In this document: piece by piece, positions 1-64,000 of the stretch
Layout of the letters: each line of letters begins with the position of its first letter
Numbering within the stretch: the first letter of the stretch is position 1
Source of the DNA: Thiotrichales bacterium
GTDB taxonomy: Bacteria; Pseudomonadota; Gammaproteobacteria; Francisellales; CACEW01
Assembly: GCA_947478525.1 (NCBI GenBank)
Contig: CANJVU010000003.1
Coordinates: 55,562 to 119,561, forward strand
Direction of reading: 5' to 3'
Length of the DNA stretch: 64,000 bases
The notes under the pieces: model-generated
The model's input: only the letters and a program-made list of their open reading frames with translations
Told to the model about the DNA's origin: nothing
Database searches by the model: none
Program-made: the position numbers and the translations under genes

Positions 1-537
1 TGTTTTTGGGTATAGCTTTTGATCCTTGTTGGATAATTTCAGATGCTTGTAAAGCAAATCATTTTTGTTTTTATCACTGACCTTTGGCAATAGTATAAGG
101 GACTCACAGCCAGCAGTCAGTGAATATGCAGATTGTAAATAATGTCCTGGAATTTTACTGTCAAACAGACCAAGCGTCGCATAGATACTCCCTGGCTCTA
201 CCATTCTAAACGGAATGGTATGCGTAAAGCTTTGGGTAAAAACCTCAAAAGCATTATGTGTTACTATGCCTGTTGGACAACCCCTCCAAGGATATTGCAA
301 CAGATCTCTAATTTCAATTGGAACAGATGTGTCATGATGTAATTTCAAAACCCCATCAATTGGAAAAAAGAAATCTCCTTTAATCGTCATCGGTGACATA
401 TAGGGAAATTGTGCCTTAATTAATGGCAAAGTTCCAGCATTTGGTATGTCATCTATAATTTGTGATAACGTAGGGTTGAGTTTGGCTACAACCTTTCTTG
501 CTTCAGTCCATGTGATGATTTTGGTTTTTAAATTCAT
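1..537 (-). CDS. hypothetical protein, N-terminal part only (ORF continues past the left edge of the window)
   Basis: ATG at 537-535 on the minus strand opens a frame with no stop down to position 1 (179 codons, MNLKTKIITWTEARKVVAKLNPTLSQIIDD...). It is absent from the ORF track because no stop lies inside the window. No motif recognised. Confidence 0.4.
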   Translation of the reverse strand, partial: MNLKTKIITWTEARKVVAKLNPTLSQIIDDIPNAGTLPLIKAQFPYMSPMTIKGDFFFPIDGVLKLHHDTSVPIEIRDLLQYPWRGCPTGIVTHNAFEVFTQSFTHTIPFRMVEPGSIYATLGLFDSKIPGHYLQSAYSLTAGCESLILLPKVSDKNKNDLLYKHLKLSNKDQKLYPKT

Positions 538-656
538 TCAATATTTCACCTGCTTGGTGATTTATCTTAGCATTATAAAGGAAATTTTGCAGTGTAAATT
601 CATTTGCATTCGCAAATTTTTTTACAAATTTTAAGTTGGTAGAATACATCTGAACC

Positions 657-935
657 ATGAAAATAACAGGAATCATAACCATGAAATCAGCACGTAATTT
701 AAAATCGAAGAATATTGCTCGTATTATCTTAATCGAGCAACATTTGGAAAAACGCCAGATCACGATTACTGTCACCTATGATAACAACCGCGTGATTTCG
801 GGTACGCCATTTAAACTTTCGCAATGTGGAAAATTGATTCAAGACTTATCGCGTCAAGATGTTATTACGTTGGGGACTTTCCTGGCGATTCAGCAGCAGG
901 ATTGGATGGATACCAAAATCGCGGATTTGAAGTAA
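657..935 (+). CDS. small hypothetical protein (92 aa), paralog of the next ORF
   Basis: ORF track. Shares a pattern with ORF 982-1260 (ITITVTYDNNRVISGTPFKL vs IEVTAMDIAGKVIVSSPRQL, then L..FLA). No clear SD; the internal ATG at 681 is an alternative start. Confidence 0.4.
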   Translation: MKITGIITMKSARNLKSKNIARIILIEQHLEKRQITITVTYDNNRVISGTPFKLSQCGKLIQDLSRQDVITLGTFLAIQQQDWMDTKIADLK

Positions 936-981
936 GACTATTTGGAGGGGGAAACCAAATAAACCAATAAGGGAGCATGTT

Positions 982-1260
982 ATGGCTTTAGCATCTGAGA
1001 TAAAACAAAGTGTGTTGTTACAGGAACGCCAATATTTTTATGATGACGGACATGAAATTGAAGTCACAGCGATGGATATTGCCGGCAAGGTGATTGTAAG
1101 TTCGCCGCGTCAATTGATGAACAGGCGTCGGGTGACGGCGCATATGAACAAGGCGCATTTATTGCGGTTGAGCTTCTTGGCGCACACGGAACGAATGCAG
1201 ACCCATGCACAAAAACTTCTGGATTCTCGCGTTAAAAGAACTGGCCGTAGCAGGCAGTGA
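982..1260 (+). CDS. small hypothetical protein (92 aa), paralog of the previous ORF
   Basis: ORF track. A good SD (AAGGGAG) lies 7 nt upstream of the ATG. Same length and motif pattern as ORF 657-935, with a basic C-terminal tail. Confidence 0.45.
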   Translation: MALASEIKQSVLLQERQYFYDDGHEIEVTAMDIAGKVIVSSPRQLMNRRRVTAHMNKAHLLRLSFLAHTERMQTHAQKLLDSRVKRTGRSRQ

Positions 1261-1666
1261 AGTAGCGTTGAGGGCGTGATGCTGAGTGTATGCGATGCCT
1301 CGTGTTACTCAAAGTCACGCCTCATCAGCGTTAACTTATAAATAAAGTGCACAAGGGCGCAATATTCGGTGCGTAAAGGTCGAGGAGGAGAAGACCCGAT
1401 AAGCGCCGTAGCAGGTACGCCCTTGATGCTGTGAGAACTTTACCATAAAAAACCTTATGAGTGCAAGTGACTTTTTAATTTTTTTAATTGTCATCGCTGC
1501 CACTACTCTGTCTTAGGTTGCGCAGGAGTTGGAACGTAAGCAAATTCATAAAAAACGTAGGTAGTGCTGCCTGGTGCAACCACAGTATTTTATTGAATAT
1601 GGCAACTGGTTTTACCCGAAATTATTGGCGGTTCAGCAGGCTAAAGGTGGTGATGGTTTGAGCGTT

Positions 1667-2176
1667 TTATAAATCAATGCAAGAGAGTATTGTTGTTACA
1701 AGTTCATCAGGAGAAGCTTGATCCGCATCTATTGTTACGGTTGCAGTTTCCTGATACCAGAGAGTGCGTTCGGTTTGCAAGCGTGTCAAAACACCAACTT
1801 TATCAGGTGTCATTAGTAAAGGACGGGTTGTATCGCCTTCAGTGCGTTGCAGTTGAGTAGCCACCGATACTTTTAAATAAATCACGGTGCTGTGTTGGGA
1901 AAGTAGGTGTCGATTTTTCGGCGTTTTAATGATGCCGCCTCCTGTCGATAATACCATGTCCTCAGAAGGGTGCGAGAAAAAATGTTGTAGTGCTTTGGTT
2001 TCATGCGCTCTAAAAAACGGTTCGCCTTGAGCGGCAAATAGCTGGGAAATAAGCATGCCAGTTTCGCTTTCAATCCATTGATCTGTATCATAAAAAGGGT
2101 AGCAAAGCACTGCGGAAAGCTTTTTACCGATGGTGGTTTTGCCTGAGGCCATGGCGCCAACTAATGTGATTTTCAT
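1667..2176 (-). CDS. aroK: shikimate kinase
   Basis: Walker A GAMASGKTTIGKKLS directly after MKITLV. I placed the start at the internal ATG 2176 (SD GAGGT upstream) rather than the ORF-track 2233, which would overlap aroE. Lies 5 nt downstream of aroE. Confidence 0.85.
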   Translation of the reverse strand: MKITLVGAMASGKTTIGKKLSAVLCYPFYDTDQWIESETGMLISQLFAAQGEPFFRAHETKALQHFFSHPSEDMVLSTGGGIIKTPKNRHLLSQHSTVIYLKVSVATQLQRTEGDTTRPLLMTPDKVGVLTRLQTERTLWYQETATVTIDADQASPDELVTTILSCIDL

Positions 2177-2181
2177 AGAGG

Positions 2182-3039
2182 TTACCTCAAGGTGCCGAGA
2201 ACCAGCGCTGTTATTGGTTTTTTGCCGGTCCATAATTCAAAGGCGACCGCCGCTTGTTCTACCAACATGCCAATACCATCATGAATTTTTTTAACGCTAC
2301 GGCTGTGTGCCCAGGTCATGATTTCAGTGGGTTTGGTGGGGCTGTATTTTAAATCGTAGACCAGTGCATCAGCAGCTAAAATAACAGAATCAGGAATGGG
2401 TACCATCGTATCTTTTAACGAACTGCCATCGATGATTATATCAAACGTACTGTCCGCCAAGGTATCATAGCCGCATCCATGAAGGGTTACGGTATCTGTA
2501 GCAAAACGTTTGGCCAATGCTTCTGCTTTTGCAATGGTACGGTTGGCAATGGTAATGTTGGCGGGGTTTTGCGCCACTAAAGGTCCTAAAATGCCGCTGA
2601 CTGCGCCACCTGCGCCGGTAATTAAAATACGTTTGCCAGCGAGCTCATAACCAATATTCTCTGTAACATCACGAATAAAGCCTATGCCATCGGTATTGTC
2701 AGCCCTAATGGTGCCATCGTCATTAAAAACAAAAGTATTCGCCGCTTGCGCTTGTACAGCGCGTTCAGAGCGGTAGGTAGCGATTGCAAAGGCATTTTCT
2801 TTATAGGGCACGGTGATGTTACATCCGTAAAAGCCAGTGGCTTGTAATTCGGTAATTTTAGCTTCAAACGTCTCATCGCCCACATCCTGAATGGTGTAAT
2901 CCACGTCAATGCCCAGCGCTTTGCCAAATGCGCTGTGAATGGTGGGAGATTTACTGTAGCTGATGTTTTTACCCGTGACGGCGAGTTTGTAATGGTGAGG
3001 TGCGGCAGCGAAAGGTAACGGGTTGTGTGGCACCAACAA
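2182..3039 (-). CDS. aroE: shikimate 5-dehydrogenase
   Basis: SKSPTIHSAFG substrate motif, ITGAGGAVSG NADP-binding loop, length 285 aa. Confidence 0.9.
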   Translation of the reverse strand: MLVPHNPLPFAAAPHHYKLAVTGKNISYSKSPTIHSAFGKALGIDVDYTIQDVGDETFEAKITELQATGFYGCNITVPYKENAFAIATYRSERAVQAQAANTFVFNDDGTIRADNTDGIGFIRDVTENIGYELAGKRILITGAGGAVSGILGPLVAQNPANITIANRTIAKAEALAKRFATDTVTLHGCGYDTLADSTFDIIIDGSSLKDTMVPIPDSVILAADALVYDLKYSPTKPTEIMTWAHSRSVKKIHDGIGMLVEQAAVAFELWTGKKPITALVLGTLR

Positions 3040-3327
3040 TCTCCTAGTTGAAATTTATAAGTATCATCATCGCAGATTTTAGAAGAGAGTGTCAACCCCG
3101 CAAGAACGCGAGGCATTTTCCATATTTTACAATGATCCAGCTTTTCCTGTAGATGGTGAAACGTTAGAAGAAGCAAAAAAAACTCTCGATCTTCAGATGA
3201 TGATTTTATTAGGAGTGCTTGATGCGTTGCAAGAAATGGTGGCGAAAGAGTTATTTCGATTTGCTGCATAAATTGGCGAGAAGTAGACCGCGCCACTGGT
3301 GGCCGCACGGGATAAACAAGCGGTTTT

Positions 3328-4488
3328 TTAATTATCCCAAAACTTCCACCATGGATGCTCAATCACTGGTGCCCAGACTTGTTTTAGTGTTTGAGTTGCT
3401 GGGTCATATTTATAAACCAGAATGCCGTTTTGATCAGCTTGTGCTATGACTAACACATGTGCTGATGGAGAAGTGTCGATGGCTTGGTCGCGGAGAAAAG
3501 CATTTTGTGAGTCATTCATTGGAAGAGGTTGCGGTGCATTGGGGTTATTTGAGATCAGTAAAGGTAAATAAATAGGGTTCATTGTGTAATAGCTATAATC
3601 AACACGCTGAATTAATGTGGTTTTTCCATTTAAATCATAAAGCGCAGCAAATGGAAAATAACAATCTGGTATTCCAGCGTAGAAAACTAAGAAGTGTGTT
3701 TTATCAATAAATTTCATGGTAGTGATGCCATGAGCACAATTTTGATAGTTTTCTGGTTCGTTTGGCAATTGTTCTGGAATAGCAAAGAAATGTTGGCAGG
3801 CTGTTCCATCCATTGCGCACTTGAAAAATTGAGTTTTTAAATCGCCACTCAAAATTATTTTACTGTCTGGGCTTATGGTTGCAAAAGTTTGACCATCGTT
3901 TTTTTGTAATTCTTGCATTTTCATGGTTGGCAGATACCATACGCGAACAAATTCATCGCTGGAACCAATTAAATATTGATCATCTGACGATAATGTTAAA
4001 TTAAAGAGCTTCCCATTGCCTTCAAAGCTTTCACGGTATGCTGTATAAAATTTAGTTTCTTTGCTATCTACAATGCCATACATATTGTAATCGGCATCAG
4101 AGGCGTAATATTGTTGTAACTTGGAAGTCATCAACTCACCATAGCTGGCAAAGGAAGGCTTGAGAGTTTTAATAATTTGACCATCCGTATTTTCTACATA
4201 GACAGTGTTATCAGTATTGCTTTGATACATGAAGTCGTTGGTATTTTTGATAAAATAAGCGCTGTACACGTTTGCTTTTCTCGCCACTACTTCGTAAGTG
4301 TGATCTTTTAAATTCCAAAGTACAATATGCTGATAAAGATCTGAGGTGACTGCGTAGTTGCCATCGGTTGAAATACTCAAAATCATGATTTCTGGTTTCA
4401 TGTAGTCCGGTACAGAATTTTTGTCATCTGAATTAGAGCAGCCACTCAGCAGCAATAAGGTTAATAAAATCAAACTTTGTTTAATCAT
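3328..4488 (-). CDS. lipoprotein with WD40-like beta-propeller repeats, a candidate immunity protein for the upstream VgrG-hydrolase
   Basis: MIKQSLILLTLLLLSGC signal peptide with lipobox. Repeated blade-like units (GNYAVTSDLYQHIVLWNL; DQYLIGSSDEFVRVWYL; DSKIILSGDLKT). The ATG at 4488 overlaps the stop of the VgrG gene (ATGATTAA). The ORF-track start 4512 is less likely. Confidence 0.7.
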   Translation of the reverse strand: MIKQSLILLTLLLLSGCSNSDDKNSVPDYMKPEIMILSISTDGNYAVTSDLYQHIVLWNLKDHTYEVVARKANVYSAYFIKNTNDFMYQSNTDNTVYVENTDGQIIKTLKPSFASYGELMTSKLQQYYASDADYNMYGIVDSKETKFYTAYRESFEGNGKLFNLTLSSDDQYLIGSSDEFVRVWYLPTMKMQELQKNDGQTFATISPDSKIILSGDLKTQFFKCAMDGTACQHFFAIPEQLPNEPENYQNCAHGITTMKFIDKTHFLVFYAGIPDCYFPFAALYDLNGKTTLIQRVDYSYYTMNPIYLPLLISNNPNAPQPLPMNDSQNAFLRDQAIDTSPSAHVLVIAQADQNGILVYKYDPATQTLKQVWAPVIEHPWWKFWDN

Positions 4489-7400
4489 CTGTGTTAACCT
4501 TGCTGAGATCATAATTGCCGAATGATTTGAAGCTCCAGGTGGAGCGTCCCATCAATTGATCCACGTAAATTTTCTGGAATAATTCAGAGTTTGGAATTTC
4601 CATACCATTGTGATCAGGCAATAGTTGTTTTCCAGTTACAGGATCAACTTGATTTACACCATGGTATTTCGGATCGTTTGCAAAAGGTGTTTTTATATCA
4701 ACTCCCCCATACCCCATCGCCGTAGCAGGAGATGCTTTTGGCGTTAGCAGTGCGGTAAGGACAATAGTTGCCAAAGCATTGGCATCTGGGTCGCGGAAGT
4801 TGATGTCGTTGCTTTCGTACCACTTCAGGCAGGGTTCGCTGCTTTTGAAGTAATCAAGGGCGGCGTTATAGCCTTTAAGGCCGGTATATTGGATTTGGGC
4901 GAAGGTTTTGGCGAGGTGGAAGCCGACGCTTAGGAGGTTGAAGGCGTCAGGGGCGGTGGTGCGCAGGCGTTCCTGTTGTTGTATTAGCGTTGCCGGCAGC
5001 TGGTTGGAGCTTTTGGTTTGAATGTCAGTATAGGCTTGATACTCAGTCCGCCATTGTTGGTAATAAGTAGTACAGATGCTGGCGGTGTCGCCTTTGAGGA
5101 AGTAGCTCAGCGGGTACGTTAGCAAATTTGCTAGGTGGTAAATGCTGTACATTTTGGCCTGGGTTTGAATGGCCGGTAAAGCATAATTATCAATGATAAA
5201 GGCGGTTTCGGCGATGGCGGCGAAGATGGTGCCGGCAGCTGGGTCGGCCATTTTGCCTTTGAGCACGTCGAGCAAGTCGTCGTCAGAGGGGCCATCCATA
5301 ATGCCTTTGAGCCAGCAGTAGGTGATGGTGGCACCGTTAGGAAGTTTAAGCCAGTCTTCTGTTAATGAGACGCCGGGGAGCAATGAGATTGCGTCATAAG
5401 CGGCAATCCCAAAGCTGGCCATCAGGTCTTTGCCTGGGCTTAATACACCGTAAAAAAAGTCATGCATCACTTGAACGGTCCATTCTACCGGTTTATTTTG
5501 GGGCTTGTTGGTTTGGATGCTGCCCAAAATATTATCATTGTTGGAGTAAAGCACCGTAAACGCCTTCGCACCTTGTTGCGCGGTGAGGTAATTGTATTCA
5601 TAGTTGATGGTTTGGCCATTGATAACTATCGGGAAGTATTGTCGTGGAGTGGTATTGAAGCAGTCGTCAGGAATGGCGGCGTCCCACATAAAGACGTGGT
5701 CGATCGCTGTTCCTTGTGCGCCGCATTGGTTGAGGACGTTCATTAAGACTCCATTGCCGAGCGAGTGGCAGACGACATTAACCGTCAGCCCCGCAGATTT
5801 CAATTGTTGGATTATCGCAACAATTTTAGTGGCAGGGAAGTGGGTCATTGCAGTGGCGGCCATATAATCGTATGCCTGAGTCGGGTTGCCTTGCCAGGCG
5901 CAAGCGAGCAGGCGGTTGAAGTTGCTATAGTCTTTACCATCAAAACCAGCGGCCAGGTTAAGGTTTTGCTCCATATGCACCAGCCACTTGTGGGCTTCGT
6001 TGCCGTTGAGCGCGGTTTCTTTATCGGGCGTGAGGGTTGCGGGGTCGTAGGCGCTGCCATATTGCGATTTCATGATGCGGTCGTCGCGATAAATGGCAGA
6101 ACAGGGCAGGTCGGCGCTGGGGGTTAAGGTGTTGACCGTAATGGGTGCGCTGGGCATGCCATAATTGAACGACAACGGTGTGATGGTTTTTTGAGTGACG
6201 GCCAGCCCTTGCGCGAATTGGCCGAACTTAACATTATAGCCGTGGATAAAGAGTGTAGCGTTATTGCCGTTGGCTTTGAAGTATTCAATCATCCATGGTT
6301 GCAGCACTTGATTGCCGGGTTTCCATTCATCATTAAACTCGGTTTTGTCAAAGGGAAGGGTTTTACCGTTGGCGTCAACCGGTGGTTTGGATTCATCATC
6401 GAAATAGGACTTCAGCGTTTCATAAACCGGCTGATCTGCTCCCAGGCTGCTTTGCCAGCAGTCATGACGGAAGTTAAGCAGCATCGCCGGGGGCAGCAGG
6501 GTGAGTTGGATTTGGTACTGCGGTTTGCCTTCGCTATCTTTGCTTAAGGTCAACTGCGAGGGCGTAATCACCAGCGTATCGGTCGGGTAACCCAGCGATT
6601 GCTGATTCATCGCAATAATCGACACCGACTGGCCGTTTAATACGTCTTTGCCGATAAGCGTGATGGTGATGCTTTCGCTGTTATTGACCAGAGGGAATTG
6701 GAGTTTTTGTTGAGCGAAGGGCAGTTTGCTGAGGGTTTGGCTTGTGCTGCTGACGTTGAGGGTAAATTGATTCAGCAATTCGGCCATAAAGGAGTGTTGC
6801 TCCGGCGTGTCTTGGGTAAACTGATCAACTAGGGTAATTTCGAGCGAGGCATTGACGGTGGAAAGTGGGTTGATGGCACCGGGAGTGGGTGCCATGGGTG
6901 CAGGCACGCTCGCCGGGTTCGCGCTGGCGCCGGTGTTAATGCTTATATTGCCGGTGTGGGTATAATGGTCAGCGCCGTCTTGCATGTTGCCAACGGTGGT
7001 GATGGAAGTGTTATGTTGTTGCGTTAATGTACCGATGTTTTCGCTCAAGGTTCCGCTTTGTACGTTATGGTTGTTAATGGTGTACTGGCCTTGATTGATC
7101 TGCTGCGACATCGTGGTGGCATTGTGCAGATTGGTGGTGTGTAACAGGCGGGTGGTGCGCGTATCGGTATGGGTATCTTCACGGGTTTTGCCAACCTGGG
7201 TAGTTTCCGATAATGGCGTTTGCACGTTCATAGTATAAGCATTGTAAACATAGCCAACGGTATCGGATTGATAGGTGTCGAGTTGATTGACGTAGATATA
7301 ACCGGTGGTGTCGGCATTCACCGTATCGAGGGTGTTTTTAGCGGTATGCGTGGTGTTGATGGTGGCGGAGTTTTGTGTGGTGGTAATTTCGGCGTCTTGT

Positions 7401-9247
7401 ACCAGAATTTGATGTTGATGAGTGTCAACATGGCTCGTTTCTAAAACATGTAAGCCATTGTCCTTCATGTCAGCTTGTACCATGTGACGATACGCCGGTG
7501 TGGCGGACTGGTTCGGGTCGGTGGCGTCGCGGTTGCCGATTAAATTAGCCAGACCGCCATCGTGTTGACTGTGGAAATCCCCCTCGGTATAAATAAAATG
7601 GCCTTTGCTGCCATAAACCGAGGGATAGGTTTGGTCTTCGTTGACCGGATCACCCTGGCGCATATAGCTGCTTTGGCCGATGTCATTATAATTCGGTACT
7701 TCGGTAATCGTAGCGCTTTTACGGCCGGTGGATTGATTTCGGTCAAAATCACCCTCGTTGATATAGCCGATCCGATTGAGCTTTTTATCTTGCCAGTAAT
7801 GGTTTTGTGCATTTGAAGTTCGCGTCAACGCTGGCATGTTGCTGTGCGTGTTGGCGCCTTCAATAAACGGTCTATCGAGGTCGTCGCTGTGAAAACCAAG
7901 ACTGACTTCGCTGCTTACCGGTAATGGCATATTAACCTGATGGTCTCGGCTTTGGACAGGGTTGAGTATGCGCAATTGCGCCATTTCGCCGCGACCCGTC
8001 AGATACCAGCTTTCTGGCGGTGCAATTTTATAGGCCCCTTTGCCATCAAGTGCATGATCGTCACCGCTGGCATCACCGGCCTGTGACAGAATATGTGCAC
8101 CCACCAATATGCCGGATTGTGTGCGAAAAACAGGTAAGTCACGATATATGATATCATTATCGAGTAACGCCATATTGTTGTGGGTATTGCGCAATTGATT
8201 AAAGCGATGGCGGTCAAACTCCAGTGTTACGGTAATTGAGGTAATCAGGTAATTCTTGGAGAAGGGGTGGTTGGTAAGCGCGATGCGATCGCCCGCAAAT
8301 AAGATACCGCGGCCACCAGCGGGTAGCGCGTTGCGTTGCGCATAATAAGATTGCGCTGCCCATTGCGACCACTGTTCGGCCTCTTTGGGCGAAAGTGCAT
8401 CAAAGCGCCATAATGCTTCACGTTTACTGGGGTAATGGGAATCTACCATTGTGACTGAGTTAATGGTTTGTTCAGGATAGTCTGGATTGTATCCTGTTAC
8501 GCGGACGCGGTCAGGTCCAAGCATTTGGCCCGTGAGTGCAATGCGAGTAACTGAGGGAGCCAGGCTTAGATGTTCTTGATCTGCTGGATGAAAAGGCGCT
8601 TGGGTGATTGATGCAACTTGATACAGGCGGTCACTGATCACCAGTGGGCAGGAGGCGCGATGATGGTCGAAGTAAAAGCTAAAGCCATGTTGACTAAGCG
8701 CGCGTTTTAGGAATTGATAGGTGGTTTCGTCGTGTTGAATCCAGTTGGCTTTTTGGGGATAGGTGGATTCCATCTGACTTAACGCAAGGGACAGTGCTTC
8801 TGGGTCAGCCAGCACCGGCGTTTGGCCCTCTTGAATATTGAGCAATACTTCCTGGCATAATTCGACCAGTGTCAGATCATTATATAAATGGGACTTGTGT
8901 TCTCGATTAAGGAGTGCCAAGGTTGGTTCTATGGTCAGTTGATAATGAAAGGTTCCATCTTTTAAGGTTTTGATGATTTTGGTGTCTTGTATTATGCCAT
9001 TAAAATAACAGGGGGCAGTATCGCCGGAGATTTTTAAGCAGATGCCGCTATACGCCGCAGTATCAAAAAAAGCAGGAGGTTGAGAGGTGATGAGATCCAC
9101 GTTTAGCGTAAATAATTCCGATATATCTGAGCGATAAGAGACGCCGTGCACTTGATGGTGATCAAGTCCAGAGAGCGTGAGTTCGCAGGCAATATTAACC
9201 GTCAGAGTGGGCATGGGGTTGCTAGGGTTTGTTTTGGTTCTGGTCAA
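4481..9247 (-). CDS. vgrG: evolved VgrG: gp27/gp5-like spike protein fused to a C-terminal alpha/beta-hydrolase (lipase/esterase-like) domain
   Basis: The N-terminus has the VgrG layout, including HSDDLDRPFIEG (aa 453-464) where the canonical GDPDRP motif sits. A Thr/Asn/Gln/His-rich stretch (aa ~600-778) and a Pro-rich linker ASVPAPMAPTPG follow. Then come FIHGYN (aa ~1000), VNVVCHSLGNG (Ser1162, codon 5762-5764), YSNNDNILG and VMHDFF. The ORF-track start is TTG 9247; the ATG at 9214 (MPTLTVNI...) is an alternative. Confidence 0.85.
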   Translation of the reverse strand: MTRTKTNPSNPMPTLTVNIACELTLSGLDHHQVHGVSYRSDISELFTLNVDLITSQPPAFFDTAAYSGICLKISGDTAPCYFNGIIQDTKIIKTLKDGTFHYQLTIEPTLALLNREHKSHLYNDLTLVELCQEVLLNIQEGQTPVLADPEALSLALSQMESTYPQKANWIQHDETTYQFLKRALSQHGFSFYFDHHRASCPLVISDRLYQVASITQAPFHPADQEHLSLAPSVTRIALTGQMLGPDRVRVTGYNPDYPEQTINSVTMVDSHYPSKREALWRFDALSPKEAEQWSQWAAQSYYAQRNALPAGGRGILFAGDRIALTNHPFSKNYLITSITVTLEFDRHRFNQLRNTHNNMALLDNDIIYRDLPVFRTQSGILVGAHILSQAGDASGDDHALDGKGAYKIAPPESWYLTGRGEMAQLRILNPVQSRDHQVNMPLPVSSEVSLGFHSDDLDRPFIEGANTHSNMPALTRTSNAQNHYWQDKKLNRIGYINEGDFDRNQSTGRKSATITEVPNYNDIGQSSYMRQGDPVNEDQTYPSVYGSKGHFIYTEGDFHSQHDGGLANLIGNRDATDPNQSATPAYRHMVQADMKDNGLHVLETSHVDTHQHQILVQDAEITTTQNSATINTTHTAKNTLDTVNADTTGYIYVNQLDTYQSDTVGYVYNAYTMNVQTPLSETTQVGKTREDTHTDTRTTRLLHTTNLHNATTMSQQINQGQYTINNHNVQSGTLSENIGTLTQQHNTSITTVGNMQDGADHYTHTGNISINTGASANPASVPAPMAPTPGAINPLSTVNASLEITLVDQFTQDTPEQHSFMAELLNQFTLNVSSTSQTLSKLPFAQQKLQFPLVNNSESITITLIGKDVLNGQSVSIIAMNQQSLGYPTDTLVITPSQLTLSKDSEGKPQYQIQLTLLPPAMLLNFRHDCWQSSLGADQPVYETLKSYFDDESKPPVDANGKTLPFDKTEFNDEWKPGNQVLQPWMIEYFKANGNNATLFIHGYNVKFGQFAQGLAVTQKTITPLSFNYGMPSAPITVNTLTPSADLPCSAIYRDDRIMKSQYGSAYDPATLTPDKETALNGNEAHKWLVHMEQNLNLAAGFDGKDYSNFNRLLACAWQGNPTQAYDYMAATAMTHFPATKIVAIIQQLKSAGLTVNVVCHSLGNGVLMNVLNQCGAQGTAIDHVFMWDAAIPDDCFNTTPRQYFPIVINGQTINYEYNYLTAQQGAKAFTVLYSNNDNILGSIQTNKPQNKPVEWTVQVMHDFFYGVLSPGKDLMASFGIAAYDAISLLPGVSLTEDWLKLPNGATITYCWLKGIMDGPSDDDLLDVLKGKMADPAAGTIFAAIAETAFIIDNYALPAIQTQAKMYSIYHLANLLTYPLSYFLKGDTASICTTYYQQWRTEYQAYTDIQTKSSNQLPATLIQQQERLRTTAPDAFNLLSVGFHLAKTFAQIQYTGLKGYNAALDYFKSSEPCLKWYESNDINFRDPDANALATIVLTALLTPKASPATAMGYGGVDIKTPFANDPKYHGVNQVDPVTGKQLLPDHNGMEIPNSELFQKIYVDQLMGRSTWSFKSFGNYDLSKVNTDD

Positions 9248-9382
9248 TATAGCACTTAAAACAAAAATTGTCTATAGTTTGTTCGTAAAGACTCTATTTA
9301 ATTCTAATTATTCGATATTTTGATTGATTATTGATAAGTGCGATGATATAGTAATCTCACTCGAAGTAAGAGATCATATGTC

Positions 9383-11107
9383 ATGAGTCAATCATTATTA
9401 ATCATCCGTGCAATGAATAATACTTATGAGTTTGTCGTTTCCCGTTTTGATTATCACGCGGCGCTATCGAGTTTGTATACATTGCAGTTGAGCTGTCGTT
9501 TGGATCAAGTGCCAGATAGCTTAATGCAGGACATTCAGCAGCACCCGCAAGCGTCGTTTTCGTATGGGAGTGCTGATCAAGTCAGGGCGTATAAAATTCA
9601 CGGTGTGATTGTGGCGTCGGAAATGATTTATGATCAAGGGAGAAAATGTTACTTCTTGGCCGTGACTCTTCGCCCTAAAGTCGCGTTATTAGCGGATTCC
9701 TTGGTGGTGCAGATCGCACCGAATAAGAGTGTGCAGGAATTGCTGGGTAACCTATTGGATCAGGCATCCCAGTACATTGGCCCACTGGACTATCAGTTGG
9801 TGATCTCTCATTCAATGCTGACTAACCCGTTGTCAGGGTTGGAGATTCACTATGGACAATCCGATTTTGATTATTTGCAACACCTGTGTCGTTATGGGTT
9901 GTTCTTTTATTTTGTACAAGGGGATAATCAGGAAAAACTCATCATTACTGATCAACTGGAAAGTACGCCGGTGCATCCTGATCCCATTCAGCTGGATTTG
10001 CATCTGCGTAGCAAGCCACAGGTGGATAATCCTGTTTTTAACTGGATGTCACAAGCCTCGCAAGCGCAATCGCATCAAGTAAAGGTGCGGTATTATGATG
10101 CCTTGCATTCGCAACAGGCGTTAAGTCAAATGATGGCCCAGGTTGAGGGTAATGAATATGCGGTGGAAGGATTGATTGTCGATTTGGATGGTCAGGTAAA
10201 GTTGAATCAAGTATTGACGGCCAGCGTTAATGCGCAGCAGTCGGTGCAGGAGTTGCGGGGCAATTATAGCGCACTTAATGTCGGTGAGCGTATTCGTTTT
10301 CAAGATCAGCGCCAGTTGGTTTATTCAGTGGTGTTGCAGGGTAATTTTAGTCAGAGTCGCTGGACCTATGATGCCAGGGTTATGATCATGCCAGAAGGTA
10401 AGGTTTATTATGCCATTGCCCCCTGTTACGCTAAAAAACCATTGCCTGGGAATCTTTGTGCTGCAGTGATGCAGGCGACTGAGCAGGTTAACCCCAATGG
10501 CTATTTTAGAGCGCAAGTGACGCCTGCACTGACAGAGCAAAATGCGGTTAGCCCAGATGTGTTGTTGCGCGACATTCAAGGGACCAGTACACAGGCGGGA
10601 GGTTCGTCGCATAGCAATACCTACGAAGGTGAAATTGTGTTAACTACGCGCAATGGTCAGTCATCAGATATTCTGATTGTGGGTGGTTTAAGTAATGCGA
10701 AATATCCTGCCAATGTCACCACGCAAAATGAACAAGACACTGCTTTGAAAAATCAAGGGGGGTTGGAGGTGAGATTGCGTCGTCAACGCGATAATCAGCC
10801 GCATGCGCATATTCATATGGGTGTGACCGATGACAGTCAGGCGCAAAGCTTTGTGCGGGTTGGTGGTCACAAGGAGCCTGGTGAAGATCCTCAATATGGT
10901 ATGCAGGAAGGTTCCACCGGGTTTGCCAAAAAAGTCACCGGCAAGCATGCGTTGAAGCAAGTTGGCCAGGATATTCAAAATCCGGTGTATCGTTTTCAGC
11001 ATCAGCAAACCGACGAAGGTAAGCATGATATTAAGGAGCAAATCAACACCGACAGCTATTCGCAGCGTTATTACACTACACCATTGTCGGGAGATACTGG
11101 TTCGTGA
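9383..11107 (+). CDS. vgrG: short VgrG-like protein (574 aa) with a degenerate gp5 motif and no long beta-helix
   Basis: VgrG-type N-terminus (YEFVVSRFDYHAALSSLYTLQLSC; HGVIVASEMIYDQGRKCYFLAVTLRPKVALL; YLQHLCRYGLFFYF). The GDPDRP position reads SSDILIVGG. Ends in a charged, Gln-rich tail. Divergent from the large vgrG across a 135-bp AT-rich spacer. Confidence 0.65.
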   Translation: MSQSLLIIRAMNNTYEFVVSRFDYHAALSSLYTLQLSCRLDQVPDSLMQDIQQHPQASFSYGSADQVRAYKIHGVIVASEMIYDQGRKCYFLAVTLRPKVALLADSLVVQIAPNKSVQELLGNLLDQASQYIGPLDYQLVISHSMLTNPLSGLEIHYGQSDFDYLQHLCRYGLFFYFVQGDNQEKLIITDQLESTPVHPDPIQLDLHLRSKPQVDNPVFNWMSQASQAQSHQVKVRYYDALHSQQALSQMMAQVEGNEYAVEGLIVDLDGQVKLNQVLTASVNAQQSVQELRGNYSALNVGERIRFQDQRQLVYSVVLQGNFSQSRWTYDARVMIMPEGKVYYAIAPCYAKKPLPGNLCAAVMQATEQVNPNGYFRAQVTPALTEQNAVSPDVLLRDIQGTSTQAGGSSHSNTYEGEIVLTTRNGQSSDILIVGGLSNAKYPANVTTQNEQDTALKNQGGLEVRLRRQRDNQPHAHIHMGVTDDSQAQSFVRVGGHKEPGEDPQYGMQEGSTGFAKKVTGKHALKQVGQDIQNPVYRFQHQQTDEGKHDIKEQINTDSYSQRYYTTPLSGDTGS

Positions 11108-11120
11108 GTGGATAATGGGA

Positions 11121-11148
11121 TTGACTTTGCCGAAAAACGCTATACACT
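11121..11148 (+). promoter_or_regulatory. candidate sigma70 promoter for the first OMP gene
   Basis: TTGACT (11121-11126), a 16-nt spacer, then TACACT (11143-11148), about 30 nt upstream of ATG 11180. Sequence match only. Confidence 0.3.
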
Positions 11149-11179
11149 GCCGCGTAATGTGTTTAAAAATTGGGTCACT

Positions 11180-11890
11180 ATGCGTAAAATAATTTTTTCT
11201 GCTGTACTGCTTGGCGCAATGGCTTCAAGTGCCTTTGCGGATCAAACCCCAGCGGTTGCGTCGATGGCGCCGCCGGCTGCAGCGGTTGTAACTCCAGCGG
11301 CTGAGCCAATCAGTGAATTGCCAGTGCTGCAGCATCCGCTTTATTTTGGGTTGATTACGGGTTTGGGTGATACGGACTGGGATAAATTGGTGGCAGAGGA
11401 TGGTTCTTCAATTAATGCAACACCCAGTTCAGCTTCTGGTACTGGAGTATTAGTTGGTGGGTTGGTTGGCTATGATTTAACTCAGTACATTGGGTTTGAG
11501 GCTCAGTATATTCGCTATCCTGATTCGAGTGTTAATTTTGCCACAGATGCTCAGGAAAATCCCTTTCTTAATGCTCCGGCTCACATGACTTCTAAGACAG
11601 ATTATGCCGCCATGATTGCTAAGGCATCAGTTCCTTTTGATGACAATCAATTCTCTGGTTTTGGTGAAATTGGTTATGCTTTAGAAATGCGTGACGATGT
11701 GATGTCTGGGAATATTCATGATTTTCGCCCCACCTTTGGTTTTGGAATGAGTTATTTGCGATTAGAGCATTGGACCTTGACGCTTGCATTTAACTATACG
11801 CCTGGTGTTGGAACTGCTACTGTTGATACTGCGAATAATTATATTCCTTATGTATATTCAGGCCAGTTTATTGTTGCTTACCGTATTTAA
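11180..11890 (+). CDS. outer-membrane beta-barrel protein (OMP_b-brl/OmpA-like barrel family), paralog 1
   Basis: Signal peptide MRKIIFSAVLLGAMASSAFA-DQ. Alternating hydrophobic beta-strand pattern with Gly/aromatic-rich strands (VGGLVGYDL, FEAQYIRYP, FGFGMSYL). I moved the start to ATG 11180 from the ORF-track 11108. Confidence 0.7.
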   Translation: MRKIIFSAVLLGAMASSAFADQTPAVASMAPPAAAVVTPAAEPISELPVLQHPLYFGLITGLGDTDWDKLVAEDGSSINATPSSASGTGVLVGGLVGYDLTQYIGFEAQYIRYPDSSVNFATDAQENPFLNAPAHMTSKTDYAAMIAKASVPFDDNQFSGFGEIGYALEMRDDVMSGNIHDFRPTFGFGMSYLRLEHWTLTLAFNYTPGVGTATVDTANNYIPYVYSGQFIVAYRI

Positions 11891-11899
11891 GGATTCTTT

Positions 11900-12583
11900 A
11901 TGAAAAAGTTTGTCTGTCCGTTGCTGTTGATTGCGGGTATATTTTTTTCTGCCATGAGCTTCGCGGATCAAGGTCAATCATTACCATTGAAGCAACAATT
12001 TTTGTACGCGGGCTTGATAGGTGGTTATGGCAACGATGATTGGAGTAGTATGGTTGTATCGTACAATAACGTAGCCGATATCGCCACCTATAACTCTAAT
12101 CCTGCCGGTGTCGATGGTAAGGGGGCCTTATTTGGTTTAAATGCAGGTTATCAGTTTAATGCGCATGTTGCCGTTGAGGCGGAATATGTGAAAATGCCTA
12201 CTGCGAATGTTTCAATGAAGTATTTTGGCTCTGCTTCTCTTGAGCGGAATATTAGTTCTCAGCTTAGCTATGCTGCAATAACATTAAAATTGATGGCGCC
12301 GATTTTCAATAGTAATTTTACCTTCTTTGCTGAAGCGGGTCCTGCTTATGAATGGCGGAAGGATTCTGCTTCATGGGATTTGTTAGATGAATATCCAGCG
12401 GTAAGCGTAGGTACCTGGGCGCCATTATTTGGCGGTGGTTTTATGTATCGAATGGATCAGCATTGGCAGAGTGAGCTCGCTTTCCAATATTTGCCTGGTA
12501 CTGGGAAATCAGTGGGAGACCCAATGAATTATTACATACCTGAAATCTATGCTGGTCAGTTTAAGTTGGATTACATTTTCTAG
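11900..12583 (+). CDS. outer-membrane beta-barrel protein, paralog 2
   Basis: Signal peptide MKKFVCPLLLIAGIFFSAMSFA-DQ and a C-terminal ...LDYIF with terminal Phe typical of OMPs. Collinear motifs with paralog 1 (LYAGLIGGYGNDDW / LYFGLITGLGDTDW; NYYIPEIYAGQF / NYIPYVYSGQF). Confidence 0.75.
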   Translation: MKKFVCPLLLIAGIFFSAMSFADQGQSLPLKQQFLYAGLIGGYGNDDWSSMVVSYNNVADIATYNSNPAGVDGKGALFGLNAGYQFNAHVAVEAEYVKMPTANVSMKYFGSASLERNISSQLSYAAITLKLMAPIFNSNFTFFAEAGPAYEWRKDSASWDLLDEYPAVSVGTWAPLFGGGFMYRMDQHWQSELAFQYLPGTGKSVGDPMNYYIPEIYAGQFKLDYIF

Positions 12584-12611
12584 CCCCTTGCAACGCGACT
12601 GCATTTTTTGC

Positions 12612-12640
12612 TTGAGCGTGGATAAGTTATGTGTTAAATT
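12612..12640 (+). promoter_or_regulatory. candidate sigma70 promoter upstream of secE
   Basis: TTGAGC (12612-12617), a 17-nt spacer, then TAAATT (12635-12640), 39 nt upstream of the secE ATG. Sequence match only. Confidence 0.3.
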
Positions 12641-12678
12641 GTTGCGCCGTTTCAACCGTTTTTAGAGTGAGTAAATCC

Positions 12679-13047
12679 ATGGCGACCATTGATCAAACCC
12701 CTTCAAGCAGCTTCAACAAGTTGAAGTGGATCTTTGTTGCGTTGATTGTGATTGGCTCGGTGGTGGGTAATATTTATTTTGGCAGTGATTCGTTGTCGAT
12801 TCGCGCGGCAGTGTTAATTATCGTTGCGATTGTTGGATTATTGATTGCCAAGAGTACTGCGCAAGGTGCTTTGGCGTGGACGTTTTTGAAAGATGCGCGT
12901 ACCGAGCTGCGTAAAGTGGTGTGGCCTACGCGTCAGGAAACCATTCAAACCACCGCATTGGTGATTGGAGTGGTGATTATTTTGAGTCTGATCTTATGGG
13001 GCGTAGACAGTTTGTTTGCGTTGTTGATCAGCGGAATTATTGGATAA
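12679..13047 (+). CDS. secE: preprotein translocase subunit SecE
   Basis: 122 aa from ATG 12679, with a multi-TM profile and the conserved C-terminal segment ELRKVVWPTRQETIQTTALVIGVV. Sits directly upstream of nusG. The ORF-track start 12631 is probably too far upstream. Confidence 0.85.
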   Translation: MATIDQTPSSSFNKLKWIFVALIVIGSVVGNIYFGSDSLSIRAAVLIIVAIVGLLIAKSTAQGALAWTFLKDARTELRKVVWPTRQETIQTTALVIGVVIILSLILWGVDSLFALLISGIIG

Positions 13048-13063
13048 GCAGTAGGATAGCAAG

Positions 13064-13603
13064 ATGGCAAAGCGTTGGTATGTGGTTCAAGTCTATTCTC
13101 AGTTTGAAAATCGTGTCAAACAAGCGTTGGAAGAGCGCATTAAATTGGCAGGTTTGGAAAAAGAGTTTGGCGAAATTTTGATTCCTACCGAAGAAGTGGT
13201 AGAGATGCGTGATGGGCAAAAACGCAGAAGTGAGCGTAAGTTTTTTCCTGGCTATGTATTGGTTCATATGGAAATGGCAGAAGCTGCCTGGCAGCTGGTA
13301 CGTCACGTACCTCGCGTGCTTGGCTTTATTGGTGGTAACAGCGATAAGCCTACGCCAATTTCCGACAAAGAAGTTGATAAGATTATGGCGCGCGTGCAAG
13401 AAGGCGTTGATAAACCAAGGCCCAAAACTTTATTTGAAGTGGGTGAGGTGGTGCGTGTCACTGATGGTCCGTTCGCAGATTTCACAGGAGTGATCGAAGA
13501 GGTCAACTATGAAAAGAGCCGTTTGATTGTATCGGTAATGATTTTTAGCCGTTCTACTCCAGTGGAATTGGCGTTTAATCAAATCGAGAAGTCGCGGGAA
13601 TAG
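13064..13603 (+). CDS. nusG: transcription termination/antitermination factor NusG
   Basis: [15 protein letters not shown]-terminal NGN domain and KOW motif [21 protein letters not shown]. Confidence 0.95.
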
Positions 13604-13659
13604 TGTAGTAACAGGGGAGCCGTGCTAACGCTGGCGATAATACCCAAAAGGAGAGTAAC

Positions 13660-14097
13660 ATGGCAAAGAAAGTCACTGCGTATATTAAATTGCAAGTGAA
13701 GGCGGGGCAAGCTAACCCCAGTCCACCGATTGGTCCAGCATTGGGTCAGCATGGTGTTAATATTATGGAATTCTGTAAAGCGTTCAACGCCCAAACTCAA
13801 GGGTTTGAACCGGGTTCACCAACGCCTGTGGTTATCACGGTGTATGCGGACCGTAGCTTTACTTTCGTGATGAAAACCCCTCCTGCATCGTTCTTATTGC
13901 TGAAAGCAGCAAAAATTAAGAGCGGCAGCAAGGTGCCTAACAAAGACAAAGTAGGCAAAGTCACCCGTCAGCAATTGGAAGACATTGCTAAAATGAAAAT
14001 GGCGGATTTGACTGCTGCTGACATGAATGCAGCGGTTAGAACCATTGCGGGCACCGCTCGTAGTATGGGCATTGAAGTTCCTGCGGAGGTGAAATAA
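13660..14097 (+). CDS. rplK: 50S ribosomal protein L11
   Basis: [34 protein letters not shown]. Confidence 0.97.
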
Positions 14098-14789
14098 TGG
14101 CTAAGTTAACCAAACGTGGCAAAATGATTGCTGCAAAAGTACAAAAGAAAGTTTATCCAGTCTTGGAAGCATTTGAGTTATTAACCTCGTTGCCAAAAGC
14201 GAAGTTCCGCGAAACCGTAGAAGTGTGTGTTAACCTCGGTGTTGACTCACGTAAATCTGACCAAGTGGTGCGTGGCGCAGTGGTATTGCCCCATGGTACC
14301 GGCAAAGTGGTTCGCGTTGCAGTGTTTGCACAAGGTGCGAATGCTGAGGCGGCTAAACTGGCGGGAGCTGATATTGTTGGTATGGATGATTTGGCAGCAG
14401 AAGTTAAAAAAGGCAACATGGATTTTGACGTGGTTATTGCTAGCCCAGACGCGATGCGTGTGGTTGGTCAATTAGGCCAGGTGCTTGGTCCTCGTGGCTT
14501 GATGCCTAACCCAAAAGTGGGTACCGTTACGCCTGACGTCGCTACTGCGGTGAAAAATGCCAAGTCTGGTCAAGTGCGTTATCGCAATGACAAAGCCGGT
14601 ATCATTCACTGTGGTATTGGTAAAGTGGATTTCAAACCAGAACAATTAAAAGATAATTTGGAAGTGTTGTTGGCGGATCTGAGAAGAACCAAGCCTTCTT
14701 CCGCAAAAGGTATTTATCTGAAAAAGATCACTGTATCGAGCACGATGGGCCCTGGTATCGTAGTAGACGCTGGTTCATTTAGTGTGTAG
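14097..14789 (+). CDS. rplA: 50S ribosomal protein L1
   Basis: Full-length L1 signature ([13 protein letters not shown]..., [15 protein letters not shown]). The start overlaps the rplK stop (TAATG). Confidence 0.97.
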
Positions 14790-15000
14790 AATAATGATTC
14801 TTTTAGATAATTAAAGAATCTTTGGGTCATCGAAATGTCGCCTCTTGGGATTTCGATGATCGTCAAAGACCGTAGGAGTGAGTAATCACTTAAACCAGTA
14901 GGTAATATGGCATCCTACGTAGACGGTGTGAGCCCAGTCAGTTTTACTGACGATGCCATATCGATGTGTAAACAAGCAGATAACCAACGAGGAATATCGC
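14790..15000 (+). promoter_or_regulatory. rplJ leader region (candidate L10/L12 autoregulatory leader)
   Basis: A 211-nt untranslated spacer with several nested hairpins: gattcttt/aaagaatc, atcgaaat/atttcgat, cgtagga/tcctacg, ggcatc/gatgcc. It sits where the L10 leader lies in other Gammaproteobacteria. I could not run a covariance model. Confidence 0.5.
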
Positions 15001-15531
15001 ATGGTGTTAAAGTTAGAAGACAAGAAAGCGATAGTGGCAGAAGTAGCGAAAGTTGCTTCTACTGCGTTGTCTGCGGTTGCTGCGGATTATCGTGGAATTA
15101 CCGTAGGGGATATGAACAAACTGCGTGACAAAGCTCGTAAGGGTGGCGTTTATTTGCGTGTGGTTCGTAACACCTTGGCGCGCCGCGCAGTGGAAGGTAC
15201 AGAGTTTGAGTGCTTAAAGGACAAATTAACCGGTTCTTTGATTTTGGGCTTCTCGGAAACTGAACCCGGTGCTGCCGCTCGTTTATTCCGTGATTTTTCG
15301 AAAGGGAACGAAAAAATCAAGGTTCAGTTGTTGGCCATTGGTGGTAAGGCCTTCGGCGCAGATCAATTAAATGCTATTGCTACCTTGCCAACGCGCAATG
15401 AAGCAATTGCTATTGTGATGGGCGTAATGAAACAACCGATCGAGAAGTTCGTTCGTACTTTGGCAGAACCTCAGACGCAGTTTGTACGAGTCGTCGCTGC
15501 TATTCGTGATCAAAAACAAGCGCAAGCTTAA
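15001..15531 (+). CDS. rplJ: 50S ribosomal protein L10
   Basis: MVLKLEDKKAIVAEVAKVAS... matches the typical L10 N-terminus. I moved the start to ATG 15001 from the ORF-track 14953. Confidence 0.93.
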   Translation: MVLKLEDKKAIVAEVAKVASTALSAVAADYRGITVGDMNKLRDKARKGGVYLRVVRNTLARRAVEGTEFECLKDKLTGSLILGFSETEPGAAARLFRDFSKGNEKIKVQLLAIGGKAFGADQLNAIATLPTRNEAIAIVMGVMKQPIEKFVRTLAEPQTQFVRVVAAIRDQKQAQA

Positions 15532-15565
15532 TATAAAGTAAAACTGACAATCAGGAGTCAATCGT

Positions 15566-15937
15566 ATGTCAATTAAGAAAGAAGATATCTTACAAGCCAT
15601 TGCTGACATGAGTGTAATGGATGTATGTGATTTAGTGAAAATGATGGAAGAGAAGTTTGGTGTTTCTGCTGCTGCTGCTGTTGCTGTTGCCGCTCCTGCT
15701 GCCGCTGCTGCGGTCGTAGAAGAAAAAACTTCTTTTGACGTTGTGTTAGAAGCTATTGGCGAAAACAAAGTGAACGTGATTAAAGCCGTTCGCGCTGTAA
15801 CTGGCCTGGGCTTGAAAGAAGCGAAAGATGCAGTTGAAGGCGCTCCGGTTACCGTCAAAGAAGGCGTTAACAAGGCTGATGCTGAAACCATCAAAAAGCA
15901 GCTTGAAGAAGCTGGCGCTAAGGTTAAAATTAAATAA
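15566..15937 (+). CDS. rplL: 50S ribosomal protein L7/L12
   Basis: Ala-rich hinge [15 protein letters not shown] and C-terminal [15 protein letters not shown]...[11 protein letters not shown]. Confidence 0.97.
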
Positions 15938-15958
15938 CCAGCGTTATTTAGAACTGTT

Positions 15959-15992
15959 AAAAAGGCTGGCGGCAAATGTCGTTGGCCTTTTT
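15959..15992 (+). terminator. candidate attenuator/partial terminator between rplL and rpoB
   Basis: Hairpin GGCUGGCGG-loop-UGUCGUUGGCC (with G-U pairs), flanked by an A-run upstream and TTTTT downstream. An rplL-rpoB attenuator is known at this position in E. coli. Confidence 0.45.
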
Positions 15993-16052
15993 CCGCTACA
16001 ACAGCGGAGTGTCTGCACAATGTGTTTATCGATGGTCACAGGGGAATGTTAA

Positions 16053-19000
16053 ATGTCTTACTCTTATGCTGAGAAGAAACGAATCCGCAAAACATTTGGG
16101 CAATTGAAGGATGTGATTGCGATCCCATATCTTCTAGAAATTCAAAAGCAATCTTATTATGATTTTTTACAGGAAACGATCGATCCAGAGTCTCGTAAAA
16201 ACAAAGGCCTGCAGGCGGCGTTTACCTCTATTTTCCCGATTAAAAGTTTATCTGGTAATGCAGAACTGCAATATGTCAGCTACCGTTTGGGTAAACCAAT
16301 TTTCGATGTGAGCGAGTGCCGCACGCGCGGTGTTACTTATGCTTCACCCTTGCGTGTTAAAATGCGCTTAGTGGTTTATGAAAAAGAATCTACGGGCACG
16401 CAACCGGTGGTGAAAGACATCAAAGAACAAGATGTCTACATGGGTGAAATTCCGTTAATGACCGACAATGCTACTTTTGTGGTCAATGGTACTGAGCGGG
16501 TGATTGTATCGCAGTTACATCGTTCACCGGGTGTGTTCTTTGAGCATGATCGCGGCAAAACCCATTCTTCCGGTAAGTTATTATACGCAGCGCGTATTAT
16601 TCCGTATCGTGGTTCATGGTTAGACTTTGAATTTGATCCAAAAGACTGTATGTATGCGCGTATTGACCGTCGTCGTAAATTGCCTGCCACCATTTTATTG
16701 CGTGCACTGGGTTATTCAACGGCTGAGATTTTAGAATTGTTCTTTGATACCACCACTTTCCATCTTGATAAAGGCAAGTTAGTGGTTGAATTGATTCCTG
16801 AGCGTTTACGTGGTGAGCGTGCTTCCTTCGATATTAAAGATGAGAAGGGCAAAGTTATTGTTGAAAGTGGTCGCCGTATTACCGTGCGCCATATTCAAGC
16901 GATGGAAAAAGCCAAAGTCAGTAACTTGGAAGTGCCTGAAGATTTCGTTATTGGCAAGGCGTTTGCAGAAGACATTACCGAGAAAAAAACCGGTGAAGTG
17001 TTGGTTGCGGCGAATGATTTGGTAACGGCAGAAGCACTGCGTAAATTAGAAAAAGCAGGGGTTAAAACCTTCAAATCTTTGTACACCAATGACTTGAACC
17101 GTGGTCCTTACATGTCTGATACCTTGCGTATTGATTCTGCCCGCACCCAAATGGATGCGTTGGTCGAAATCTACCGCATGATGCGTCCAGGCGAGCCACC
17201 AACCGCAGATGCTGCTCAAACCATGTTCCATAATTTGTTCTTTAATTTAGAGCGTTATGACTTGTCTGATGTTGGTCGTATGAAATTTAATATGCGCGTT
17301 GGTATTAACAAGAAAACCGGTCCAGGCGTATTGTCGAAAGATGATATTGTATTGGTTTTGAAAACCTTGATTAACATTCGTAACGGCCAAGACGAAGTGG
17401 ATGATATCGATCACTTGGGTAACCGTCGTGTGCGTAGCGTGGGTGAAATGACCGAAAACCAATTCCGTGTGGGCTTGGTTCGTGTTGAAAAAGCCGTACG
17501 TGAACGCTTAAGCATGGTGGATCGTGAGCAAATGATGCCGCAGGATCTGGTCAATGCGAAACCGGTGTCGGCTGCGATCAAAGAATTCTTTGGTTCGAGC
17601 CAATTGTCTCAATTTATGGACCAAAACAATCCATTGTCAGAAGTGACGCACAAACGTCGTGTTTCTGCCCTGGGGCCAGGCGGCTTGACGCGTGAACGCG
17701 CCGGTTTTGAAGTGCGTGACGTGCATCCGACTCACTACGGTCGTTTGTGTCCGATTGAAACACCTGAAGGTCCAAACATCGGGTTGATCAACTCATTGGC
17801 ATGCTTTGCGCGTACCAATGAATATGGTTTCCTAGAAGCACCTTATCGTAAAGTCGATGATGGCAAAGTGACCGATCAAATCGATTACCTCTCGGCGATC
17901 GAAGAAGGTAAATATGTGATCGCACAAGCCAGCACCCGATTGAAGAAAGATAAATTAGTGGATGACTTGATTTCTTGCCGTCATAAAGGCGAAATTATTT
18001 TCTCAACCGCCGACAAAGTCGACTACATGGATATTTCCACCAAACAAATGGTTTCTGTGGCTGCGGCCTTGGTACCGTTCTTGGAGCATAACGATGCGAA
18101 CCGTGCGTTGATGGGTGCAAACATGCAACGTCAAGCCGTTCCTACGTTGCGTTCTGAAAAACCATTGGTGGGTACCGGTATTGAGCGTGTGGTAGCGACT
18201 GACTCTGGCGCTGGCGTGGTAGCGCGTCGTAGCGGTACTGTTGAGTCGGTGGATGCCGGTCGTATCGTGATTCGCGTTGATGAAAAAGAAATTGGCGAAG
18301 GCGATGCCTGGGTTGATATTTACAACCTGACCAAGTTCACCCGTTCTAACCATAATACCTGTATGAACCAACGTCCAATCGTTTCACTGGGAGACAGTGT
18401 GGGCAGAGGTGATTTGATCGCTGATGGTTCCTGTATCGACAAAGGCGAGTTGGCATTGGGTCAAAACTTCCTTGTGGCGTTTATGCCTTGGAATGGTTTT
18501 AACTTTGAGGATTCAATCTTGATTTCTGAGCGTGTGGTGGAAGAAGATCGCTTTACCACCATTCATATTGAAGAGCTGACCTGCGTGTCCCGTGACACCA
18601 AGCTCGGGCCTGAAGAAATTACTGCGGATATTCCTAATGTCAGCGAAAGCGCATTGGCGAAACTCGATGAAACCGGTGTGGTATACATCGGTGCGGAAGT
18701 CAATCCGGGCGATATCTTGGTGGCAAAAGTAACGCCAAAAGGTGAAACTCAATTGACGCCAGAAGAGAAATTGTTACGTGCCATCTTTGGTGAAAAAGCA
18801 TCTGACGTTAAAGATTCTTCACTGCGCGTGCCAACTGGTATGAGCGGTACGATCATTGACGTGCAAGTGTTTACGCGTGATGGTGTGGAAAAAGACAGCC
18901 GTGCATTAGACATTGAAAAAACTGGTTTGGATCGTATCAAGAAAGACTTGAATGATGAGTTCCGTATTTTGGAAGACACCATTTTCCAACATCTGAAATC

Positions 19001-20132
19001 AGTATTGGTGGGTGCTACTGTGCAAGCAGGTCCTGACAAGTTGAAGAAAGATGCGCCGATCACCGCAGCGTATTTAGATAAACTGGATCATGAAAAATGG
19101 TTTTCAATAAAACCAAATGAGAAAAAATTAGCAGATCACTTGAAGAAAGCGCAAAAACAATTGAAACAATATCGTGATGCATATGATGAGCGTTACAAGG
19201 AGAAGCAAACCAAGTTGACGCAGGGTGATGATTTGTCACCAGGCGTATTGAAAATCGTGAAAGTGTATGTGGCCATTAAACGTCGCGTACAACCTGGTGA
19301 TAAGCTTGCGGGTCGTCATGGTAACAAAGGGGTAATTTCACGTATTCTGCCCGTCGAAGACATGCCATATTTGGCGGATGGTACCACGGTTGATGTGGTG
19401 CTGAACCCATTGGGCGTACCCTCACGGATGAACATTGGTCAGATTCTTGAGACGCATTTAGGTTGGGCTGCGAAAGGCATGGGCTTGAAGATCGCCGCAA
19501 TGCTAGATGAGCACGCCAAACCAAAAGCGGTACGCGAATACTTAGAGCAGATCTATAGCGTTGCCGACTCTCAATCCGTTGATTTATCCAAATTCAAAGA
19601 TGCGGATGTGATGGAATTAGCGCATAACCTGCGTGGCGGTGTTCCGATTGCAACCCCAGTTTTTGATGGGGTACAAGAGTCGCAAATCAAAGAAATGTTG
19701 AAATTGGCAGGGTTACCAGAGTCAGGTCAGACCACCTTATATGATGGTCGTACCGGCGATGCGTTTGACCGTCCGGTGACCGTGGGTTACATGTACATGC
19801 TCAAATTGAATCACTTGGTAGATGACAAGATGCATGCACGTTCTACTGGTTCGTATAGCTTGGTTACTCAGCAGCCGTTGGGTGGTAAAGCGCAGTTCGG
19901 TGGTCAGCGTTTCGGAGAGATGGAGGTATGGGCGCTTGAGGCTTATGGCGCAGCGTATACCTTGCAAGAAATGCTCACCGTAAAATCAGATGATGTGGCG
20001 GGGCGTACCAAAATGTACAAAAACATTGTCGATGGCGACCATTATATGGATCCTGGCATGCCGGAATCTTTCAACGTACTGATGAAAGAAGTGCGGTCGT
20101 TGGGTATTGATATGGATTTGGATGCAGAATAA
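16053..20132 (+). CDS. rpoB: DNA-directed RNA polymerase subunit beta
   Basis: 1359 aa. Rif-cluster [34 protein letters not shown] and [17 protein letters not shown]. Confidence 0.99.
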
Positions 20133-20141
20133 GTAATAGTT

Positions 20142-20229
20142 GCCCCCACCCCAACCCTCCCCCGGCAGAGACAGGGGAGGGCGCTAATTCCCTCCTCCAG
20201 CGCAGCTGGGGGAGGGCTAGGGAGGGGGC
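20142..20229. repeat. GC-rich composite palindromic (REP-like) element in the rpoB-rpoC spacer
   Basis: Two hairpins: ccctcccc(20155-62)/ggggaggg(20174-81) and ccctcctcc(20190-98)/gggggaggg(20208-16). Outer 21-nt arms 20142-62 and 20209-29 are complementary at 18/21 positions. Far more GC-rich than the flanks. Confidence 0.6.
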
Positions 20230-20265
20230 GGATTGAATTAAATGCGTGAAATTAGGAGATGAACC

Positions 20266-23200
20266 TTGAAAGATCTACTTGGCGTCGTTAGACAACACAC
20301 TAAAAAAACAGATTTCAGTCGCATTCGTATTGGTTTGGCTTCCCCAGAAGCGATCCGCTCGTGGTCGTATGGCGAAGTTAAAAAACCAGAAACCATTAAC
20401 TATAGAACCTTCAAGCCTGAGCGCGAAGGCTTATTCTGTGCCAAAATCTTTGGACCGATCAAAGATTTCGAATGTTTGTGCGGTAAATATCGCCGTCTCA
20501 AACATCGTGGCGTAATTTGTGAAAAATGTGGCGTGGAAGTAACTCAAGCCAAAGTGCGTCGTGAACGCATGGGCCATATTGAATTGGCTTCGCCAGTTGC
20601 GCATATCTGGTTCTTGAAATCCTTACCTTCGCGTATCGGCATGATGTTAGACATGACCCTGCGTGAAATTGAGCGCGTATTATATTTCGAAGCCTATGTG
20701 GTGGTTGAGCCAGGCATGACCAAATTGGAACGTGGTCAGTTATTGAGTGAAGAAGCTTATTTAGATGCGCTAGAAGAATATGGCGATGAATTTGAAGCGA
20801 TGATGGGTGCAGAAGCAGTACAAAAACTGTTGAAGTCGCTCAGTGTTCCGGAAGAAATTGTGAAGATTCGCGAAGAACTGCCTTCAGTTAATTCCGAAAC
20901 TAAAATCAAAAAATTATCCCGTCGTTTGAAGTTGCTCGAGTCTTTCTCAGAATCTGGCAACAATCCTGCCTGGATGGTGATGAGCGTATTGCCGGTATTG
21001 CCACCAGACTTGCGTCCTTTGGTACCGTTGGATGGCGGTCGTTTTGCGACGTCAGATTTGAACGATTTATATCGCCGTGTCATCAACCGTAACAACCGTT
21101 TGAAACGTTTGCTAGAATTAAATGCACCTGACATCATCGTGCGCAACGAAAAACGTATGCTGCAAGAGTCTGTGGATGCCTTGTTAGACAATGGTCGCCG
21201 CGGTCGTGCGGTTACCGGTTCCAACAAACGTGCGTTGAAATCACTCGCAGACATGATCAAAGGTAAAGGCGGTCGTTTCCGTCAAAACTTGCTCGGTAAG
21301 CGTGTGGATTACTCCGGACGTTCGGTAATCGTGGTTGGTCCTACCTTGAAATTACATCAGTGTGGATTGCCTAAGAAAATGGCGTTGGAATTGTTCAAAC
21401 CGTTTATCTTCAGTAAATTGGAATCACGCGAATTGGCGACCACCATCAAAGCGGCTAAGAAAATGGTGGAGCGCGAAGAAGCAGTGGTCTGGGATATTTT
21501 AGAAGATGTCATTCGCGAACATCCCGTGCTGTTAAACCGGGCACCTACTTTGCACCGGTTGGGTATCCAGGCGTTTGAACCAATTTTGATTGAAGGTAAA
21601 GCGATTCAATTGCATCCTTTGGTGTGCGTGGCGTATAACGCTGACTTTGACGGTGACCAAATGGCGGTACACGTGCCATTAACCTTAGAAGCACAAATTG
21701 AAGCCCGTGCGTTAATGATGGCCACCAACAATATTTTACATCCGGCGAATGGTGAGCCAATCATCAGCCCAACGCAAGACGTGGTATTGGGTCTGTATTA
21801 TATGACCCGTATTCGTATCAATGCCAAAGGCGAAGGTAAAATCTTTACCGACCTCGATGAAGTACATCGCGCTTATGCGGCAGGTGCAGTGCATCTGCAA
21901 GCCAAAATCAAAGTGCGTATGACCAACAAGGTTTTGGATAATGATGGCGTGATGCAAGTTGCTTACGGCTTGGTCGATACTACGGTCGGTCGCGCATTGT
22001 TGTCAGAAATATTGCCAGAAGGCTTATCATTTGCGTTGGTGGATCAAGTATTGACGAAGAAGACCATCGCGAAGATTATCGATACTTGCTATCGTCGCCT
22101 GGGCATCAAAGCCACCGTGGTTTTTGCTGACCAATTGATGTATACCGGCTTTAAATATTCAACCATTTCGGGTATCTCGATTGGTATTAATGACTTGGTT
22201 GTACCAAAAGAAAAAGTCAAAATCATTGAACACGCTGAAAATCAAATTAAGGAAATTGCGGAACAATTTTCCTCTGGTTTGCTGACCGAAGGTGAGCGCT
22301 TAAACAAAGCGATCGACATCTGGTCCCGTGCTAATGACCAAGTGTCGAAAGCCATGATGGATGTAATTGCGCAAGAAACTGTGATTAATGCCGAAGGTAA
22401 AAAGGTGCAAACCGAATCCTTCAACGCCGTTCATATGATGGCAGATTCTGGTGCACGGGGTTCTGCGGCACAGATTCGTCAGCTTGCTGGTATGCGTGGA
22501 CTGATGGCGAAACCGGACGGAACGATTATTGAAACTCCTATCGTGGCAAACTTCCGCGAAGGCTTGAACGTATTGCAATACTTCACCTCAACCCATGGTG
22601 CACGTAAAGGGTTGGCCGATACCGCATTGAAAACCGCAAACTCGGGTTATTTGACACGTCGTTTGGTTGACGTTTCACAAGACGTGGTTGTGACCATGGA
22701 AGATTGTGGTACCAACCAAGGCTTGATGATCCATCCGCATATTCAGGGTGGTGACGTGGTTGTACCCTTGCATGAACGTGTATTGGGTCGTGTCACTGCA
22801 GTTGATGTGATCTCGCCAATGGATAATAAAACCTTGCTGGCACCCGCAGGTACTTTGCTGGATGAGCGTTGGGTTGAAAAATTAGAAATGAACGGGGTTG
22901 ACGAACTTAAAGTGCGTTCCGCTATCACTTGCCTGGCGCCTCGTGGTATTTGTGCTTCCTGTTATGGTCGTGACTTAGGTCGTGGCCATCGGGTTAATAT
23001 CGGTGAAGCTGTTGGTGTTATTGCAGCGCAGTCTATCGGTGAGCCGGGTACACAGTTAACCATGCGTACCTTCCACATCGGGGGTGCGGCGTCGCGTACC
23101 ACATCAGAAAACAACGTTCAGATTAAAACCGAAGGCCAAGTGCGCTTCCACAATATCAAAACCGTGCGTAATAGCAGTGGTAAGCTGGTCAGCGTATCAC

Positions 23201-24483
23201 GTTCTGGTGAGTTAACCGTTAGTGATAACCATGGTCGTGAGAAAGAGCGTTACAAGATTCCTTATGGTGCTGAGTTGTCGGTAGAAGACCACGCTAAAGT
23301 GAAGGCGGGTACGGTAGTGGCCAATTGGGACCCCCATACCCACCCAATCGTGTGTGAGATTGCGGGTAAAGTGAAGTTTGTCGATTTAATCGATGGCATG
23401 ACCGTACGTCATCAAACCGATGAATTAACCGGTTTGACCAGCATGGTCATCATGGACTCCACGCAACGTTCTGCTGCGGGTAAAGAATTGAAACCGACCT
23501 TGCGCTTGTTGGATGAAAAAGGCAAAGACCTGAACTTCCTCAACAGTAATGTCCCTGCACATTATTTCTTACCTGCGAATGCGATGGTACAAGTACAAGA
23601 TGGTGCAAAAGCCAATATTGGTGACATCTTGGCGCGTATTCCACAAGAAGGGTCGAAAAACAAAGACATTACCGGGGGCTTGCCTCGCGTTGCTGACTTG
23701 TTTGAAGCACGTCGACCTAAAGAGCCTGCAATTTTGGCGGAAGCCAGTGGTTTAATTAGCTTTGGTAAAGAAACCAAAGGCAAGCGTCGTCTGTTGATTA
23801 CCTCGATTGATGGTACGGTAACCGAGTTGTTGATCCAAAAATGGCGTCATATTAACGTGTTTGAAGGGGAGCAAGTGGAGCGAGGCGAAGTGGTCTCCGA
23901 TGGTCCAATGGATCCGCATGATATCTTGCGTTTGCAAGGTGTGAGTGCATTGGCGAGCTATTTGAGCAATGAGATTCAGGACGTTTACCGCTTGCAAGGC
24001 GTTAAAATTAACGACAAGCACATCGAAGTGATTGTGCGTCAGATGATTCGCCGTGTAGAGTTGACATTTGTGGGTGACAGTAAGTTTATCTTGGGTGAAA
24101 TGGCCGATTATGCGAAGGTCAAAGAATCTGCTGAGCGCCTTACCGCGCAAGGTAAGGCAGCGCCAAGGTTTAATCGCCTGTTACAGGGGATTACCAAAGC
24201 GTCGCTATCGACCGAATCGTTTATTTCGGCTGCATCGTTCCAAGAAACCACTCGTGTGCTTACGGAAGCTGCGGTCAGCGGTCGCGTTGATGACTTGTAT
24301 GGCTTGAAAGAAAACGTCACCGTCGGTCGTTTGATTCCTGCCGGTACAGGTATGGCGTATCATTTGATGCGTGAACAGCAACGTGCCGCAGCGCAAACTC
24401 GTCGTCAAGGCCCAACCGCTGAAGAAGTACATAGCGCGTTGAGTGCGGCGTTGACGGATAATGAATCGTCGAAGAAAGAGTAA
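20266..24483 (+). CDS. rpoC: DNA-directed RNA polymerase subunit beta'
   Basis: 1405 aa. Zn motif [20 protein letters not shown] and catalytic NADFDGDQM. Uses a TTG start with SD AGGAG 8 nt upstream (MKDLL...). Confidence 0.99.
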
Positions 24484-24501
24484 AGTGATTGTTGTTAACA
24501 T

Positions 24502-24527
24502 AAAAAGGCAGCTTCGGCTGCCTTTTT
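24502..24527 (+). terminator. rho-independent terminator after rpoC
   Basis: AAAAAGGCAGC-TTCG-GCTGCCTTTTT. A perfect 6-bp GC-rich stem with a tetraloop and T-run (A/T-flanked, so possibly bidirectional). Confidence 0.85.
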
Positions 24528-24595
24528 ACTATTTGTGCTTCTATATTGAGAGGGTAAATGATACAATTCAACCACTGATTTTTTAGGACATTATA

Positions 24596-25375
24596 ATGAA
24601 AGCAGTCATTTTAGCGGGTGGTTTGGGTACTCGTTTAAGCGAAGAAACTGATAAAAAACCTAAACCAATGGTCGAAATTGGTGGCAAGCCAATCTTGTGG
24701 CATTTGATGAAAATGTACTCCGCTCATGGTGTGAATGAGTTTATCATTTGCTTGGGCTACAAGGGTTATTTGATCAAAGAGTATTTTGCCAATTATTTTT
24801 TACATACCTCTGATGTGACCATTGATATTGAACACAATCAGATTGAAGTTCATGCCAAAAAAGGTGAACCCTGGAAGATTACTCTGGTAGATACAGGTGA
24901 TACGACCATGACGGGTGGGCGTTTAAAACGTGTTAAACCGTATCTCAACCCCAAAGAACATTTTTGTTTTACCTATGGCGATGGTTTAAGCGATATTAAT
25001 ATTACCGAATTGATTGCATTTCATCAAAAGCATCAACAGCTGGCTACGGTCACTGCAGTTAAACCTGCGGGTCGTTTTGGGGTTTTGGATCTGGCCGATG
25101 ATCATACTCAAGTCAGATCTTTTCAAGAGAAACCTAAAGGTGATGGGGCCTGGATCAACGGTGGGTTTTTTGTATTGTCTCCCAAAGTCATTGATTATAT
25201 TGATGCGGATGAAACCATTTGGGAACAAGCGCCTATGAGAAAATTAGCCACTGACAACCAAATGAATGCTTTTTTACATGAAGGTTTTTGGCAACCGATG
25301 GATACCTTGCGTGAAAAAGTGCTGTTAGAGAAACTATGGGATAGCGGTAAGGCGCCCTGGAAAATCTGGTCATGA
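24596..25375 (+). CDS. rfbF: glucose-1-phosphate cytidylyltransferase
   Basis: [32 protein letters not shown] nucleotidyltransferase loop. 259 aa, and the stop overlaps the next gene. Confidence 0.9.
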
Positions 25376-26439
25376 ATACCGCTTTTTGGTCTACTAAAAA
25401 AGTATTGCTTACTGGTCATACCGGTTTTAAAGGCAGTTGGCTCAGCCTCTGGTTGCAACAAGCCGGTGCCAAATTATGCGGTATTGCCTTGCCACCCAAT
25501 ACTCAGCCTAATTTATTTGAATTGGCACAAGTGGTTGAAGGTATGCAGAGTCACTTTGTTGATATTCGCGATGCCGCTGCCGTTAAAAAAATCATGGATA
25601 CCTTTAAGCCAGAGATTGTCATTCATATGGCTGCTCAGCCACTGGTGCGCTATTCCTATGACTTCCCCGTCGAAACCTATGCCACTAATGTGATGGGTAC
25701 GGTGCATGTATTGGAAGCCGCGCGGCATTGTGACAGCGTGCGCGTGGTGGTGAACGTCACCACGGATAAATGCTATGAAAACCGTGAGTGGGTATGGGGT
25801 TATCGTGAAAACGAGCCCATGGGTGGACATGACCCTTACAGCAACAGCAAAGGCTGCTCGGAGCTGGTGACCAGCGCGTATCGAAATTCTTTTTATCATA
25901 AAGCGGGGAAAGGCCTTGCTTCCGCTCGGGCGGGTAATGTCATTGGTGGCGGTGATTGGGCGTTAGATCGCTTAGTCCCGGATATTATCAACAGCATTAT
26001 TCATAAACAACCGGTGGCAGTACGTAATCCAACCGCCATTCGCCCCTGGCAACATGTATTAGAACCGTTATCGGGTTATCTATTATTGGCCGAGAAATTG
26101 TGGGATAATCCCAAGCATTATGCAGAAGGGTGGAATTTCGGACCCCATGTGCATGATGCCGTCAATGTGGGTATAGTGGTTGAAAAAATATTGGCTCAAT
26201 GGGGTTCTGATCATGCGGGTTCTAAACACGAATCGCAGCAAGGTGCACCACATGAAGCGAATTATTTGAAGCTGGATATCACCAAAGCCCAAGCTGAGCT
26301 ACACTGGCAACCGCGTTTGACCTTGGATATGACTTTGCAGTGGCTGGTAGAATGGTACCATGCCTGGATGCGAAAAGAAGACATGAAAGTATTTACGTTG
26401 AAACAAATTGAACAATATCAAAATAAAGCAGGAGTATAA
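25372..26439 (+). CDS. rfbG: CDP-glucose 4,6-dehydratase
   Basis: [13 protein letters not shown] Rossmann motif, DPYSNSK (YxxxK), 355 aa, directly after rfbF. Confidence 0.9.
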
Positions 26440-26440
26440 G

Positions 26441-27649
26441 ATGAGCAAAGAACAATTTATCCACGTCCCTTATGGTAAAGCTGTATGGGGTGAAGCTGAG
26501 AAGAAAGCCGTAATGCACGTATTGGACACCTCCACTCAAATGGGCAAACATGTTCGTGATATGGAAGCAGGCGTTGCTAAATTATTTGATAAAAAACATG
26601 GTATTATGGTCAATTCTGGTTCTTCTGCCAACTATCTGGCGGTTGAGATCATGAATTTGCCCAAAGGCAGTGAAGTGATCACACCTGTCTTAACGTTCTC
26701 AACCACGGTAGCGCCGTTGGTTAAAGCAGGGTTGATTCCTGCGTTTGTGGATGCAGAACCTGCGACGTTCAATATTGACGCCAATCAAATTGAAGCGATG
26801 ATTACGCCAAAAACCAAAGCGATGTTTATTCCTAATTTATTGGGTAACTTGCCAGACTGGCATAAAATCCGTGCGTTAGCTGACAAATACAATCTATTTT
26901 TGGTTGAAGACTCTGCGGATACCTTGGGTGCGACGATTGATGGCAAAACCGCCGGGCGTTTTGTCGATTTGTCCACCACCAGTTTTTATGGTTCGCATGT
27001 GGTGACATGCGGCGGTAACGGCGGTATGGTTTGTGTGAATGATGACAAAATGGCGGATCGCGCTAAACTTTTGCGCAGCTGGGGCCGTAGCTCTTCTTTG
27101 TTCGTCGAGTCGGAAGCCATTGAAAACCGTTTCAACACCAAAGTGGATGGCGTACAATACGACGCTAAATTTATCTTTGAAGCCTTGGGTTATAATATTG
27201 AGCCCAATGAAATGTGCGCAGCCTTTGGACTGGTACAGTTGGATTATCTGCAAAAAAATATTGATATTCGTAACCAGTGGTTCAAAAGACAACGTGACTT
27301 CTTTGCGCAATATCCTCAATTTTTTACCTTGCCCGAGCAGTTGCCGCATTCCCGTACGGGCTGGTTGGCGTTCCCCTTTATTATTAAAGACGGCGCACCG
27401 TTTACGCGCACCGAGATGCAGATTTTCTTGGAGAAACGCAATATCCAAACACGTACGGTATTCACCGGTAATATCTTACGCCAACCTGGCTTTTCCGATA
27501 TTGAATGCCGTAAGGATCCAGCAGGTTACCCTAATAGCGACCGCGTGATGAAAAATGGAATGCTGTTAGCCTGTCATCACGGATTGACCGAGGAAATGCT
27601 GGCGCATGTGCATGAGTCGGTGGCGTTGTTCTTGAAACAATTTAACTAG
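26441..27649 (+). CDS. rfbH: RfbH/ColD-family PLP/PMP-dependent NDP-4-keto-6-deoxyhexose 3-dehydratase (DegT/DnrJ/EryC1 fold)
   Basis: SFYGSHVVTCGGNGG has His where aminotransferases carry the PLP lysine. TGWLAFPFIIKDG and RTVFTGNILRQP are typical of RfbH/ColD. Start set at ATG 26441 (SD AGGAG). The protein has no C-x-C motif. Confidence 0.85.
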   Translation: MSKEQFIHVPYGKAVWGEAEKKAVMHVLDTSTQMGKHVRDMEAGVAKLFDKKHGIMVNSGSSANYLAVEIMNLPKGSEVITPVLTFSTTVAPLVKAGLIPAFVDAEPATFNIDANQIEAMITPKTKAMFIPNLLGNLPDWHKIRALADKYNLFLVEDSADTLGATIDGKTAGRFVDLSTTSFYGSHVVTCGGNGGMVCVNDDKMADRAKLLRSWGRSSSLFVESEAIENRFNTKVDGVQYDAKFIFEALGYNIEPNEMCAAFGLVQLDYLQKNIDIRNQWFKRQRDFFAQYPQFFTLPEQLPHSRTGWLAFPFIIKDGAPFTRTEMQIFLEKRNIQTRTVFTGNILRQPGFSDIECRKDPAGYPNSDRVMKNGMLLACHHGLTEEMLAHVHESVALFLKQFN

Positions 27650-27668
27650 ATTACAGGTAGTTAGTAAG

Positions 27669-28214
27669 ATGAAATTTGCTGAAACTAAAATCCCCGGATG
27701 TTTTGAGATCACTCCTTTTGTGCATCAGGATGATCGTGGATGTTTCGTCAAAATTTTTAACGAAAGTGTGTTTCAGCAACACGGCTTGTCATTCGAAACC
27801 AAAGAAGAATATTTCTCGATTTCAAAAAAGGGCGTTTTGCGAGGTATGCACTTCCAAATGCCACCCGACCATCATGCGAAATTGGTCTATTGTATTGAGG
27901 GCGAAGTGTTAGATGTTTTGGTGGATTTGCGTGTCGATTCGCCTGTGTATGGAAAGCCTGTGACATTTCAGCTCAATAGCACTAGACGCAATATTCTTTT
28001 AATTCCGGTGGGGGTTGCCCATGGTTTTTATACGGTGAGTGATCAAGCGACCTTGATTTATAAAACCAGTACGATTCATGCGCCTCAATCCGATGCAGGG
28101 ATTTTGTGGTCTTCTTTCCCGGACTTATGGCCAACGAATCAGCCTAATTTATCGGATCGAGATAAGAAACATCCTTTGTTAAAAGATTTTCAATCACCTT
28201 TTAAGATGGGGTAA
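27669..28214 (+). CDS. RmlC-like cupin sugar nucleotide 3,5- (or 5-) epimerase
   Basis: FVHQDDRGCFVK, LRGMHFQ and PVGVAHGF motifs of the dTDP-4-dehydrorhamnose 3,5-epimerase fold. Distinct from the bona fide rmlC at 39254. Confidence 0.8.
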   Translation: MKFAETKIPGCFEITPFVHQDDRGCFVKIFNESVFQQHGLSFETKEEYFSISKKGVLRGMHFQMPPDHHAKLVYCIEGEVLDVLVDLRVDSPVYGKPVTFQLNSTRRNILLIPVGVAHGFYTVSDQATLIYKTSTIHAPQSDAGILWSSFPDLWPTNQPNLSDRDKKHPLLKDFQSPFKMG

Positions 28215-28219
28215 AGTAG

Positions 28220-29119
28220 ATGTTAAAGCGGGCGTTACTGACCGGAGCAACCGGATATTTAGGGTCTGAGCTGGTTAAGTATTTATTACGTCAGCAAGTT
28301 CAGGTCAGCATCATTGTCAGGCCGCATTCAGATTTATCTATTTTGCAGAATGAATTAGCGCATATAAAAGTTTTTGTAGATCAACAAGATCACGATGCTT
28401 TAGTGGCTTTTATAAAGGCAGAAGCGCCGGAGGTGGCATTTCACCTGGCCTCTTTGTTTATTGTAGAGCATCAGCCTGTTCAGGTGACCGCATTGATTGA
28501 GGCTAATGTTTTATTCTCGACACGTTTATGTGAAGCCATGCGAGCAGCAGGAGTGAAGCGTTTGGTGAATACAGGTACGTCATGGCAGCACTATCAAAAT
28601 ACTGAGTATAAGCCAGTGAATCTGTATGCCGCGACCAAACAAGCGTTTTATGATATTTTGTGTTATTACGTCGATGCACATGAATTTCAAGTGATTAATC
28701 TAGAATTGTTTGATACTTATGGCCCTCTTGACCGGCGTAAAAAATTAATTCAAATTTTGCTAAAACACATTAATAATCCCACTCCACTGGAAATGTCACC
28801 AGGAGATCAAATTTTGGATTTACTGCACGTGGATGATGTGTGTGAGGCATATCATTGTGCAGCGAAACAGTTGCAAGCCAGTTATGTGGCATGTTTTGAA
28901 AGCTATATGTTGGGTACGGAACAGCCTGTCACGCTAAAAGCGTTGGTGGCGTTACTACAGAAGCTCGCTGTGCCTAGAAAATTACTGGTGAACTTTGGAG
29001 GAAGGTCTTATCGCAATCGAGAAGTGATGGAACTTTGGCAGAAGGGAAAACAATTGCCGAATTGGCGTCCTCGTGTATCTTTATATGAGGGGCTGAAAAA
29101 CCTTGTGGGGCAAGCATGA
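28220..29119 (+). CDS. NAD(P)-dependent SDR epimerase/reductase (candidate NDP-4-keto-3,6-dideoxyhexose reductase)
   Basis: LLTGATGYLGSELV Rossmann motif and YAATK (YxxxK). Sits after the dehydratase and epimerase genes. Confidence 0.8.
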   Translation: MLKRALLTGATGYLGSELVKYLLRQQVQVSIIVRPHSDLSILQNELAHIKVFVDQQDHDALVAFIKAEAPEVAFHLASLFIVEHQPVQVTALIEANVLFSTRLCEAMRAAGVKRLVNTGTSWQHYQNTEYKPVNLYAATKQAFYDILCYYVDAHEFQVINLELFDTYGPLDRRKKLIQILLKHINNPTPLEMSPGDQILDLLHVDDVCEAYHCAAKQLQASYVACFESYMLGTEQPVTLKALVALLQKLAVPRKLLVNFGGRSYRNREVMELWQKGKQLPNWRPRVSLYEGLKNLVGQA

Positions 29120-30612
29120 TAAAGAAATTTGTCACCAGTGGTTTGGGGAGTTTTTACTTAATTGTGACACAATCCCTGGGGTATTTATTTATTACCCACT
29201 TATTGATTCGATATTTACCTCCTATTTATGCTTCTGCGTGGTTTTTATTTATCTCCATTGCTTTGTTCGTGAGCATTTTTGATTTTGGTTTGTCTCCTAC
29301 CTTGAGTCGTGAGATTGGATTTTCTCATGGCAATGAAGGGCTAGATAAAAAACGGTTACTGGGAACCATTTATACAGCTGTTTCTCTAAATACAATAATG
29401 GCATTTGTATTGCTTTTGGTTGGCATCATAGGGGGGGGAGCTTACCTTCATCATGTTTTTCCGAAAGTTGATTACCCCATTATTTCCCATGCCTATTTCT
29501 ATTTCTTGTTTGGTACTTTTTTTATGTTTCTCAGTAACCCTTTTTTTGCGGTACACTACGGGTTTGGGCATGTTGCAACAGAGCGATTTTTGCGTTCGCT
29601 GTCTTGGCTCTTGGCGATGTTACTGTTATATATTGGGGTTAAGTGTAATCTTAGTTTTCCACAGTTAGGGATGTTGTGGCTTACTCAGGGAGTGATTGTA
29701 CATTTCATTGCTAGAGTCTATACGATAGTCAAGTTTAAACTCCACTTTCTGAGCGTGTATATTGATTATAAACAGTTACCGTTGATCATAGGACCTTCCT
29801 TGAAATGGGCGGTTATGTCGTTTGGAGCAATTTTAATTTTACAAACCAGTAATTTTGTCATTGCCAGTGCATTAAAACCGGAGTTGATTGCACAATATGC
29901 GCCCTTGATGCAACTAGCGACCGCGATCATGACGTTAGGCGGTGTTGTGCAATTAGCACTGGTGCCTATGGTATCAAAATTAATGGGCAAAGGAGAGCAT
30001 CAAAAAATTAGAGGTATATTGCTATTTTCGAGTAGGACAACGTTATGCTTAGTACTGCTGCCTGCTATTTGTTTGTTATGCTGGGGAGGTGAGATTGTAC
30101 ATTTTTGGTTGGGGGCGGCTTTCCATTATTCTTTTGGGATTATGGTGGTCTTGCTTATTATGTCAGTTCTGGAATCTCATCATGTTTCCTGTGCTGCTGT
30201 AGTGATGGCCACAGGGTATATAAAATTTATGATTCCAGCACTGTTGTCTGGTGTCCTGACCCTCGTTTTTTCAGTTTGTTTTGCGCATTATTGGGGGTTG
30301 GTAGGGGTTGCTCTAGGTGTGATGTGTGCCCAACTGATGACCAATAACTGGTACGCGGTGTTTGTTTCTTTAAGGTGTCTTCATGTGAGTGCGGGTTCGT
30401 TTTTTTATAATTTACTCCCTGTCTTTTTTTACGCAATTATTTTGTTTGGAGTTGGATGTCTTTTATCTTATTGGCATCAATCCGTGGGGTTGTGGATGCT
30501 TTTATTTAATTTGCTAATATTGTCTATGGTTGCAGCTATTTTTTTAATGCTACTCTATTGGAAAAACATATCAGGGTTTTGTCAATTATCTAGGAAAAAT
30601 CATCATGAATAA
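29116..30612 (+). CDS. wzx: O-antigen/polysaccharide flippase (Wzx-like, multi-TM)
   Basis: 498 aa and strongly hydrophobic, with about 12-14 predicted TM segments. ATGA overlap with the upstream gene. AT-rich. Position is typical of wzx. Confidence 0.7.
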   Translation: MIKKFVTSGLGSFYLIVTQSLGYLFITHLLIRYLPPIYASAWFLFISIALFVSIFDFGLSPTLSREIGFSHGNEGLDKKRLLGTIYTAVSLNTIMAFVLLLVGIIGGGAYLHHVFPKVDYPIISHAYFYFLFGTFFMFLSNPFFAVHYGFGHVATERFLRSLSWLLAMLLLYIGVKCNLSFPQLGMLWLTQGVIVHFIARVYTIVKFKLHFLSVYIDYKQLPLIIGPSLKWAVMSFGAILILQTSNFVIASALKPELIAQYAPLMQLATAIMTLGGVVQLALVPMVSKLMGKGEHQKIRGILLFSSRTTLCLVLLPAICLLCWGGEIVHFWLGAAFHYSFGIMVVLLIMSVLESHHVSCAAVVMATGYIKFMIPALLSGVLTLVFSVCFAHYWGLVGVALGVMCAQLMTNNWYAVFVSLRCLHVSAGSFFYNLLPVFFYAIILFGVGCLLSYWHQSVGLWMLLFNLLILSMVAAIFLMLLYWKNISGFCQLSRKNHHE

Positions 30613-31534
30613 TATACCCTTGTTTAGTATTGCTATTCCTACCTTCAATCGTTTGGAATATTTTAAGTTGGCACTAAACAGCGCTTTGGCTCAAACTTAT
30701 CAAAATGTAGAAATTGTAATTTTAGATAATGCTTCTAGTGATGGTACGCAAGCGTATTTAAATGATGTTATTACCCAGCACTCAAACATCACCGTTATTC
30801 GAAACGATGAGAATATTGGTTTTGCGCGAAATATTATGCAAATTCCCCAGTATATCAAAGGAAAATACTTAACTGTATTATCGGATGATGATTTATTGAT
30901 GCCGACCTTTGTTGAACTTGCAGTAAGCTCGATGGAAACATCAGAGAATATTGCTTTATGGTATTGTCGAACTCAACTAATTGATGCAAGCGGTGCGAAT
31001 CTCAGATTAACGCCTGATTACTCAACTAAAGTTGAAGAGGGAGCTGATTTTATTCGTGATATTATTGTATGTAAAAAAATTAATCCATATTGGTGTTCTG
31101 TAGTTTATAGAGTAAAAAATTTGATAACAATAGGCGGCTTCGTTAATGTCGGCAATGCACTCGATTTTGCTGCAAATTGTTGTGTAGCCTCTCAAGGAAT
31201 GGTCGTTTTTAATAAAAAAACATTATCTTTTTATCGATCTTACGATACTAATCTAACGAGAAAAACACATTTTTTTGAATGGTTTGAGTCTGAATATGCT
31301 GCTTTTCAGCATATTCAAAAACATTATTTTTTCCCAATAAAAATGGCGGATAAATTTTTTTCTAGAGTATTAGTGTCAAGGTTAAATAAAATAAAATGTC
31401 TTGAATTGTTTGATATGTTAAGTTATGGTGTCCATCGCTATGGAGTCGGCGTTTATTTTTGGTTTTTTATATACTTACCGCGTTTTTTTGTTAAAATTTT
31501 TTTGTTAAAAATAGGGTTTTGGAATGCCAGATAA
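30605..31534 (+). CDS. family 2 glycosyltransferase
   Basis: FSIAIPTFNRLEYFKLALNSALAQTYQNVEIVILDNASSDGT and LSDDD (DxD). Confidence 0.85.
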   Translation: MNNIPLFSIAIPTFNRLEYFKLALNSALAQTYQNVEIVILDNASSDGTQAYLNDVITQHSNITVIRNDENIGFARNIMQIPQYIKGKYLTVLSDDDLLMPTFVELAVSSMETSENIALWYCRTQLIDASGANLRLTPDYSTKVEEGADFIRDIIVCKKINPYWCSVVYRVKNLITIGGFVNVGNALDFAANCCVASQGMVVFNKKTLSFYRSYDTNLTRKTHFFEWFESEYAAFQHIQKHYFFPIKMADKFFSRVLVSRLNKIKCLELFDMLSYGVHRYGVGVYFWFFIYLPRFFVKIFLLKIGFWNAR

Positions 31535-31569
31535 TAAACAGTTTCGTTTTTTTAACAAAAGGAAGTAAA

Positions 31570-33039
31570 ATGTTTTCCATTGTTTTTGGTTATGAAATAG
31601 CGATTGCAATTTTTGCTATTGCCCTCTATTTTTTGTTTCACAGAGATATTTTTTCGCTCTTCTTGATGTCAATAGTATTGGCGATTTTTCAAGCATCCGC
31701 GCTCTTGAATTTTCATATTGGACAACACGGTTTTGGTATCCAACCAGTTTTATTTTCGTTGTTTTTTTTATTACTCGCCTATCTGACAGTCAAAGAGGAA
31801 AAAGCCATACTAAAAGAGACTGTTGTTTATTTTTGGCCCCTATTTGCTTTTGCTGCATTTGCTGTTGTATTAAACTTTATAGGCCCATGGCTATTTCATG
31901 GAATGCCTATCTCTAACCCCCGTGTTGGAATAACGGGTTATTCTGAGCCCTTGCAATTTACTTCGACCAATATTACGTATTCTATCTATATTGTTTTTTA
32001 TGTATGTGTTTTTGCTGCAGTAACAAGTTATGTGCGCCGAATGTCGCTTTCTTCAGTGAAAACTTTATTTCGCATAACAATCATTACTTTTTTGGTGGTT
32101 ATCATCATTAGTCTATATCAAATGATGGTCATGAGATCTTTCCCTGGATATTGGCCAGAGTTTTTGATTAATAATAAACTGGGCGTTGCTCAGTTATTTT
32201 ATGAAACGCTAGGTAATTATCCCAAGGCTTCAGGCACTTTTACGGAACCTTCATTTTTATCCTATTATCTCAGTGGGATATTTATGGGACTTTCTTTGCT
32301 ATGGCTGACTCAAAAAGAAAAATGCGCCTGGAACGTTTTGATTCTTTTATTGTTGGCGGTGTTTGGACTGATCATTACATTATCATCAACCGCATATGTT
32401 GCGATGGTTTTTGAATCTATAATTATTTTAATTCTTGCGTGGCGCCTCAGTATGAGGGCTTTTTGGAAGTGGCTTCTTGTGATGTTATCAATATTTATAT
32501 TATCTTGTGCGGTGCATGTTGCCATGAAGACAATCTATTACCGCGATCTTCCAGTCAAAACTGCTCCACCGATTGCTGCATCATTTCCTATTGCTCAGCA
32601 TGCTAGGCCTCCTAGTATCTTAGAGAGTGTGTTGTTCTCAAAAAATAAAACACAATCTTTTGTGCAACGAAATTATGTTGATAAGCTTGCATTGAAGGAT
32701 TTTGTAGATTCTTGGGGAGTTGGTATTGGTGGAGGGTCCTATAGAGCATCTTCTCTTTTAACCACATTTCTAGTGGGCAATGGAATAATCGGGTTAATTT
32801 TGATTATTTTATTTTTGCGGAAGCTTTTTACAATCTCTACCGCTGATGTGGTATTAAATTCCATGTGGCGTAAGTATATTTTCTTTTTTGGCGGTAGCAC
32901 CCTTGGGAATTTGATTGCGGGATGTATTGCTGTTCCTGATATTAGTGTTGCTTTCTTTTGGTTGAATTTATCTATATGGATAGGGTTGTCGTGGAACAAA
33001 AATAAATCTGATCAGGAGTGTTCGCCGGTATGCCATTAA
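31570..33039 (+). CDS. wzy: O-antigen polymerase (Wzy-like) / O-antigen ligase family membrane protein
   Basis: About 490 aa with at least 10 TM segments and one larger loop. Very AT-rich and lies between glycosyltransferase genes. Start set at ATG 31570 (SD AAGGAAG). Confidence 0.6.
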   Translation: MFSIVFGYEIAIAIFAIALYFLFHRDIFSLFLMSIVLAIFQASALLNFHIGQHGFGIQPVLFSLFFLLLAYLTVKEEKAILKETVVYFWPLFAFAAFAVVLNFIGPWLFHGMPISNPRVGITGYSEPLQFTSTNITYSIYIVFYVCVFAAVTSYVRRMSLSSVKTLFRITIITFLVVIIISLYQMMVMRSFPGYWPEFLINNKLGVAQLFYETLGNYPKASGTFTEPSFLSYYLSGIFMGLSLLWLTQKEKCAWNVLILLLLAVFGLIITLSSTAYVAMVFESIIILILAWRLSMRAFWKWLLVMLSIFILSCAVHVAMKTIYYRDLPVKTAPPIAASFPIAQHARPPSILESVLFSKNKTQSFVQRNYVDKLALKDFVDSWGVGIGGGSYRASSLLTTFLVGNGIIGLILIILFLRKLFTISTADVVLNSMWRKYIFFFGGSTLGNLIAGCIAVPDISVAFFWLNLSIWIGLSWNKNKSDQECSPVCH

Positions 33040-34073
33040 TTGTTAATACACGCATTATGGATAAACACATGACAGGTGTTCAGCGTTATACCCAAGAAAT
33101 ACTGGAACGTTTATCCATCCCATTTAGGTCTGTTTCACCTGGGAGCCAGTTTTCAGCAGGAATAAAGGGTCATACTTGGGAGCAGCTTTCTTTGCCCTTT
33201 AAAGTTAAAAAAGGAGAGTTATTATGGTCTCCTTCAAATACCGGCCCTCTCCTTGTTTCACATCAGGTGGTTACCATACATGATATTGTACCGATTGATC
33301 ATCCAGAGTGGTTGAGTAAAAAATTTGCCCAATGGTATCAATTTTTATTGCCCAAATTAGCAAAAAGGTGCGTGCACATTTTGACGGATTCAGAATTCAG
33401 TAAAAGCAGAATCATAGATGCTCTTTGTGTTCCAGAAAAGAAGGTAACCATTGCAAAAGTAGGGGTGTCTGATAAATATAAACCCATTGGTGAATCAGTC
33501 ATTCTCCAAATGAAACAAGAATTAAAATTGCCAGAAACCCCCTATATTTTATCACTGGGCTCACTGGAGCCGCGTAAAAATTTGGTTACTCTATTAAAGG
33601 CCTGGAAATTAGCTCAACCTTATATAGGGGATGTTAAACTTGTAATTTCAGGTGCGCGTGGGTTTCAACGGGTATTTGGAGACTGTCAAGATTCCTTTGA
33701 CGATATTCCAAACGTTATCTACACAGGGCATGTTAAGGACGAATTATTGCCGGCTCTGTATAGTGGTGCATTGATGTTTTTTTACTTATCCAGCTATGAA
33801 GGATTTGGTCTTCCGCCTTTAGAAGCTATGGCTTGTGGAGCTCCAGTGTGTGTGGGTAATCAAACTTCCGTGCCTGAAGTGGTTGGCAAAGCAGGCATTC
33901 TGGTGAATCCATTTGATGTAGACGCAGTCGTAGATGTTATGAAGACGGTAATAAGTGGAGAATTGAATACAAGCCTCTATCGTGAAGCTGGGTTGCAACA
34001 AGCTAAGCGATTTGGTTGGGATGAAGTGGTGGCAAAAACAGCTCGGGTATTTGATCAGTATTTGGAGCTTTAG
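33030..34073 (+). CDS. family 4 (GT-B) glycosyltransferase
   Basis: TGVQRYTQEIL N-terminus and EGFGLPPLEAMACGAPV (EX7E motif). Start set at ATG 33030 (SD AGGAG). Confidence 0.85.
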   Translation: MPLIVNTRIMDKHMTGVQRYTQEILERLSIPFRSVSPGSQFSAGIKGHTWEQLSLPFKVKKGELLWSPSNTGPLLVSHQVVTIHDIVPIDHPEWLSKKFAQWYQFLLPKLAKRCVHILTDSEFSKSRIIDALCVPEKKVTIAKVGVSDKYKPIGESVILQMKQELKLPETPYILSLGSLEPRKNLVTLLKAWKLAQPYIGDVKLVISGARGFQRVFGDCQDSFDDIPNVIYTGHVKDELLPALYSGALMFFYLSSYEGFGLPPLEAMACGAPVCVGNQTSVPEVVGKAGILVNPFDVDAVVDVMKTVISGELNTSLYREAGLQQAKRFGWDEVVAKTARVFDQYLEL

Positions 34074-34979
34074 ATGAACATTGCATTAATTATTCCGACT
34101 TATAATGCCAGTTCTTTAGCGCATCAACAGTTAAATTCTATTCAAATACAAACGTTGTCTCCAATAAAGTGCGTGATTGATTCTTCTTCTCAAGATGGTA
34201 CAGTTTCAATTTATCAAGCTGCAGAATTTGTGGTAACGGTGATTCCTAAAGCTGAATTCAATCATGGCAAAACCCGTCAGTTAGCATTAAGTTTAGTTGA
34301 TGCAGATGTTTATATCTACATGACCCAAGACGCTATTCTGGCAGATGAAAATGCTTTAAAGAATATTGTCACTGTTTTTGACAATCCATCCGTTGGCTGT
34401 GCTTATGGTCGTCAGTTACCGCACCAAGATGCAGGGATTTTAGGGGCGCATTTACGCCATTTTAACTACCCTGCGGAGTCCGATCTTCGCTCATTACAAG
34501 ATGTGCCTCGATTGGGGATAAAAACCTGCGCTAATTCCAATAGTTTTGCAGCGTATCGAAAATCAGCGCTGATGCAAATAGGCGGTTTTCCTGAGCGTGT
34601 GATTTTAGGTGAAGATGTTGGCGTGGCGGCAAAAATGTTAATTGCAGGATGGAAAGTGGCTTATTGTGCTGAAGCAAAAGCATTTCACTCACATGATTAT
34701 ACGGCGTTGCAAGATTTTCGTCGTTATTTTGATGTGGGTGTTTTTCATCAGCAAGAGCATTGGATTCTCGATACTTTTACAGCACCTGGGAAACTGGGCG
34801 GTCAATATGTCAAATCAGAGTTGCGCTGGTGTATTCAACACAAAGCGTATGGTATGATTCTGGTATCTTTTTGGCATTCTGGGATGAAATGGCTGGGCTA
34901 TCGCTTAGGGCGTCAATATCGGTGTTTGCCATTGTGGCTGCGCAAACGGTTTAGCATGCATCGATTTTATTGGACGTAA
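34074..34979 (+). CDS. family 2 glycosyltransferase (rhamnosyltransferase-like)
   Basis: IALIIPTYNASS and YMTQDA (DxD-like) motifs. 301 aa. The ATG directly abuts the previous stop. Confidence 0.8.
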   Translation: MNIALIIPTYNASSLAHQQLNSIQIQTLSPIKCVIDSSSQDGTVSIYQAAEFVVTVIPKAEFNHGKTRQLALSLVDADVYIYMTQDAILADENALKNIVTVFDNPSVGCAYGRQLPHQDAGILGAHLRHFNYPAESDLRSLQDVPRLGIKTCANSNSFAAYRKSALMQIGGFPERVILGEDVGVAAKMLIAGWKVAYCAEAKAFHSHDYTALQDFRRYFDVGVFHQQEHWILDTFTAPGKLGGQYVKSELRWCIQHKAYGMILVSFWHSGMKWLGYRLGRQYRCLPLWLRKRFSMHRFYWT

Positions 34980-36904
<1,925 letters not shown>

Positions 36905-36961
36905 GCATTGTGATACAATGTGGGCGTTCCCAGTGAAGTGTTTTTTATTGAGACAACCGCT

Positions 36962-38371
36962 ATGCAGCCAAATATTTTAAAAAGACATGCCAGTTTAGTT
37001 ACCGCCTTGGTTAGACTTGCTGATATTGTTATTACCGCAGTTGCTGGTTATGCGGCTTTTGTGATCAAATTTTCTTTTGATGCCTCTCTTTCACAAAATT
37101 ATGTGATTGCGATTTTATTGGGCTGTATGTTCACTATTGTTGGTTTTACATTGTTGGGTTTTTATGAGCCGACACGGGGCAGGAGCATCTTGTCTGTTTT
37201 TCGCCGCGTCATACTCGCCTGGTGCTTGATTATGCTCACGCTTACGGTGGTTGCTTTCTTTTCTAAAACCAGCGTTGCGTTTTCTCGGGTGTGGTTTTTT
37301 GAATGGATGCTTCTGGGTTTTGGTATTTCATTGCTTTCGCGATTGCTGATGATTGTGGTGTTGCGCCTTTTTCGTCATGTGGGGTATAACATACGCACGA
37401 TTGTTATTGTGGGTTCCGGAGAATTGGGTCAAAAGGTTTATCATCGCTTATGTAAAGGGCGTTGGACGGGGTATAGAGTTGTGTGTTTTTTGGATCGCTC
37501 CGCGCGAGCAAAGCAGGGGGCGATCGATGGTATTGCAGTACACGCTATCCCAGAGAACCTGGGTGAGTGGATTGTTGAGCAAGGTATTGATGAGGTATGG
37601 ATTGCGCTGCCTTTGCGTGCCTTAACCGTGATGAAAACCTTGTTGCATCAACTGCGTTTTAGTACGGCAAATATTAAAGTAGTGCCGGATATTTTTGAGC
37701 TTGATTTATTAAATCACTCTGTGTTTGAAATTGCTGGGATGCCAGTGATTAATCTCCGCGCCACGCCGATGGAGGGGATGAATGTTTTGATCAAGTCCAT
37801 GGAAGACAAAATATTATCAGGTATTATTTTGATGTTAATTAGTCCTTTGTTACTGGTTATTGCCATTGGAATCAAAATAACATCGAAGGGGCCTATTTTT
37901 TATAAACAACAACGGGATGGATTTGATGGGCAAGTCATTCGAGTTTATAAATTTAGGTCCATGTATGTGCATCATGAAAATAAAACCCATATTGAGCAAG
38001 CGACAAAACATGACGCTAGAATTACCCCCTTTGGACGGTTTTTACGAAAAACCAGTTTAGATGAACTCCCTCAATTTATTAATGTACTGCAAGGGCGAAT
38101 GTCTATCGTAGGGCCAAGACCACACGCCATTTCGCATAACGAGCATTATAAGTCGCTGGTGAAACAGTATATGCAGCGACACATGGTGAAGCCGGGAATC
38201 ACTGGTTGGGCGCAGATAAATGGTTTTAGAGGTGAAACAGACACACTCGAAAAAATGGCAAAACGCATCGAATATGATTTGTATTACATCGAAAATTGGT
38301 CGTTAGTTTTTGATTTAAAAATTATCTTTTTGACTATTTTCAAAGGATTTATCAATAAAAACGCTTATTAA
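36962..38371 (+). CDS. undecaprenyl-phosphate hexose-1-phosphate transferase (WbaP/WcaJ-like initiating enzyme)
   Basis: N-terminal TM block, then the bacterial sugar transferase domain ([35 protein letters not shown]). Start set at ATG 36962. Confidence 0.85.
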
Positions 38372-38382
38372 CGGGAGCAAAC

Positions 38383-39264
38383 ATGAAAGGAATTATTTTA
38401 GCAGGGGGTTCGGGCACGCGCTTATATCCGATCACTCGTGCCATCAGTAAACAGTTGATGCCTGTGTATGATAAACCGATGATCTATTATCCCTTGTGTA
38501 CATTATTAATGGCAGGCATTCGCGAAATATTGATCATCACCACGCCAGAAGATCAATCGAGTTTTCAGCGTTTATTGGGCGATGGTCATCAATGGGGTAT
38601 TACGCTGCACTATAAAGTACAACACAAGCCAGAAGGATTGGCGCATGCGTTTATTGTTGGCGAGGATTTTATTGGCAAGGATTCCGTCGCGCTGGTGTTG
38701 GGGGACAATATTTTTTATGGCCATGGGTTGCCAGAATTGCTTACGAAAGTGCGTCAAGAATTGAGGGGGGGCACTGTATTTGGCTATTACGTCAATGACC
38801 CCGAGCGCTACGGCGTGGTTGAGTTTGATGCCAGCGGCACTGTGTTATCTTTAGAAGAAAAGCCCAAGCAGCCGAAGTCGCACTATGCAGTAACCGGATT
38901 GTATTTTTACGACAATCAGGTAGTGGAGATTGCCAAGTCGCTCAAGCCTTCGCCGCGTGGCGAGTTAGAAATTACCGATCTCAACAAAGTTTATCTGCAA
39001 CGCAATCAATTAACCGTAGAGTTGATGGGGCGTGGCTATGCCTGGCTGGATACCGGTACACACCAGTCATTACTAGAAGCATCACAATTTGTCTCGATTG
39101 TGGAAAATCGCCAAGGACTAAAGGTGGCATGCCCAGAAGAAATGGTTTGGCGTTTGGGGTATATTAATGACGATCAGTTAAGAAAATTGGCAGAGCCTTT
39201 GCGCAAAAGTGGCTATGGTGAATACTTGATGCAGTTATTGATAGGAGGCTATCGTGCCCTTTGA
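38383..39264 (+). CDS. rmlA: glucose-1-phosphate thymidylyltransferase
   Basis: [34 protein letters not shown]. Confidence 0.95.
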
Positions 39265-39808
39265 ATTTGAACGTTGTGAAATCCCTGATATTATTCTGAT
39301 CAAACCCAAAATTTTTGGCGATGAGCGTGGTTTTTTTATGGAGACTTTTAAAAAAAGTGATTTTGACGCGTTTGGGTTGCCGACGGAATATACCCAGGAC
39401 AATCATTCTAAATCCAAAGCCAATGTTTTGCGTGGTCTGCATTATCAGTTAAACCCGTATGCGCAGGGTAAGCTGGTGCGCGTGGTGACCGGTAAAATTT
39501 TTGATGTGGCGGTAGATATCCGCAAAAACTCACCTACCTTTGGCCAATGGGTAGGGCGTGAGCTATCCGAACAAAATAAACATATGTTATGGGTGCCATC
39601 GGGTTTTGCCCATGGTTTGTTGGTGCTGGAAGATGATACGCATTTGCTGTACAAATGCACGGGCGAATACTCGCCGCAACACGAGCGCAGTATTTTATGG
39701 AATGATCCCGCGCTCAATATTCCCTGGCCGCTCGCCCATGATGTGATGCCCACCTTGGCGGAAAAAGACAGCAAGGGTCTATTATTGAAAAATGCGGAGT
39801 TATTGTAG
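39254..39808 (+). CDS. rmlC: dTDP-4-dehydrorhamnose 3,5-epimerase
   Basis: [19 protein letters not shown] and PSGFAHGL motifs. GTG start with SD AGGAGG, overlapping the rmlA end by 11 nt. Confidence 0.93.
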
Positions 39809-39809
39809 G

Positions 39810-40670
39810 ATGAACATATTATTAACCGGTGCAAATGGGCAAATAGGGCAGGAATTGGTGGCATTGTTGGCCAAAGATTCACGTCATGTATTAATCCCCC
39901 TCTCCAGAGTAGCGCTTGATATTACTGACCAAGCTCAAGTTCAACGCGTACTTAATCACCATCGTCCTGATGTGGTGATCAACACAGCAGCCTATACTCA
40001 GGTTGATCCGGCAGAGCTTGAGCCAGAAGCGGCACATGCGATTAATGCGTCGGGGGCAGAGTATTTGGCCAGGACATGCCAGGTCTTGGGTGTTCCGCTT
40101 ATTCATTTATCGACCGATTATGTGTTTGATGGCAAACAAGATCACCCCTATTCTGAAACAGATCTACCCAATCCTCTTAATGAATATGGTTACAGTAAAT
40201 TACGGGGTGAGCATCTGATTCAACAGCATTGCAGCAAGCATCTGATCATTCGAATCACCTGGGTGTTTGGCCGTTATGGTAAAAATTTTATTAAAATCAT
40301 GTTGCAACTGATGGCGGAAAAAGAAACCCTTTCTGCGGTCAGTGATCAGGTGGCATGCCCTACAGCGGCGAGAGATGTGGCGAAAATGTTGGTGCAAGTC
40401 AGTGAGCAATTAACGCCCGCTTTTTCACAGTGGGGTGTTTATCATTACGCAGGAATGCCTGCCGTGAGTCGATTTGAATTTGCGCAGGCGATTATGCCCA
40501 TTGCCCAAAAGCGGGGCGGTAAAATTCAGCAAGTGTTGCCAGTGACCAGCGATCACTTTCCCACGCGCGCAAAACGGCCATTGTATTCGGTGTTAGATCT
40601 GTCTAACATTAAAAAAGTATTTGGTATTGAGCCCAGTGATTGGCGATTAGCGTTACAGCAAGAATTTTAA
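39810..40670 (+). CDS. rmlD: dTDP-4-dehydrorhamnose reductase
   Basis: ILLTGANGQIGQEL, YGYSKLRGE and LSTDYVFDG motifs. Start set at ATG 39810, just after the rmlC stop. Confidence 0.9.
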   Translation: MNILLTGANGQIGQELVALLAKDSRHVLIPLSRVALDITDQAQVQRVLNHHRPDVVINTAAYTQVDPAELEPEAAHAINASGAEYLARTCQVLGVPLIHLSTDYVFDGKQDHPYSETDLPNPLNEYGYSKLRGEHLIQQHCSKHLIIRITWVFGRYGKNFIKIMLQLMAEKETLSAVSDQVACPTAARDVAKMLVQVSEQLTPAFSQWGVYHYAGMPAVSRFEFAQAIMPIAQKRGGKIQQVLPVTSDHFPTRAKRPLYSVLDLSNIKKVFGIEPSDWRLALQQEF

Positions 40671-40679
40671 AGGAGTGTT

Positions 40680-41690
40680 ATGATGTCTTTTACCCCCCAA
40701 AATATCCTGGTCACCGGTGGCGCTGGGTTTATCGGCAGTTGTTTTCTGCGTCATATGTTGCAACATCACCAGGCCATTCAGGTCATTAATCTCGATTTAC
40801 TAACCTATGCCGGCAATCTCGAGAATTTACAGGGCGTTGATCAAGATGAACGTTATCATTTTGTACAGGGTGATATCAATAACCAAGCATTGGTAGAGGG
40901 GCTGTTAGAACAACATCATATTGATACTGTGGTACATTTTGCCGCAGAAAGCCATGTCGATCGCTCTATTTCTGGCCCTGATGCATTTGTTAAAACCAAC
41001 GTTCTGGGGACGTTTCATTTACTAGAAGCAGCACGTCAGGTTTGGAAAAAACGTTATAACCTGGATTCCAAAAAATGCCGGTTTCACCACATTTCAACGG
41101 ATGAAGTGTTTGGTACCTTAAGCAAAACCGATCCAGCATTTTGTGAAACCACGCCGTATGCGCCTAACTCCCCTTATTCAGCGTCTAAAGCTGGTTCGGA
41201 TCATCTGGCTCGCGCCTATTTTCATACCTATGGCTTGCCGGTGACGATGTCCAATTGTTCCAATAACTACGGTCCGTATCAACACCCGGAAAAACTGATT
41301 CCTACGGTGATTCGCACCGCCTTGGCAGGTAAGTCCATTCCAGTATACGGCGATGGCAGCAATATCCGCGACTGGTTGTATGTATTTGATCATTGTGATG
41401 CAATTGACCAAATTGTCCATCATGGGCGCCTGGGTGAGTCTTACAATGTCGGTGGCGATTGTGAAACTAACAATCTGCAATTGGTTAAGCATATTTGTAC
41501 ATTGCTGGATGAAATGGTACCTAAATCAGGATCGTACGCCAAACAAATCAGTTTTGTTACAGATCGCCCTGGCCACGATTGGCGCTACGCGATTAACCAT
41601 GATAAATTGACACGTGAATTGGGGTGGAGCCCTGAGCAAACATTAGAAAAAGGTTTGCGCGAAACCATTCGTTTTTACCAAGGAGTATAA
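40680..41690 (+). CDS. rmlB: dTDP-glucose 4,6-dehydratase
   Basis: ILVTGGAGFIGS, ISTDEVFG and SPYSASKAGSDHL motifs. Confidence 0.95.
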   Translation: MMSFTPQNILVTGGAGFIGSCFLRHMLQHHQAIQVINLDLLTYAGNLENLQGVDQDERYHFVQGDINNQALVEGLLEQHHIDTVVHFAAESHVDRSISGPDAFVKTNVLGTFHLLEAARQVWKKRYNLDSKKCRFHHISTDEVFGTLSKTDPAFCETTPYAPNSPYSASKAGSDHLARAYFHTYGLPVTMSNCSNNYGPYQHPEKLIPTVIRTALAGKSIPVYGDGSNIRDWLYVFDHCDAIDQIVHHGRLGESYNVGGDCETNNLQLVKHICTLLDEMVPKSGSYAKQISFVTDRPGHDWRYAINHDKLTRELGWSPEQTLEKGLRETIRFYQGV

Positions 41691-41692
41691 AG

Positions 41693-42790
41693 GTGATTCA
41701 GCCGGTTATTTTGTCTGGCGGTTCTGGTAGTCGATTGTGGCCACTGTCACGAGAAGAGCACCCCAAGCATTTGATTCCGTTGTTGGATCAGCAGACTTTG
41801 TTGCAAAAAACGTTGTTACGCTTGCAGGGGCTTTCTGATTTGCTGTCGCCGCTGGTGGTATGCAATGAACGGCAGCGCTTTATGGTGGCGCAACAGCTAC
41901 AAGATATTTCAGTTGATGCGCAAGCAATCGTCTTGGAACCAGTGGGGCGTAATACTGCGCCTGCGGTGGCGTTGGCTGCGATCAAGGCCATGGAGCAAGG
42001 CCAAGATCCTTTGTTGTTGGTATTGGCAGCAGATCATATGATCCAACAAGCCGATCTATTTCGAGAAACGGTAATGGATGCTGTTGCGTATGCCACCGCT
42101 GATCACTTGGTGACTTTTGGTGTGGTGCCCTTAAAGCCGCACACTGGTTATGGCTATATTCATCGCGGTAGTAGGATAGGGGCGCATGCCTATCAGGTGG
42201 CGCAGTTTGTCGAAAAACCCAGTCTGCCAACAGCGCAACAATATCTGCGGAGTGGTCATTATTATTGGAACAGCGGGATGTTTTTATTTAAAGCTTCTGT
42301 TTATCTCAAAGCACTGCAACACCATGCCCCGGAGATTTTAATGGCCTGTCAGTTAACCATGAAACATCAACAGCAAGATAGCGATTTTACGCGTATTGAT
42401 GCCGAGGCGTTTAAGCACTGTCCGGATATTTCGATTGATTATGCAGTAATGGAAAAAGCATCCAATGTCGCAGTATTACCCCTAGATGCCGGCTGGAGTG
42501 ATGTGGGTTCCTGGGAAAGTTTGTGGGAAGTATGCTTGCAAGATGCCCAAAACAACGTGGTGCAAGGAGATGTGTTGAGCGAAGGTGTCAGTAACAGTTA
42601 TCTGCGCGCAGAAAGTCGGCTACTGACGGTATTGGGCTTAAAAGAGGTGGTGGTGATTGAAACGCCAGATGCGGTGCTGGTGGCCGATATGAAGTACAGC
42701 CAGGCTGTGAAGAATGTGGTACAAATGTTGAAAAAAGCCAATCGCATTGAGCACATTCGTCATTTGGAAAGTGAGAAAAAACATGGCTAA
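41693..42790 (+). CDS. manC: mannose-1-phosphate guanylyltransferase (nucleotidyltransferase domain only, no PMI cupin domain)
   Basis: ILSGGSGSRLWPLSR, GYGYI and FVEKP motifs. GTG start. 365 aa, against roughly 470-480 aa for the bifunctional enzymes. Confidence 0.85.
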   Translation: MIQPVILSGGSGSRLWPLSREEHPKHLIPLLDQQTLLQKTLLRLQGLSDLLSPLVVCNERQRFMVAQQLQDISVDAQAIVLEPVGRNTAPAVALAAIKAMEQGQDPLLLVLAADHMIQQADLFRETVMDAVAYATADHLVTFGVVPLKPHTGYGYIHRGSRIGAHAYQVAQFVEKPSLPTAQQYLRSGHYYWNSGMFLFKASVYLKALQHHAPEILMACQLTMKHQQQDSDFTRIDAEAFKHCPDISIDYAVMEKASNVAVLPLDAGWSDVGSWESLWEVCLQDAQNNVVQGDVLSEGVSNSYLRAESRLLTVLGLKEVVVIETPDAVLVADMKYSQAVKNVVQMLKKANRIEHIRHLESEKKHG

Positions 42791-43760
42791 TATTTTGGTG
42801 ATTGGTGGTGCTGGCTATATCGGTTCACATATGGTTTTACTGCTGCAGTCTGCGGGATATCGAGTGGTGGTGCTGGATGATTTTTCCAGTGGCCATGATC
42901 ATGCAGACATCACCGTTGAAACCGTTCGGGGTAATTTGGGTGATGTGGCATTGCTCGATCGTTTATTCAAGCAATATCAGTTTGAGGCGGTCATGCATTT
43001 TGCTGCATTTATCCAAGTGGGTGAATCCGTACAAGAACCGGCGAAATATTATCACAACAACGTTTGCAATACTTTGGTGTTGCTCGATAAACTGCGCCAA
43101 TATCAGATTAATAAATTTATTTTTTCGTCAACAGCGGCCATTTTTGGCGAACCGCAGGGTGTGCCCATTGATGAAAATCACCCGAAAAATCCGCTGAATC
43201 CCTATGGTCGTACCAAATGGATGGTAGAGCAAATTTTGCAAGATTATGATGTTGCCTATGGCTTAAAGTCGGTTTGTTTACGTTATTTTAATGCCTGTGG
43301 AGCTGATCCATCCGGTCGTACGGGGGAGTGTCATGAACCAGAAACGCATTTGATTCCCCTGGTTTTACAAGCAGCATCCGGCAAGCGTGACAGCATTAAA
43401 GTGTTTGGGCGGGATTATGCAACGCCAGATGGAACCTGTCTGCGCGATTATGTTCACGTTACTGATTTGTGTCAGGCGCATTTGCTGGCGCTTGAGGTTT
43501 TGTTGAAAGGGGGCGCCAGTGCGCAATATAACTTGGGTAATGGCCAGGGGTTTTCGGTTCAACAAATCATTGAAGTGGCTCGACAAGTGACGCAGAAAGA
43601 GATTAAAGTAGTCGATGCACCACGTCGTGCGGGTGACCCTGCATGCTTAATTGCAGATAGCGCAAAGATTAAAAAGGAATTGGGCTGGAAACCCCAATAT
43701 TCAGATTTGGCGCTGATTATTGAACATGCGTGGCGGTGGGAGTTCACAGATTCTTGTTAA
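42783..43760 (+). CDS. galE: UDP-glucose 4-epimerase
   Basis: ILVIGGAGYIGSH, NPYGRTKWMVE and RDYVHVTDL motifs. The ATG at 42783 overlaps the manC stop (ATGGCTAA). Confidence 0.9.
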   Translation: MANILVIGGAGYIGSHMVLLLQSAGYRVVVLDDFSSGHDHADITVETVRGNLGDVALLDRLFKQYQFEAVMHFAAFIQVGESVQEPAKYYHNNVCNTLVLLDKLRQYQINKFIFSSTAAIFGEPQGVPIDENHPKNPLNPYGRTKWMVEQILQDYDVAYGLKSVCLRYFNACGADPSGRTGECHEPETHLIPLVLQAASGKRDSIKVFGRDYATPDGTCLRDYVHVTDLCQAHLLALEVLLKGGASAQYNLGNGQGFSVQQIIEVARQVTQKEIKVVDAPRRAGDPACLIADSAKIKKELGWKPQYSDLALIIEHAWRWEFTDSC

Positions 43761-43789
43761 ATGAATGGCTAGGGGCTAACATTATTGAT

Positions 43790-44938
43790 ATGAATAGGTG
43801 TGTTCACTTTGAGCGTTGTTCGGGCTGTTCCCTTGATTTAAGAAAAGAAAGCTATGATGAAAATAGTCTTTTTTTTGCGCAGGCATTCGCTTTTTTCAAA
43901 GCGTGTGGAATGGAAGATTTTAAGATTCATAGCGGGGCATTTATCGGCTTTCGAACACGAGCAAAATTAGCCATTCGAGGTGACGTCGGGCGTATTCAAA
44001 TTGGAATGTTTGAAGGGCGCTCACATCAGATTTTAGAAATTCCGTACTGCCAAGTTCAGCATCCTCGGATTAATCAAGCCGTATCCATTTTGCAAAGCTG
44101 GCTCAATGAGCAGGGTTTTTCGGCTTATCAGGAAACCACCGGGCAAGGGCTTTTTCGTTATGTTCAACTGACCATTTCTGAACAAGAAAAAATTCAGCTG
44201 GCGTTGGCCCTGAATTGCGAAGATCCGATTGAAGCAAAACTTGGCTTAGCGCTGCAGAGGTTTTGGGCTCAGCATGAAAATTTATTCCATTCTATTTGGT
44301 TGAATTTTAATGTTCGACGAGATAACGTTATTTTTGGGGAAGCGTGGACTTTATTTTCTGGCGAAACCTGGATGTGGCAAACATTTCTTAGCCGAGCGGT
44401 TGCTTTTCATCCGGCGAGTTTTATGCAAGCGAATCCTGCCATGTTTGAACAACTCTTGCAACGTTTGCAGGGTTTTATTCCAGAGGAGTCTATTATTGCG
44501 GAGTTCTATGCAGGGGGCGGTACCATTGGCTTAACGCTGTTAGATAGGGCTAAGCGGATTGATTTTAATGAAATTGACTCCGTGGCACATGCTTGTTTCC
44601 AGGCTTCCTGTTCAATATTACCGGAAGACAGTCGGAGTAAGCTTTCTTTTGTGGTAGGGAAAGCAGGGTCTTCTGATATTTTGAATCAACATGACGTTGA
44701 GCTTGTGATTGTGGATCCGCCCCGCAAAGGGCTTGATAAAAAATTGCTCGATAACATCATCGATGCTGATTCTGTGAAGCAGTTAATCTATATCAGTTGT
44801 GGCTTTGAGAGCTTTAAGCGAGATGCGAATCACCTGTTAAAAGCAGGGTTCTCTTTGAAATCTGCGGAAGCATTTTTATTTTTCCCGGGTACAGATCATT
44901 TGGAGATCTTAGCGGTGTTTGGGCGGAATGCGCCTTAA
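43790..44938 (+). CDS. RNA (uracil-5-)-methyltransferase, RlmC/RlmD/TrmA family
   Basis: N-terminal Cys cluster (CVHFERCSGCS ... C), FMQANP, VIVDPPRKGL and YISCGF (catalytic Cys) motifs. Start set at ATG 43790. Confidence 0.75.
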   Translation: MNRCVHFERCSGCSLDLRKESYDENSLFFAQAFAFFKACGMEDFKIHSGAFIGFRTRAKLAIRGDVGRIQIGMFEGRSHQILEIPYCQVQHPRINQAVSILQSWLNEQGFSAYQETTGQGLFRYVQLTISEQEKIQLALALNCEDPIEAKLGLALQRFWAQHENLFHSIWLNFNVRRDNVIFGEAWTLFSGETWMWQTFLSRAVAFHPASFMQANPAMFEQLLQRLQGFIPEESIIAEFYAGGGTIGLTLLDRAKRIDFNEIDSVAHACFQASCSILPEDSRSKLSFVVGKAGSSDILNQHDVELVIVDPPRKGLDKKLLDNIIDADSVKQLIYISCGFESFKRDANHLLKAGFSLKSAEAFLFFPGTDHLEILAVFGRNAP

Positions 44939-44943
44939 TCCAG

Positions 44944-46008
44944 TTAAAGGTTATTTCTGGAAAGCGCCCAGTCCACATGCTCCCTAACCAATTCTGACGC
45001 ATCATTTGCTCTGTTTTGTAAGGCCTGAATAACCCCTGGTGTTTTCGGTGCATTGCCCAACGCCACGGCGATATTGCGGAGCCAGCGCTCATAACCAATT
45101 CGGCGAATCGGTGAGCCTTCGGTTTTTTGCAAAAACTCAGCTTCGGTCCAAGTAAACAAATCCACCAGATCTGGTGCGCTTAAGCCGCGGGTGCTTTGAA
45201 AGGCAATTTCACTGCTGGCTTTGGCAAATTTATTCCAGGGGCATACCAATTGGCAATCGTCACAGCCGTAAATGCGATTACCCATCATTCGGCGAAATTC
45301 CTCAGGGATACTGCCTTTTAGTTCGATGGTTAAGTATGAAATACAGCGCTTAGCATCCAGCTGGTATGGGCCAATAATGGCTTGAGTGGGGCAGATGTCG
45401 ATGCAGGCAGTGCAGGTGCCGCAGTGGCTTTTGGCCATGGGTTCGTCGATGGGTAAATCTAAATCGATATACAATACGCCAAGAAAAAACCAGGAGCCGG
45501 CTTTGGGGTTAATCAAGTTGGTATGCTTGCCTTGCCAACCCAAGCCTGCTTTTACTGCCAATGGTTTTTCCAATACGGGAGCACTGTCGGCAAAAGCCCG
45601 TGAAATCACCGGGTGACCGACGTGTTCTGTGATCTTATCCGCTAACTGGCTTAAACGTTTGCGAATCAACTTATGGTAGTCTTTATTCTGTGCATAGCGG
45701 GAAATATTGGCTTTTAAGGGTTTATTTAAGACGGCGTCAAAGTCAGGGTCTTCGGGCAAATAATCCATGCGTACCACAATGGCACGCTGTGCGGTGGGTA
45801 GTAATTGTTGTGGATTGAGTCGTTGTGGTAAATGCCGTTCGATAAAGTGCATCTCACCGTGATAACCTTTGTTTAGCCACTCTTTTAGCGGAGGTTCAAC
45901 GTGAGATAATGACAAATCGGTAATGCCCACTTGTTGAAAACCTAAATCGACACTCCAGCGTTTGATATGCTCGGTTAATGTTGGAAAAGTCGAGTTGGGA
46001 GTTTGCAT
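44944..46008 (-). CDS. queG: tRNA epoxyqueuosine(34) reductase
   Basis: Two 4Fe-4S motifs, CGTCTACIDICP and CDDCQLVCPWNKF. 354 aa. Confidence 0.9.
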   Translation of the reverse strand: MQTPNSTFPTLTEHIKRWSVDLGFQQVGITDLSLSHVEPPLKEWLNKGYHGEMHFIERHLPQRLNPQQLLPTAQRAIVVRMDYLPEDPDFDAVLNKPLKANISRYAQNKDYHKLIRKRLSQLADKITEHVGHPVISRAFADSAPVLEKPLAVKAGLGWQGKHTNLINPKAGSWFFLGVLYIDLDLPIDEPMAKSHCGTCTACIDICPTQAIIGPYQLDAKRCISYLTIELKGSIPEEFRRMMGNRIYGCDDCQLVCPWNKFAKASSEIAFQSTRGLSAPDLVDLFTWTEAEFLQKTEGSPIRRIGYERWLRNIAVALGNAPKTPGVIQALQNRANDASELVREHVDWALSRNNL

Positions 46009-46011
46009 TAT

Positions 46012-46782
46012 TTAAAGCCAGTATTGTTTAATCAATAGGATCAGCATAATGCTCACCATCACCATAAACACGGGTCGAATTAATTTGATGCCTTTGCTCA
46101 TCACCAGATGCGCACCGACATAAGCGCCACACATTTGCCCGGCCGCCATACAAAAACCAATCGTGTAAAATACCTTGCCTGCGGCAATAAACCAGATCAA
46201 CGCGACCAGATTGCTGATGAAGTTATATAACTTGGCGTGGATGGTGGCTTTTTGCATATTAAAGCCCAAGAAAAACATCAGCGCCACCACCCAAAAAGAA
46301 CCCGTGCCAGGGCCCAAAAAGCCATCGTAAAAACCCAGTAATAAACCACACCCCATCAAAAAAGCAAGGGGTTTGAGGCGTGGGTGTGTGTCCTGTGACG
46401 AGACGCGTGGTGAAAAAATCGAATAGAGTAGTACCGCAAACAATAGAATGGGTAAGGCTTTGCGTAACCAATTATCATTTACCCATAATACTAAACAAGT
46501 CCCTGCACTGGCACCGATGGTGCAGAAGAGAATGCCAACCCAACAGTGGCGAATATTCAAATGCCCTTTACGCCAAAACCGCCAGGTTGCCATTGCCACA
46601 CCGCAAGTGGCCTGGAACTTGTTGGTGCCCAGCGCCAGGCTTGGGGGAAGCCCCGCGGCTAGGATAGCAGGAAGCGCAATCAAGCCACCACCGCCCGCAA
46701 TGGTGTCGACCAGCCCAGCGCAAAAGGCCGCGAGGGTGAGTAAAGCGAGAATCCATTCTGAAAGATGAGGTAACAGCATCAT
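46012..46782 (-). CDS. TauE/SafE (DUF81) family membrane transporter
   Basis: About 8 TM segments with Gly-rich GGGGL and LGPGTGSF motifs. Start set at the ATGATG at 46782-46777. The ORF-track N-terminal extension is not membrane-like. Confidence 0.8.
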   Translation of the reverse strand: MMLLPHLSEWILALLTLAAFCAGLVDTIAGGGGLIALPAILAAGLPPSLALGTNKFQATCGVAMATWRFWRKGHLNIRHCWVGILFCTIGASAGTCLVLWVNDNWLRKALPILLFAVLLYSIFSPRVSSQDTHPRLKPLAFLMGCGLLLGFYDGFLGPGTGSFWVVALMFFLGFNMQKATIHAKLYNFISNLVALIWFIAAGKVFYTIGFCMAAGQMCGAYVGAHLVMSKGIKLIRPVFMVMVSIMLILLIKQYWL

Positions 46783-46880
46783 GTAACAACGACAAGGGTG
46801 ACTGGAATAAATTCTAGCACCAATTGATCCTTTTGGGCTATAATCATCGCATCGTTTGTACAGCAATAAGGATAGTTCGT

Positions 46881-49547
46881 ATGTTACAGCAAGATATCGA
46901 TCCCATTGAAACCCAAGAATGGTTGGCTTCACTCGAATCATTGGTGAATGCCGACGGCAATGGTCGGGCACAGTTTATTTTACAAAAACTACAAGAAAAA
47001 GCCTCCAGTTTGGGCGTTCAAGCAGCGATGGGAGGGGCTCTCCACACCGCATACATGAACACCATTCCCACGGCCAATCAGCCTCAATATCCGGGCGATT
47101 TGGAGCTGGAGCGCAAATTAGAAGCGCTGATTCGCTGGAACGCTGCGGTGACCGTCGCAGGCGCTAACCATGTAGACTCCAGTTTGGGAGGGCATATCGG
47201 AACATTTGCATCCAGCTGTACGTTATACCAAGTCGGCATGAACCACTTCTTTCACGCAGCCACCAAGGATCATGGTGGGGATTTGATTTTATTCCAAGGT
47301 CATGCGTCACCAGGGGTATATTCCCGTGCATTTTTGGAAGGGCGTTTGACGGAAGAGCAGATGGTTCACTTCCGCACCGAAAGCAAAGGCAAAGGATTGT
47401 CCTCTTATCCACATCCCTGGCTGATGCCAGAGTTTTGGCAGTTCCCAACGGTGTCGATGGGCTTGGGGCCTTTGATGGCCATCTATCAAGCGCGCTTTAT
47501 GAAATATTTAGAATATCGTGGCTTGGCCAAAACCAGTAACCGTAAAGTCTGGGCATTCTGTGGTGATGGCGAAATGGATGAACCTGAATCCATGGGTGCT
47601 ATTACCCGTGCGGGCCGTGAGAAATTGGATAACCTGATTTTTGTGATCAACTGTAACCTCCAGCGCTTAGACGGTCTGGTTAATGGTAACGGCAAAATCA
47701 TCCAAGAATTTGAAGGCAGCTTTAAAGGTGCCGGTTGGAATGTGATTAAAGTCGTCTGGGGTTCGGATTGGGAGCCTTTATTTGCCAAAGATACCGAAGG
47801 TCTATTGCAGCAAGCGTTAATGGATGCGTGTGATGGCGATTTCCAAAATTATCGCTCCAATGGCGGCGCCTATATGCGTGAACATTTCTTTGGTAAAAAT
47901 CCAAAGTTGGCTGCATTGGTTGCTGATTTGAGCGATGATCAACTTCATGCTTTACTGCGCGGGGGCCACGATCCTGTGAAAGTATATGCGGCCTATAAAG
48001 CAGCGGTAGAGTACAAAGGTCAACCCACGGTGATCTTGACCAAAACGGTCAAAGGTTATGGAATGGGTCATGCGGGGGATTCACGTAATATCGCGCACAA
48101 TCAGAAAAAATTAAAGACAGAAGAGCTGAAGTTCTTCCGTGATTTTTTCAACATTCCCGCCAGCGAAGCGGATATTGAAAACTATCGTCGTTTGAAACCA
48201 AAAGACACAGCGCCTGAAATGAAATATATGCACGATCGTCGTAAGGCATTGGGCGGTTATTTGCCAGTCCGTACGGTCAACAATACGGCTATGACTATCC
48301 CGAGCTATCAAGAGTTTGCCAAACGGTTGTTGGAAGGTACTTCAGCCGATCGTGAAATGTCGACCACGATGGCTTTTGTCCAAATTTTAACGGTGTTGGC
48401 GAAAGACCCCAATATCGGTAAGTTCATTGTGCCGATTTCACCAGATGAATCGCGCACTTTTGGGATGGAAGGCCTGTTCCGTCAACTGGGAATTTATAAC
48501 CCTGCTGGGCAAAAATATGAGCCAGAAGATCGCCAACAAGTGATGTGGTACAAAGAAGCCACCGATGGCCAAATCTTGCAAGAAGGCATCAACGAAGGCG
48601 GGGCGATGTGTTCCTGGATGGCCGCGGCAACGTCCTACAGTGTGCACCATTTGCCCATGATCCCATTCTACATTTATTATTCGATGTTCGGCGTACAACG
48701 CGAAGGCGATTTGTTCTGGTTGGCCGGTGACATGCGCGCCCGCGGCTTTTTGCTGGGTGCCACGGCAGGCCGTACGTCATTGAATGGCGAAGGCTTGCAA
48801 CATGAAGATGGTCATAGCCATGTCATGACCGGGTTGATGCCGACCTGTATCAGTTATGATCCCACTTACGCGTATGAAGTTGCCGTGATCATTTGGCATG
48901 GGTTAAATGAAATGTATGCGAAACATAAAGACGTATATTATTACATCACTATGATGACGGATAGTTATCAACATTTACCCATGCCAAAAGGCTGTGAGCA
49001 AGGGATTATCAAAGGCTTATATTTGTTAGCGCCGGCGAAAAAGCCTGGCAAAAAACATGTACAATTAGTTGGCAGTGGCGCCATTTTGAAAGAAGTCGAA
49101 GCGGCGGTTGAGTTATTGGCCAAAGACTTTGACGTTACTGCTGATGTGTGGAGCATGACCAGCGCCAATGAGTTATATCGTGAAGCAATGGACATCAAGC
49201 GTACCAATCGTTTAAACCCTGAGAAAAAACCAGGTGTGGCTTATGTGACACAATGTTTTGATAGCCGTCCAGGGCCGGTGATTGTATCCAGCGATTACGT
49301 CAAATTGCTCGGCGAACAGTTGCGCGATTTTGTACCTCGTCGTTTTGAAGTATTGGGAACGGATGGCTATGGTCGTAGCGATAGCCGTCCGGCGTTGCGT
49401 TCACACTTTGAGGTAGATCGTTACCACGTGGCTATCACGGCGCTCTCTGCGTTGTCAGACGAGGGTCTTGTGACTAAAAAAGTGGTGGCCGATGCCATCA
49501 AAAAATATAAAATCGATACCAAAAAAATCAACCCCCTATACGCTTAA
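46881..49547 (+). CDS. aceE: pyruvate dehydrogenase E1 component
   Basis: 888 aa from MLQQDIDPIETQEWL. ThDP motif GDGEMDEPES...NCNLQRLDG. Confidence 0.95.
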   Translation: MLQQDIDPIETQEWLASLESLVNADGNGRAQFILQKLQEKASSLGVQAAMGGALHTAYMNTIPTANQPQYPGDLELERKLEALIRWNAAVTVAGANHVDSSLGGHIGTFASSCTLYQVGMNHFFHAATKDHGGDLILFQGHASPGVYSRAFLEGRLTEEQMVHFRTESKGKGLSSYPHPWLMPEFWQFPTVSMGLGPLMAIYQARFMKYLEYRGLAKTSNRKVWAFCGDGEMDEPESMGAITRAGREKLDNLIFVINCNLQRLDGLVNGNGKIIQEFEGSFKGAGWNVIKVVWGSDWEPLFAKDTEGLLQQALMDACDGDFQNYRSNGGAYMREHFFGKNPKLAALVADLSDDQLHALLRGGHDPVKVYAAYKAAVEYKGQPTVILTKTVKGYGMGHAGDSRNIAHNQKKLKTEELKFFRDFFNIPASEADIENYRRLKPKDTAPEMKYMHDRRKALGGYLPVRTVNNTAMTIPSYQEFAKRLLEGTSADREMSTTMAFVQILTVLAKDPNIGKFIVPISPDESRTFGMEGLFRQLGIYNPAGQKYEPEDRQQVMWYKEATDGQILQEGINEGGAMCSWMAAATSYSVHHLPMIPFYIYYSMFGVQREGDLFWLAGDMRARGFLLGATAGRTSLNGEGLQHEDGHSHVMTGLMPTCISYDPTYAYEVAVIIWHGLNEMYAKHKDVYYYITMMTDSYQHLPMPKGCEQGIIKGLYLLAPAKKPGKKHVQLVGSGAILKEVEAAVELLAKDFDVTADVWSMTSANELYREAMDIKRTNRLNPEKKPGVAYVTQCFDSRPGPVIVSSDYVKLLGEQLRDFVPRRFEVLGTDGYGRSDSRPALRSHFEVDRYHVAITALSALSDEGLVTKKVVADAIKKYKIDTKKINPLYA

Positions 49548-49565
49548 GGTTGGAGAGGAATAGTT

Positions 49566-51143
49566 ATGTCATTACAAGAAGTGCGCGTTCCAGACATTGG
49601 CGAATACAGCAATGTCAGCATTATTGAAATTATGGTTAAGCCAGGCCAAACCATTGCCAAAGAAGCGTCCTTGTTGACGCTTGAAACCGACAAAGCGACG
49701 ATGGAAATTCCCGCACCATTTGCCGGTGTGGTGAAAGAAGTGCTGGTGAAGTTGGGCGACAAAGTGTCGAAAGGCAGTTTGATTTTGAAAATTGAATCAG
49801 AAGCTGCAAGTGCTGCGCCAAAAAAAGAAGTTCCAAAAAATGAAACTGCAAAAACGGCACCCGTGGATGCTGGCAACGTAAAAGAAATCATTGTTCCGGA
49901 TATTGGTGAGTACAGCAACGTTACCATCATTGAAGTCATGATGAAACCCGGTCAGTCCATTGCCAAAGAAGCTTCACTCATCACGCTCGAAACCGATAAA
50001 GCCACCATGGAAATTCCGGCGCCGTTTGCTGGATCCATTGATCAGGTATTGGTAAAAGTGGGGGATAAAGTGTCGAAAGGGTCGAAGATTGCGACGGTTC
50101 AGACTGCCGGATCAAACCCCTCATCCGCTGCTGCGCAGCACCTTCTCCCACAAGGGGAGAAGGGAGTCTCTGCGTCCTTCACCTCTCCCCTTGTGGGAGA
50201 GGTCGAGAAACCGCAGGTTTCGAGGGAGAGGGGTGATTCAATCGCTCACGCCACGCCCGCCATCCGCCGTTTTGCACGCGAATTAGGCGTTGAATTGTCT
50301 GTGGTGTCTGCCTCCGGGCGCAAAGGCCGTATTACCGAAGAGGATGTCAAAAAATTTGTGAAAGGCGTCATGCAGAGCGGTGCAGCGGCAACTGTTGCTT
50401 TGGGCGCTGGACTTGATTTATTGCCAGACCCCGTTGTTGATTTTGCTAAGTTTGGGGACATCGAAACCAAACCGTTATCTCGTATCAAAAAAATCAGTGG
50501 CGCCAATTTGTCTCGCAACTGGGTGCGCATTCCGCATGTTACCTTCTTTGAAGATGCCGATATCACCGATTTAGAAGATTTCCGTGGCACTAAAAAAGCG
50601 GAAGCCGAAAAAGTGGGTGTCAAATTAACGCCGGTGCCATTTATTGTAAAAGCGGTGGCGAAAGCACTTAAAGCCTTCCCTAATGTTAACTCATCATTGC
50701 AAGGGGATAATCAGGTCTTTAAAAAATACATCAATGTCGGTGTGGCGGTTGATACGCCAAATGGTTTAATGGTACCCGTGATTAAAAATGCCGATCAAAA
50801 AGGCATTTATGAAATCGCCAAAGAATTGGCCGGTTTTGCCGCAAAAGCCAAAGACGGTAAATTGACTTCTGCTGATATGCAAGGGGGCTGCTTTACCATT
50901 TCAAGCCTTGGAGGCATTGGTACGCAATATTTCACTCCGATCGTGAATATGCCTGAAGTGGCCATTTTAGGAATCTCTAAGGCCCAAACCAAACCGGTCT
51001 ATGAACAAGGTGCGTTTGTGCCACGCTTGATGTTACCCTTGTCCTTGTCGGTGGATCACCGGGTAATTGATGGCGCGGAAGCCGGTAAGTTTGTAGTGAC
51101 GGTAGCCAAGTATCTGGGTGAATTACGTGAGTTATTGCTGTAA
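49566..51143 (+). CDS. aceF: dihydrolipoamide acetyltransferase (PDH E2) with two lipoyl domains
   Basis: Two LETDKATMEIPAPFAG lipoyl domains, subunit-binding domain ATPAIRRFARELGV and catalytic DHRVIDGAEA. Confidence 0.95.
   Translation: MSLQEVRVPDIGEYSNVSIIEIMVKPGQTIAKEASLLTLETDKATMEIPAPFAGVVKEVLVKLGDKVSKGSLILKIESEAASAAPKKEVPKNETAKTAPVDAGNVKEIIVPDIGEYSNVTIIEVMMKPGQSIAKEASLITLETDKATMEIPAPFAGSIDQVLVKVGDKVSKGSKIATVQTAGSNPSSAAAQHLLPQGEKGVSASFTSPLVGEVEKPQVSRERGDSIAHATPAIRRFARELGVELSVVSASGRKGRITEEDVKKFVKGVMQSGAAATVALGAGLDLLPDPVVDFAKFGDIETKPLSRIKKISGANLSRNWVRIPHVTFFEDADITDLEDFRGTKKAEAEKVGVKLTPVPFIVKAVAKALKAFPNVNSSLQGDNQVFKKYINVGVAVDTPNGLMVPVIKNADQKGIYEIAKELAGFAAKAKDGKLTSADMQGGCFTISSLGGIGTQYFTPIVNMPEVAILGISKAQTKPVYEQGAFVPRLMLPLSLSVDHRVIDGAEAGKFVVTVAKYLGELRELLL
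50136..50235. repeat. GC-rich palindromic REP-like element lying in frame inside the aceF linker
   Basis: A 17-nt perfect inverted repeat, tctcccacaaggggaga (50044-50060) and tctccccttgtgggaga (50184-50200). Each copy also folds into its own 9-bp hairpin. A third hairpin is gaaacc-gca-ggtttc (50206-50220). The feature coordinates bracket the GC-rich core; the first arm starts at 50041. Confidence 0.6.
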
Positions 51144-51229
51144 TGGCTAAGAGAGACATTGACCGATTTAGCTAGAAGTAAATACAGAATTTATGTATAA
51201 TTTGTTATCATTCATCAGGAGTCAATCGT

Positions 51230-51952
51230 ATGTTTAGAGTAGTGGGATTGTTTGGTTTGGCGTTGCTTGTGCTGTCGCCATTGTCGGGTTGTCAGGCCAT
51301 TTCGACCGAAGTGGAATACCGTAATATGATTGTGCAAACTAAAATGAACCAATCATTATTCTTAAGTCCTGTAGCTAACCAAGATCGATTGATTTACGTT
51401 CAGGTTACTAATACTTCTAATGAACAAACCATTGATCTGAAATCCGCGTTGGTGCAAGATTTGCAACAAAATGGCTGGACGGTAACGGATGATCTCAGTA
51501 AAGCGCAACAAATGTTGCAGGTCAATATATTGCAGGCGGGTGTTACTACGCCGGAAGCAATGAATAATTTATTGCAAGAAGGTTTTGGTGCAGGGATGGT
51601 CGGTGGCGGCTTGGTGGCTGCAACCGGCGGTAGCATGCCTGATGCTGCTGTTGCAGGGGTTGCGGTTGGCTTGAGTGCGACAGTTGCAGATGCTATGGTA
51701 CAAGATATTACCGTGTCCCTAACCACCGATGTGCAAATTTTGCTACGTTTGCCACCCAATGAAAAAGTGCCCGTTAATGCTACGCCAAAACCTGGCGATC
51801 CAACGGTTACGACTGATTATGTTACCGGCACTTCCTGGTTACAGTATCAAAGACGTGTCATATCCAGTGCCAATCAGGCAAACTTGAAATTCAAAGACGC
51901 GCAGCCGCAAATGACCTCTGAATTGGCGGGTAGTATTGCAGGTATTTTCTAA
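51230..51952 (+). CDS. traT: TraT-like complement-resistance/surface-exclusion outer-membrane lipoprotein
   Basis: LSGC lipobox. Collinear with F-plasmid TraT as I recall it, in both the N-terminal region and the C-terminus (YQRRVISSANQANLKFKDAQP...LAGSIAGIF). Confidence 0.8.
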   Translation: MFRVVGLFGLALLVLSPLSGCQAISTEVEYRNMIVQTKMNQSLFLSPVANQDRLIYVQVTNTSNEQTIDLKSALVQDLQQNGWTVTDDLSKAQQMLQVNILQAGVTTPEAMNNLLQEGFGAGMVGGGLVAATGGSMPDAAVAGVAVGLSATVADAMVQDITVSLTTDVQILLRLPPNEKVPVNATPKPGDPTVTTDYVTGTSWLQYQRRVISSANQANLKFKDAQPQMTSELAGSIAGIF

Positions 51953-53399
51953 AGTGTCTTGGGCGATCACTCTCTCTGGTCTCATCATTATTGGCCATAC
52001 TTGTGGCGTGATTGCTGCAGGTCATGCGTTATTAACCAAGCGTGATCCTCGCGCCGCGTTTCTGTGGACCATTTTCTGTTTAATTTTGCCGTTTGGTTTT
52101 TTGATTTATCTGGTGTTTGGTATTAATAAACTCACGGGTGTCCACCGACGTTGGGATTCTCAAGGACTACACCACCTCAAAGCGATAGAGTCGGAGTTTG
52201 AAGTAACGGCAGAAACGACCTTTGAGCATGCGGTGTATCATCTTAAAGCATTTCATGATTTAAAAAAAACTGGCGAGCGTATTTGCAAAGGCCGTATCAT
52301 GAGCGGATGCCAGGTTAGTGTGTTGTATGATGGTACGCAGGCCTATCCACAGATGATTGCAGCGATTGAACAGGCAAAAAATAGCATATACCTTTCAACT
52401 TATATTTTTGGCACGACTGAAATTGGCAAACGTTTTATTGAAGCATTAATCGCGGCAAAAGACCGTGGTGTTGAAGTGAAAGTGTTAATTGATGGGGTTG
52501 GTTCGCTGTATTCATTCCCAACGGCATATCGACAATTAAAGCGTAAAGGCGTGAATGTTGCTTTATATCTATCTCCGTTTCGCAGTTGGTATAACCTGGT
52601 TCATATGAACTTACGTAATCACCGTAAATTACTGGTCATTGATGGCACTTTTGGGTTTACCGGTGGCATGAACATCCATCAAGAAAATATGGGGAAGGGC
52701 AGTGAGCCTGCGCCTATTCGTGATCTGCACTTTAGGGTTGATGGTCCAATCATTGGGTTTTTACAGAATGTTTTTTTAAAGGCGTGGTATTTTTCTGTGA
52801 AAAAAGATCCAGTGAAAGAAGTGATTTACTATGATGATCAACCCAAAGGCAATGCGTTATGCCGGGGTATCGCTTCAGGCCCGCATCATCAATTCCCTCA
52901 AATTGAGCGGATGTTAATTGCTGCCATTAATAGCGCAACGGACAACATCCGCATTATGACCCCTTATTTTATTGTCAGTGGACCGTTGGCCACAGCGCTC
53001 ACCGCGGCATCACAACGTGGTGTTGAGGTTGAGATTATTATGCCGGGCAGTAATAATTTATCTTTTGTAAAGGGCGCTTGCGAAGCCATTTTACCCGGGT
53101 TGCTACAATATGGACTTAAATTTTATTATCGCCGAGGCAATTTTGCGCATACTAAAATTTTCCTCATTGACGATTTCTGCTCGTTTATTGGTTCTGCCAA
53201 TATTGATGTGCGAAGTTTGTATTTGAACTTTGAGTTTAATCTGGAAATCTATGATTATGTGTTGACCAATACGCTGATTAATCATTTTGAAACGGTAAAA
53301 AAAGACGCTGTACCCGTAACAAAAGAGTATTTGCAAGGTCATCATTTCTTGATTCGTTTTAGAAACGCTGTCTTGGCATTATTCGCACCCTATCTATAA
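51936..53399 (+). CDS. cls: cardiolipin synthase (PLD superfamily)
   Basis: Two N-terminal TM segments and two HKD motifs (HRKLLVIDG; HTKIFLIDD). ATG 51936 overlaps the traT end by 17 nt. GTG 51954 is an alternative start. Confidence 0.9.
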   Translation: MQVFSKVSWAITLSGLIIIGHTCGVIAAGHALLTKRDPRAAFLWTIFCLILPFGFLIYLVFGINKLTGVHRRWDSQGLHHLKAIESEFEVTAETTFEHAVYHLKAFHDLKKTGERICKGRIMSGCQVSVLYDGTQAYPQMIAAIEQAKNSIYLSTYIFGTTEIGKRFIEALIAAKDRGVEVKVLIDGVGSLYSFPTAYRQLKRKGVNVALYLSPFRSWYNLVHMNLRNHRKLLVIDGTFGFTGGMNIHQENMGKGSEPAPIRDLHFRVDGPIIGFLQNVFLKAWYFSVKKDPVKEVIYYDDQPKGNALCRGIASGPHHQFPQIERMLIAAINSATDNIRIMTPYFIVSGPLATALTAASQRGVEVEIIMPGSNNLSFVKGACEAILPGLLQYGLKFYYRRGNFAHTKIFLIDDFCSFIGSANIDVRSLYLNFEFNLEIYDYVLTNTLINHFETVKKDAVPVTKEYLQGHHFLIRFRNAVLALFAPYL

Positions 53400-53475
53400 A
53401 ATGAATTTATTTGCAAATAGTGCTTGCCATTAGGCCATATTTTATGCTATTGTGTGTAAAGTATCCATAACAAAG

Positions 53476-53560
53476 AATGGCCGCCGGGACAAGACGATAC
53501 AACATCCACTCCCCTGAGCTGCTCCCCAGCAGCTACTGTGTCTTGTTCCCAATGGCCACC
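53476..53560. repeat. about 65-bp palindromic sequence flanked by a 10-nt near-direct repeat, between convergent cls and tusC
   Basis: Arms gggacaagac (53486-95) / gtcttgttccc (53540-50) and an inner hairpin gctgct-cccc-agcagc. Flanking aatggccgcc (53476-85) and aatggccacc (53551-60) match at 9 of 10 positions. No T-run follows. Confidence 0.35.
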
Positions 53561-53591
53561 CATGACTCTATATTAATATGTTTATTTCGGG

Positions 53592-53948
53592 TTATCCGCG
53601 TATCACAGCATCATGCGATTCAATCAGTTGTTCTAATTGATTGGGATTCAGCATTTTTACGGGTAATACCAGGTCTTCAACGGTCAGATGATGGGTCGTT
53701 AGTGCAGCTTGATCTACATAGCACGCATGAATATCATATAAGGGAAAAGCGGCATAGGCTTTGGTGTAATTTTTCCAGCCATCGATTGCTAAATCTTGTT
53801 TTTTTGCCAGTTGTAATACACCCGCCTCACAAAATAGTACGCTAAATTGTTCACAGAATTGACTGGCAGCCAGGATCATATCCAGCATTTCTTGACCGGC
53901 ACGAGCCGCAGGAGGGTGGCGTTGCATAATCAAAATCGATTTGGTCAT
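53592..53948 (-). CDS. tusC: sulfurtransferase complex subunit TusC (DsrF family)
   Basis: 118 aa with a DsrE/F-like pattern (PPAARAGQEMLDMILAAS..., LYDIHACYV). Starts 1 nt after tusD. Confidence 0.8.
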   Translation of the reverse strand: MTKSILIMQRHPPAARAGQEMLDMILAASQFCEQFSVLFCEAGVLQLAKKQDLAIDGWKNYTKAYAAFPLYDIHACYVDQAALTTHHLTVEDLVLPVKMLNPNQLEQLIESHDAVIRG

Positions 53949-53949
53949 A

Positions 53950-54336
53950 TTAAAATTCCATCAACTGGTCGCTCTGTTGAATCGCTTCAAACAGTTGACC
54001 AAGGCTCGAGGGTATATATCCTTCGCGCCAATTAGATCCGGGTTTTTCATAAAATTGTGCCTGCTCTGGTGTAATCACACCGCGATGCGTGGCTGCCGTA
54101 CTGCAGATGTGTAGCGGAAATTGATACTGCTTTGCCAGCGTCAGCCAGGCTTGCGCGACGTCCAGCTCATCTTGTGGAGTCACCGTGAAGGCATTGGCAT
54201 GATAGGCACCATCACGGTCGAAAAACACCAGCTGAATCTGGTGCCCAGAAGCCAAAACAGCCTGACAAGCATGGTATGCTGTCAGGCTGTTGTTTTGGGT
54301 ATATGGATGCGAATGAACCAGTACCGTATAATTCAT
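53950..54336 (-). CDS. tusD: sulfurtransferase complex subunit TusD (DsrE family)
   Basis: 128 aa. VFFDRDGAYHAN ... LHICSTAATHRGV carries the conserved Cys, and the protein ends ...QLMEF. Confidence 0.85.
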   Translation of the reverse strand: MNYTVLVHSHPYTQNNSLTAYHACQAVLASGHQIQLVFFDRDGAYHANAFTVTPQDELDVAQAWLTLAKQYQFPLHICSTAATHRGVITPEQAQFYEKPGSNWREGYIPSSLGQLFEAIQQSDQLMEF

Positions 54337-54338
54337 GA

Positions 54339-55016
54339 TTAGTTACGACTGTTGCCGCCGAACATGCCTAACAGTTGCAAGATGGTCAAGAAAATATTGA
54401 TAAGCGATACATACAATACCACGGTAGCGGTAATGTAGTTGCGTTCTCCGCCATGCACGATCGCATTTGTTTGGTACATGATGTATCCGCCAGAAATAAA
54501 CGCAAATGCAACAGATACTGCCATTTGTAACGCAGGCAATTTAACAAAAAAGATATTCGCCAATGAGGCAATCATGGCGACAATCACCCCGATAAACAAA
54601 AACTTTCCCCAGCTCGCGAAGTTGCGGTTAGGGTTTAGGGCCAATGCCGACAATACTAAGAAAATTAAGCCAGTCGAGCCCGCTGCCATCATGATTAACT
54701 GTGAGCCATTGGTAAACTCTTTGATATACATATTCAAAATAGGTCCAAGCATCCAGCCAATAAAGCCAGTATAGGCAAAGGTTAATATCAAGCCCCAGAC
54801 ACTGTTTTGTACGGATCTAAGTAGGAAGGGAAAACCAATGATTACAATCAACATCAGCCAGATATTCATAAAGCCAGCATTTTCAGCCATGGCAATACCT
54901 GCCGTCAGTGCGCTGAACAACAGCGTCAGCGACAGCAGCAGATAGGTATTGCGCAATACGGTGTTGGTCGCAAAGACTGAAGAACTTTGGCGAGAAACGG
55001 TAGATTGTTGTTCCAT
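54339..55016 (-). CDS. Bax inhibitor-1/YccA family membrane protein
   Basis: 225 aa with 7 TM segments. The N-terminal NTVLRNTYLLLSLTLLFSALTA is typical of the YccA/BI-1 family. Confidence 0.85.
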   Translation of the reverse strand: MEQQSTVSRQSSSVFATNTVLRNTYLLLSLTLLFSALTAGIAMAENAGFMNIWLMLIVIIGFPFLLRSVQNSVWGLILTFAYTGFIGWMLGPILNMYIKEFTNGSQLIMMAAGSTGLIFLVLSALALNPNRNFASWGKFLFIGVIVAMIASLANIFFVKLPALQMAVSVAFAFISGGYIMYQTNAIVHGGERNYITATVVLYVSLINIFLTILQLLGMFGGNSRN

Positions 55017-55126
55017 GGTAGAGGGTCTCCTTTAATTCAGAGTAGGTATGATACAGGATATTGGTTAAAAATACCAGGTGGAAGCTTTTTTAGAAATAGC
55101 ATTAGCGTAGTTCGGCAGAGTTTTTA

Positions 55127-55762
55127 CTATAGATTTGTTTTATCAGGATATTCGCATAAATCCCGAATTAAGCAATGGCCACATTTTGGATTGCGCGCGG
55201 TACAGATATAACGACCATGTAAAATCAGCCAGTGATGCGCGTGTTGCTGGTATTCTTTGGGGATCACTTTGAGCAACTTCTTTTCTACTTCCAATACATT
55301 TTTACCCGGCGCAAGGCCAATGCGGTTGCTGATGCGGAAGATGTGCGTATCCACCGCTATGGTGTGTTCGCCAAACGCAGTATTCAATATTACATTCGCA
55401 GTTTTGCGACCAACGCCAGGTAACGCTTCTAATGCTTCGCGGCTATGGGGAACTTCAGCGTGATGATGATCGATTAAACGTTGGCACAATTTGATAATAT
55501 TGGCAGCTTTGGTTTTGTAGAGGCCAATGCTTTTGACATATGACTGCAGCTTTTCTTTACCTAGCGACAAGAGTGCCTGTGGAGTGTTGGCAATAGGAAA
55601 TAAAATTCGAGTGGCTTTATTGACACTGACATCGGTGGCTTGAGCAGAAAGCACCACCGCAACCAATAATTCAAAAGTAGAATGATATTCCAGTTCAGTC
55701 GTTGGCGCGGGATTGTGCTGTGCAAAGCGCCGAAAAATTTCGGCGCGTCGAGTGCTGTTCAT
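55127..55762 (-). CDS. nth: endonuclease III
   Basis: HhH-GPD LPGVGRKTANVIL and Fe-S loop CTARNPKCGHCLIRDLC. Confidence 0.95.
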   Translation of the reverse strand: MNSTRRAEIFRRFAQHNPAPTTELEYHSTFELLVAVVLSAQATDVSVNKATRILFPIANTPQALLSLGKEKLQSYVKSIGLYKTKAANIIKLCQRLIDHHHAEVPHSREALEALPGVGRKTANVILNTAFGEHTIAVDTHIFRISNRIGLAPGKNVLEVEKKLLKVIPKEYQQHAHHWLILHGRYICTARNPKCGHCLIRDLCEYPDKTNL

Positions 55763-57315
55763 TAGGCAATGGCAGGAGAAGTATGTTGGCGATCCCGTCT
55801 AAAGTAGCATGCCAACCAGCAGATAAATAGGCAGAAAATCATGATGACGATGATGCTGGTGCCAACGTTCAGAACGCCAATGCCGCCGCCAAAACTGCCT
55901 AAGTAAGAAATAATGCAGATACCAACAAAATATACCCATAACCAGGTCGACTCGCGCCAATGCATTTTGCGCTGACGCATGCGTGGGCTGAAGACGTGGT
56001 AAATTACTAAAATCAATAAAGCAAACACCATGGCAATGGCCAATTTAAAAATGATATCCCAGCCACACCAGTAGGTCAGCAAGGCACAGATACAAAAAGC
56101 AATGTAGCACCACAGATTGGCCGCGGGTAATTTAAAAGGACGTGGGCGATCGGGCAACTGGCGACGTAATGCCAGCAAGCTGATCGGTCCAATGGTATAA
56201 GTGATGGCCATCAATGAGGTTAAGAAACTGGCCATTTTGTCCCAGCCTGGAAGAGGGGCAAACATTAGCATACCCAATACAAAGTTAGCAGCAATTGCCA
56301 TGGTTGGATTGCCTTGTAAACTCAATTTGGTAAAGAATGGTGGCATGTAGCCATTTTTGCTCATGCCATACAATGAACGGCCGGCGCTGGCGCAATACAT
56401 CATGCCCGCAGCCAATGGGCCAACGATGGCGCCAATCATTAGAATTGGGGTGACCCATTGCAAGTTATCTTGTTTTAGAATATCAGCAAAAGGGCTTAAC
56501 GCGCCTTCCAGGCTTAAGTGGCTCCAACCATTGGTGAGGTTAACTGCTTGAATAGAACTGAAAAATGCGGTTTGCAATAAAATGTATACCAATGCACAAA
56601 CAATCACTGAGCCAATAATGGCAAAAGGCACCGCACGTCTTGGGTTTTTTGCTTCACCGGCCATTTCAGCGGCTTGTTTGAAACCATTAAAGGAATAGAC
56701 AATGCCGCCCATCGACAATGCGCTAAACACGCCAGCAAAACCAAAAGGCATAAAGGTGGAATGAGCGGGATGTATAACGTGGTCTGGGGTAAAGTAAACC
56801 ACCAGAATCACGATACACATAAAAATTGGAATCAATAGTTTTAAAGCAGTCAGGAAGCTGTTAACACGAATTAACCAGCGTAATGAGTAGGTGTTTAAAA
56901 TGCTCACCGCCAGCATCAAGACAGCTGCTGCAGCATAACCGGTGTGCGTCAATGCACCCGTTGCGTATGTCAGACCTGGAATATAGAACGACAGATATTG
57001 AATCACCGCTTGTACTTCTGCCGGGCAAGTCACCATGTAGCAAAGCCAGATGACCCAGGAGAATGAGTAGCTGGTGACGGCGCCGTGGGTAAAATGTGGG
57101 ATGCGAGTGCTGGAACCAGAAATCGGCAGCATCGAGCTTAATTCAGCAAACACAAAAGCAACAACCATAATCATGATAGCGCCAATAACCCATGCTAATA
57201 AGGCGGCAGGACCCGCGAGCGTTGAAGTATAAAATGCACCAAACAACCAACCAGAACCAATGATGGCGCTGATGGAGGTAAACAGTAGACCAAAAGAAGA
57301 GATCGAACGTTTCAT
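55762..57315 (-). CDS. APC-superfamily amino acid/polyamine permease
   Basis: 517 aa, about 12-14 TM segments, and N-terminal FTSISAIIGSGWLF. The stop overlaps the nth ATG (TAATG). Confidence 0.85.
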   Translation of the reverse strand: MKRSISSFGLLFTSISAIIGSGWLFGAFYTSTLAGPAALLAWVIGAIMIMVVAFVFAELSSMLPISGSSTRIPHFTHGAVTSYSFSWVIWLCYMVTCPAEVQAVIQYLSFYIPGLTYATGALTHTGYAAAAVLMLAVSILNTYSLRWLIRVNSFLTALKLLIPIFMCIVILVVYFTPDHVIHPAHSTFMPFGFAGVFSALSMGGIVYSFNGFKQAAEMAGEAKNPRRAVPFAIIGSVIVCALVYILLQTAFFSSIQAVNLTNGWSHLSLEGALSPFADILKQDNLQWVTPILMIGAIVGPLAAGMMYCASAGRSLYGMSKNGYMPPFFTKLSLQGNPTMAIAANFVLGMLMFAPLPGWDKMASFLTSLMAITYTIGPISLLALRRQLPDRPRPFKLPAANLWCYIAFCICALLTYWCGWDIIFKLAIAMVFALLILVIYHVFSPRMRQRKMHWRESTWLWVYFVGICIISYLGSFGGGIGVLNVGTSIIVIMIFCLFICWLACYFRRDRQHTSPAIA

Positions 57316-57327
57316 GCAGTGTTTCCG

Positions 57328-57729
57328 TTAGTTATTATTAAGTTTCTTGGCTTTCGCGCGTTCCAGTGCGGCGGCAATAAACGCTTGTTTATCAATAGCG
57401 CTGTCTGTTTTATCGGCTACCAAGGGTTTCGTGAGCGTATGATGCTTGATCTTTGCTATTTGGTCAAGGGTTGCCATTCGTGCTTTTTTACGCTGAGCAA
57501 GTTTTCGATAATGCACAACATCGCGCAAGGCTTTATCTGCAGAGATCAAGGTGATGCAATCCACGGGGCAGGGCTCAATACAAAGTCGGCAACCGATGCA
57601 ATCGCTTTGAATCACAGTATGCATCCTGTTGCGAGTGCCGATAATTGCATCGGTGGGGCAGGCATCAATGCATTTGGTGCAGCCAATACAATCGGCTTCG
57701 CGGATATAGGCGAGTACTTTCAATGTCAT
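57328..57729 (-). CDS. RnfB-like 2x[4Fe-4S] ferredoxin (C-terminal RnfB/RsxB domain only) with a Lys/Ala-rich tail
   Basis: [12 protein letters not shown] and [12 protein letters not shown] dicluster motifs. 133 aa. The ATG overlaps the metG stop by 4 nt. Confidence 0.8.
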
Positions 57730-59369
57730 GTGGCGGGGACCACCAATCCTGCTATTTTTTCTTCTTCTACGCGCATCATTAGTGGTTTGAACGGTTGCAG
57801 GGTATGGTTCAATAAAGGTGTCTGAATCGATGCCCAGTCGAGTTCACCTGCATTTAGAAACTCCTCTGCGCCAAGGCTAGTGTAGGGCAGTACGGGTTTC
57901 AAATAGGTGATCAATTGCTTGAATAAGTTGATACCGGTGGTACAAACTTGTTGCACTTCACTTTGTTTGTCAGGACTTTTTGCCAATTCCCACGGTTTAT
58001 ATTGTTCGACAAATTGGTTGGCGCGATCCGCCAAGGCCATGATTTCACGCATGGCACGGCCAAATTCGCGGGTTTCATAATGCTCAGCGATCTGTACGTG
58101 TGCCTGGGCAAATTGTTGGAATAATTCCGGTTCTGCCATCTGATTGGCGAGTTTGTTGTCAAAGCGTTTTTGGATAAAACCGGCGCAGCGGCTGGCAATA
58201 TTCACGACTTTGCCGACCAGATCTGCATTAACCCGTAAACGAAAGTCTTCGAAGTTAATGTCGATGTCTTCAACGTTGCTGTTTAGCTTGGCGGCGAAAT
58301 AATAGCGCATATAATCAGGGCTTAAGCCTTGATCTAAGTATTGTCTGGCAGTGATAAAAGTGCCGCGGGATTTTGACATCTTTTGACCGTTGATGGTCAA
58401 ATAGCCATGGGTATGTACTTTGCTTGGGGTGCGAAAACCTGCGCCACGCAAAATGGCTGGCCAGAATAAGGCGTGAAAATAGGTAATGTCTTTGCCGATA
58501 GAGTGATGCAATTCAGTGGTGCTGTCTGGGTTCCAAAATTCGTTAAAGTTTAAGCCGGTACGTTCACAGAGTTTTTGGAAGCTGGCCAAATAACCAAAAG
58601 GTGCATCGAGCCAAACATAGAAAAACTTTCCAGGTGCGCCAGGGACTTCAAAGCCATAATAAGGTGCATCACGCGAAATGTCCCAATCTTGCAGGCCTTC
58701 TTTAAACCATTCCTGTAATTTATTAGCGACTTCAGATTGCAAGTGTTCTGGAGTGGTCCAATTTTTCAAAAATTCCTGATAATGTCCGAGTTTGAAAAAG
58801 AAATGTTCACTGTCTTTATAGATCGGTGGTTTGCCAGATAAAACGGAAATGGGGTTTTTAATGCCGCCGGTGCCATCGTAAGTTGAGCCACAGGCTTCGC
58901 AGCTGTCGCTGTATTGGCCTTCCGCGCCGCAGCAGGGGCAGGTGCCTTTGACGTAGCGATCAGGCAGGAACATTTGTTTCTCTTCATCAAACGCCTGTTT
59001 GATGGTGCGGGTTTCAATGTCACCATTGGCTTGTAATTTGGCATAGGCTTGCGTGGTCAATGCCTGGTTTTCGGCAATATTAGACAGCTCAAAACTGGCA
59101 AAGACTACGCCAAAGTCCTGAAAGTCAGTTAGCTGTTGGGCGCTGATGTCTGCCACCATTTGATCGGGCGATTGCTTTAATTGTTCCGCCTTGAGCATAA
59201 TCGGCGTGCCGTGAGTGTCTGCGCCGCAGACATAATGACATTCATGGCCGCGCAGATTTTGAAAACGCGACCAGATGTCGGTTTGTACATAACCTAACAT
59301 GTGACCCAGGTGAACTGGGCCATTGGCATAAATTAACGCATCAGTAACCAGAATTTTACGATGAGACAT
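57726..59369 (-). CDS. metG: methionine--tRNA ligase (short form, no C-terminal EMAPII/Trbp111 domain)
   Basis: HLGH and KMSKS motifs, Zn knuckle [18 protein letters not shown]. 547 aa. Confidence 0.95.
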
Positions 59370-59484
59370 AACATTTCCTAAGCAGTGAGATGAGGGATTA
59401 TAGCAAGTTTATGGTTAAAAGAAGATACCCGGAGAGTGCTTTTTTTGCTATACTGTTTGGCATTAAGTATGCAAGGTTCTGAGA

Positions 59485-60576
59485 ATGAAAAAGAAGTGGG
59501 TTGGTTTGTTGATTGTTGTGATTATTCTGATTGCAGCTGCTTTATATTATTTTCAACGCCCTCAGGCAGTAGCGGTTCATGCCGCCCCTGTTATGGTGCA
59601 AGAAGTGTCAGTAACTACGCAAAACGTGCCATTGCTGGCACAGGCATTGGGTAATGTGTTGGCGCCCGATAATGTTATGCTTAAAGCCCTGCAGGCCGGG
59701 CAAATCACTGCTGCTTACATTAAGCAGGGTGAGCAAGTTAAGAAAGGTCAGTTGCTGTTGACCATCAATAATGTGCAGCAAAAAGCTAATATTGCCAAAG
59801 ACAAAGCCGCCTTGGTACAGGCGCAGTCTGATTATCAACGATATCAAACACTGATGAAGAAACAGGCCACCAGCCAATCAGAATTGGATCAGTATGAGGC
59901 CAACTACTTTCAGGCCAAAGCGACGTTGGATTACCATCAATTAAGTTTACAACAAACCAATATTGTTGCACCTTTTGATGGCATTGTGGGTGCGCCACAA
60001 GCAGTGCGCGGGCAAGTTGATCAACAAGGTAATTCGTTAAGCAATATCACGCAGATTGCCGTCGGCAGTTATGTGAATATCGGTGATGAGTTGGTACAGC
60101 TGGTAAATTTATCTCATTTGCAGGTGCAGTATGACTTGCCGGGCGATAACTTATCATTGTGTAAAGTGGGGCAGGCAGTATTATTGAGCACACAAGCCTA
60201 TCCAGGCAAAATCATTCATGCTACGGTGAGTTATGTTTCTCCCAGTGTCAGTGAGCAAACCGGTACGTTTACCGTCTATGCAACGCTCAGTGATACCGAT
60301 ATTTTTTTAGAGCCAGGGCTATTTGTGACCGTCTCGCAAGTATTGATTCCAACGCGTGAAGTGTTGGCATTGCCTGGATTGGCCGTAGCATCGGATTTGT
60401 CAGGGTACTATGTCTATGTGATTGAGCAGGGCAAATTAAAGCAAGTCAATGTCAAGATTGGTCAGCGTGTCGGTTCTTGGGTAGAGATTAAATCTGGTTT
60501 GAAAGCCGGTGACAAAGTCATTGGCGCCAATCTCGATTCTTTACAGCCCGGCATGGCGGTACAGGTGGCTTCATGA
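59485..60576 (+). CDS. RND efflux periplasmic adaptor (membrane fusion protein)
   Basis: N-terminal TM anchor, coiled-coil hairpin region, then barrel-sandwich and beta-barrel regions. The stop overlaps the RND pump start (ATGA). Confidence 0.88.
   Translation: MKKKWVGLLIVVIILIAAALYYFQRPQAVAVHAAPVMVQEVSVTTQNVPLLAQALGNVLAPDNVMLKALQAGQITAAYIKQGEQVKKGQLLLTINNVQQKANIAKDKAALVQAQSDYQRYQTLMKKQATSQSELDQYEANYFQAKATLDYHQLSLQQTNIVAPFDGIVGAPQAVRGQVDQQGNSLSNITQIAVGSYVNIGDELVQLVNLSHLQVQYDLPGDNLSLCKVGQAVLLSTQAYPGKIIHATVSYVSPSVSEQTGTFTVYATLSDTDIFLEPGLFVTVSQVLIPTREVLALPGLAVASDLSGYYVYVIEQGKLKQVNVKIGQRVGSWVEIKSGLKAGDKVIGANLDSLQPGMAVQVAS

Positions 60577-64000: not shown

What the first reader, a model, noticed from the sequence alone, without database searches (positions are those of the whole stretch)
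3328..9247. Evolved VgrG with a C-terminal alpha/beta-hydrolase domain, translationally coupled to a beta-propeller lipoprotein (candidate effector-immunity pair)
Seen in sequence: a 1588-aa ORF whose first ~470 aa have the VgrG gp27/gp5 layout. DDLDRPFIEG sits where GDPDRP normally is. A Thr/Asn/Gln/His-rich stretch (aa ~600-778, nt ~6914-7450) follows and is compatible with a beta-helical spike. Next come a Pro-rich linker (ASVPAPMAPTPGAINP) and a ~200-aa spacer. After that the order is FIHGYN ... VNVVCHSLGNG (Ser codon 5762-5764) ... YSNNDNILG ... VMHDFF. That is the oxyanion loop, nucleophile elbow, Asp and His order of an alpha/beta hydrolase, and the xHSxG elbow recalls DUF900/PGAP1-type lipases. 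The stop of this gene overlaps the ATG of the next ORF (ATGATTAA at 4481-4488). That ORF has a lipobox (LLLLSGC) and WD40-like blades. Established knowledge: T6SS Tle lipases act in the periplasm, and periplasmic or lipoprotein Tli proteins encoded immediately downstream neutralise them. VgrGs with enzymatic C-terminal extensions are the known specialised effectors. Inference: this is a VgrG-borne lipase/esterase toxin with a cognate immunity lipoprotein. I cannot assign the hydrolase to Tle1-5. A ~385-aa beta-propeller would also be an unusual immunity fold.
Basis: partly seen in the sequence, partly recalled or inferred. Interest (0 to 1): 0.72.

Follow-up and report, generated by a model that had tools for sequence, protein, structure and literature searches.

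The report
VgrG-fused lipase-like toxin with propeller immunity
An uncultured gammaproteobacterium encodes a type VI secretion spike protein fused to a lipase-like toxin domain, followed by a periplasmic beta-propeller lipoprotein that is almost certainly its antidote; this toxin/antidote pairing recurs in many bacteria but I found no description of it.

Summary
Gene 4481-9214(-) has a divergent VgrG core (aa 30-477), a Thr/Asn/Gln/His-rich spike extension, a Pro-rich linker, a conserved ~165-aa linker domain and a ~630-aa alpha/beta-hydrolase domain. That domain passes Pfam DUF900's threshold.

One correction. The catalytic His is not in VMHDFF (H1262, kept in 4% of relatives). It is the invariant H1546. 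The conserved set is H1002-G1003, S1162, D1238 and H1546, with a ~290-aa helical insert between Asp and His.

The AlphaFold2 model (pLDDT 79.6, pTM 0.84) matches only lipases and phospholipases A, and only weakly. The domain fails the Tle3 model and gave no hit to other Tle models.

About 280 cluster representatives share the domain. They are fused to VgrG or PAAR, or sit beside vgrG, or beside hcp plus DUF4123.

The downstream gene 3328-4488(-) is a WD40 propeller with a lipobox. A homologue follows 27 of 34 related effector genes, often with a 4-nt overlap and sometimes in tandem copies. It co-diverges with the effector (r=0.88).

This is a new variant of the Tle/Tli kind. Enzyme activity, immunity and a T6SS in this genome are untested.

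The parts
4481..9214 (-). vgrG-effector fusion gene. It is 1577 aa from ATG 9214. The mechanical ORF runs to TTG 9247 (1588 aa), and residue numbers in this report use the 1588-aa numbering.
   Evidence: gene called at 1577 aa in independent assemblies; the promoter-like site 9274-9246 ends next to the TTG.
7817..9160 (-). VgrG core (gp27-like hub and gp5-like part), aa 30-477. Includes DDLDRPFIEG at aa 455-464.
   Evidence: Pfam Phage_GPD, aa 41-342, E 1.3e-29. TIGR03361, aa 30-473, E 5e-29 but below its cutoff. PDB VgrG chains 7q5p, 2p5z, 6sjl and 4mtk.
6914..7450 (-). Thr/Asn/Gln/His-rich stretch, aa 600-778. Presumed beta-helical spike extension.
   Evidence: Composition. Collinear in relatives L010 and L038. 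The fold is inferred; no Pfam hit.
6866..6913 (-). Pro-rich linker ASVPAPMAPTPGAINP, aa 779-794.
6368..6865 (-). Conserved linker domain of unknown fold between the spike and the hydrolase, aa 795-960.
   Evidence: Shared with relatives P0005, P0008, P0009, P0012 and P0023 and with L002, L003, L009, L011 and L035. No Pfam hit.
4484..6367 (-). Effector domain, aa 961-1588: alpha/beta hydrolase (DUF900-like) with a helical insert.
   Evidence: DUF900 29.3 bits against a cutoff of 20.5. 281 cluster representatives. AF2 model pLDDT 79.6, pTM 0.84. Foldseek best matches are LCAT, LPLA2, pancreatic lipase RP2 and Tle3, all weak.
6233..6250 (-). FIHGYN oxyanion-loop motif. H1002 and G1003 are invariant.
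5762..5764 (-). Ser1162, the nucleophile in C-H-S-L-G. The family consensus is AHSLG.
   Evidence: Kept in 99% of 118 relatives. It follows strand 1155-1161 in the model.
5534..5536 (-). Asp1238, the predicted acid of the triad.
   Evidence: Kept in 99%. It follows strand 1230-1234 in the model.
4748..5476 (-). Mostly helical insert, aa ~1258-1500, between Asp and His. Presumed cap or membrane-binding module. It contains the non-conserved VMHDFF.
   Evidence: Secondary structure of the model. Homologous in 84 of 150 relatives. Amphipathic or hydrophobic segments at 1275-1293 and 1334-1352.
4610..4612 (-). His1546, the predicted catalytic His (PDHNGMEIP).
   Evidence: Kept in 100% of 118 relatives. 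It follows the last core strand, 1528-1532.
3328..4488 (-). Candidate immunity gene: a 386-aa WD40 beta-propeller lipoprotein (MIKQSLILLTLLLLSG|C). Its ATG lies 5 nt before the vgrG stop codon, so the two genes share 8 nt.
   Evidence: Homologues lie directly downstream of related effectors. Co-divergence.
9246..9274 (-). Promoter-like site TAGACA-17-TATATT upstream of ATG 9214.
   Evidence: This is a consensus match only.
9383..11107 (+). Second, divergently transcribed vgrG-like gene (574 aa, no effector domain).
   Evidence: Phage_GPD E 1.8e-20. 23% identical to the first VgrG core.

Best explanation
This is a specialised T6SS spike protein. A divergent VgrG core carries, after a spike extension and a linker domain, a ~630-aa serine hydrolase of the alpha/beta fold.

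The predicted catalytic residues are Ser1162, Asp1238 and His1546, with the H1002-G1003 oxyanion loop. A ~290-aa helical module is inserted between the Asp and the His.

Inferred mechanism: the spike delivers the domain into the periplasm of a neighbouring Gram-negative cell. There it cleaves ester bonds of membrane lipids, like a phospholipase A, and damages the envelope. The overlapping downstream gene makes a WD40 beta-propeller lipoprotein that is exported to the producer's periplasm. It binds and blocks incoming toxin from sibling cells.

Shown here: the domain architecture, the conservation of the catalytic residues, the fold class, the association of the family with T6SS carriers, and the conserved effector-propeller gene pair.

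Inferred only: the lipid substrate, the toxicity, the periplasmic site of action, and the immunity function.
For: - VgrG core.
- DUF900 above its threshold.
- 281 cluster representatives share the domain, 120 of them with E<1e-30.
- H1002, G1003, S1162, D1238 and H1546 are kept in 99-100% of 118 relatives.
- The AF2 model has pLDDT 79.6 and pTM 0.84. Ser, Asp and His each follow a core strand in canonical order.
- The best Foldseek matches are all lipid esterases: LCAT, lysosomal PLA2, pancreatic lipase RP2, lipoprotein lipase, Tle3 and monoacylglycerol lipases.
- A profile search finds pancreatic lipase RP2 and B. subtilis LipA at the nucleophile elbow.
- Carriers among 37 long relatives: Phage_GPD 33, Phage_base_V 15, DUF2345 10, PAAR 8, Tox-PAAR-like 1.
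- In the split form a separate vgrG lies directly upstream.
- In Actinobacillus equuli the gene order is hcp, DUF4123 adaptor, effector, propeller, propeller.
- A propeller homologue lies within -65 to +256 nt downstream of 27 of 34 effector genes. All have a lipobox or a signal/anchor sequence, and some loci hold 2-3 tandem copies.
- Effector and propeller pairwise identities correlate: r=0.88, and 0 of 2000 Mantel permutations reached that value.
Against: - No T6SS core gene (tssA-M, hcp, clpV, PAAR) was recognised among the window genes scanned; the 35-44 kb genes were not scanned. The rest of the genome could not be reached.
- The VgrG scores fall below the NCBIfam cutoffs.
- No structural match reaches E<1e-3, and TM-scores are low. 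The substrate is therefore a guess from fold neighbours.
- I had no model coordinates, so the spatial closeness of Ser, Asp and His was not checked.
- 7 of 34 related effector genes have no propeller downstream.
- Co-divergence of two linked genes can reflect joint inheritance alone.
Confidence: 0.72

Rival explanations
1. The same delivery system, but the hydrolase acts on a non-phospholipid ester or amide in the envelope. Candidates are lipoprotein acyl chains, lipid A, O-acetylated peptidoglycan or a peptide bond. Alternatively it works as an acyltransferase like LCAT or GCAT.
For: All fold matches are weak. The top matches, LCAT and LPLA2, are acyltransferases as well as phospholipases. 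DUF900 has no known substrate (PMC11878206).
Against: Every fold and profile neighbour is a lipid esterase. The AHSLG elbow and the IHG[YF] loop resemble those of pancreatic and Bacillus lipases.
Confidence: 0.12
2. The propeller is not the immunity protein, or not only that. It is a chaperone, activator or loading factor needed for effector function, as reported for E. cloacae Tli and suggested for P. mirabilis PefE.
For: Cytosolic Tli is needed to activate Tle in E. cloacae, and pefE, a predicted propeller, is needed for PefD activity (bioRxiv 10.1101/2023.03.28.534661; PMC5714391). Tight translational coupling fits co-folding.
Against: All 35 propeller homologues carry an N-terminal lipobox or a signal/anchor sequence, which places them outside the cytoplasm where the spike is assembled. 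Tandem extra copies (L027, L005) are typical of immunity arrays.
Confidence: 0.1
3. The toxin is aimed at eukaryotic host membranes, such as those of amoebae or animal cells, rather than at bacteria.
For: Relatives occur in Coxiellaceae and Coxiella-like MAGs and in host-associated Pasteurellaceae. Some T6SS lipases act on both kingdoms (established knowledge: PldA and PldB).
Against: A conserved periplasmic partner protein makes sense only if the toxin threatens the bacterial envelope.
Confidence: 0.06

Closest known systems
Tle1-Tle4 T6SS phospholipase effectors with periplasmic Tli immunity proteins (Russell et al. 2013, as summarised in bioRxiv 10.1101/2023.03.28.534661)
   Same: An alpha/beta-hydrolase serine esterase with an xSxG elbow. 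It is delivered with or on VgrG or PAAR. The immunity gene lies immediately downstream and encodes an exported protein, often a lipoprotein. The hydrolase core has extra cap or membrane modules, as in Tle1 and Tle4.
   Different: The Pfam scan (E up to 10) returned only a sub-threshold Tle3 hit and no other Tle-family model. The elbow is A/C-H-S-L-G, not GxSxG. A ~290-aa helical insert separates Asp from His. The immunity protein is a WD40 propeller, which I found reported for no Tli.
Tle3/Tli3 of adherent-invasive E. coli (PDB 8boz; Pfam PF24322)
   Same: It is the closest T6SS effector by both tests. The Pfam Tle3 model touches the nucleophile-elbow region, and 2 of 37 relatives reach E 7.8e-7. 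Foldseek lists 8boz.
   Different: The window protein scores 12.3 bits against a cutoff of 27. The Foldseek E-value is 0.14-0.35 with TM-scores about 0.1-0.15. No DUF3274-type C-terminal domain was hit.
Pfam DUF900 (PF05990), alpha/beta hydrolases of unknown function
   Same: The protein passes the gathering threshold (26.5-29.3 bits against 20.5), as do 34 of 37 relatives.
   Different: Only profile positions 7-168 of 232 match. The part of the profile that would hold the His is replaced by the helical insert and a distant His. DUF900 has been described as an alphaproteobacterial family of unknown function (PMC11878206) and as the domain of most archaeal homologues of the bactericidal phospholipase cinquedea (bioRxiv 10.64898/2026.06.10.730825). 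Neither paper links it to T6SS.
PefD/PefE of Proteus mirabilis
   Same: A T6SS effector whose immunity protein is predicted to be a bladed beta-propeller. Specificity maps to variable loops on one face (PMC5714391).
   Different: PefD is a PAAR-fused nuclease (Tox-GHH2) that acts in the cytoplasm. PefE is 320 aa, and the paper does not describe it as an exported lipoprotein. I did not test for sequence relationship.
Specialised ('evolved') VgrGs such as V. cholerae VgrG-3 and P. aeruginosa VgrG2b
   Same: An enzymatic toxin domain is fused to the C-terminus of the spike, and a periplasmic immunity gene lies next to it (PMC6899460 and PMC9620997, listed).
   Different: The toxin domain is different (hydrolase of the DUF900 type). 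The VgrG core is very divergent, and there is an extra conserved linker domain.

Membership tests
VgrG / TssI (T6SS spike) | gp27-like hub domain (Pfam Phage_GPD) | tested here: met
   E 1.3e-29, 103.8 bits against a cutoff of 30.1, aa 41-342.
VgrG / TssI (T6SS spike) | Full-length match to TIGR03361 or TIGR01646 above the curated cutoff | tested here: not met
   101.3 bits against 186.35, and 50.3 bits against 121.8. The alignment does span aa 30-477. This is a divergent VgrG.
VgrG / TssI (T6SS spike) | gp5 OB-fold and beta-helix (Phage_base_V, DUF2345) | tested here: inconclusive
   The window protein has no Pfam hit. 15 and 10 of 37 relatives do. The GDxxxPxIxG column aligns with DDLDRPFIEG.
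VgrG / TssI (T6SS spike) | The genome encodes T6SS core genes (tssA-M, hcp, clpV) | not testable with these tools
   None was recognised among the window genes scanned; the genes between about 35 and 44 kb were not scanned. The flanks could not be reached. The Actinobacillus relative has hcp and DUF4123 next to the effector.
Alpha/beta hydrolase, DUF900 (PF05990) | Score above Pfam's gathering threshold | tested here: met
   26.5 and 29.3 bits against 20.5.
Alpha/beta hydrolase, DUF900 (PF05990) | Ser-Asp-His triad in canonical order, each after a core strand | tested here: met
   S1162, D1238 and H1546 are kept in 99-100% of relatives. Their positions in the AF2 secondary structure fit the canonical order. 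The 3D geometry was not measured.
Tle3 | Match to Pfam Tle3 (PF24322) above its cutoff | tested here: not met
   12.3 bits against 27, E 0.12.
Tle1, Tle2, Tle4 | A hit to any other Tle-family Pfam model, and a GxSxG elbow | tested here: not met
   The scan at E up to 10 listed only DUF900, DUF7379 and Tle3. The elbow is CHSLG, with family consensus AHSLG. The Tle1 and Tle4 structures were not among the 50 Foldseek matches shown.
Tle5 | Dual HxKxxxxD phospholipase D motifs | tested here: not met
   No PLD domain was hit in the effector.
T6SS effector-immunity pair | An adjacent, co-oriented gene that is conserved with the effector and localised to the compartment under attack | tested here: met
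   27 of 34 loci. Export signals in all homologues. r=0.88 co-divergence.
T6SS effector-immunity pair | The partner protein binds and neutralises the toxin | not testable with these tools
   Needs an experiment.

The most novel reading that the evidence does not exclude
This locus represents an undescribed, widespread family of T6SS lipase-like effectors, a de facto 'Tle6'. The family is defined by an AHSLG elbow, a ~290-aa helical module inserted between the catalytic Asp and His, and a dedicated periplasmic WD40 beta-propeller immunity protein. That would be the first propeller-type Tli, and its mode of inhibition may differ from known Tli proteins.
Probability: 0.55. Interest if true: 0.62.

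Novelty: new variant of a known kind. Interest (0 to 1): 0.55.

Why it matters
T6SS lipases are major antibacterial weapons, and only a handful of families (Tle1-5 and a few outliers) have been characterised.

This family has about 280 cluster representatives at 50% identity. It spans uncultured Gammaproteobacteria, Coxiellaceae, Thiotrichales, Desulfuromonadales and cultured Pasteurellaceae (Actinobacillus, Aggregatibacter, Rodentibacter). The Pasteurellaceae members make it tractable in the laboratory.

It would add a new catalytic architecture and a new immunity fold. A WD40 propeller with export signals is an unusual way to inhibit an enzyme. It would also give Pfam DUF900 a biological context.

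Tried and rejected
- The word-indexed search with the whole protein found only the protein itself. The exhaustive search was needed.
- AF2 without an alignment gave an unusable model, pLDDT 35. This cost one of the two prediction jobs, so neither the propeller nor the complex could be modelled.
- The genome scan with the 41-sequence alignment failed because no stretch was conserved enough. It worked with 12 sequences.
- I tried to reach DNA left of the window through aroK. This returned only short contigs that all end near window position ~1000.
- phmmer of the effector part against PDB sequences found nothing. The profile search found only weak hits at the nucleophile elbow.
- The Pfam scan of aa 483-932 gave no family, even at E up to 10.
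- Literature searches for DUF900 or PF05990 with T6SS, for WD40 or propeller immunity to lipases, for Aggregatibacter T6SS effectors and for Tle6-8 found no description of this family.
- I rejected TTG 9247 as the start codon.


Full report
**1. What is in the sequence**

The minus strand holds a 1588-codon ORF at 4481-9247 (from a TTG) and a 394-codon ORF at 3328-4512. Gene callers in independent assemblies start the first gene at ATG 9214 (1577 aa) and the second at ATG 4488 (386 aa).

A promoter-like site, TAGACA-17-TATATT, lies at 9274-9246. Its -10 hexamer ends right next to the TTG, which favours ATG 9214 as the start.

The sequence ATGATTAA at 4488-4481 places the second gene's ATG 5 nt before the first gene's TAA. 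An AAGG lies 9-12 nt upstream of that ATG.

**2. The N-terminal two thirds**

Pfam Phage_GPD matches aa 41-342 (E 1.3e-29). TIGR03361 aligns over aa 30-473 (E 5e-29), but below NCBI's cutoff. The best solved relatives are T6SS VgrG chains. This is a genuine but divergent VgrG.

DDLDRPFIEG aligns with the GDxxxPxIxG column of related VgrGs. The stretch aa 600-778 is 49% Thr, Asn, Gln and His. Its beta-helical nature is inferred only, because no family matched aa 483-932.

After the Pro-rich linker (aa 779-794) comes a stretch of about 165 aa. It is conserved in many relatives and is therefore a domain rather than a spacer.

Two collinear full-length relatives exist in other MAGs: L010 (1719 aa) and L038, from a Thiotrichales MAG. 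The long fusion is therefore not an assembly artefact.

**3. The C-terminal domain**

Pfam DUF900 is matched above its threshold (26.5-29.3 bits against 20.5). The only other hits are sub-threshold, including Tle3 (12.3 bits against 27).

An exhaustive HMMER search with aa 788-1588 found 281 cluster representatives with E up to 0.001. Of these, 120 have E below 1e-30.

In an alignment of 118 effector domains these residues are kept in 99-100%: H1002, G1003, H1161, S1162, G1164, D1238 and H1546.

An AlphaFold2 model built on 33 sequences has pLDDT 79.6 and pTM 0.84. It shows:
- strand 996-1001, followed by the HG loop;
- strand 1155-1161, followed by Ser1162;
- strand 1230-1234, followed by Asp1238;
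- a mostly helical region at about 1258-1500, with low confidence at 1271-1320;
- strand 1528-1532, followed by His1546.

That is the canonical order of an alpha/beta hydrolase, with a ~290-aa insert between the acid and the His. I had no coordinates, so the triad geometry is unmeasured.

Foldseek against the PDB gave no match below E 1e-3. The top of the list is nonetheless uniformly lipid esterases: LCAT (E 5.4e-3, probability 0.99), lysosomal PLA2, pancreatic lipase-related protein 2, lipoprotein lipase, Tle3 (8boz) and monoacylglycerol lipases. A profile search of PDB sequences touched only pancreatic lipase RP2 and Bacillus LipA, at the elbow.

The fold class is established. The lipid substrate is an inference.

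**4. Is the family a T6SS cargo?**

- Of 37 long relatives, 33 carry Phage_GPD, 15 Phage_base_V, 10 DUF2345, 8 a PAAR motif and 1 a PAAR-like domain. 34 hit DUF900 and only 2 hit Tle3.
- Where the effector is a separate gene of 430-600 aa, a vgrG lies directly upstream. This is seen in L015, L016, L022, L028, L031 and L039.
- In Actinobacillus equuli CP103814 the order is hcp (divergent), a DUF4123 adaptor, the effector (705 aa), a propeller (4-nt overlap) and a second propeller.

Fused and split versions of one module, together with PAAR and adaptor versions, are the signature of a polymorphic T6SS effector.

**5. The downstream gene**

The protein has a lipobox (LLLLSG|C) and WD40 similarity: 2ymu at E 1.1e-11, plus several Pfam propeller models.

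I ran phmmer with it against all ORFs of the fetched loci. A homologue of 376-443 aa lies directly downstream of the effector in 27 of the 34 cases where the effector's 3' end and enough flank are present. The gaps range from -65 to +256 nt, and the overlap is often the 4-nt ATGA.

All homologues start with a lipobox or a signal/anchor sequence. L027 has three tandem copies and L005 has two.

Across 19 pairs, the pairwise identities of effector domains and of propellers correlate with r=0.88. None of 2000 Mantel permutations reached that value. Linkage alone could produce this. It does show that the two genes travel as one unit.

Seven loci lack the propeller.

**6. Context**

- Downstream of the pair are aroE and aroK.
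- Upstream, and divergent, is a second vgrG-like gene (574 aa, 23% identical in the core). It is followed by two OmpA-like barrel genes and then secE-nusG-rplKAJL-rpoBC.
- I recognised no other T6SS gene among the window genes I scanned. The genes between about 35 and 44 kb were not scanned. The left flank could not be reached.
- RpoB is at most 83% identical to any other sequence. The nearest named relative (78%) is a 'Gammaproteobacteria bacterium' MAG, GCA_030652335.1, which itself carries a stand-alone member of the effector family, L024.

**7. Comparison with what is known**

The locus works like a Tle/Tli pair on a specialised VgrG. It is not a member of Tle1-5 by any test I could run. 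It differs in the AHSLG-type elbow, the large Asp-His insert and the propeller partner.

The searchable literature does not link DUF900 to T6SS. In 2012 a survey stated that propellers had not yet been seen among immunity proteins (PMC3482391). The one precedent I found is PefE of Proteus mirabilis, a predicted propeller that protects against a nuclease (PMC5714391). Lipases outside Tle1-5 with other immunity folds are known, such as E. cloacae Tle with an ankyrin-repeat Tli. In that system Tli also activates the toxin (bioRxiv 10.1101/2023.03.28.534661). That is why the chaperone reading is kept as a rival.

**8. Verdict**

The finding is a new variant of a known kind. It is of solid interest to T6SS specialists, but it does not upset any concept.

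Noticed in passing
window 9383-12583 (+): A second, short vgrG-like gene (574 aa, no toxin domain) is transcribed divergently from the first. It runs straight into two paralogous OmpA-like 8-strand barrel genes with signal peptides (11108-11890 and 11900-12583), just upstream of secE. I do not know whether the barrels are cargo, immunity or ordinary outer-membrane proteins.
   Followed up: partly
window 3328-4488 versus 4481-9214: The propeller gene has much lower G+C (about 0.36-0.39) than the vgrG-effector gene (about 0.49-0.52) and the neighbouring genes (about 0.45).
   Followed up: no
window 1-1300: An AT-rich stretch (G+C 0.37) with only small ORFs that have no family match (657-935 and 982-1260, both 92 aa). 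Three independent short-read contigs all end here, which suggests a repeat or a hard-to-assemble element at the left edge.
   Followed up: no
L004 (GCA_030644425.1) 1-6671; L030 and L032 (CBDBBL010000006.1); L034: Several MAG contigs hold two or three effector-propeller modules in series. Some have effector genes cut down to their 3' part (168-459 aa) but intact propellers. This looks like the orphan or displaced toxin-tip arrays of polymorphic toxin loci.
   Followed up: partly
L002, L012, L020, L024, L033, L036, L043: Seven related effector genes have no propeller gene downstream. They have other ORFs there, or genes on the opposite strand. These may use a different immunity protein or none.
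   Followed up: no
window 51230-53399 (+): A TraT-family lipoprotein gene (usually plasmid-borne) overlaps the start of a two-HKD phospholipase D / cardiolipin-synthase-like gene.
   Followed up: no
L047 13016-13964: The nearest named relative has HigB-like toxin, HTH and Phd/YefM antitoxin genes just after rpoC. The window has a sugar-nucleotide and glycosyltransferase cluster at that position.
   Followed up: no

What the first reader, a model, noticed from the sequence alone, without database searches (positions are those of the whole stretch)
24596..29119. CDP-dideoxyhexose-type pathway whose 3-dehydratase lacks the Fe-S cysteine motif, with no E3 reductase gene in the cluster
Seen in sequence: rfbF (CDP-glucose synthesis), rfbG (4,6-dehydratase), an RfbH/ColD-family protein, an RmlC-like epimerase and an SDR reductase are tightly packed. 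The RfbH-like protein has His in place of the PLP lysine (SFYGSH), the hallmark of 3-dehydratases. It has only 5 scattered Cys and no C-x-C pair anywhere. Every ORF from 24.6 to 43.8 kb is assigned, and none resembles a flavodoxin-reductase/[2Fe-2S] E3 protein. Established knowledge: the classical CDP-4-keto-6-deoxyglucose 3-dehydrase E1 (DdhC/AscC/RfbH) binds a [2Fe-2S] cluster through a C-X57-C-X1-C-X7-C motif and needs the E3 reductase (DdhD/AscD/RfbI). GDP-specific ColD has no cluster and needs no reductase. Inference: this may be a ColD-type, reductase-independent 3-deoxygenation acting on a CDP-sugar. Followed by epimerase and reductase, it would yield an ascarylose-like 3,6-dideoxyhexose. 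Alternatively the enzyme acts on the GDP-4-keto-6-deoxymannose made by gmd in the same cluster.
Basis: partly seen in the sequence, partly recalled or inferred. Interest (0 to 1): 0.6.

Follow-up and report, generated by a model that had tools for sequence, protein, structure and literature searches.

The report
Iron-sulfur-free CDP-sugar 3-dehydratase
This uncultured Legionella-like bacterium makes a rare 3,6-dideoxy surface sugar with a relative of the textbook enzyme E1 that has lost its iron-sulfur site and probably needs no reductase partner; the variant is widespread but, as far as I could find, has never been tested.

Summary
Five tightly packed genes follow the rpoC terminator: rfbF, rfbG, an E1/RfbH-like enzyme (true start ATG 26441, 402 aa), a CDP-type RmlC-like epimerase and an SDR reductase. 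The E1-like protein keeps the catalytic His. All four [2Fe-2S] ligands of Yersinia E1 are replaced (Ala, Ser, Leu, Ile). It scores below NCBI's RfbH cut-off.

It belongs to a conserved clade that stays glued to rfbF-rfbG in relatives and in other phyla. None of 79 such loci holds an E3-like gene. Fifteen of 25 genomes carrying the enzyme have no E3-type (ferredoxin-FNR) protein at all.

Legionella maceachernii has a published LPS sugar, the 3,6-dideoxy sugar yersiniose A. Its genome has only cluster-free His-type enzymes and no E3-type protein.

This genome does encode one orphan ferredoxin-FNR protein, but its distribution among relatives is unlinked to the dehydratase.

Best reading (about 0.6): a reductase-independent, ColD-style 3-deoxygenation of CDP-4-keto-6-deoxyglucose, here feeding an ascarylose-like sugar. 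The GDP-substrate alternative is not supported. Whether the cluster was lost independently of ColD is unresolved (AU p 0.35).

I found no publication on this variant. This scan has already noted it in about 30 other genomes.

The parts
24501..24528 (+). rpoC intrinsic terminator just before the cluster (context)
   Evidence: 12-bp stem followed by a T run; sequence read
24596..25375 (+). rfbF/ddhA, glucose-1-phosphate cytidylyltransferase (makes CDP-glucose)
   Evidence: TIGR02623 equivalog, 452 bits against a cut-off of 300
25372..26439 (+). rfbG/ddhB, CDP-glucose 4,6-dehydratase (makes CDP-4-keto-6-deoxy-D-glucose)
   Evidence: TIGR02622 equivalog, 516 bits against a cut-off of 278
26441..27649 (+). 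E1/RfbH-like PMP/PLP enzyme, 402 aa. It has the catalytic His186 (SFYGSH) but none of the four [2Fe-2S] Cys ligands. Predicted Fe-S-free CDP-4-keto-6-deoxyglucose 3-dehydratase.
   Evidence: NF011936 316.5 bits, below the cut-off of 423; PF01041 266 bits. Residue-by-residue alignment to E1 3bcx. Start codon and RBS. AF2 model with pLDDT 95.8; best fold match is E1 3bcx at TM 0.90, then ColD at 0.86.
27669..28214 (+). RmlC-like cupin epimerase of the CDP-sugar type (AscE/WbcA-like); predicted 5-epimerase of the 3,6-dideoxy-4-keto sugar
   Evidence: PF00908 183 bits. TIGR01221 152 bits, just under the cut-off of 155.75. [quoted passage not shown]
28220..29119 (+). Extended-SDR enzyme, predicted 4-ketoreductase that finishes the CDP-dideoxyhexose
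   Evidence: PF01370 130 bits. No close solved relative; best is 58 bits. Homologs at 37-47% identity follow the epimerase in L015, L055 and the Fe-S E1 locus L043.
29116..30612 (+). Wzx-like O-unit flippase, translationally coupled to the reductase (context)
   Evidence: NF041503 127 bits, below its cut-off. Homologs follow the same pair in L015 and L055.
35010..36904 (+). gmd plus an Rmd-like GDP-4-keto-6-deoxymannose reductase. This is a separate GDP-6-deoxyhexose branch that consumes the gmd product.
   Evidence: gmd: TIGR01472 486 bits against a cut-off of 415. The 287-aa SDR: PDB 4lw8 217 bits; 2pk3 and 6x3b, GDP-6-deoxy-D-lyxo-4-hexulose / GDP-6-deoxy-D-mannose reductases, about 113 bits.

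Best explanation
The gene at 26441-27649 encodes a 3-dehydratase of the E1/ColD (His-for-Lys, DegT-fold) kind. It acts on CDP-4-keto-6-deoxy-D-glucose, which the two genes before it make.

It binds no iron-sulfur cluster, so it cannot take single electrons from an E3 reductase.

The most likely mechanism is the ColD one (inferred):
- PMP forms a Schiff base with the 4-keto group.
- His186 removes the C4' proton and the 3-OH leaves.
- The delta-3,4-enamine adduct is hydrolysed to PLP plus an enamine sugar.
- That sugar tautomerises and loses ammonia, giving CDP-4-keto-3,6-dideoxy-D-glucose.
- An amino acid, probably L-glutamate, turns PLP back into PMP.

In this window the product is then 5-epimerised by the WbcA/AscE-like cupin and 4-reduced by the SDR. 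That would give a CDP-3,6-dideoxy-L-hexose, most simply CDP-ascarylose. The sugar is then used by the glycosyltransferases and Wzx of the same O-antigen/capsule cluster.

Shown here: the gene set, the kept His, the loss of every cluster ligand, the clade-wide linkage to rfbF-rfbG, and the absence of E3 from the loci and from most genomes that carry the enzyme.

Inferred: the 3-dehydration itself, the amino-acid-driven turnover, and the identity of the final sugar.
For: (1) Ligand loss with the His retained: alignment to E1; for the family.

(2) It fails the RfbH equivalog cut-off (316.5 against 423). Scores are bimodal in 400 sampled Gammaproteobacteria: 11 genomes at 524-754 bits and about 18, the window's genome among them, at 286-368 bits.

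(3) The rfbF-rfbG-E1like triad is conserved at 56-73% identity in 6 relatives and 10 other Gammaproteobacteria. Of 79 loci from many phyla, 49 have rfbF and 43 have rfbG within 6 kb.

(4) Downstream partners in relatives are enzymes known to use CDP-4-keto-3,6-dideoxyglucose, or modelled on ones that do:
- YerE-like ThDP enzymes.
- An ErwI/ErwJ/ErwE/ErwF-like set.
- Split transketolases.
See; the pathway logic is from PMC9306805.

(5) A classical Fe-S E1 locus (L043; 634 bits to Yersinia E1) is followed by a WbcA-like epimerase (47% identical to the window's) and an SDR (37%). Both enzyme types therefore feed the same downstream pair.

(6) E3:
- 0 of 79 loci have an E3-like ORF within 10 kb.
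- 15 of 25 genomes carrying the enzyme have no full-length Fer2-FNR match. These include assemblies rated 99-100% complete (G008, G014, G029, G034, G186).
- All 10 Fe-S-RfbH genomes have one.

(7) L. maceachernii ATCC 35300. Its LPS is reported to contain yersiniose A, a 3,6-dideoxy branched octose (Sonesson & Jantzen 1992, as cited in PMC7867332).
- The genome has an Fe-S-free E1-like gene next to rfbF, with a YerE-like gene nearby.
- It has one ColD-like His enzyme.
- It has no RfbH above the cut-off.
- It has no Fer2-FNR fusion.

(8) The high-confidence model is closest to E1, then ColD.
Against: No biochemical test of any clade member was found, so the dehydration and the reductant are inferred from homology and context.

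This genome does encode one E3-architecture protein (348 aa, 30% identical to a cluster-linked E3).

A linked E3 is also missing from 7 of 8 classical RfbH loci. 'No E3 in the cluster' alone is therefore weak evidence.

The Legionella argument rests on a cited 1992 composition study. I did not verify that the same strain was analysed, and that genome has two candidate dehydratases.

The stereochemistry of the epimerase and the reductase cannot be read from sequence, so 'ascarylose' is a guess.
Confidence: 0.6

Rival explanations
1. The enzyme is still a reductive, E1-type dehydratase. It gets its electrons from another partner, for example the genome's orphan Fer2-FNR protein or a general ferredoxin/flavodoxin system as SpnQ does. 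These would reach the PMP-glucoseen directly or through a cluster bound by unconventional ligands.
For: The genome has a 348-aa Fer2+FNR protein of E3 architecture (G000:C13:22166-23209), 30% identical to a cluster-linked E3. SpnQ shows that a dedicated E3 is not obligatory (PMC8987622). Most classical RfbH loci sampled also lack a linked E3.
Against: All four ligands are replaced by Ala, Ser, Leu and Ile. No Cys column is conserved in the clade, and some members have only 2-3 Cys. SpnQ keeps the Cys motif.

The Fer2-FNR gene stands alone among MltA, Mpl, DUF3108, SohB and DnaB genes. Its closest homologs are in relatives without the dehydratase (G001, G010). Fifteen of 25 carriers have no such protein.
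Confidence: 0.1
2. The protein is not a 3-dehydratase. It does other PMP/PLP chemistry on the CDP-4-keto sugar, for example a His-dependent 4-transamination. Alternatively the epimerase and reductase act directly on the rfbG product, as in the WbcA/WbcB route to CDP-6-deoxy-D-gulose. The final sugar would then keep its 3-OH or carry an amino group.
For: The epimerase's best solved relative is WbcA, which belongs to a pathway with no 3-deoxygenation. SpnQ can transaminate when no reductase is present (PMC8987622). No member of the clade has been assayed.
Against: Every characterised His-for-Lys member of this fold (E1, ColD, SpnQ) is a 3-dehydratase. All 116 His-type sequences form one clade apart from the Lys aminotransferases, with SH-aLRT 99.

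The triad persists in loci that have no epimerase, and it is followed by YerE/Erw-type enzymes whose known substrate is the 3,6-dideoxy-4-keto sugar. The same epimerase + SDR pair also follows a genuine Fe-S E1 (L043).
Confidence: 0.15
3. The enzyme is a true ColD acting on the GDP-4-keto-6-deoxymannose made by the cluster's gmd, and it feeds a colitose-like sugar.
For: gmd and manC are in the same cluster. Like ColD, the protein has no cluster. The AU test does not reject grouping its clade with the ColD-like clade (p 0.354).
Against: The gene is translationally packed behind rfbF-rfbG. This triad is conserved in loci that have no gmd at all. gmd is 7.4 kb downstream and overlaps its own Rmd-like reductase.

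The ColD-like genes of relatives (L021-L023) lie in gmd operons, one gene after gmd. They are about 30% identical to this protein and fall in a separate clade with SH-aLRT 98. The protein scores higher against E1 than against ColD (232 against 174 bits).
Confidence: 0.03

Closest known systems
E1 (AscC / DdhC / RfbH), CDP-6-deoxy-L-threo-D-glycero-4-hexulose 3-dehydrase of Yersinia pseudotuberculosis and Salmonella (PDB 3bcx)
   Same: Best sequence match (232 bits) and best fold match (TM 0.90, 34% identity). Same DegT fold. Same His in place of the Schiff-base Lys. Same position directly after the CDP-glucose synthase and 4,6-dehydratase genes. Same kinds of downstream partners (epimerase + reductase; YerE-type enzymes in relatives).
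   Different: All four [2Fe-2S] ligands are missing (C193, C251, C253, C261 replaced by A, S, L, I). It scores below the RfbH equivalog cut-off. There is no linked E3, and most genomes with this form have no E3-type protein. The one-electron reduction that defines E1 cannot operate.
ColD, GDP-4-keto-6-deoxy-D-mannose 3-dehydratase of E. coli O55 and others (PDB 2gms, 2r0t, 3b8x)
   Same: His-for-Lys dehydratase with no metal cluster and no reductase. It has a Ser before the catalytic His, where E1 has Ala. This is the mechanism I propose here.
   Different: About 30% identity. A different nucleotide context (gmd/GDP for ColD, rfbF-rfbG/CDP here). ColD-like sequences carry an 'AHGW-R' loop where this clade has 'SWGRSSS...'. 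ColD-like sequences form a separate clade in the free tree, although the AU test does not exclude a common Fe-S-free branch.
SpnQ, TDP-4-keto-2,6-dideoxyglucose 3-dehydrase of Saccharopolyspora spinosa
   Same: A His-type 3-dehydratase that has no dedicated E3.
   Different: SpnQ keeps the Cys motif and needs general ferredoxin/flavodoxin reductase pairs. It works on a TDP-2,6-dideoxy sugar next to a 2,3-dehydratase. A representative of that kind (P0259) has that context, and the window does not.
Ascarylose pathway (AscA-F) of Y. pseudotuberculosis O:5a, and the WbcA/WbcB route to CDP-6-deoxy-D-gulose in Y. enterocolitica O:8
   Same: The same order of activities: cytidylyltransferase, 4,6-dehydratase, (3-dehydratase), RmlC-like CDP-sugar epimerase, SDR reductase. 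The epimerase's best solved relative is WbcA.
   Different: There is no AscD (E3) and no cluster in the AscC-like step. The stereochemical outcome of the last two steps is unknown.

Membership tests
E1 / RfbH / DdhC / AscC | DegT/aspartate-aminotransferase fold with His replacing the Schiff-base Lys | tested here: met
   PF01041 266 bits. His186 in SFYGSH aligns with E1 H220. Model TM 0.90 to 3bcx.
E1 / RfbH / DdhC / AscC | [2Fe-2S] motif C-X57-C-X1-C-X7-C (C193, C251, C253, C261) | tested here: not met
   The aligned residues are A, S, L and I. No conserved Cys column in the clade.
E1 / RfbH / DdhC / AscC | Score above the curated NCBIfam equivalog cut-off (NF011936, 423 bits) | tested here: not met
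   316.5 bits. True RfbH genes in sampled genomes score 524-754 bits.
E1 / RfbH / DdhC / AscC | Gene context: directly after the CDP-glucose synthase and CDP-glucose 4,6-dehydratase genes | tested here: met
   The triad is conserved in relatives and in other phyla.
E1 / RfbH / DdhC / AscC | Dedicated E3 reductase (AscD/DdhD/RfbI: Fer2 + FNR) as partner | tested here: inconclusive
   None in the window and none in 79 related loci. One orphan Fer2-FNR gene lies elsewhere in this genome. It is absent from 15 of 25 carrier genomes.
ColD | His-type dehydratase without a metal cluster | tested here: met
ColD | GDP-mannose pathway context (in a gmd operon; ColC-type partner) | tested here: not met
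   gmd is 7.4 kb away and paired with an Rmd-like reductase. ColD-like genes of relatives lie in gmd operons, one gene after gmd.
ColD | Falls inside the ColD clade | tested here: inconclusive
   The free tree puts it in a 48-row clade on the E1 side, and the ColD-like clade is separate at SH-aLRT 98. The AU test does not reject joining the two clades (p 0.354).
ColD | PMP regenerated from PLP by L-glutamate; ammonia released | not testable with these tools
   Needs an enzyme assay.
SpnQ-type TDP-sugar 3-dehydrase | Cys motif kept; 2,3-dehydratase and 3-ketoreductase genes nearby | tested here: not met
   No Cys motif. No Hexose_dehydrat or GFO_IDH_MocA gene in the window. Compare the context of P0259.
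Ascarylose-type CDP-3,6-dideoxy-L-hexose pathway | CDP-sugar RmlC-like epimerase plus 4-reductase after the 3-dehydratase | tested here: met
   The best solved relative of the epimerase is WbcA. The same pair follows a classical E1 in L043. Stereochemistry is not testable.

The most novel reading that the evidence does not exclude
This clade is a third working solution to C-3 deoxygenation of nucleotide sugars. It is an E1-descended enzyme that does the textbook CDP-pathway step with no iron-sulfur cluster and no E3, using an amino acid as the ultimate reductant as ColD does.

It is at least as common in nature as the textbook E1/E3 pair: about 18 against 11 of 400 sampled Gammaproteobacteria. 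It also occurs in Prochlorococcus, Ensifer, Flavobacteriales and Legionella.

It would be the real source of yersiniose in Legionella. It would also be a robust, oxygen-insensitive catalyst for making CDP-3,6-dideoxyhexoses.
Probability: 0.55. Interest if true: 0.7.

Novelty: new variant of a known kind. Interest (0 to 1): 0.6.

Why it matters
E1/E3 is the textbook example of radical, iron-sulfur-dependent sugar deoxygenation. The 2022 review of nucleotide-sugar dehydratases lists only E1, ColD and SpnQ (PMC8987622).

If a large E1-like clade does the same CDP-pathway step without any cluster or reductase, three things follow.

- The complex E1/E3 chemistry is not required for CDP-3,6-dideoxyhexoses.
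- Database labels such as 'CDP-4-dehydro-6-deoxyglucose reductase, E1' misdescribe many genes. So does the label 'NarL family transcriptional regulator' that some members carry.
- Pathway predictions that look for E3 will miss these sugars.

There is also a practical gain. Recombinant E1/E3 could not be made to work for preparative CDP-tyvelose synthesis, probably because of defective clusters (PMC7851689). A cluster-free enzyme would remove that obstacle for making dideoxyhexose antigens and glycoconjugate standards.

Tried and rejected
(1) GDP-substrate (true ColD) reading: rejected on synteny and similarity.

(2) 'E3 elsewhere rescues the classical mechanism'. I found one Fer2-FNR gene in this genome. 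Its context is housekeeping and its distribution among relatives is unrelated to the dehydratase.

(3) Alternative Cys ligands: none is conserved.

(4) Proving that the cluster was lost independently of ColD. The free tree says so, but the AU test does not reject a joint clade (dlnL 20.7, p 0.354). I do not claim it.

(5) Using 'no E3 in the cluster' as a discriminator. This is weak, because only 1 of 8 classical RfbH loci sampled has a linked E3.

(6) Getting an E3 reference through the look-up of encoding contigs. P0217 lies on a 1.7-kb contig and P0259 proved to be SpnQ-like. I used the E3 next to the RfbH gene of L042 instead.

(7) The L. micdadei locus: P0087 is not on record, so I used L. 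maceachernii.

(8) Papers on WbcA, the ColD structure and E1 retro-evolution (PMC4594662, PMC2242600, PMC2515278) are not held. I therefore could not compare glutamate-binding residues of ColD with this protein.

(9) Six further literature searches found no description of a cluster-free CDP-sugar 3-dehydratase. The library lacks most subscription journals, so this is not proof of absence.

Full report
**What is there.**
The window is G000:C3:55562-119561 of a 2.12-Mb, 99.99%-complete genome of an uncultured Legionella-like gammaproteobacterium. A polysaccharide cluster starts right after rplKAJL-rpoBC and the rpoC terminator at 24501-28.

The first five genes overlap or are separated by at most about 20 bases:
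- rfbF, 24596-25375: TIGR02623, 452 bits.
- rfbG, 25372-26439: TIGR02622, 516 bits.
- An RfbH-like gene.
- An RmlC-like gene, 27669-28214.
- An SDR gene, 28220-29119.

The rest of the cluster holds:
- a Wzx-like gene and glycosyltransferases;
- an unassigned 506-aa ORF;
- gmd with an overlapping Rmd-like reductase;
- wcaJ and rmlACDB;
- a short manC and galE.

The RfbH-like gene starts at ATG 26441. It has an AGGAG 7 nt upstream, one base after the rfbG stop, and encodes 402 aa.

HMMER aligns the protein with Yersinia E1 over its whole length (3bcx, 232 bits) and less well with ColD (174 bits).
- E1's H220 aligns with His186 (SFYGSH).
- E1's EDCCDALG reads EDSADTLG here.
- E1's [20 protein letters not shown] reads SWGRSSSLFVESEAIENRF here.
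- The cluster ligands C193, C251, C253 and C261 are therefore Ala, Ser, Leu and Ile.
- The protein has five Cys, none in a C-x-C.

The protein scores 316.5 bits on NCBI's RfbH model, whose cut-off is 423. No ORF of the cluster matches a ferredoxin or FNR family. An AlphaFold model (pLDDT 95.8) is closest to E1 (TM 0.90), then ColD and perosamine synthase (0.86). The only dip in confidence is the loop that replaces the Cys-rich loop of E1.

**It is a clade, not a one-off.**
More than 120 clusters at 90% identity are over 69% identical to the protein. They come from Legionella, Tatlockia, Coxiellaceae and many MAGs.

A search without a word index gave 956 representatives at E <= 1e-30.
- Of the 85 full-length representatives among the best 150, every one has the His.
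- Twenty-six of those 85 have the C-x-C...C loop; with the locus sequences added it is 34 of 116 His-type sequences.
- The ones nearest the window have none.
- No Cys column is conserved in the window's clade, and some members have only two or three Cys.

In 400 evenly drawn Gammaproteobacteria, RfbH-model scores are bimodal. Eleven genomes score 524-754 bits. About 18, the window's genome among them, score 286-368 bits. In that sample the cluster-free form is at least as frequent as the textbook enzyme.

**What it acts on.**
The order rfbF, rfbG, E1-like is kept in six relatives and ten other Gammaproteobacteria, with the E1-like protein 56-73% identical. Among 79 loci from Alpha- and Gammaproteobacteria, Bacteroidota, Prochlorococcus and others, 49 have rfbF and 43 have rfbG within 6 kb.

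Three relatives have a ColD-like gene of 389 aa, about 30% identical to the window's protein. It lies in a gmd operon, one gene after gmd (L021-L023). In the window, gmd is 7.4 kb downstream and overlaps its own reductase. The substrate is therefore the rfbG product, CDP-4-keto-6-deoxy-D-glucose, not the GDP-sugar.

**What it makes.**
What follows the triad varies:
- the epimerase + SDR pair (window, L015, L055);
- an SDR alone;
- a YerE-like ThDP enzyme;
- an acetaldehyde dehydrogenase + aldolase + SDR + ThDP set, which matches ErwJ/ErwI/ErwF/ErwE;
- a split transketolase.

YerE's established acceptor is CDP-4-keto-3,6-dideoxy-D-glucose, and the Erw set was defined by analogy (PMC9306805).

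A locus with a genuine Fe-S E1 is also informative (L043). Its E1 scores 634 bits to the Yersinia enzyme and has the CYCAPG...C loop. It is followed by an epimerase 47% identical and an SDR 37% identical to the window's. Both epimerases match the CDP-sugar epimerase WbcA (5buv) best. The two kinds of dehydratase thus feed the same downstream enzymes, which argues that they give the same product.

After C-5 epimerisation and C-4 reduction the simplest product is CDP-ascarylose. The stereochemistry cannot be read from sequence.

**The reductase question.**
None of the 79 related loci has an E3-like ORF within 10 kb. On its own this is weak, because only one of eight classical RfbH loci sampled has E3 beside it (L042:6431-7504).

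With that E3 as query:
- All ten Fe-S-RfbH genomes tested have a full-length ferredoxin-FNR homolog somewhere.
- Fifteen of 25 genomes carrying the cluster-free enzyme have none. They have only FNR-only proteins of 240-280 aa.
- For G008, G014, G029, G034, G186 and L. maceachernii this was confirmed with separate Fer2 and NAD_binding_1 searches, whose hits never coincide.

Genome size confounds the contrast between the two groups. The positive statement still stands: the enzyme is kept in assemblies rated essentially complete that have no E3-type protein.

The window's own genome does have one (C13:22166-23209, 348 aa, 30% identical to the linked E3).
- It is a lone gene between MltA/Mpl and DUF3108/SohB/DnaB genes.
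- Its nearest homologs (41-44%) are in relatives that lack the dehydratase.
- Several relatives with the dehydratase lack it.

**An organism with known chemistry.**
The LPS of L. micdadei and L. maceachernii is reported to contain yersiniose A, a 3,6-dideoxy-4-C-branched sugar (Sonesson & Jantzen 1992, cited in PMC7867332).

L. maceachernii ATCC 35300 carries a member of this clade, 72% identical to the window's protein. It lies directly after rfbF, with a YerE-like gene 9 kb away (L082). The genome has no RfbH above the cut-off and no ferredoxin-FNR fusion.

Its only other His-type enzyme is a ColD-like one, also Cys-free, behind a split transketolase (L143). So in a bacterium shown to make a 3,6-dideoxy sugar, the 3-deoxygenation must be done by a cluster-free enzyme without E3. 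This is the nearest thing to functional evidence that I could obtain.

Two points remain open. I did not verify that the sequenced strain is the one analysed. Which of the two enzymes is responsible is an inference from the neighbouring rfbF and YerE-like genes.

**Mechanism.**
Without a cluster, the two one-electron transfers that define E1 have no path. The only documented alternative in this fold is ColD's: hydrolysis of the PLP-enamine adduct, loss of ammonia, and regeneration of PMP by glutamate (PMC8987622).

I therefore propose that chemistry on the CDP-sugar, at about 0.6. Like ColD, and unlike E1, the clade has Ser before the catalytic His. I do not lean on that detail.

**Relationship to ColD.**
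In a quick LG+G4 tree of 121 sequences:
- The His-type proteins form one clade (SH-aLRT 99).
- ColD-like sequences form a separate clade (98).
- The window lies in a 48-member, entirely Cys-free clade (100), inside a group (96) that also holds the classical E1 enzymes.
- Fe-S-bearing sequences are scattered, and starred branches force at least four changes of state.

An AU test does not reject a tree that joins the ColD-like clade and the window's clade (dlnL 20.7, p 0.354). An independent loss of the cluster is what the best tree shows, not a demonstrated fact.

**Novelty and prior notes.**
The 2022 review lists only E1, ColD and SpnQ. Seven literature searches found nothing on a cluster-free CDP-sugar 3-dehydratase. 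The library is incomplete, so this is not proof of absence.

This scan has noted the same clade in about 30 other genomes, with the same reading. None of those notes mentions L. maceachernii.

I class the finding as a new variant of a known kind: real, widespread, and biochemically untested.

Noticed in passing
L143:7278-10315 (G438:C16, Legionella maceachernii ATCC 35300): A second His-type, Cys-free, ColD-like enzyme ('YAHH', 'RSHGMVRE') sits directly after a split transketolase and before an NTP-transferase, about 19 kb from the rfbF-E1like pair. This looks like a second, transketolase-type branched-sugar route in an organism with published LPS chemistry.
   Followed up: partly
L042-L049 (classical Fe-S RfbH loci of sampled Gammaproteobacteria): Only 1 of 8 loci has the E3 gene beside rfbF (L042:6431-7504). 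Most of the others have a roughly 40%-identical Fer2-FNR gene elsewhere in the genome. The textbook ddhD-ddhABC linkage is therefore not general.
   Followed up: partly
G000:C13:22166-23209 (own genome, outside the window): An orphan 348-aa ferredoxin + FNR protein, with its best NCBIfam match to Fre at 199.7 bits, below the cut-off of 230. It stands alone on the minus strand between Mpl/ATPase and DUF3108/SohB/DnaB genes. Its function is unknown.
   Followed up: partly
window 41693-42790: manC is only 365 aa and matches positions 1-358 of the 467-position GMP_PMI model, so the C-terminal isomerase part is missing. The galE ORF overlaps its end.
   Followed up: no
window 30000-33039: G+C falls to 0.35 here, against about 0.45 around it. 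The 506-aa ORF at 31519-33039 matches no Pfam or NCBIfam family. It is probably a Wzy-type polymerase in a horizontally acquired middle part of the cluster.
   Followed up: no
window 43730-44938: An RlmD-like rRNA methyltransferase ORF scores 153 bits, below the RlmD cut-off of 183.55, and begins inside the end of galE. It marks the downstream border of the cluster.
   Followed up: no
L018:4538-9358 and L080, L081, L083, L086: An ErwJ/ErwI/ErwF/ErwE-like set (acetaldehyde dehydrogenase, DmpG-type aldolase, SDR, ThDP enzyme) follows the Fe-S-free dehydratase in several Legionellales-like genomes. This predicts erwiniose-type acyl-branched sugars outside Pectobacterium.
   Followed up: partly
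one search hit list (P0041, P0068, P0087): Several public records name members of this clade 'NarL family transcriptional regulator'. This is an annotation error that has propagated among Legionella entries.
   Followed up: no

Follow-up and report, generated by a model that had tools for sequence, protein, structure and literature searches.

An inverted pair of BoxC/TMECO/PIT-like repeats read in frame as the probable interdomain linker of a bacterial pyruvate dehydrogenase E2

The gene for the E2 subunit of pyruvate dehydrogenase (PDH), aceF, lies at 49566–51143 on the + strand of a 64,000-nucleotide (nt) stretch of bacterial DNA (the window), where the open reading frame (ORF) list gives it as an intact ORF of 525 amino acids (aa) immediately 3′ of aceE. 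Here we report that AceF residues 183–225, which make up the entire linker between the second lipoyl domain and the E3-binding domain (PSBD), are encoded by two palindromic repeat units in inverted orientation. We propose that the units are a heterotypic pair of a BoxC/TMECO/PIT variant, that the pair was inserted after this lineage split from its closest known relative and that its peptide is now a disordered tether; we put the probability of this reading at roughly 85%. The evidence supports a description of the block as an in-frame insertion of a BoxC-type repeat resembling those of the Rickettsia palindromic elements (RPEs).

Pfam resolves AceF into lipoyl domain 1, lipoyl domain 2, PSBD and catalytic domain, in that order, with two Biotin_lipoyl matches, E3_binding at aa 228–262 and 2-oxoacid_dh at aa 298–525, all scoring well over their thresholds. 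Lipoyl domain 2 ends at about aa 181, and the PSBD coding region (50247–50351, + strand) begins two to three codons past the element, which agrees with an earlier reading of the sequence alone that had placed the element between these two domains. AlphaFold places a PSBD helix at aa 231–240 and returns a pLDDT below 50 across aa 182–226, the same as for the native AceF linkers at aa 80–103 and 270–291; the linker at aa 182–226 is predicted to be disordered. A predicted tryptic peptide from the linker block is GVSASFTSPLVGEVEKPQVSR.

The block at 50111–50238 consists of two units of ~55 nt, one of type 1 and one of type 2, arranged as an inverted heterotypic pair and not as the single '~100-nt unit' first described. 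Within each unit, a C-rich box is followed by a small variable hairpin and then by a main hairpin with a 9-bp stem. Unit A (type 1; 50111–50169, + strand) encodes ..SNPSSAAAQHLLPQGEKGV.., about aa 183–201. Its box A (50116–50126, + strand; ACCCCTCATCC) mirrors the main hairpin's C-stem and forms the third block of a triplex motif. Next to it lies the variable small hairpin A (50127–50139, + strand; gctgc-tgc-gcagc), read from the sequence as the enlarged 'loop 2' of the motif and a fourth hairpin that the sequence-only reading had missed, and then main hairpin A (50141–50163, + strand; ccttctccc-acaag-gggagaagg), a perfect 9-bp inverted repeat (I2). The spacer between the main hairpins (50164–50180, + strand) encodes ..VSASF.. 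and holds a 3′ tail, AGTCTC, common only to the copy in carA. Unit B (type 2; 50175–50238) is inverted and lies on the − strand, with ..FTSPLVGEVEKPQVSRERGD.. encoded on the + strand at about aa 205–225. Main hairpin B (50181–50203, − strand; + strand acctctccc-cttgt-gggagaggt) is again a perfect 9-bp inverted repeat (I3). The variable small hairpin B (50204–50224, − strand; cgagaaacc-gca-ggtttcgag) has a perfect 6-bp core at 50207–50212/50216–50221, which is the third hairpin already noticed, gaaacc-gca-ggtttc at 50207–50221. Box B (50224–50234, − strand) reads GGGAGAGGGGT on the + strand, the reverse complement of ACCCCTCTCCC. Among copies, the letters of the small hairpin vary with pairing kept (ggtgc-ttc-gcacc and ggcgc-tac-gcgcc; aaacc-ttc-ggttt at the hairpin B site of the C14 and C1b copies), and two pairs of the main-hairpin stem are altered on both sides between subtypes with pairing retained.

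The 17-mer TCTCCCACAAGGGGAGA occurs at 50144–50160 and its exact reverse complement at 50184–50200. The 17-nt perfect inverted repeat reported earlier is therefore real and its second copy was correctly placed, but the first had been put at 50044–50060, an offset of 100 nt. As had been claimed, each copy belongs to a perfect hairpin with a 9-bp stem and a 5-nt loop (50141–50149/50155–50163 and 50181–50189/50195–50203); the main hairpins are inverted and 40 nt apart from start to start, and together the two copies make up an inverted repeat of 22 nt with 91% complementarity. No more than one 17-mer match, even at three mismatches, appeared in any of 100 dinucleotide-preserving shuffles of the window. 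The RNA of 50108–50242 has a predicted fold of −77.2 kcal/mol, compared with −49.0 ± 4.3 for shuffled sequences (z = −6.5; 0 of 200 as stable). The G+C content is 0.62 in 50100–50199, compared with ~0.44 in the flanks and 0.45 in the genome, as the reported enrichment implied, but the rise is not specific to the element because it runs on into the PSBD-coding part to ~50350. Four of the six frames of the pair are free of stops, and both translations quoted from the sequence alone proved correct on re-translation. Unit A of AceF shares its reading frame, ..HLLPQGEKG, with copies in CarA and in the SucB-type E2 of another genome (G018).

Units of this family recur in the genome. With the covariance model R1, unit A scores 64.0 bits (E = 1.3 × 10−12; nhmmer E = 3.8 × 10−14) and unit B 68.3 bits on the minus strand (E = 1.2 × 10−13). 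Unit A is 88–90% identical to copies at C22:9978–10028, C32:6501–6550 (rpsP–rimM spacer) and C22:15970–16019 (carA), of which the first adjoins a long open frame. Unit B is 97.5% identical over 40 nt to the copy in the rpsB–tsf spacer (C14) and 100% identical over 31 nt to the C17 copy. Searches with blastn, nhmmer and the covariance model located genome copies on C32, C22a, C14, C17, C1b, C18 and C4; the model gave nine strong matches, spread over eight loci, and there are also partial copies and a sister subfamily. In all, the family occupies ~10 loci, mostly intergenic, with ~10 more copies in the sister subfamily, so that the many, mostly intergenic copies that had been expected are there in kind but number only ~10–20.

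Beyond this genome the distribution is patchy, with units in 9 of 19 related genomes, yet near base-for-base units occur in Alphaproteobacteria, Chloroflexota, Nitrospira, Cyanobacteria and Deinococcus. Because near-identical units are present in such distant phyla, we rejected the idea that the intergenic copies descend from the aceF linker. Rfam assigned the element to no known RNA family, returning only miRNA models at 15–24 bits against gathering scores of 37–105, and a full-text literature search did not find the motif letters in print. A peptide search of 1.84 billion representative proteins, with a query too short to pick up single in-frame units, returned only ORFs of repeat arrays and proteins with a DUF559 domain.

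These matches bear on whether the block is simply an ordinary linker, with no repeat element and with dyad symmetry by coincidence. E2 linkers are variable and of low complexity, and one Legionella linker (L022) carries a chance-looking hairpin within an Ala-Pro run. The identity to intergenic copies of the same genome, a covariance-model E value of ~10−13, the occurrence of the 17-mer pair in 0 of 100 shuffles and the units in distant phyla nevertheless refute that account, to which we give practically no weight.

By sequence comparison, units A and B are a variant of the BoxC/TMECO/PIT triplex-motif repeat. These repeats are known from Escherichia coli and other Proteobacteria. The TMECO pattern and its properties were published by Holder et al. 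(2015; PMC4666352), where BoxC and PIT are cited; in strict form the pattern is CCCTCNCCC N3–6 GGGNGAGGG N3 GGGNGAGGG. As in these motifs, the units have a C-stem, a G-stem and, as third block, a G block in mirror image of the G-stem, with 9-nt stems and a loop 1 of 3–6 nt. The box is the mirror of the C-stem at eight of nine positions in unit A, unit B and every subfamily, and each box fits the stem of its own unit more closely than it fits those of other subfamilies. The boxes of all subfamilies have a central A in place of T, equivalent on the G-rich strand to a T.A-T triple. Inverted pairs of two types are frequent in both cases, and the distribution is patchy and strain-variable: all five TMECO pairs of Escherichia coli K-12 combine type A with type B (PMC4666352), and the aceF pair combines type 1 with type 2. 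Intrastrand triplex formation has been reported in vitro for the E. coli motif only and is unsupported in vivo (PMC4666352).

The units differ from strict TMECO in their altered stems (CCTTCTCCC and ACCTCTCCC in types 1 and 2) and in loop 2, which is a variable hairpin of 14–21 nt instead of 3 nt, its length being 14 nt in unit A and 20 nt in unit B. The strict pattern is matched exactly by the sucB unit of G018, a short form, and by many short forms in other phyla. They differ also in setting. In E. coli K-12, TMECO motifs are reported as 'always located intergenically', with no association with mobile elements found (PMC4666352), whereas here they are probably translated inside genes and, in this genome and its relatives, bracket DUF559 genes.

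Other repeat classes fit less well. The element had been called REP-type from sequence alone, an assignment that the BoxC/TMECO/PIT kinship replaces. REP and REPIN sequences are associated with the RAYT transposase (Nunvar et al. 2010; Bertels & Rainey 2011, PMC3116915), and the definition of REPs includes a GTAG/CGTC tag (PMC3733652, PMC5896051). Short GC-rich imperfect palindromes with an inverted pair as the typical composite are common to both systems, the aceF pair being a REPIN-like inverted doublet with a short spacer, as is a small single-copy gene between two inverted repeats with gene-less copies scattered elsewhere. However, no unit contains a GTAG/CGTC tetranucleotide, the bracketed gene encodes a PD-(D/E)XK DUF559 nuclease, copies number tens and not hundreds, and the 99.99% complete genome has no match to RAYT (Y1, PF01797), whereas control genomes gave matches. 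The absence of RAYT led us to discard a system of the classical REP/REPIN kind.

QMITE1 and QMITE2 of Coxiella burnetii (Wachter et al. 2018, PMC5896051) are likewise small non-autonomous repeats of Legionellales that overlap ORFs and can add residues to proteins. They are, in contrast, 150–400 bp long with direct repeats and, in QMITE2, a GTAG REP, and they mainly alter the 3′ ends of ORFs or add stops and do not form internal in-frame linkers; we rejected them on size, tags and behaviour. Br-REP1 and Br-REP2 of Bradyrhizobium were rejected because their consensus sequences differ. With regard to MITE features, the aceF pair ends in ACCCCTCATCC ... GGGAGAGGGGT and its flanks, GGATCAA and GATTCAA, match only loosely. 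Neither aceF nor carA has a convincing target-site duplication, no transposase was found associated with the units, the DUF559 nuclease gene being their only associated gene, and a clean 8-bp duplication (CTTATTTT) surrounds only the DUF559 element on C18, with none at five other bracketed copies. With just one clean duplication, we did not adopt a cut-and-paste MITE model.

Comparison with orthologues indicates that the block is lineage-specific. The linkers of 29 AceF orthologues from across the order are rich in Ala, Pro and Gln and of similar length (35–50 aa); the unit A/B peptide is absent from all of them, and R1 found no unit within any of the 29 aceF ORFs. The nearest AceF, from a metagenome (P0002), is 79% identical outside the linker, shares the catalytic DHRxxDG motif and also lacks units A and B. 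The claim that the usual Ala/Pro-rich linker had been replaced is thus upheld, and the reading of the block as a mobile or recombinogenic palindrome has survived the two findings named in advance as fatal to it, a genome with no other copies and a peptide conserved among orthologues. An empty site at near-identity was not found, the closest AceF being the one at 79%.

That the element arose by misassembly, through a repeat-induced chimera or mis-join, deserves consideration in a 2.1-Mb draft of 36 contigs, and the family repeats of relatives are often at contig ends (for example G011). Yet the block is set 50 kb into a contig of 126 kb, is stop-free and exactly in frame between correct aceF domains, and restores a normal linker length that would be unexpected after a mis-join. 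Four other genes of this genome also carry analogous in-frame copies, as do two independent assemblies (L179 and G018), and we consider an artefact very improbable.

These in-frame copies form a broader pattern. In CarA, the interdomain linker is extended by 15 aa relative to orthologues 67–71% identical; in a ygfZ-like ORF, a unit lies in frame within a variable loop; and pheT and one further gene hold in-frame members of a second palindrome family. In the P0002/L179 AceF, the corresponding position of the linker holds a different palindrome pair, likewise in frame. In another genus, the SucB-type E2 of G018 (locus L180) has a unit encoding PHPSPLPQGERG in its lipoyl–PSBD linker. In a survey of 32 E2 ORFs, all GC-rich perfect hairpins that were found fall in linkers. 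The three independent palindrome insertions in lipoyl–PSBD linkers, two of them, from different families, in AceF of sister lineages and the third in a SucB-type E2, provide a natural experiment in linker tolerance, with the whole tether swapped for repeat-encoded peptide in the AceF studied here.

RPEs are small, gene-less palindromic repeats that lie both between genes and, in frame, within many genes, essential ones included; within genes they occupy surface loops or linkers, to which they add hydrophilic peptide. To our knowledge neither a target-site duplication nor a transposase is evident for them. They were reportedly described by Ogata et al. in 2000 and by Claverie and Ogata in 2003. 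The units studied here are similar in being gene-less palindromes found in intergenic regions and in frame (aceF, carA, ygfZ-like), in adding hydrophilic linker or loop peptides and in the lack of an evident target-site duplication or transposase, which vindicates the analogy drawn earlier. The host, placed in Legionellales from its relatives, is not a member of Rickettsiales, and the units are shorter (~55 nt, not 100–150 nt) and far fewer; the family spans several phyla, follows the three-block design of the triplex motif and is associated with a DUF559 gene. The likeness drawn here is purely behavioural. BoxC/TMECO repeats can thus be coding, in frame in essential genes, as opposed to the intergenic-only description in E. 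coli K-12, and the in-frame repeat phenomenon would extend beyond Rickettsia to another order and another class of repeat.

We therefore favour a sequence of events in which the pair would have entered the linker after the split from the closest known relative and is read in its one hydrophilic frame, to serve as a disordered interdomain tether. The native Ala/Pro-rich linker is gone, probably deleted after or during insertion; insertion followed by loss and one-step replacement are not separable at 79% AceF identity. The insert would survive because E2 linkers require length and flexibility but no particular sequence. Translation through the block and correct assembly of the sequence seem likely; as the sole PDH-type E2 of the genome and an otherwise well-conserved protein, AceF is probably made and working with this linker. 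The suggestion that the element had been domesticated goes beyond the evidence, which extends to tolerance of the block and the loss of all other linker residues.

One of the unit-bearing genes, the ygfZ-like ORF, appears shortened at its C terminus (249 aa compared with about 290–300 aa), so some of these genes may be decaying. It is nonetheless hard to credit that aceF is itself inactivated, with a neutral insertion, or that the block is removed after transcription or translation. The gene is full length, its four domains score far over Pfam thresholds, it retains 79% identity and the DHRxxDG motif, the upstream aceE is intact and a genome search found no second PDH E2. Pfam and Rfam detected no intein or intron signatures, and without the 128-nt block a tether of only ~3 residues would remain.

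A further alternative is that the element has a role of its own that keeps it in place, such as pausing of ribosomes between domains, an RNase processing or stabilizing site in the aceEF mRNA, or a hotspot of recombination and instability; the agent would be the −77 kcal/mol RNA structure, or a DNA triplex or cruciform. The main hairpins in aceF are perfect, whereas those of the carA and ygfZ copies have two to three stem mismatches, and the RNA fold has a z of −6.5. REP-type hairpins affect mRNA decay and translation (background cited in PMC5082802), and TMECO loci have been linked to local genomic instability (PMC4666352). Recent insertion would account equally well for the perfect stems, however, and PIT/TMECO motifs had neither promoter nor terminator activity in earlier work (as reported in PMC4666352). 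No orthologue has a comparable structure at this site, except for the unrelated palindrome of L179; the element serves nothing conserved. We regard a function of its own as unlikely and prefer the insertion that persists as a tether.

The units may have moved, or been copied by break repair, with the aid of a DUF559 nuclease. On C18 of this genome, in an element of 570 bp, an intact DUF559 gene lies between perfect 87-nt inverted arms of the same build as the units, and on C17 a decayed DUF559 gene ends 20 nt before a unit. Five further DUF559 genes in relatives are bracketed by a unit on the − strand and one on the + strand (G012:C23, G002:C81, G002:C94, G006:C13 and G011:C8). Small DUF559 genes are present in five of eight unit-bearing genomes and in none of ten unit-free genomes; the same bracketed layout occurs in Mesorhizobium (L128) and Sphingomonas (L088), and the peptide-only search found translated units on the flanks of DUF559 proteins. 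No description of a DUF559-bracketed repeat cassette was found in the literature searched. The link between nuclease and units is one of association. The aceF pair itself has no DUF559 gene, and the arms of the sole intact DUF559 gene belong to another subfamily than units A and B, so the aceF units are possibly immobile fossils.

Coming from a family in Legionellales, the consistent bracketing lends independent support to the proposal that the partner enzyme missing for BoxC-type repeats is DUF559. Tentatively, and at somewhat under even odds, we suggest that units A and B are gene-less derivatives or recognition sites of an undescribed, widespread selfish system, in which a DUF559 nuclease of ~110 aa (Vsr-like, PD-(D/E)XK), encoded between inverted BoxC/TMECO-type repeats, would copy those repeats to new sites. 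If so, the system would be a counterpart of REP/RAYT with an unrelated enzyme. With most of their frames free of stops and one frame encoding peptides rich in Pro, Gly, Ser and Glu, the units would then recurrently provide new linkers and loops in essential proteins, and the lipoyl–PSBD linkers of 2-oxoacid dehydrogenase E2 proteins, with their three independent cases, would be a recurrent safe harbour. In annotation, the peptides ..HLLPQGEKG.., ..SPLVGEV.. and ..CHSRAGGNP.. can serve as flags for translated repeats.

The window spans C3:55562-119561 of a source genome of 2.12 Mb (36 contigs, 45% G+C). Its aceF gene (49566-51143) lies directly 3′ of aceE and is an intact open reading frame (ORF) of 525 codons. 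The sequence-only reading had described a REP-like palindromic element translated within its interdomain linker, built on the 17-mer TCTCCCACAAGGGGAGA and its exact reverse complement; this pair is present, with the second copy at 50184-50200, but the first copy lies at 50144-50160 rather than at 50044-60. Two 17-mer matches occurred in none of the shuffles of the window. Each copy forms its own hairpin (perfect 9-bp stem, 5-nt loop), as had been claimed, and jointly they constitute an inverted repeat of 22 nt with 91% complementarity. They are flanked by two smaller hairpins, the previously noticed gaaacc-gca-ggtttc at 50207-21 and a further one, gctgc-tgc-gcagc, at 50127-39. The RNA fold of 50108-50242 has a free energy of -77.2 kcal/mol (z = -6.5). 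The local G+C content does peak at the element (0.62), but about 0.58 persists through the part encoding the peripheral subunit-binding domain (PSBD).

When the region was aligned with its relatives in other parts of the genome, it resolved not into a single element but into two units. On the C-rich strand, each unit consists of a box, ACCCCTC(A/T)(T/C)CC, followed by a small hairpin of variable sequence and then the main hairpin, CYTCTCCC-ACAAG-GGGAGARG. Unit A (50111-50169; type 1) runs on the plus strand, and unit B (50175-50238; type 2) has the opposite orientation. The pair therefore has its main hairpins on the inside, facing one another, and a box at either end. Between the two types, pairing in the main hairpin is preserved through two-sided changes at two positions; the small hairpin differs in sequence from copy to copy and always retains its pairing.

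Pfam boundaries place the end of the second lipoyl domain at about residue 181 and the PSBD at residues 228-262, so the element (residues 183-225) is essentially the whole lipoyl-PSBD linker, and it replaces a native linker rather than lengthening one. The genomes compared all represent other genera, and the best orthologue among them is 63% identical. In 29 AceF orthologues, the corresponding linkers are Ala/Pro/Gln-rich, span 35-50 residues and never resemble the element peptide, and a covariance model of the repeat unit (R1) gave no match within the aceF ORFs of these orthologues. AlphaFold2 (16-sequence alignment) predicts no secondary structure for residues 182-226 and assigns them pLDDT values under 50, as it does for the native linkers at residues 80-103 and 270-291. 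The interpretation of an in-frame palindromic element in a permissive linker, akin to Rickettsia palindromic elements, is right in substance. As judged from sequence, AceF tolerates the insert in place of its native linker; to call it domesticated goes beyond the evidence if a new function is meant.

The closest AceF relative, a metagenomic protein (P0002, contig L179) that is 79% identical overall, carries conventional sequence, GSSPASKSPETVAPALATE, in part of this linker, and in the remainder an inverted pair of another palindrome, GTCATCCCCGCGAAGGCGGGGATCC ... GGATTCCCGCCTTCGCGGGAATGAC (L179:~730-800, ENA metagenome contig), read in frame as ..RVIPAKAGIQAESVDSVDSRLRGND.. (..RVIPAKAGIQ..SRLRGND..). 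As this pair differs from units A and B, two sister lineages have each gained a distinct palindrome family at one AceF spot, which looks like independent colonisation of a single linker site.

Both peptide translations quoted in the sequence-only reading are correct. The aceF pair has no stops in four of the six frames, so openness by itself is unremarkable. Unit A in AceF shares one frame with units in CarA and in the SucB-type E2 of a relative from another genus (G018), giving a peptide rich in Pro, Ser, Gly, Glu and Lys, whereas the remaining frames of the pair yield Cys/Arg/Trp-rich peptides; the shared frame agrees with selection on peptide character where a disordered segment is tolerated.

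The genome-wide copies that had been anticipated were found: nhmmer and R1 recovered eight loci that together hold nine strong units, along with partial copies. Clearly intergenic copies lie between rpsP and rimM, between rpsB and tsf, and at C17 and C1b; the C22a copy adjoins a long open frame; and the in-frame copies are in aceF, carA and a ygfZ-like ORF. A short-form sister subfamily, CCCTCCACCCTAAC-CCTCCTCC-GCAAG-GGAGGAGG, contributes about 8-10 further copies, nearly all clearly intergenic, with two weak matches overlapping open frames. Perfect 8-bp GC-rich hairpins number 151 in this genome, which is otherwise poor in them.

The type 1 unit in carA (G000:C22:15966-16020, L031; G000 is the genome under study) is translated as HPSSGASHHLPPQREKGS, a 15-residue excess between the CPSase and GATase domains relative to orthologues of 67-71% identity, and two mismatches have already arisen in its main hairpin. 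The ygfZ-like, GCV_T-fold ORF bears a decayed type 2 unit (G000:C1:248219-248271; peptide DPSPSLRSTSSTGGAVK) in a variable loop; at 249 residues, against about 290-300 in relatives, this ORF is possibly truncated or in decay. Another palindrome family, GTCATTCCCGCGCAGGCGGGAATCC, unrelated to these units, has about seven copies here and is read in frame as CHSRAGGNP in pheT (G000:C1:185630-185660, L186), where it adds five residues in a β-turn relative to nine orthologues, and in a 510-residue SIS-like ORF (G000:C8:80605-80635). By their sequences, therefore, five or more genes in this genome appear to read through palindromic repeats.

Across 32 E2 ORFs, every perfect GC-rich hairpin falls within a linker. 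In the G018 SucB-type gene, the lipoyl-PSBD linker contains an in-frame short-form unit (L180:505-551; G018:C20:8404-8450; ..AAAPAVVA-PHPSPLPQGERG-VNAGPAA..). In G006, also of another genus, the spacer between aceE and aceF holds a type 2 unit near-identical to unit B, immediately 5′ of the aceF start (L003:3085-3142; G006:C4:91248-91305). In the aceF of a further relative (G011, L030), a perfect hairpin, gggcgaacc-tag-tgttcgccc, encodes RGEPSVRP at about residue 107 of the ORF, in the linker before the PSBD, and is possibly a member of yet another palindromic family.

The units carry no GTAG tag, and the genome has no RAYT gene. The aceF element is more precisely a heterotypic inverted pair of BoxC/TMECO-type triplex-motif units. 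The TMECO pattern, CCCTCNCCC-N3-6-GGGNGAGGG-N3-GGGNGAGGG (Holder et al. 2015, PMC4666352), is reported there in 3610 copies across 262 proteobacterial genomes; according to that study, it forms triplexes in vitro, is ‘always’ intergenic in K-12, always combines two types in inverted pairs, goes with raised local genomic variability and has no link to mobile elements. In every subfamily, box and C-stem are mirror images at eight of nine positions, with a central A-for-T common to all, and each box tracks its own stem, which indicates that units A and B share this design. Compared with the strict pattern, their stems differ slightly and loop 2 holds a 14-21-nt hairpin instead of N3, whereas the G018 unit matches it exactly. 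Rfam has no family matching the unit.

A cross-phylum scan with an exact 21-nt pattern, taking one genome per species, returned at least 120 loci, the matches listed including Alpha-, Beta- and Gammaproteobacteria, Chloroflexota, Nitrospirota, Cyanobacteria, Deinococcus and others, with inverted pairs common among them. Many Alphaproteobacteria carry the entire type 1 unit almost base for base: it is near-identical in Bradyrhizobium, Mesorhizobium, Caulobacter, Devosia, Labrys and the present Legionellales genome (loci L056-L135), with variation confined to the loop-2 hairpin, whose pairing is always intact. Such near-identity suggests that the unit has spread horizontally or is very strongly constrained. 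Outside the Alphaproteobacteria, short forms without the variable hairpin prevail among the matches listed.

The units have no associated transposase. Small DUF559 genes (PF04480) occur in five of eight unit-bearing and none of ten unit-free genomes (Fisher p ~0.007, calculated by hand and uncorrected for phylogeny). In relatives of the same taxonomic family, DUF559 ORFs, several of them decayed, lie between a minus-strand and a plus-strand unit (G012, G002 twice, G006 and G011), and Mesorhizobium and Sphingomonas loci have the same layout. Of nine matches to the 43-residue linker peptide among 1.84 billion proteins, two are DUF559 proteins whose ORFs extend into flanking translated units. In the genome under study, an intact 114-residue DUF559 gene (C18:2514-2858) lies between perfect 87-nt inverted arms of box-plus-hairpin design like the units; the 570-bp cassette (G000:C18:2377-2946, L176) has an 8-bp direct repeat, CTTATTTT, outside both arms and looks young and possibly mobile. 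Other bracketed copies have no clear target duplications. The C18 arms belong to a subfamily other than that of units A and B. The DUF559 partner of the latter is a decayed C-terminal fragment (G000:C17:23542-23835, L177) ending 20 nt before the C17 type 2 unit, upstream of lpdA (E3) and before gltX, with a sister-subfamily hairpin about 80 nt beyond (23912-23936). The association of DUF559 with the units is solid, and we infer that DUF559 may have a causal role in copying them. The sole literature link found is an over-representation of DUF559 in the set of genes that have inversion-type repeats on their flanks (PMC9881135). Among solved structures, 3HRL, an uncharacterised ‘endonuclease-like protein’, is the nearest. 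At G002:C82:4374-4688, a full DUF559 domain lies within a 479-residue open frame, which may be a whole cassette read through in a larger gene.
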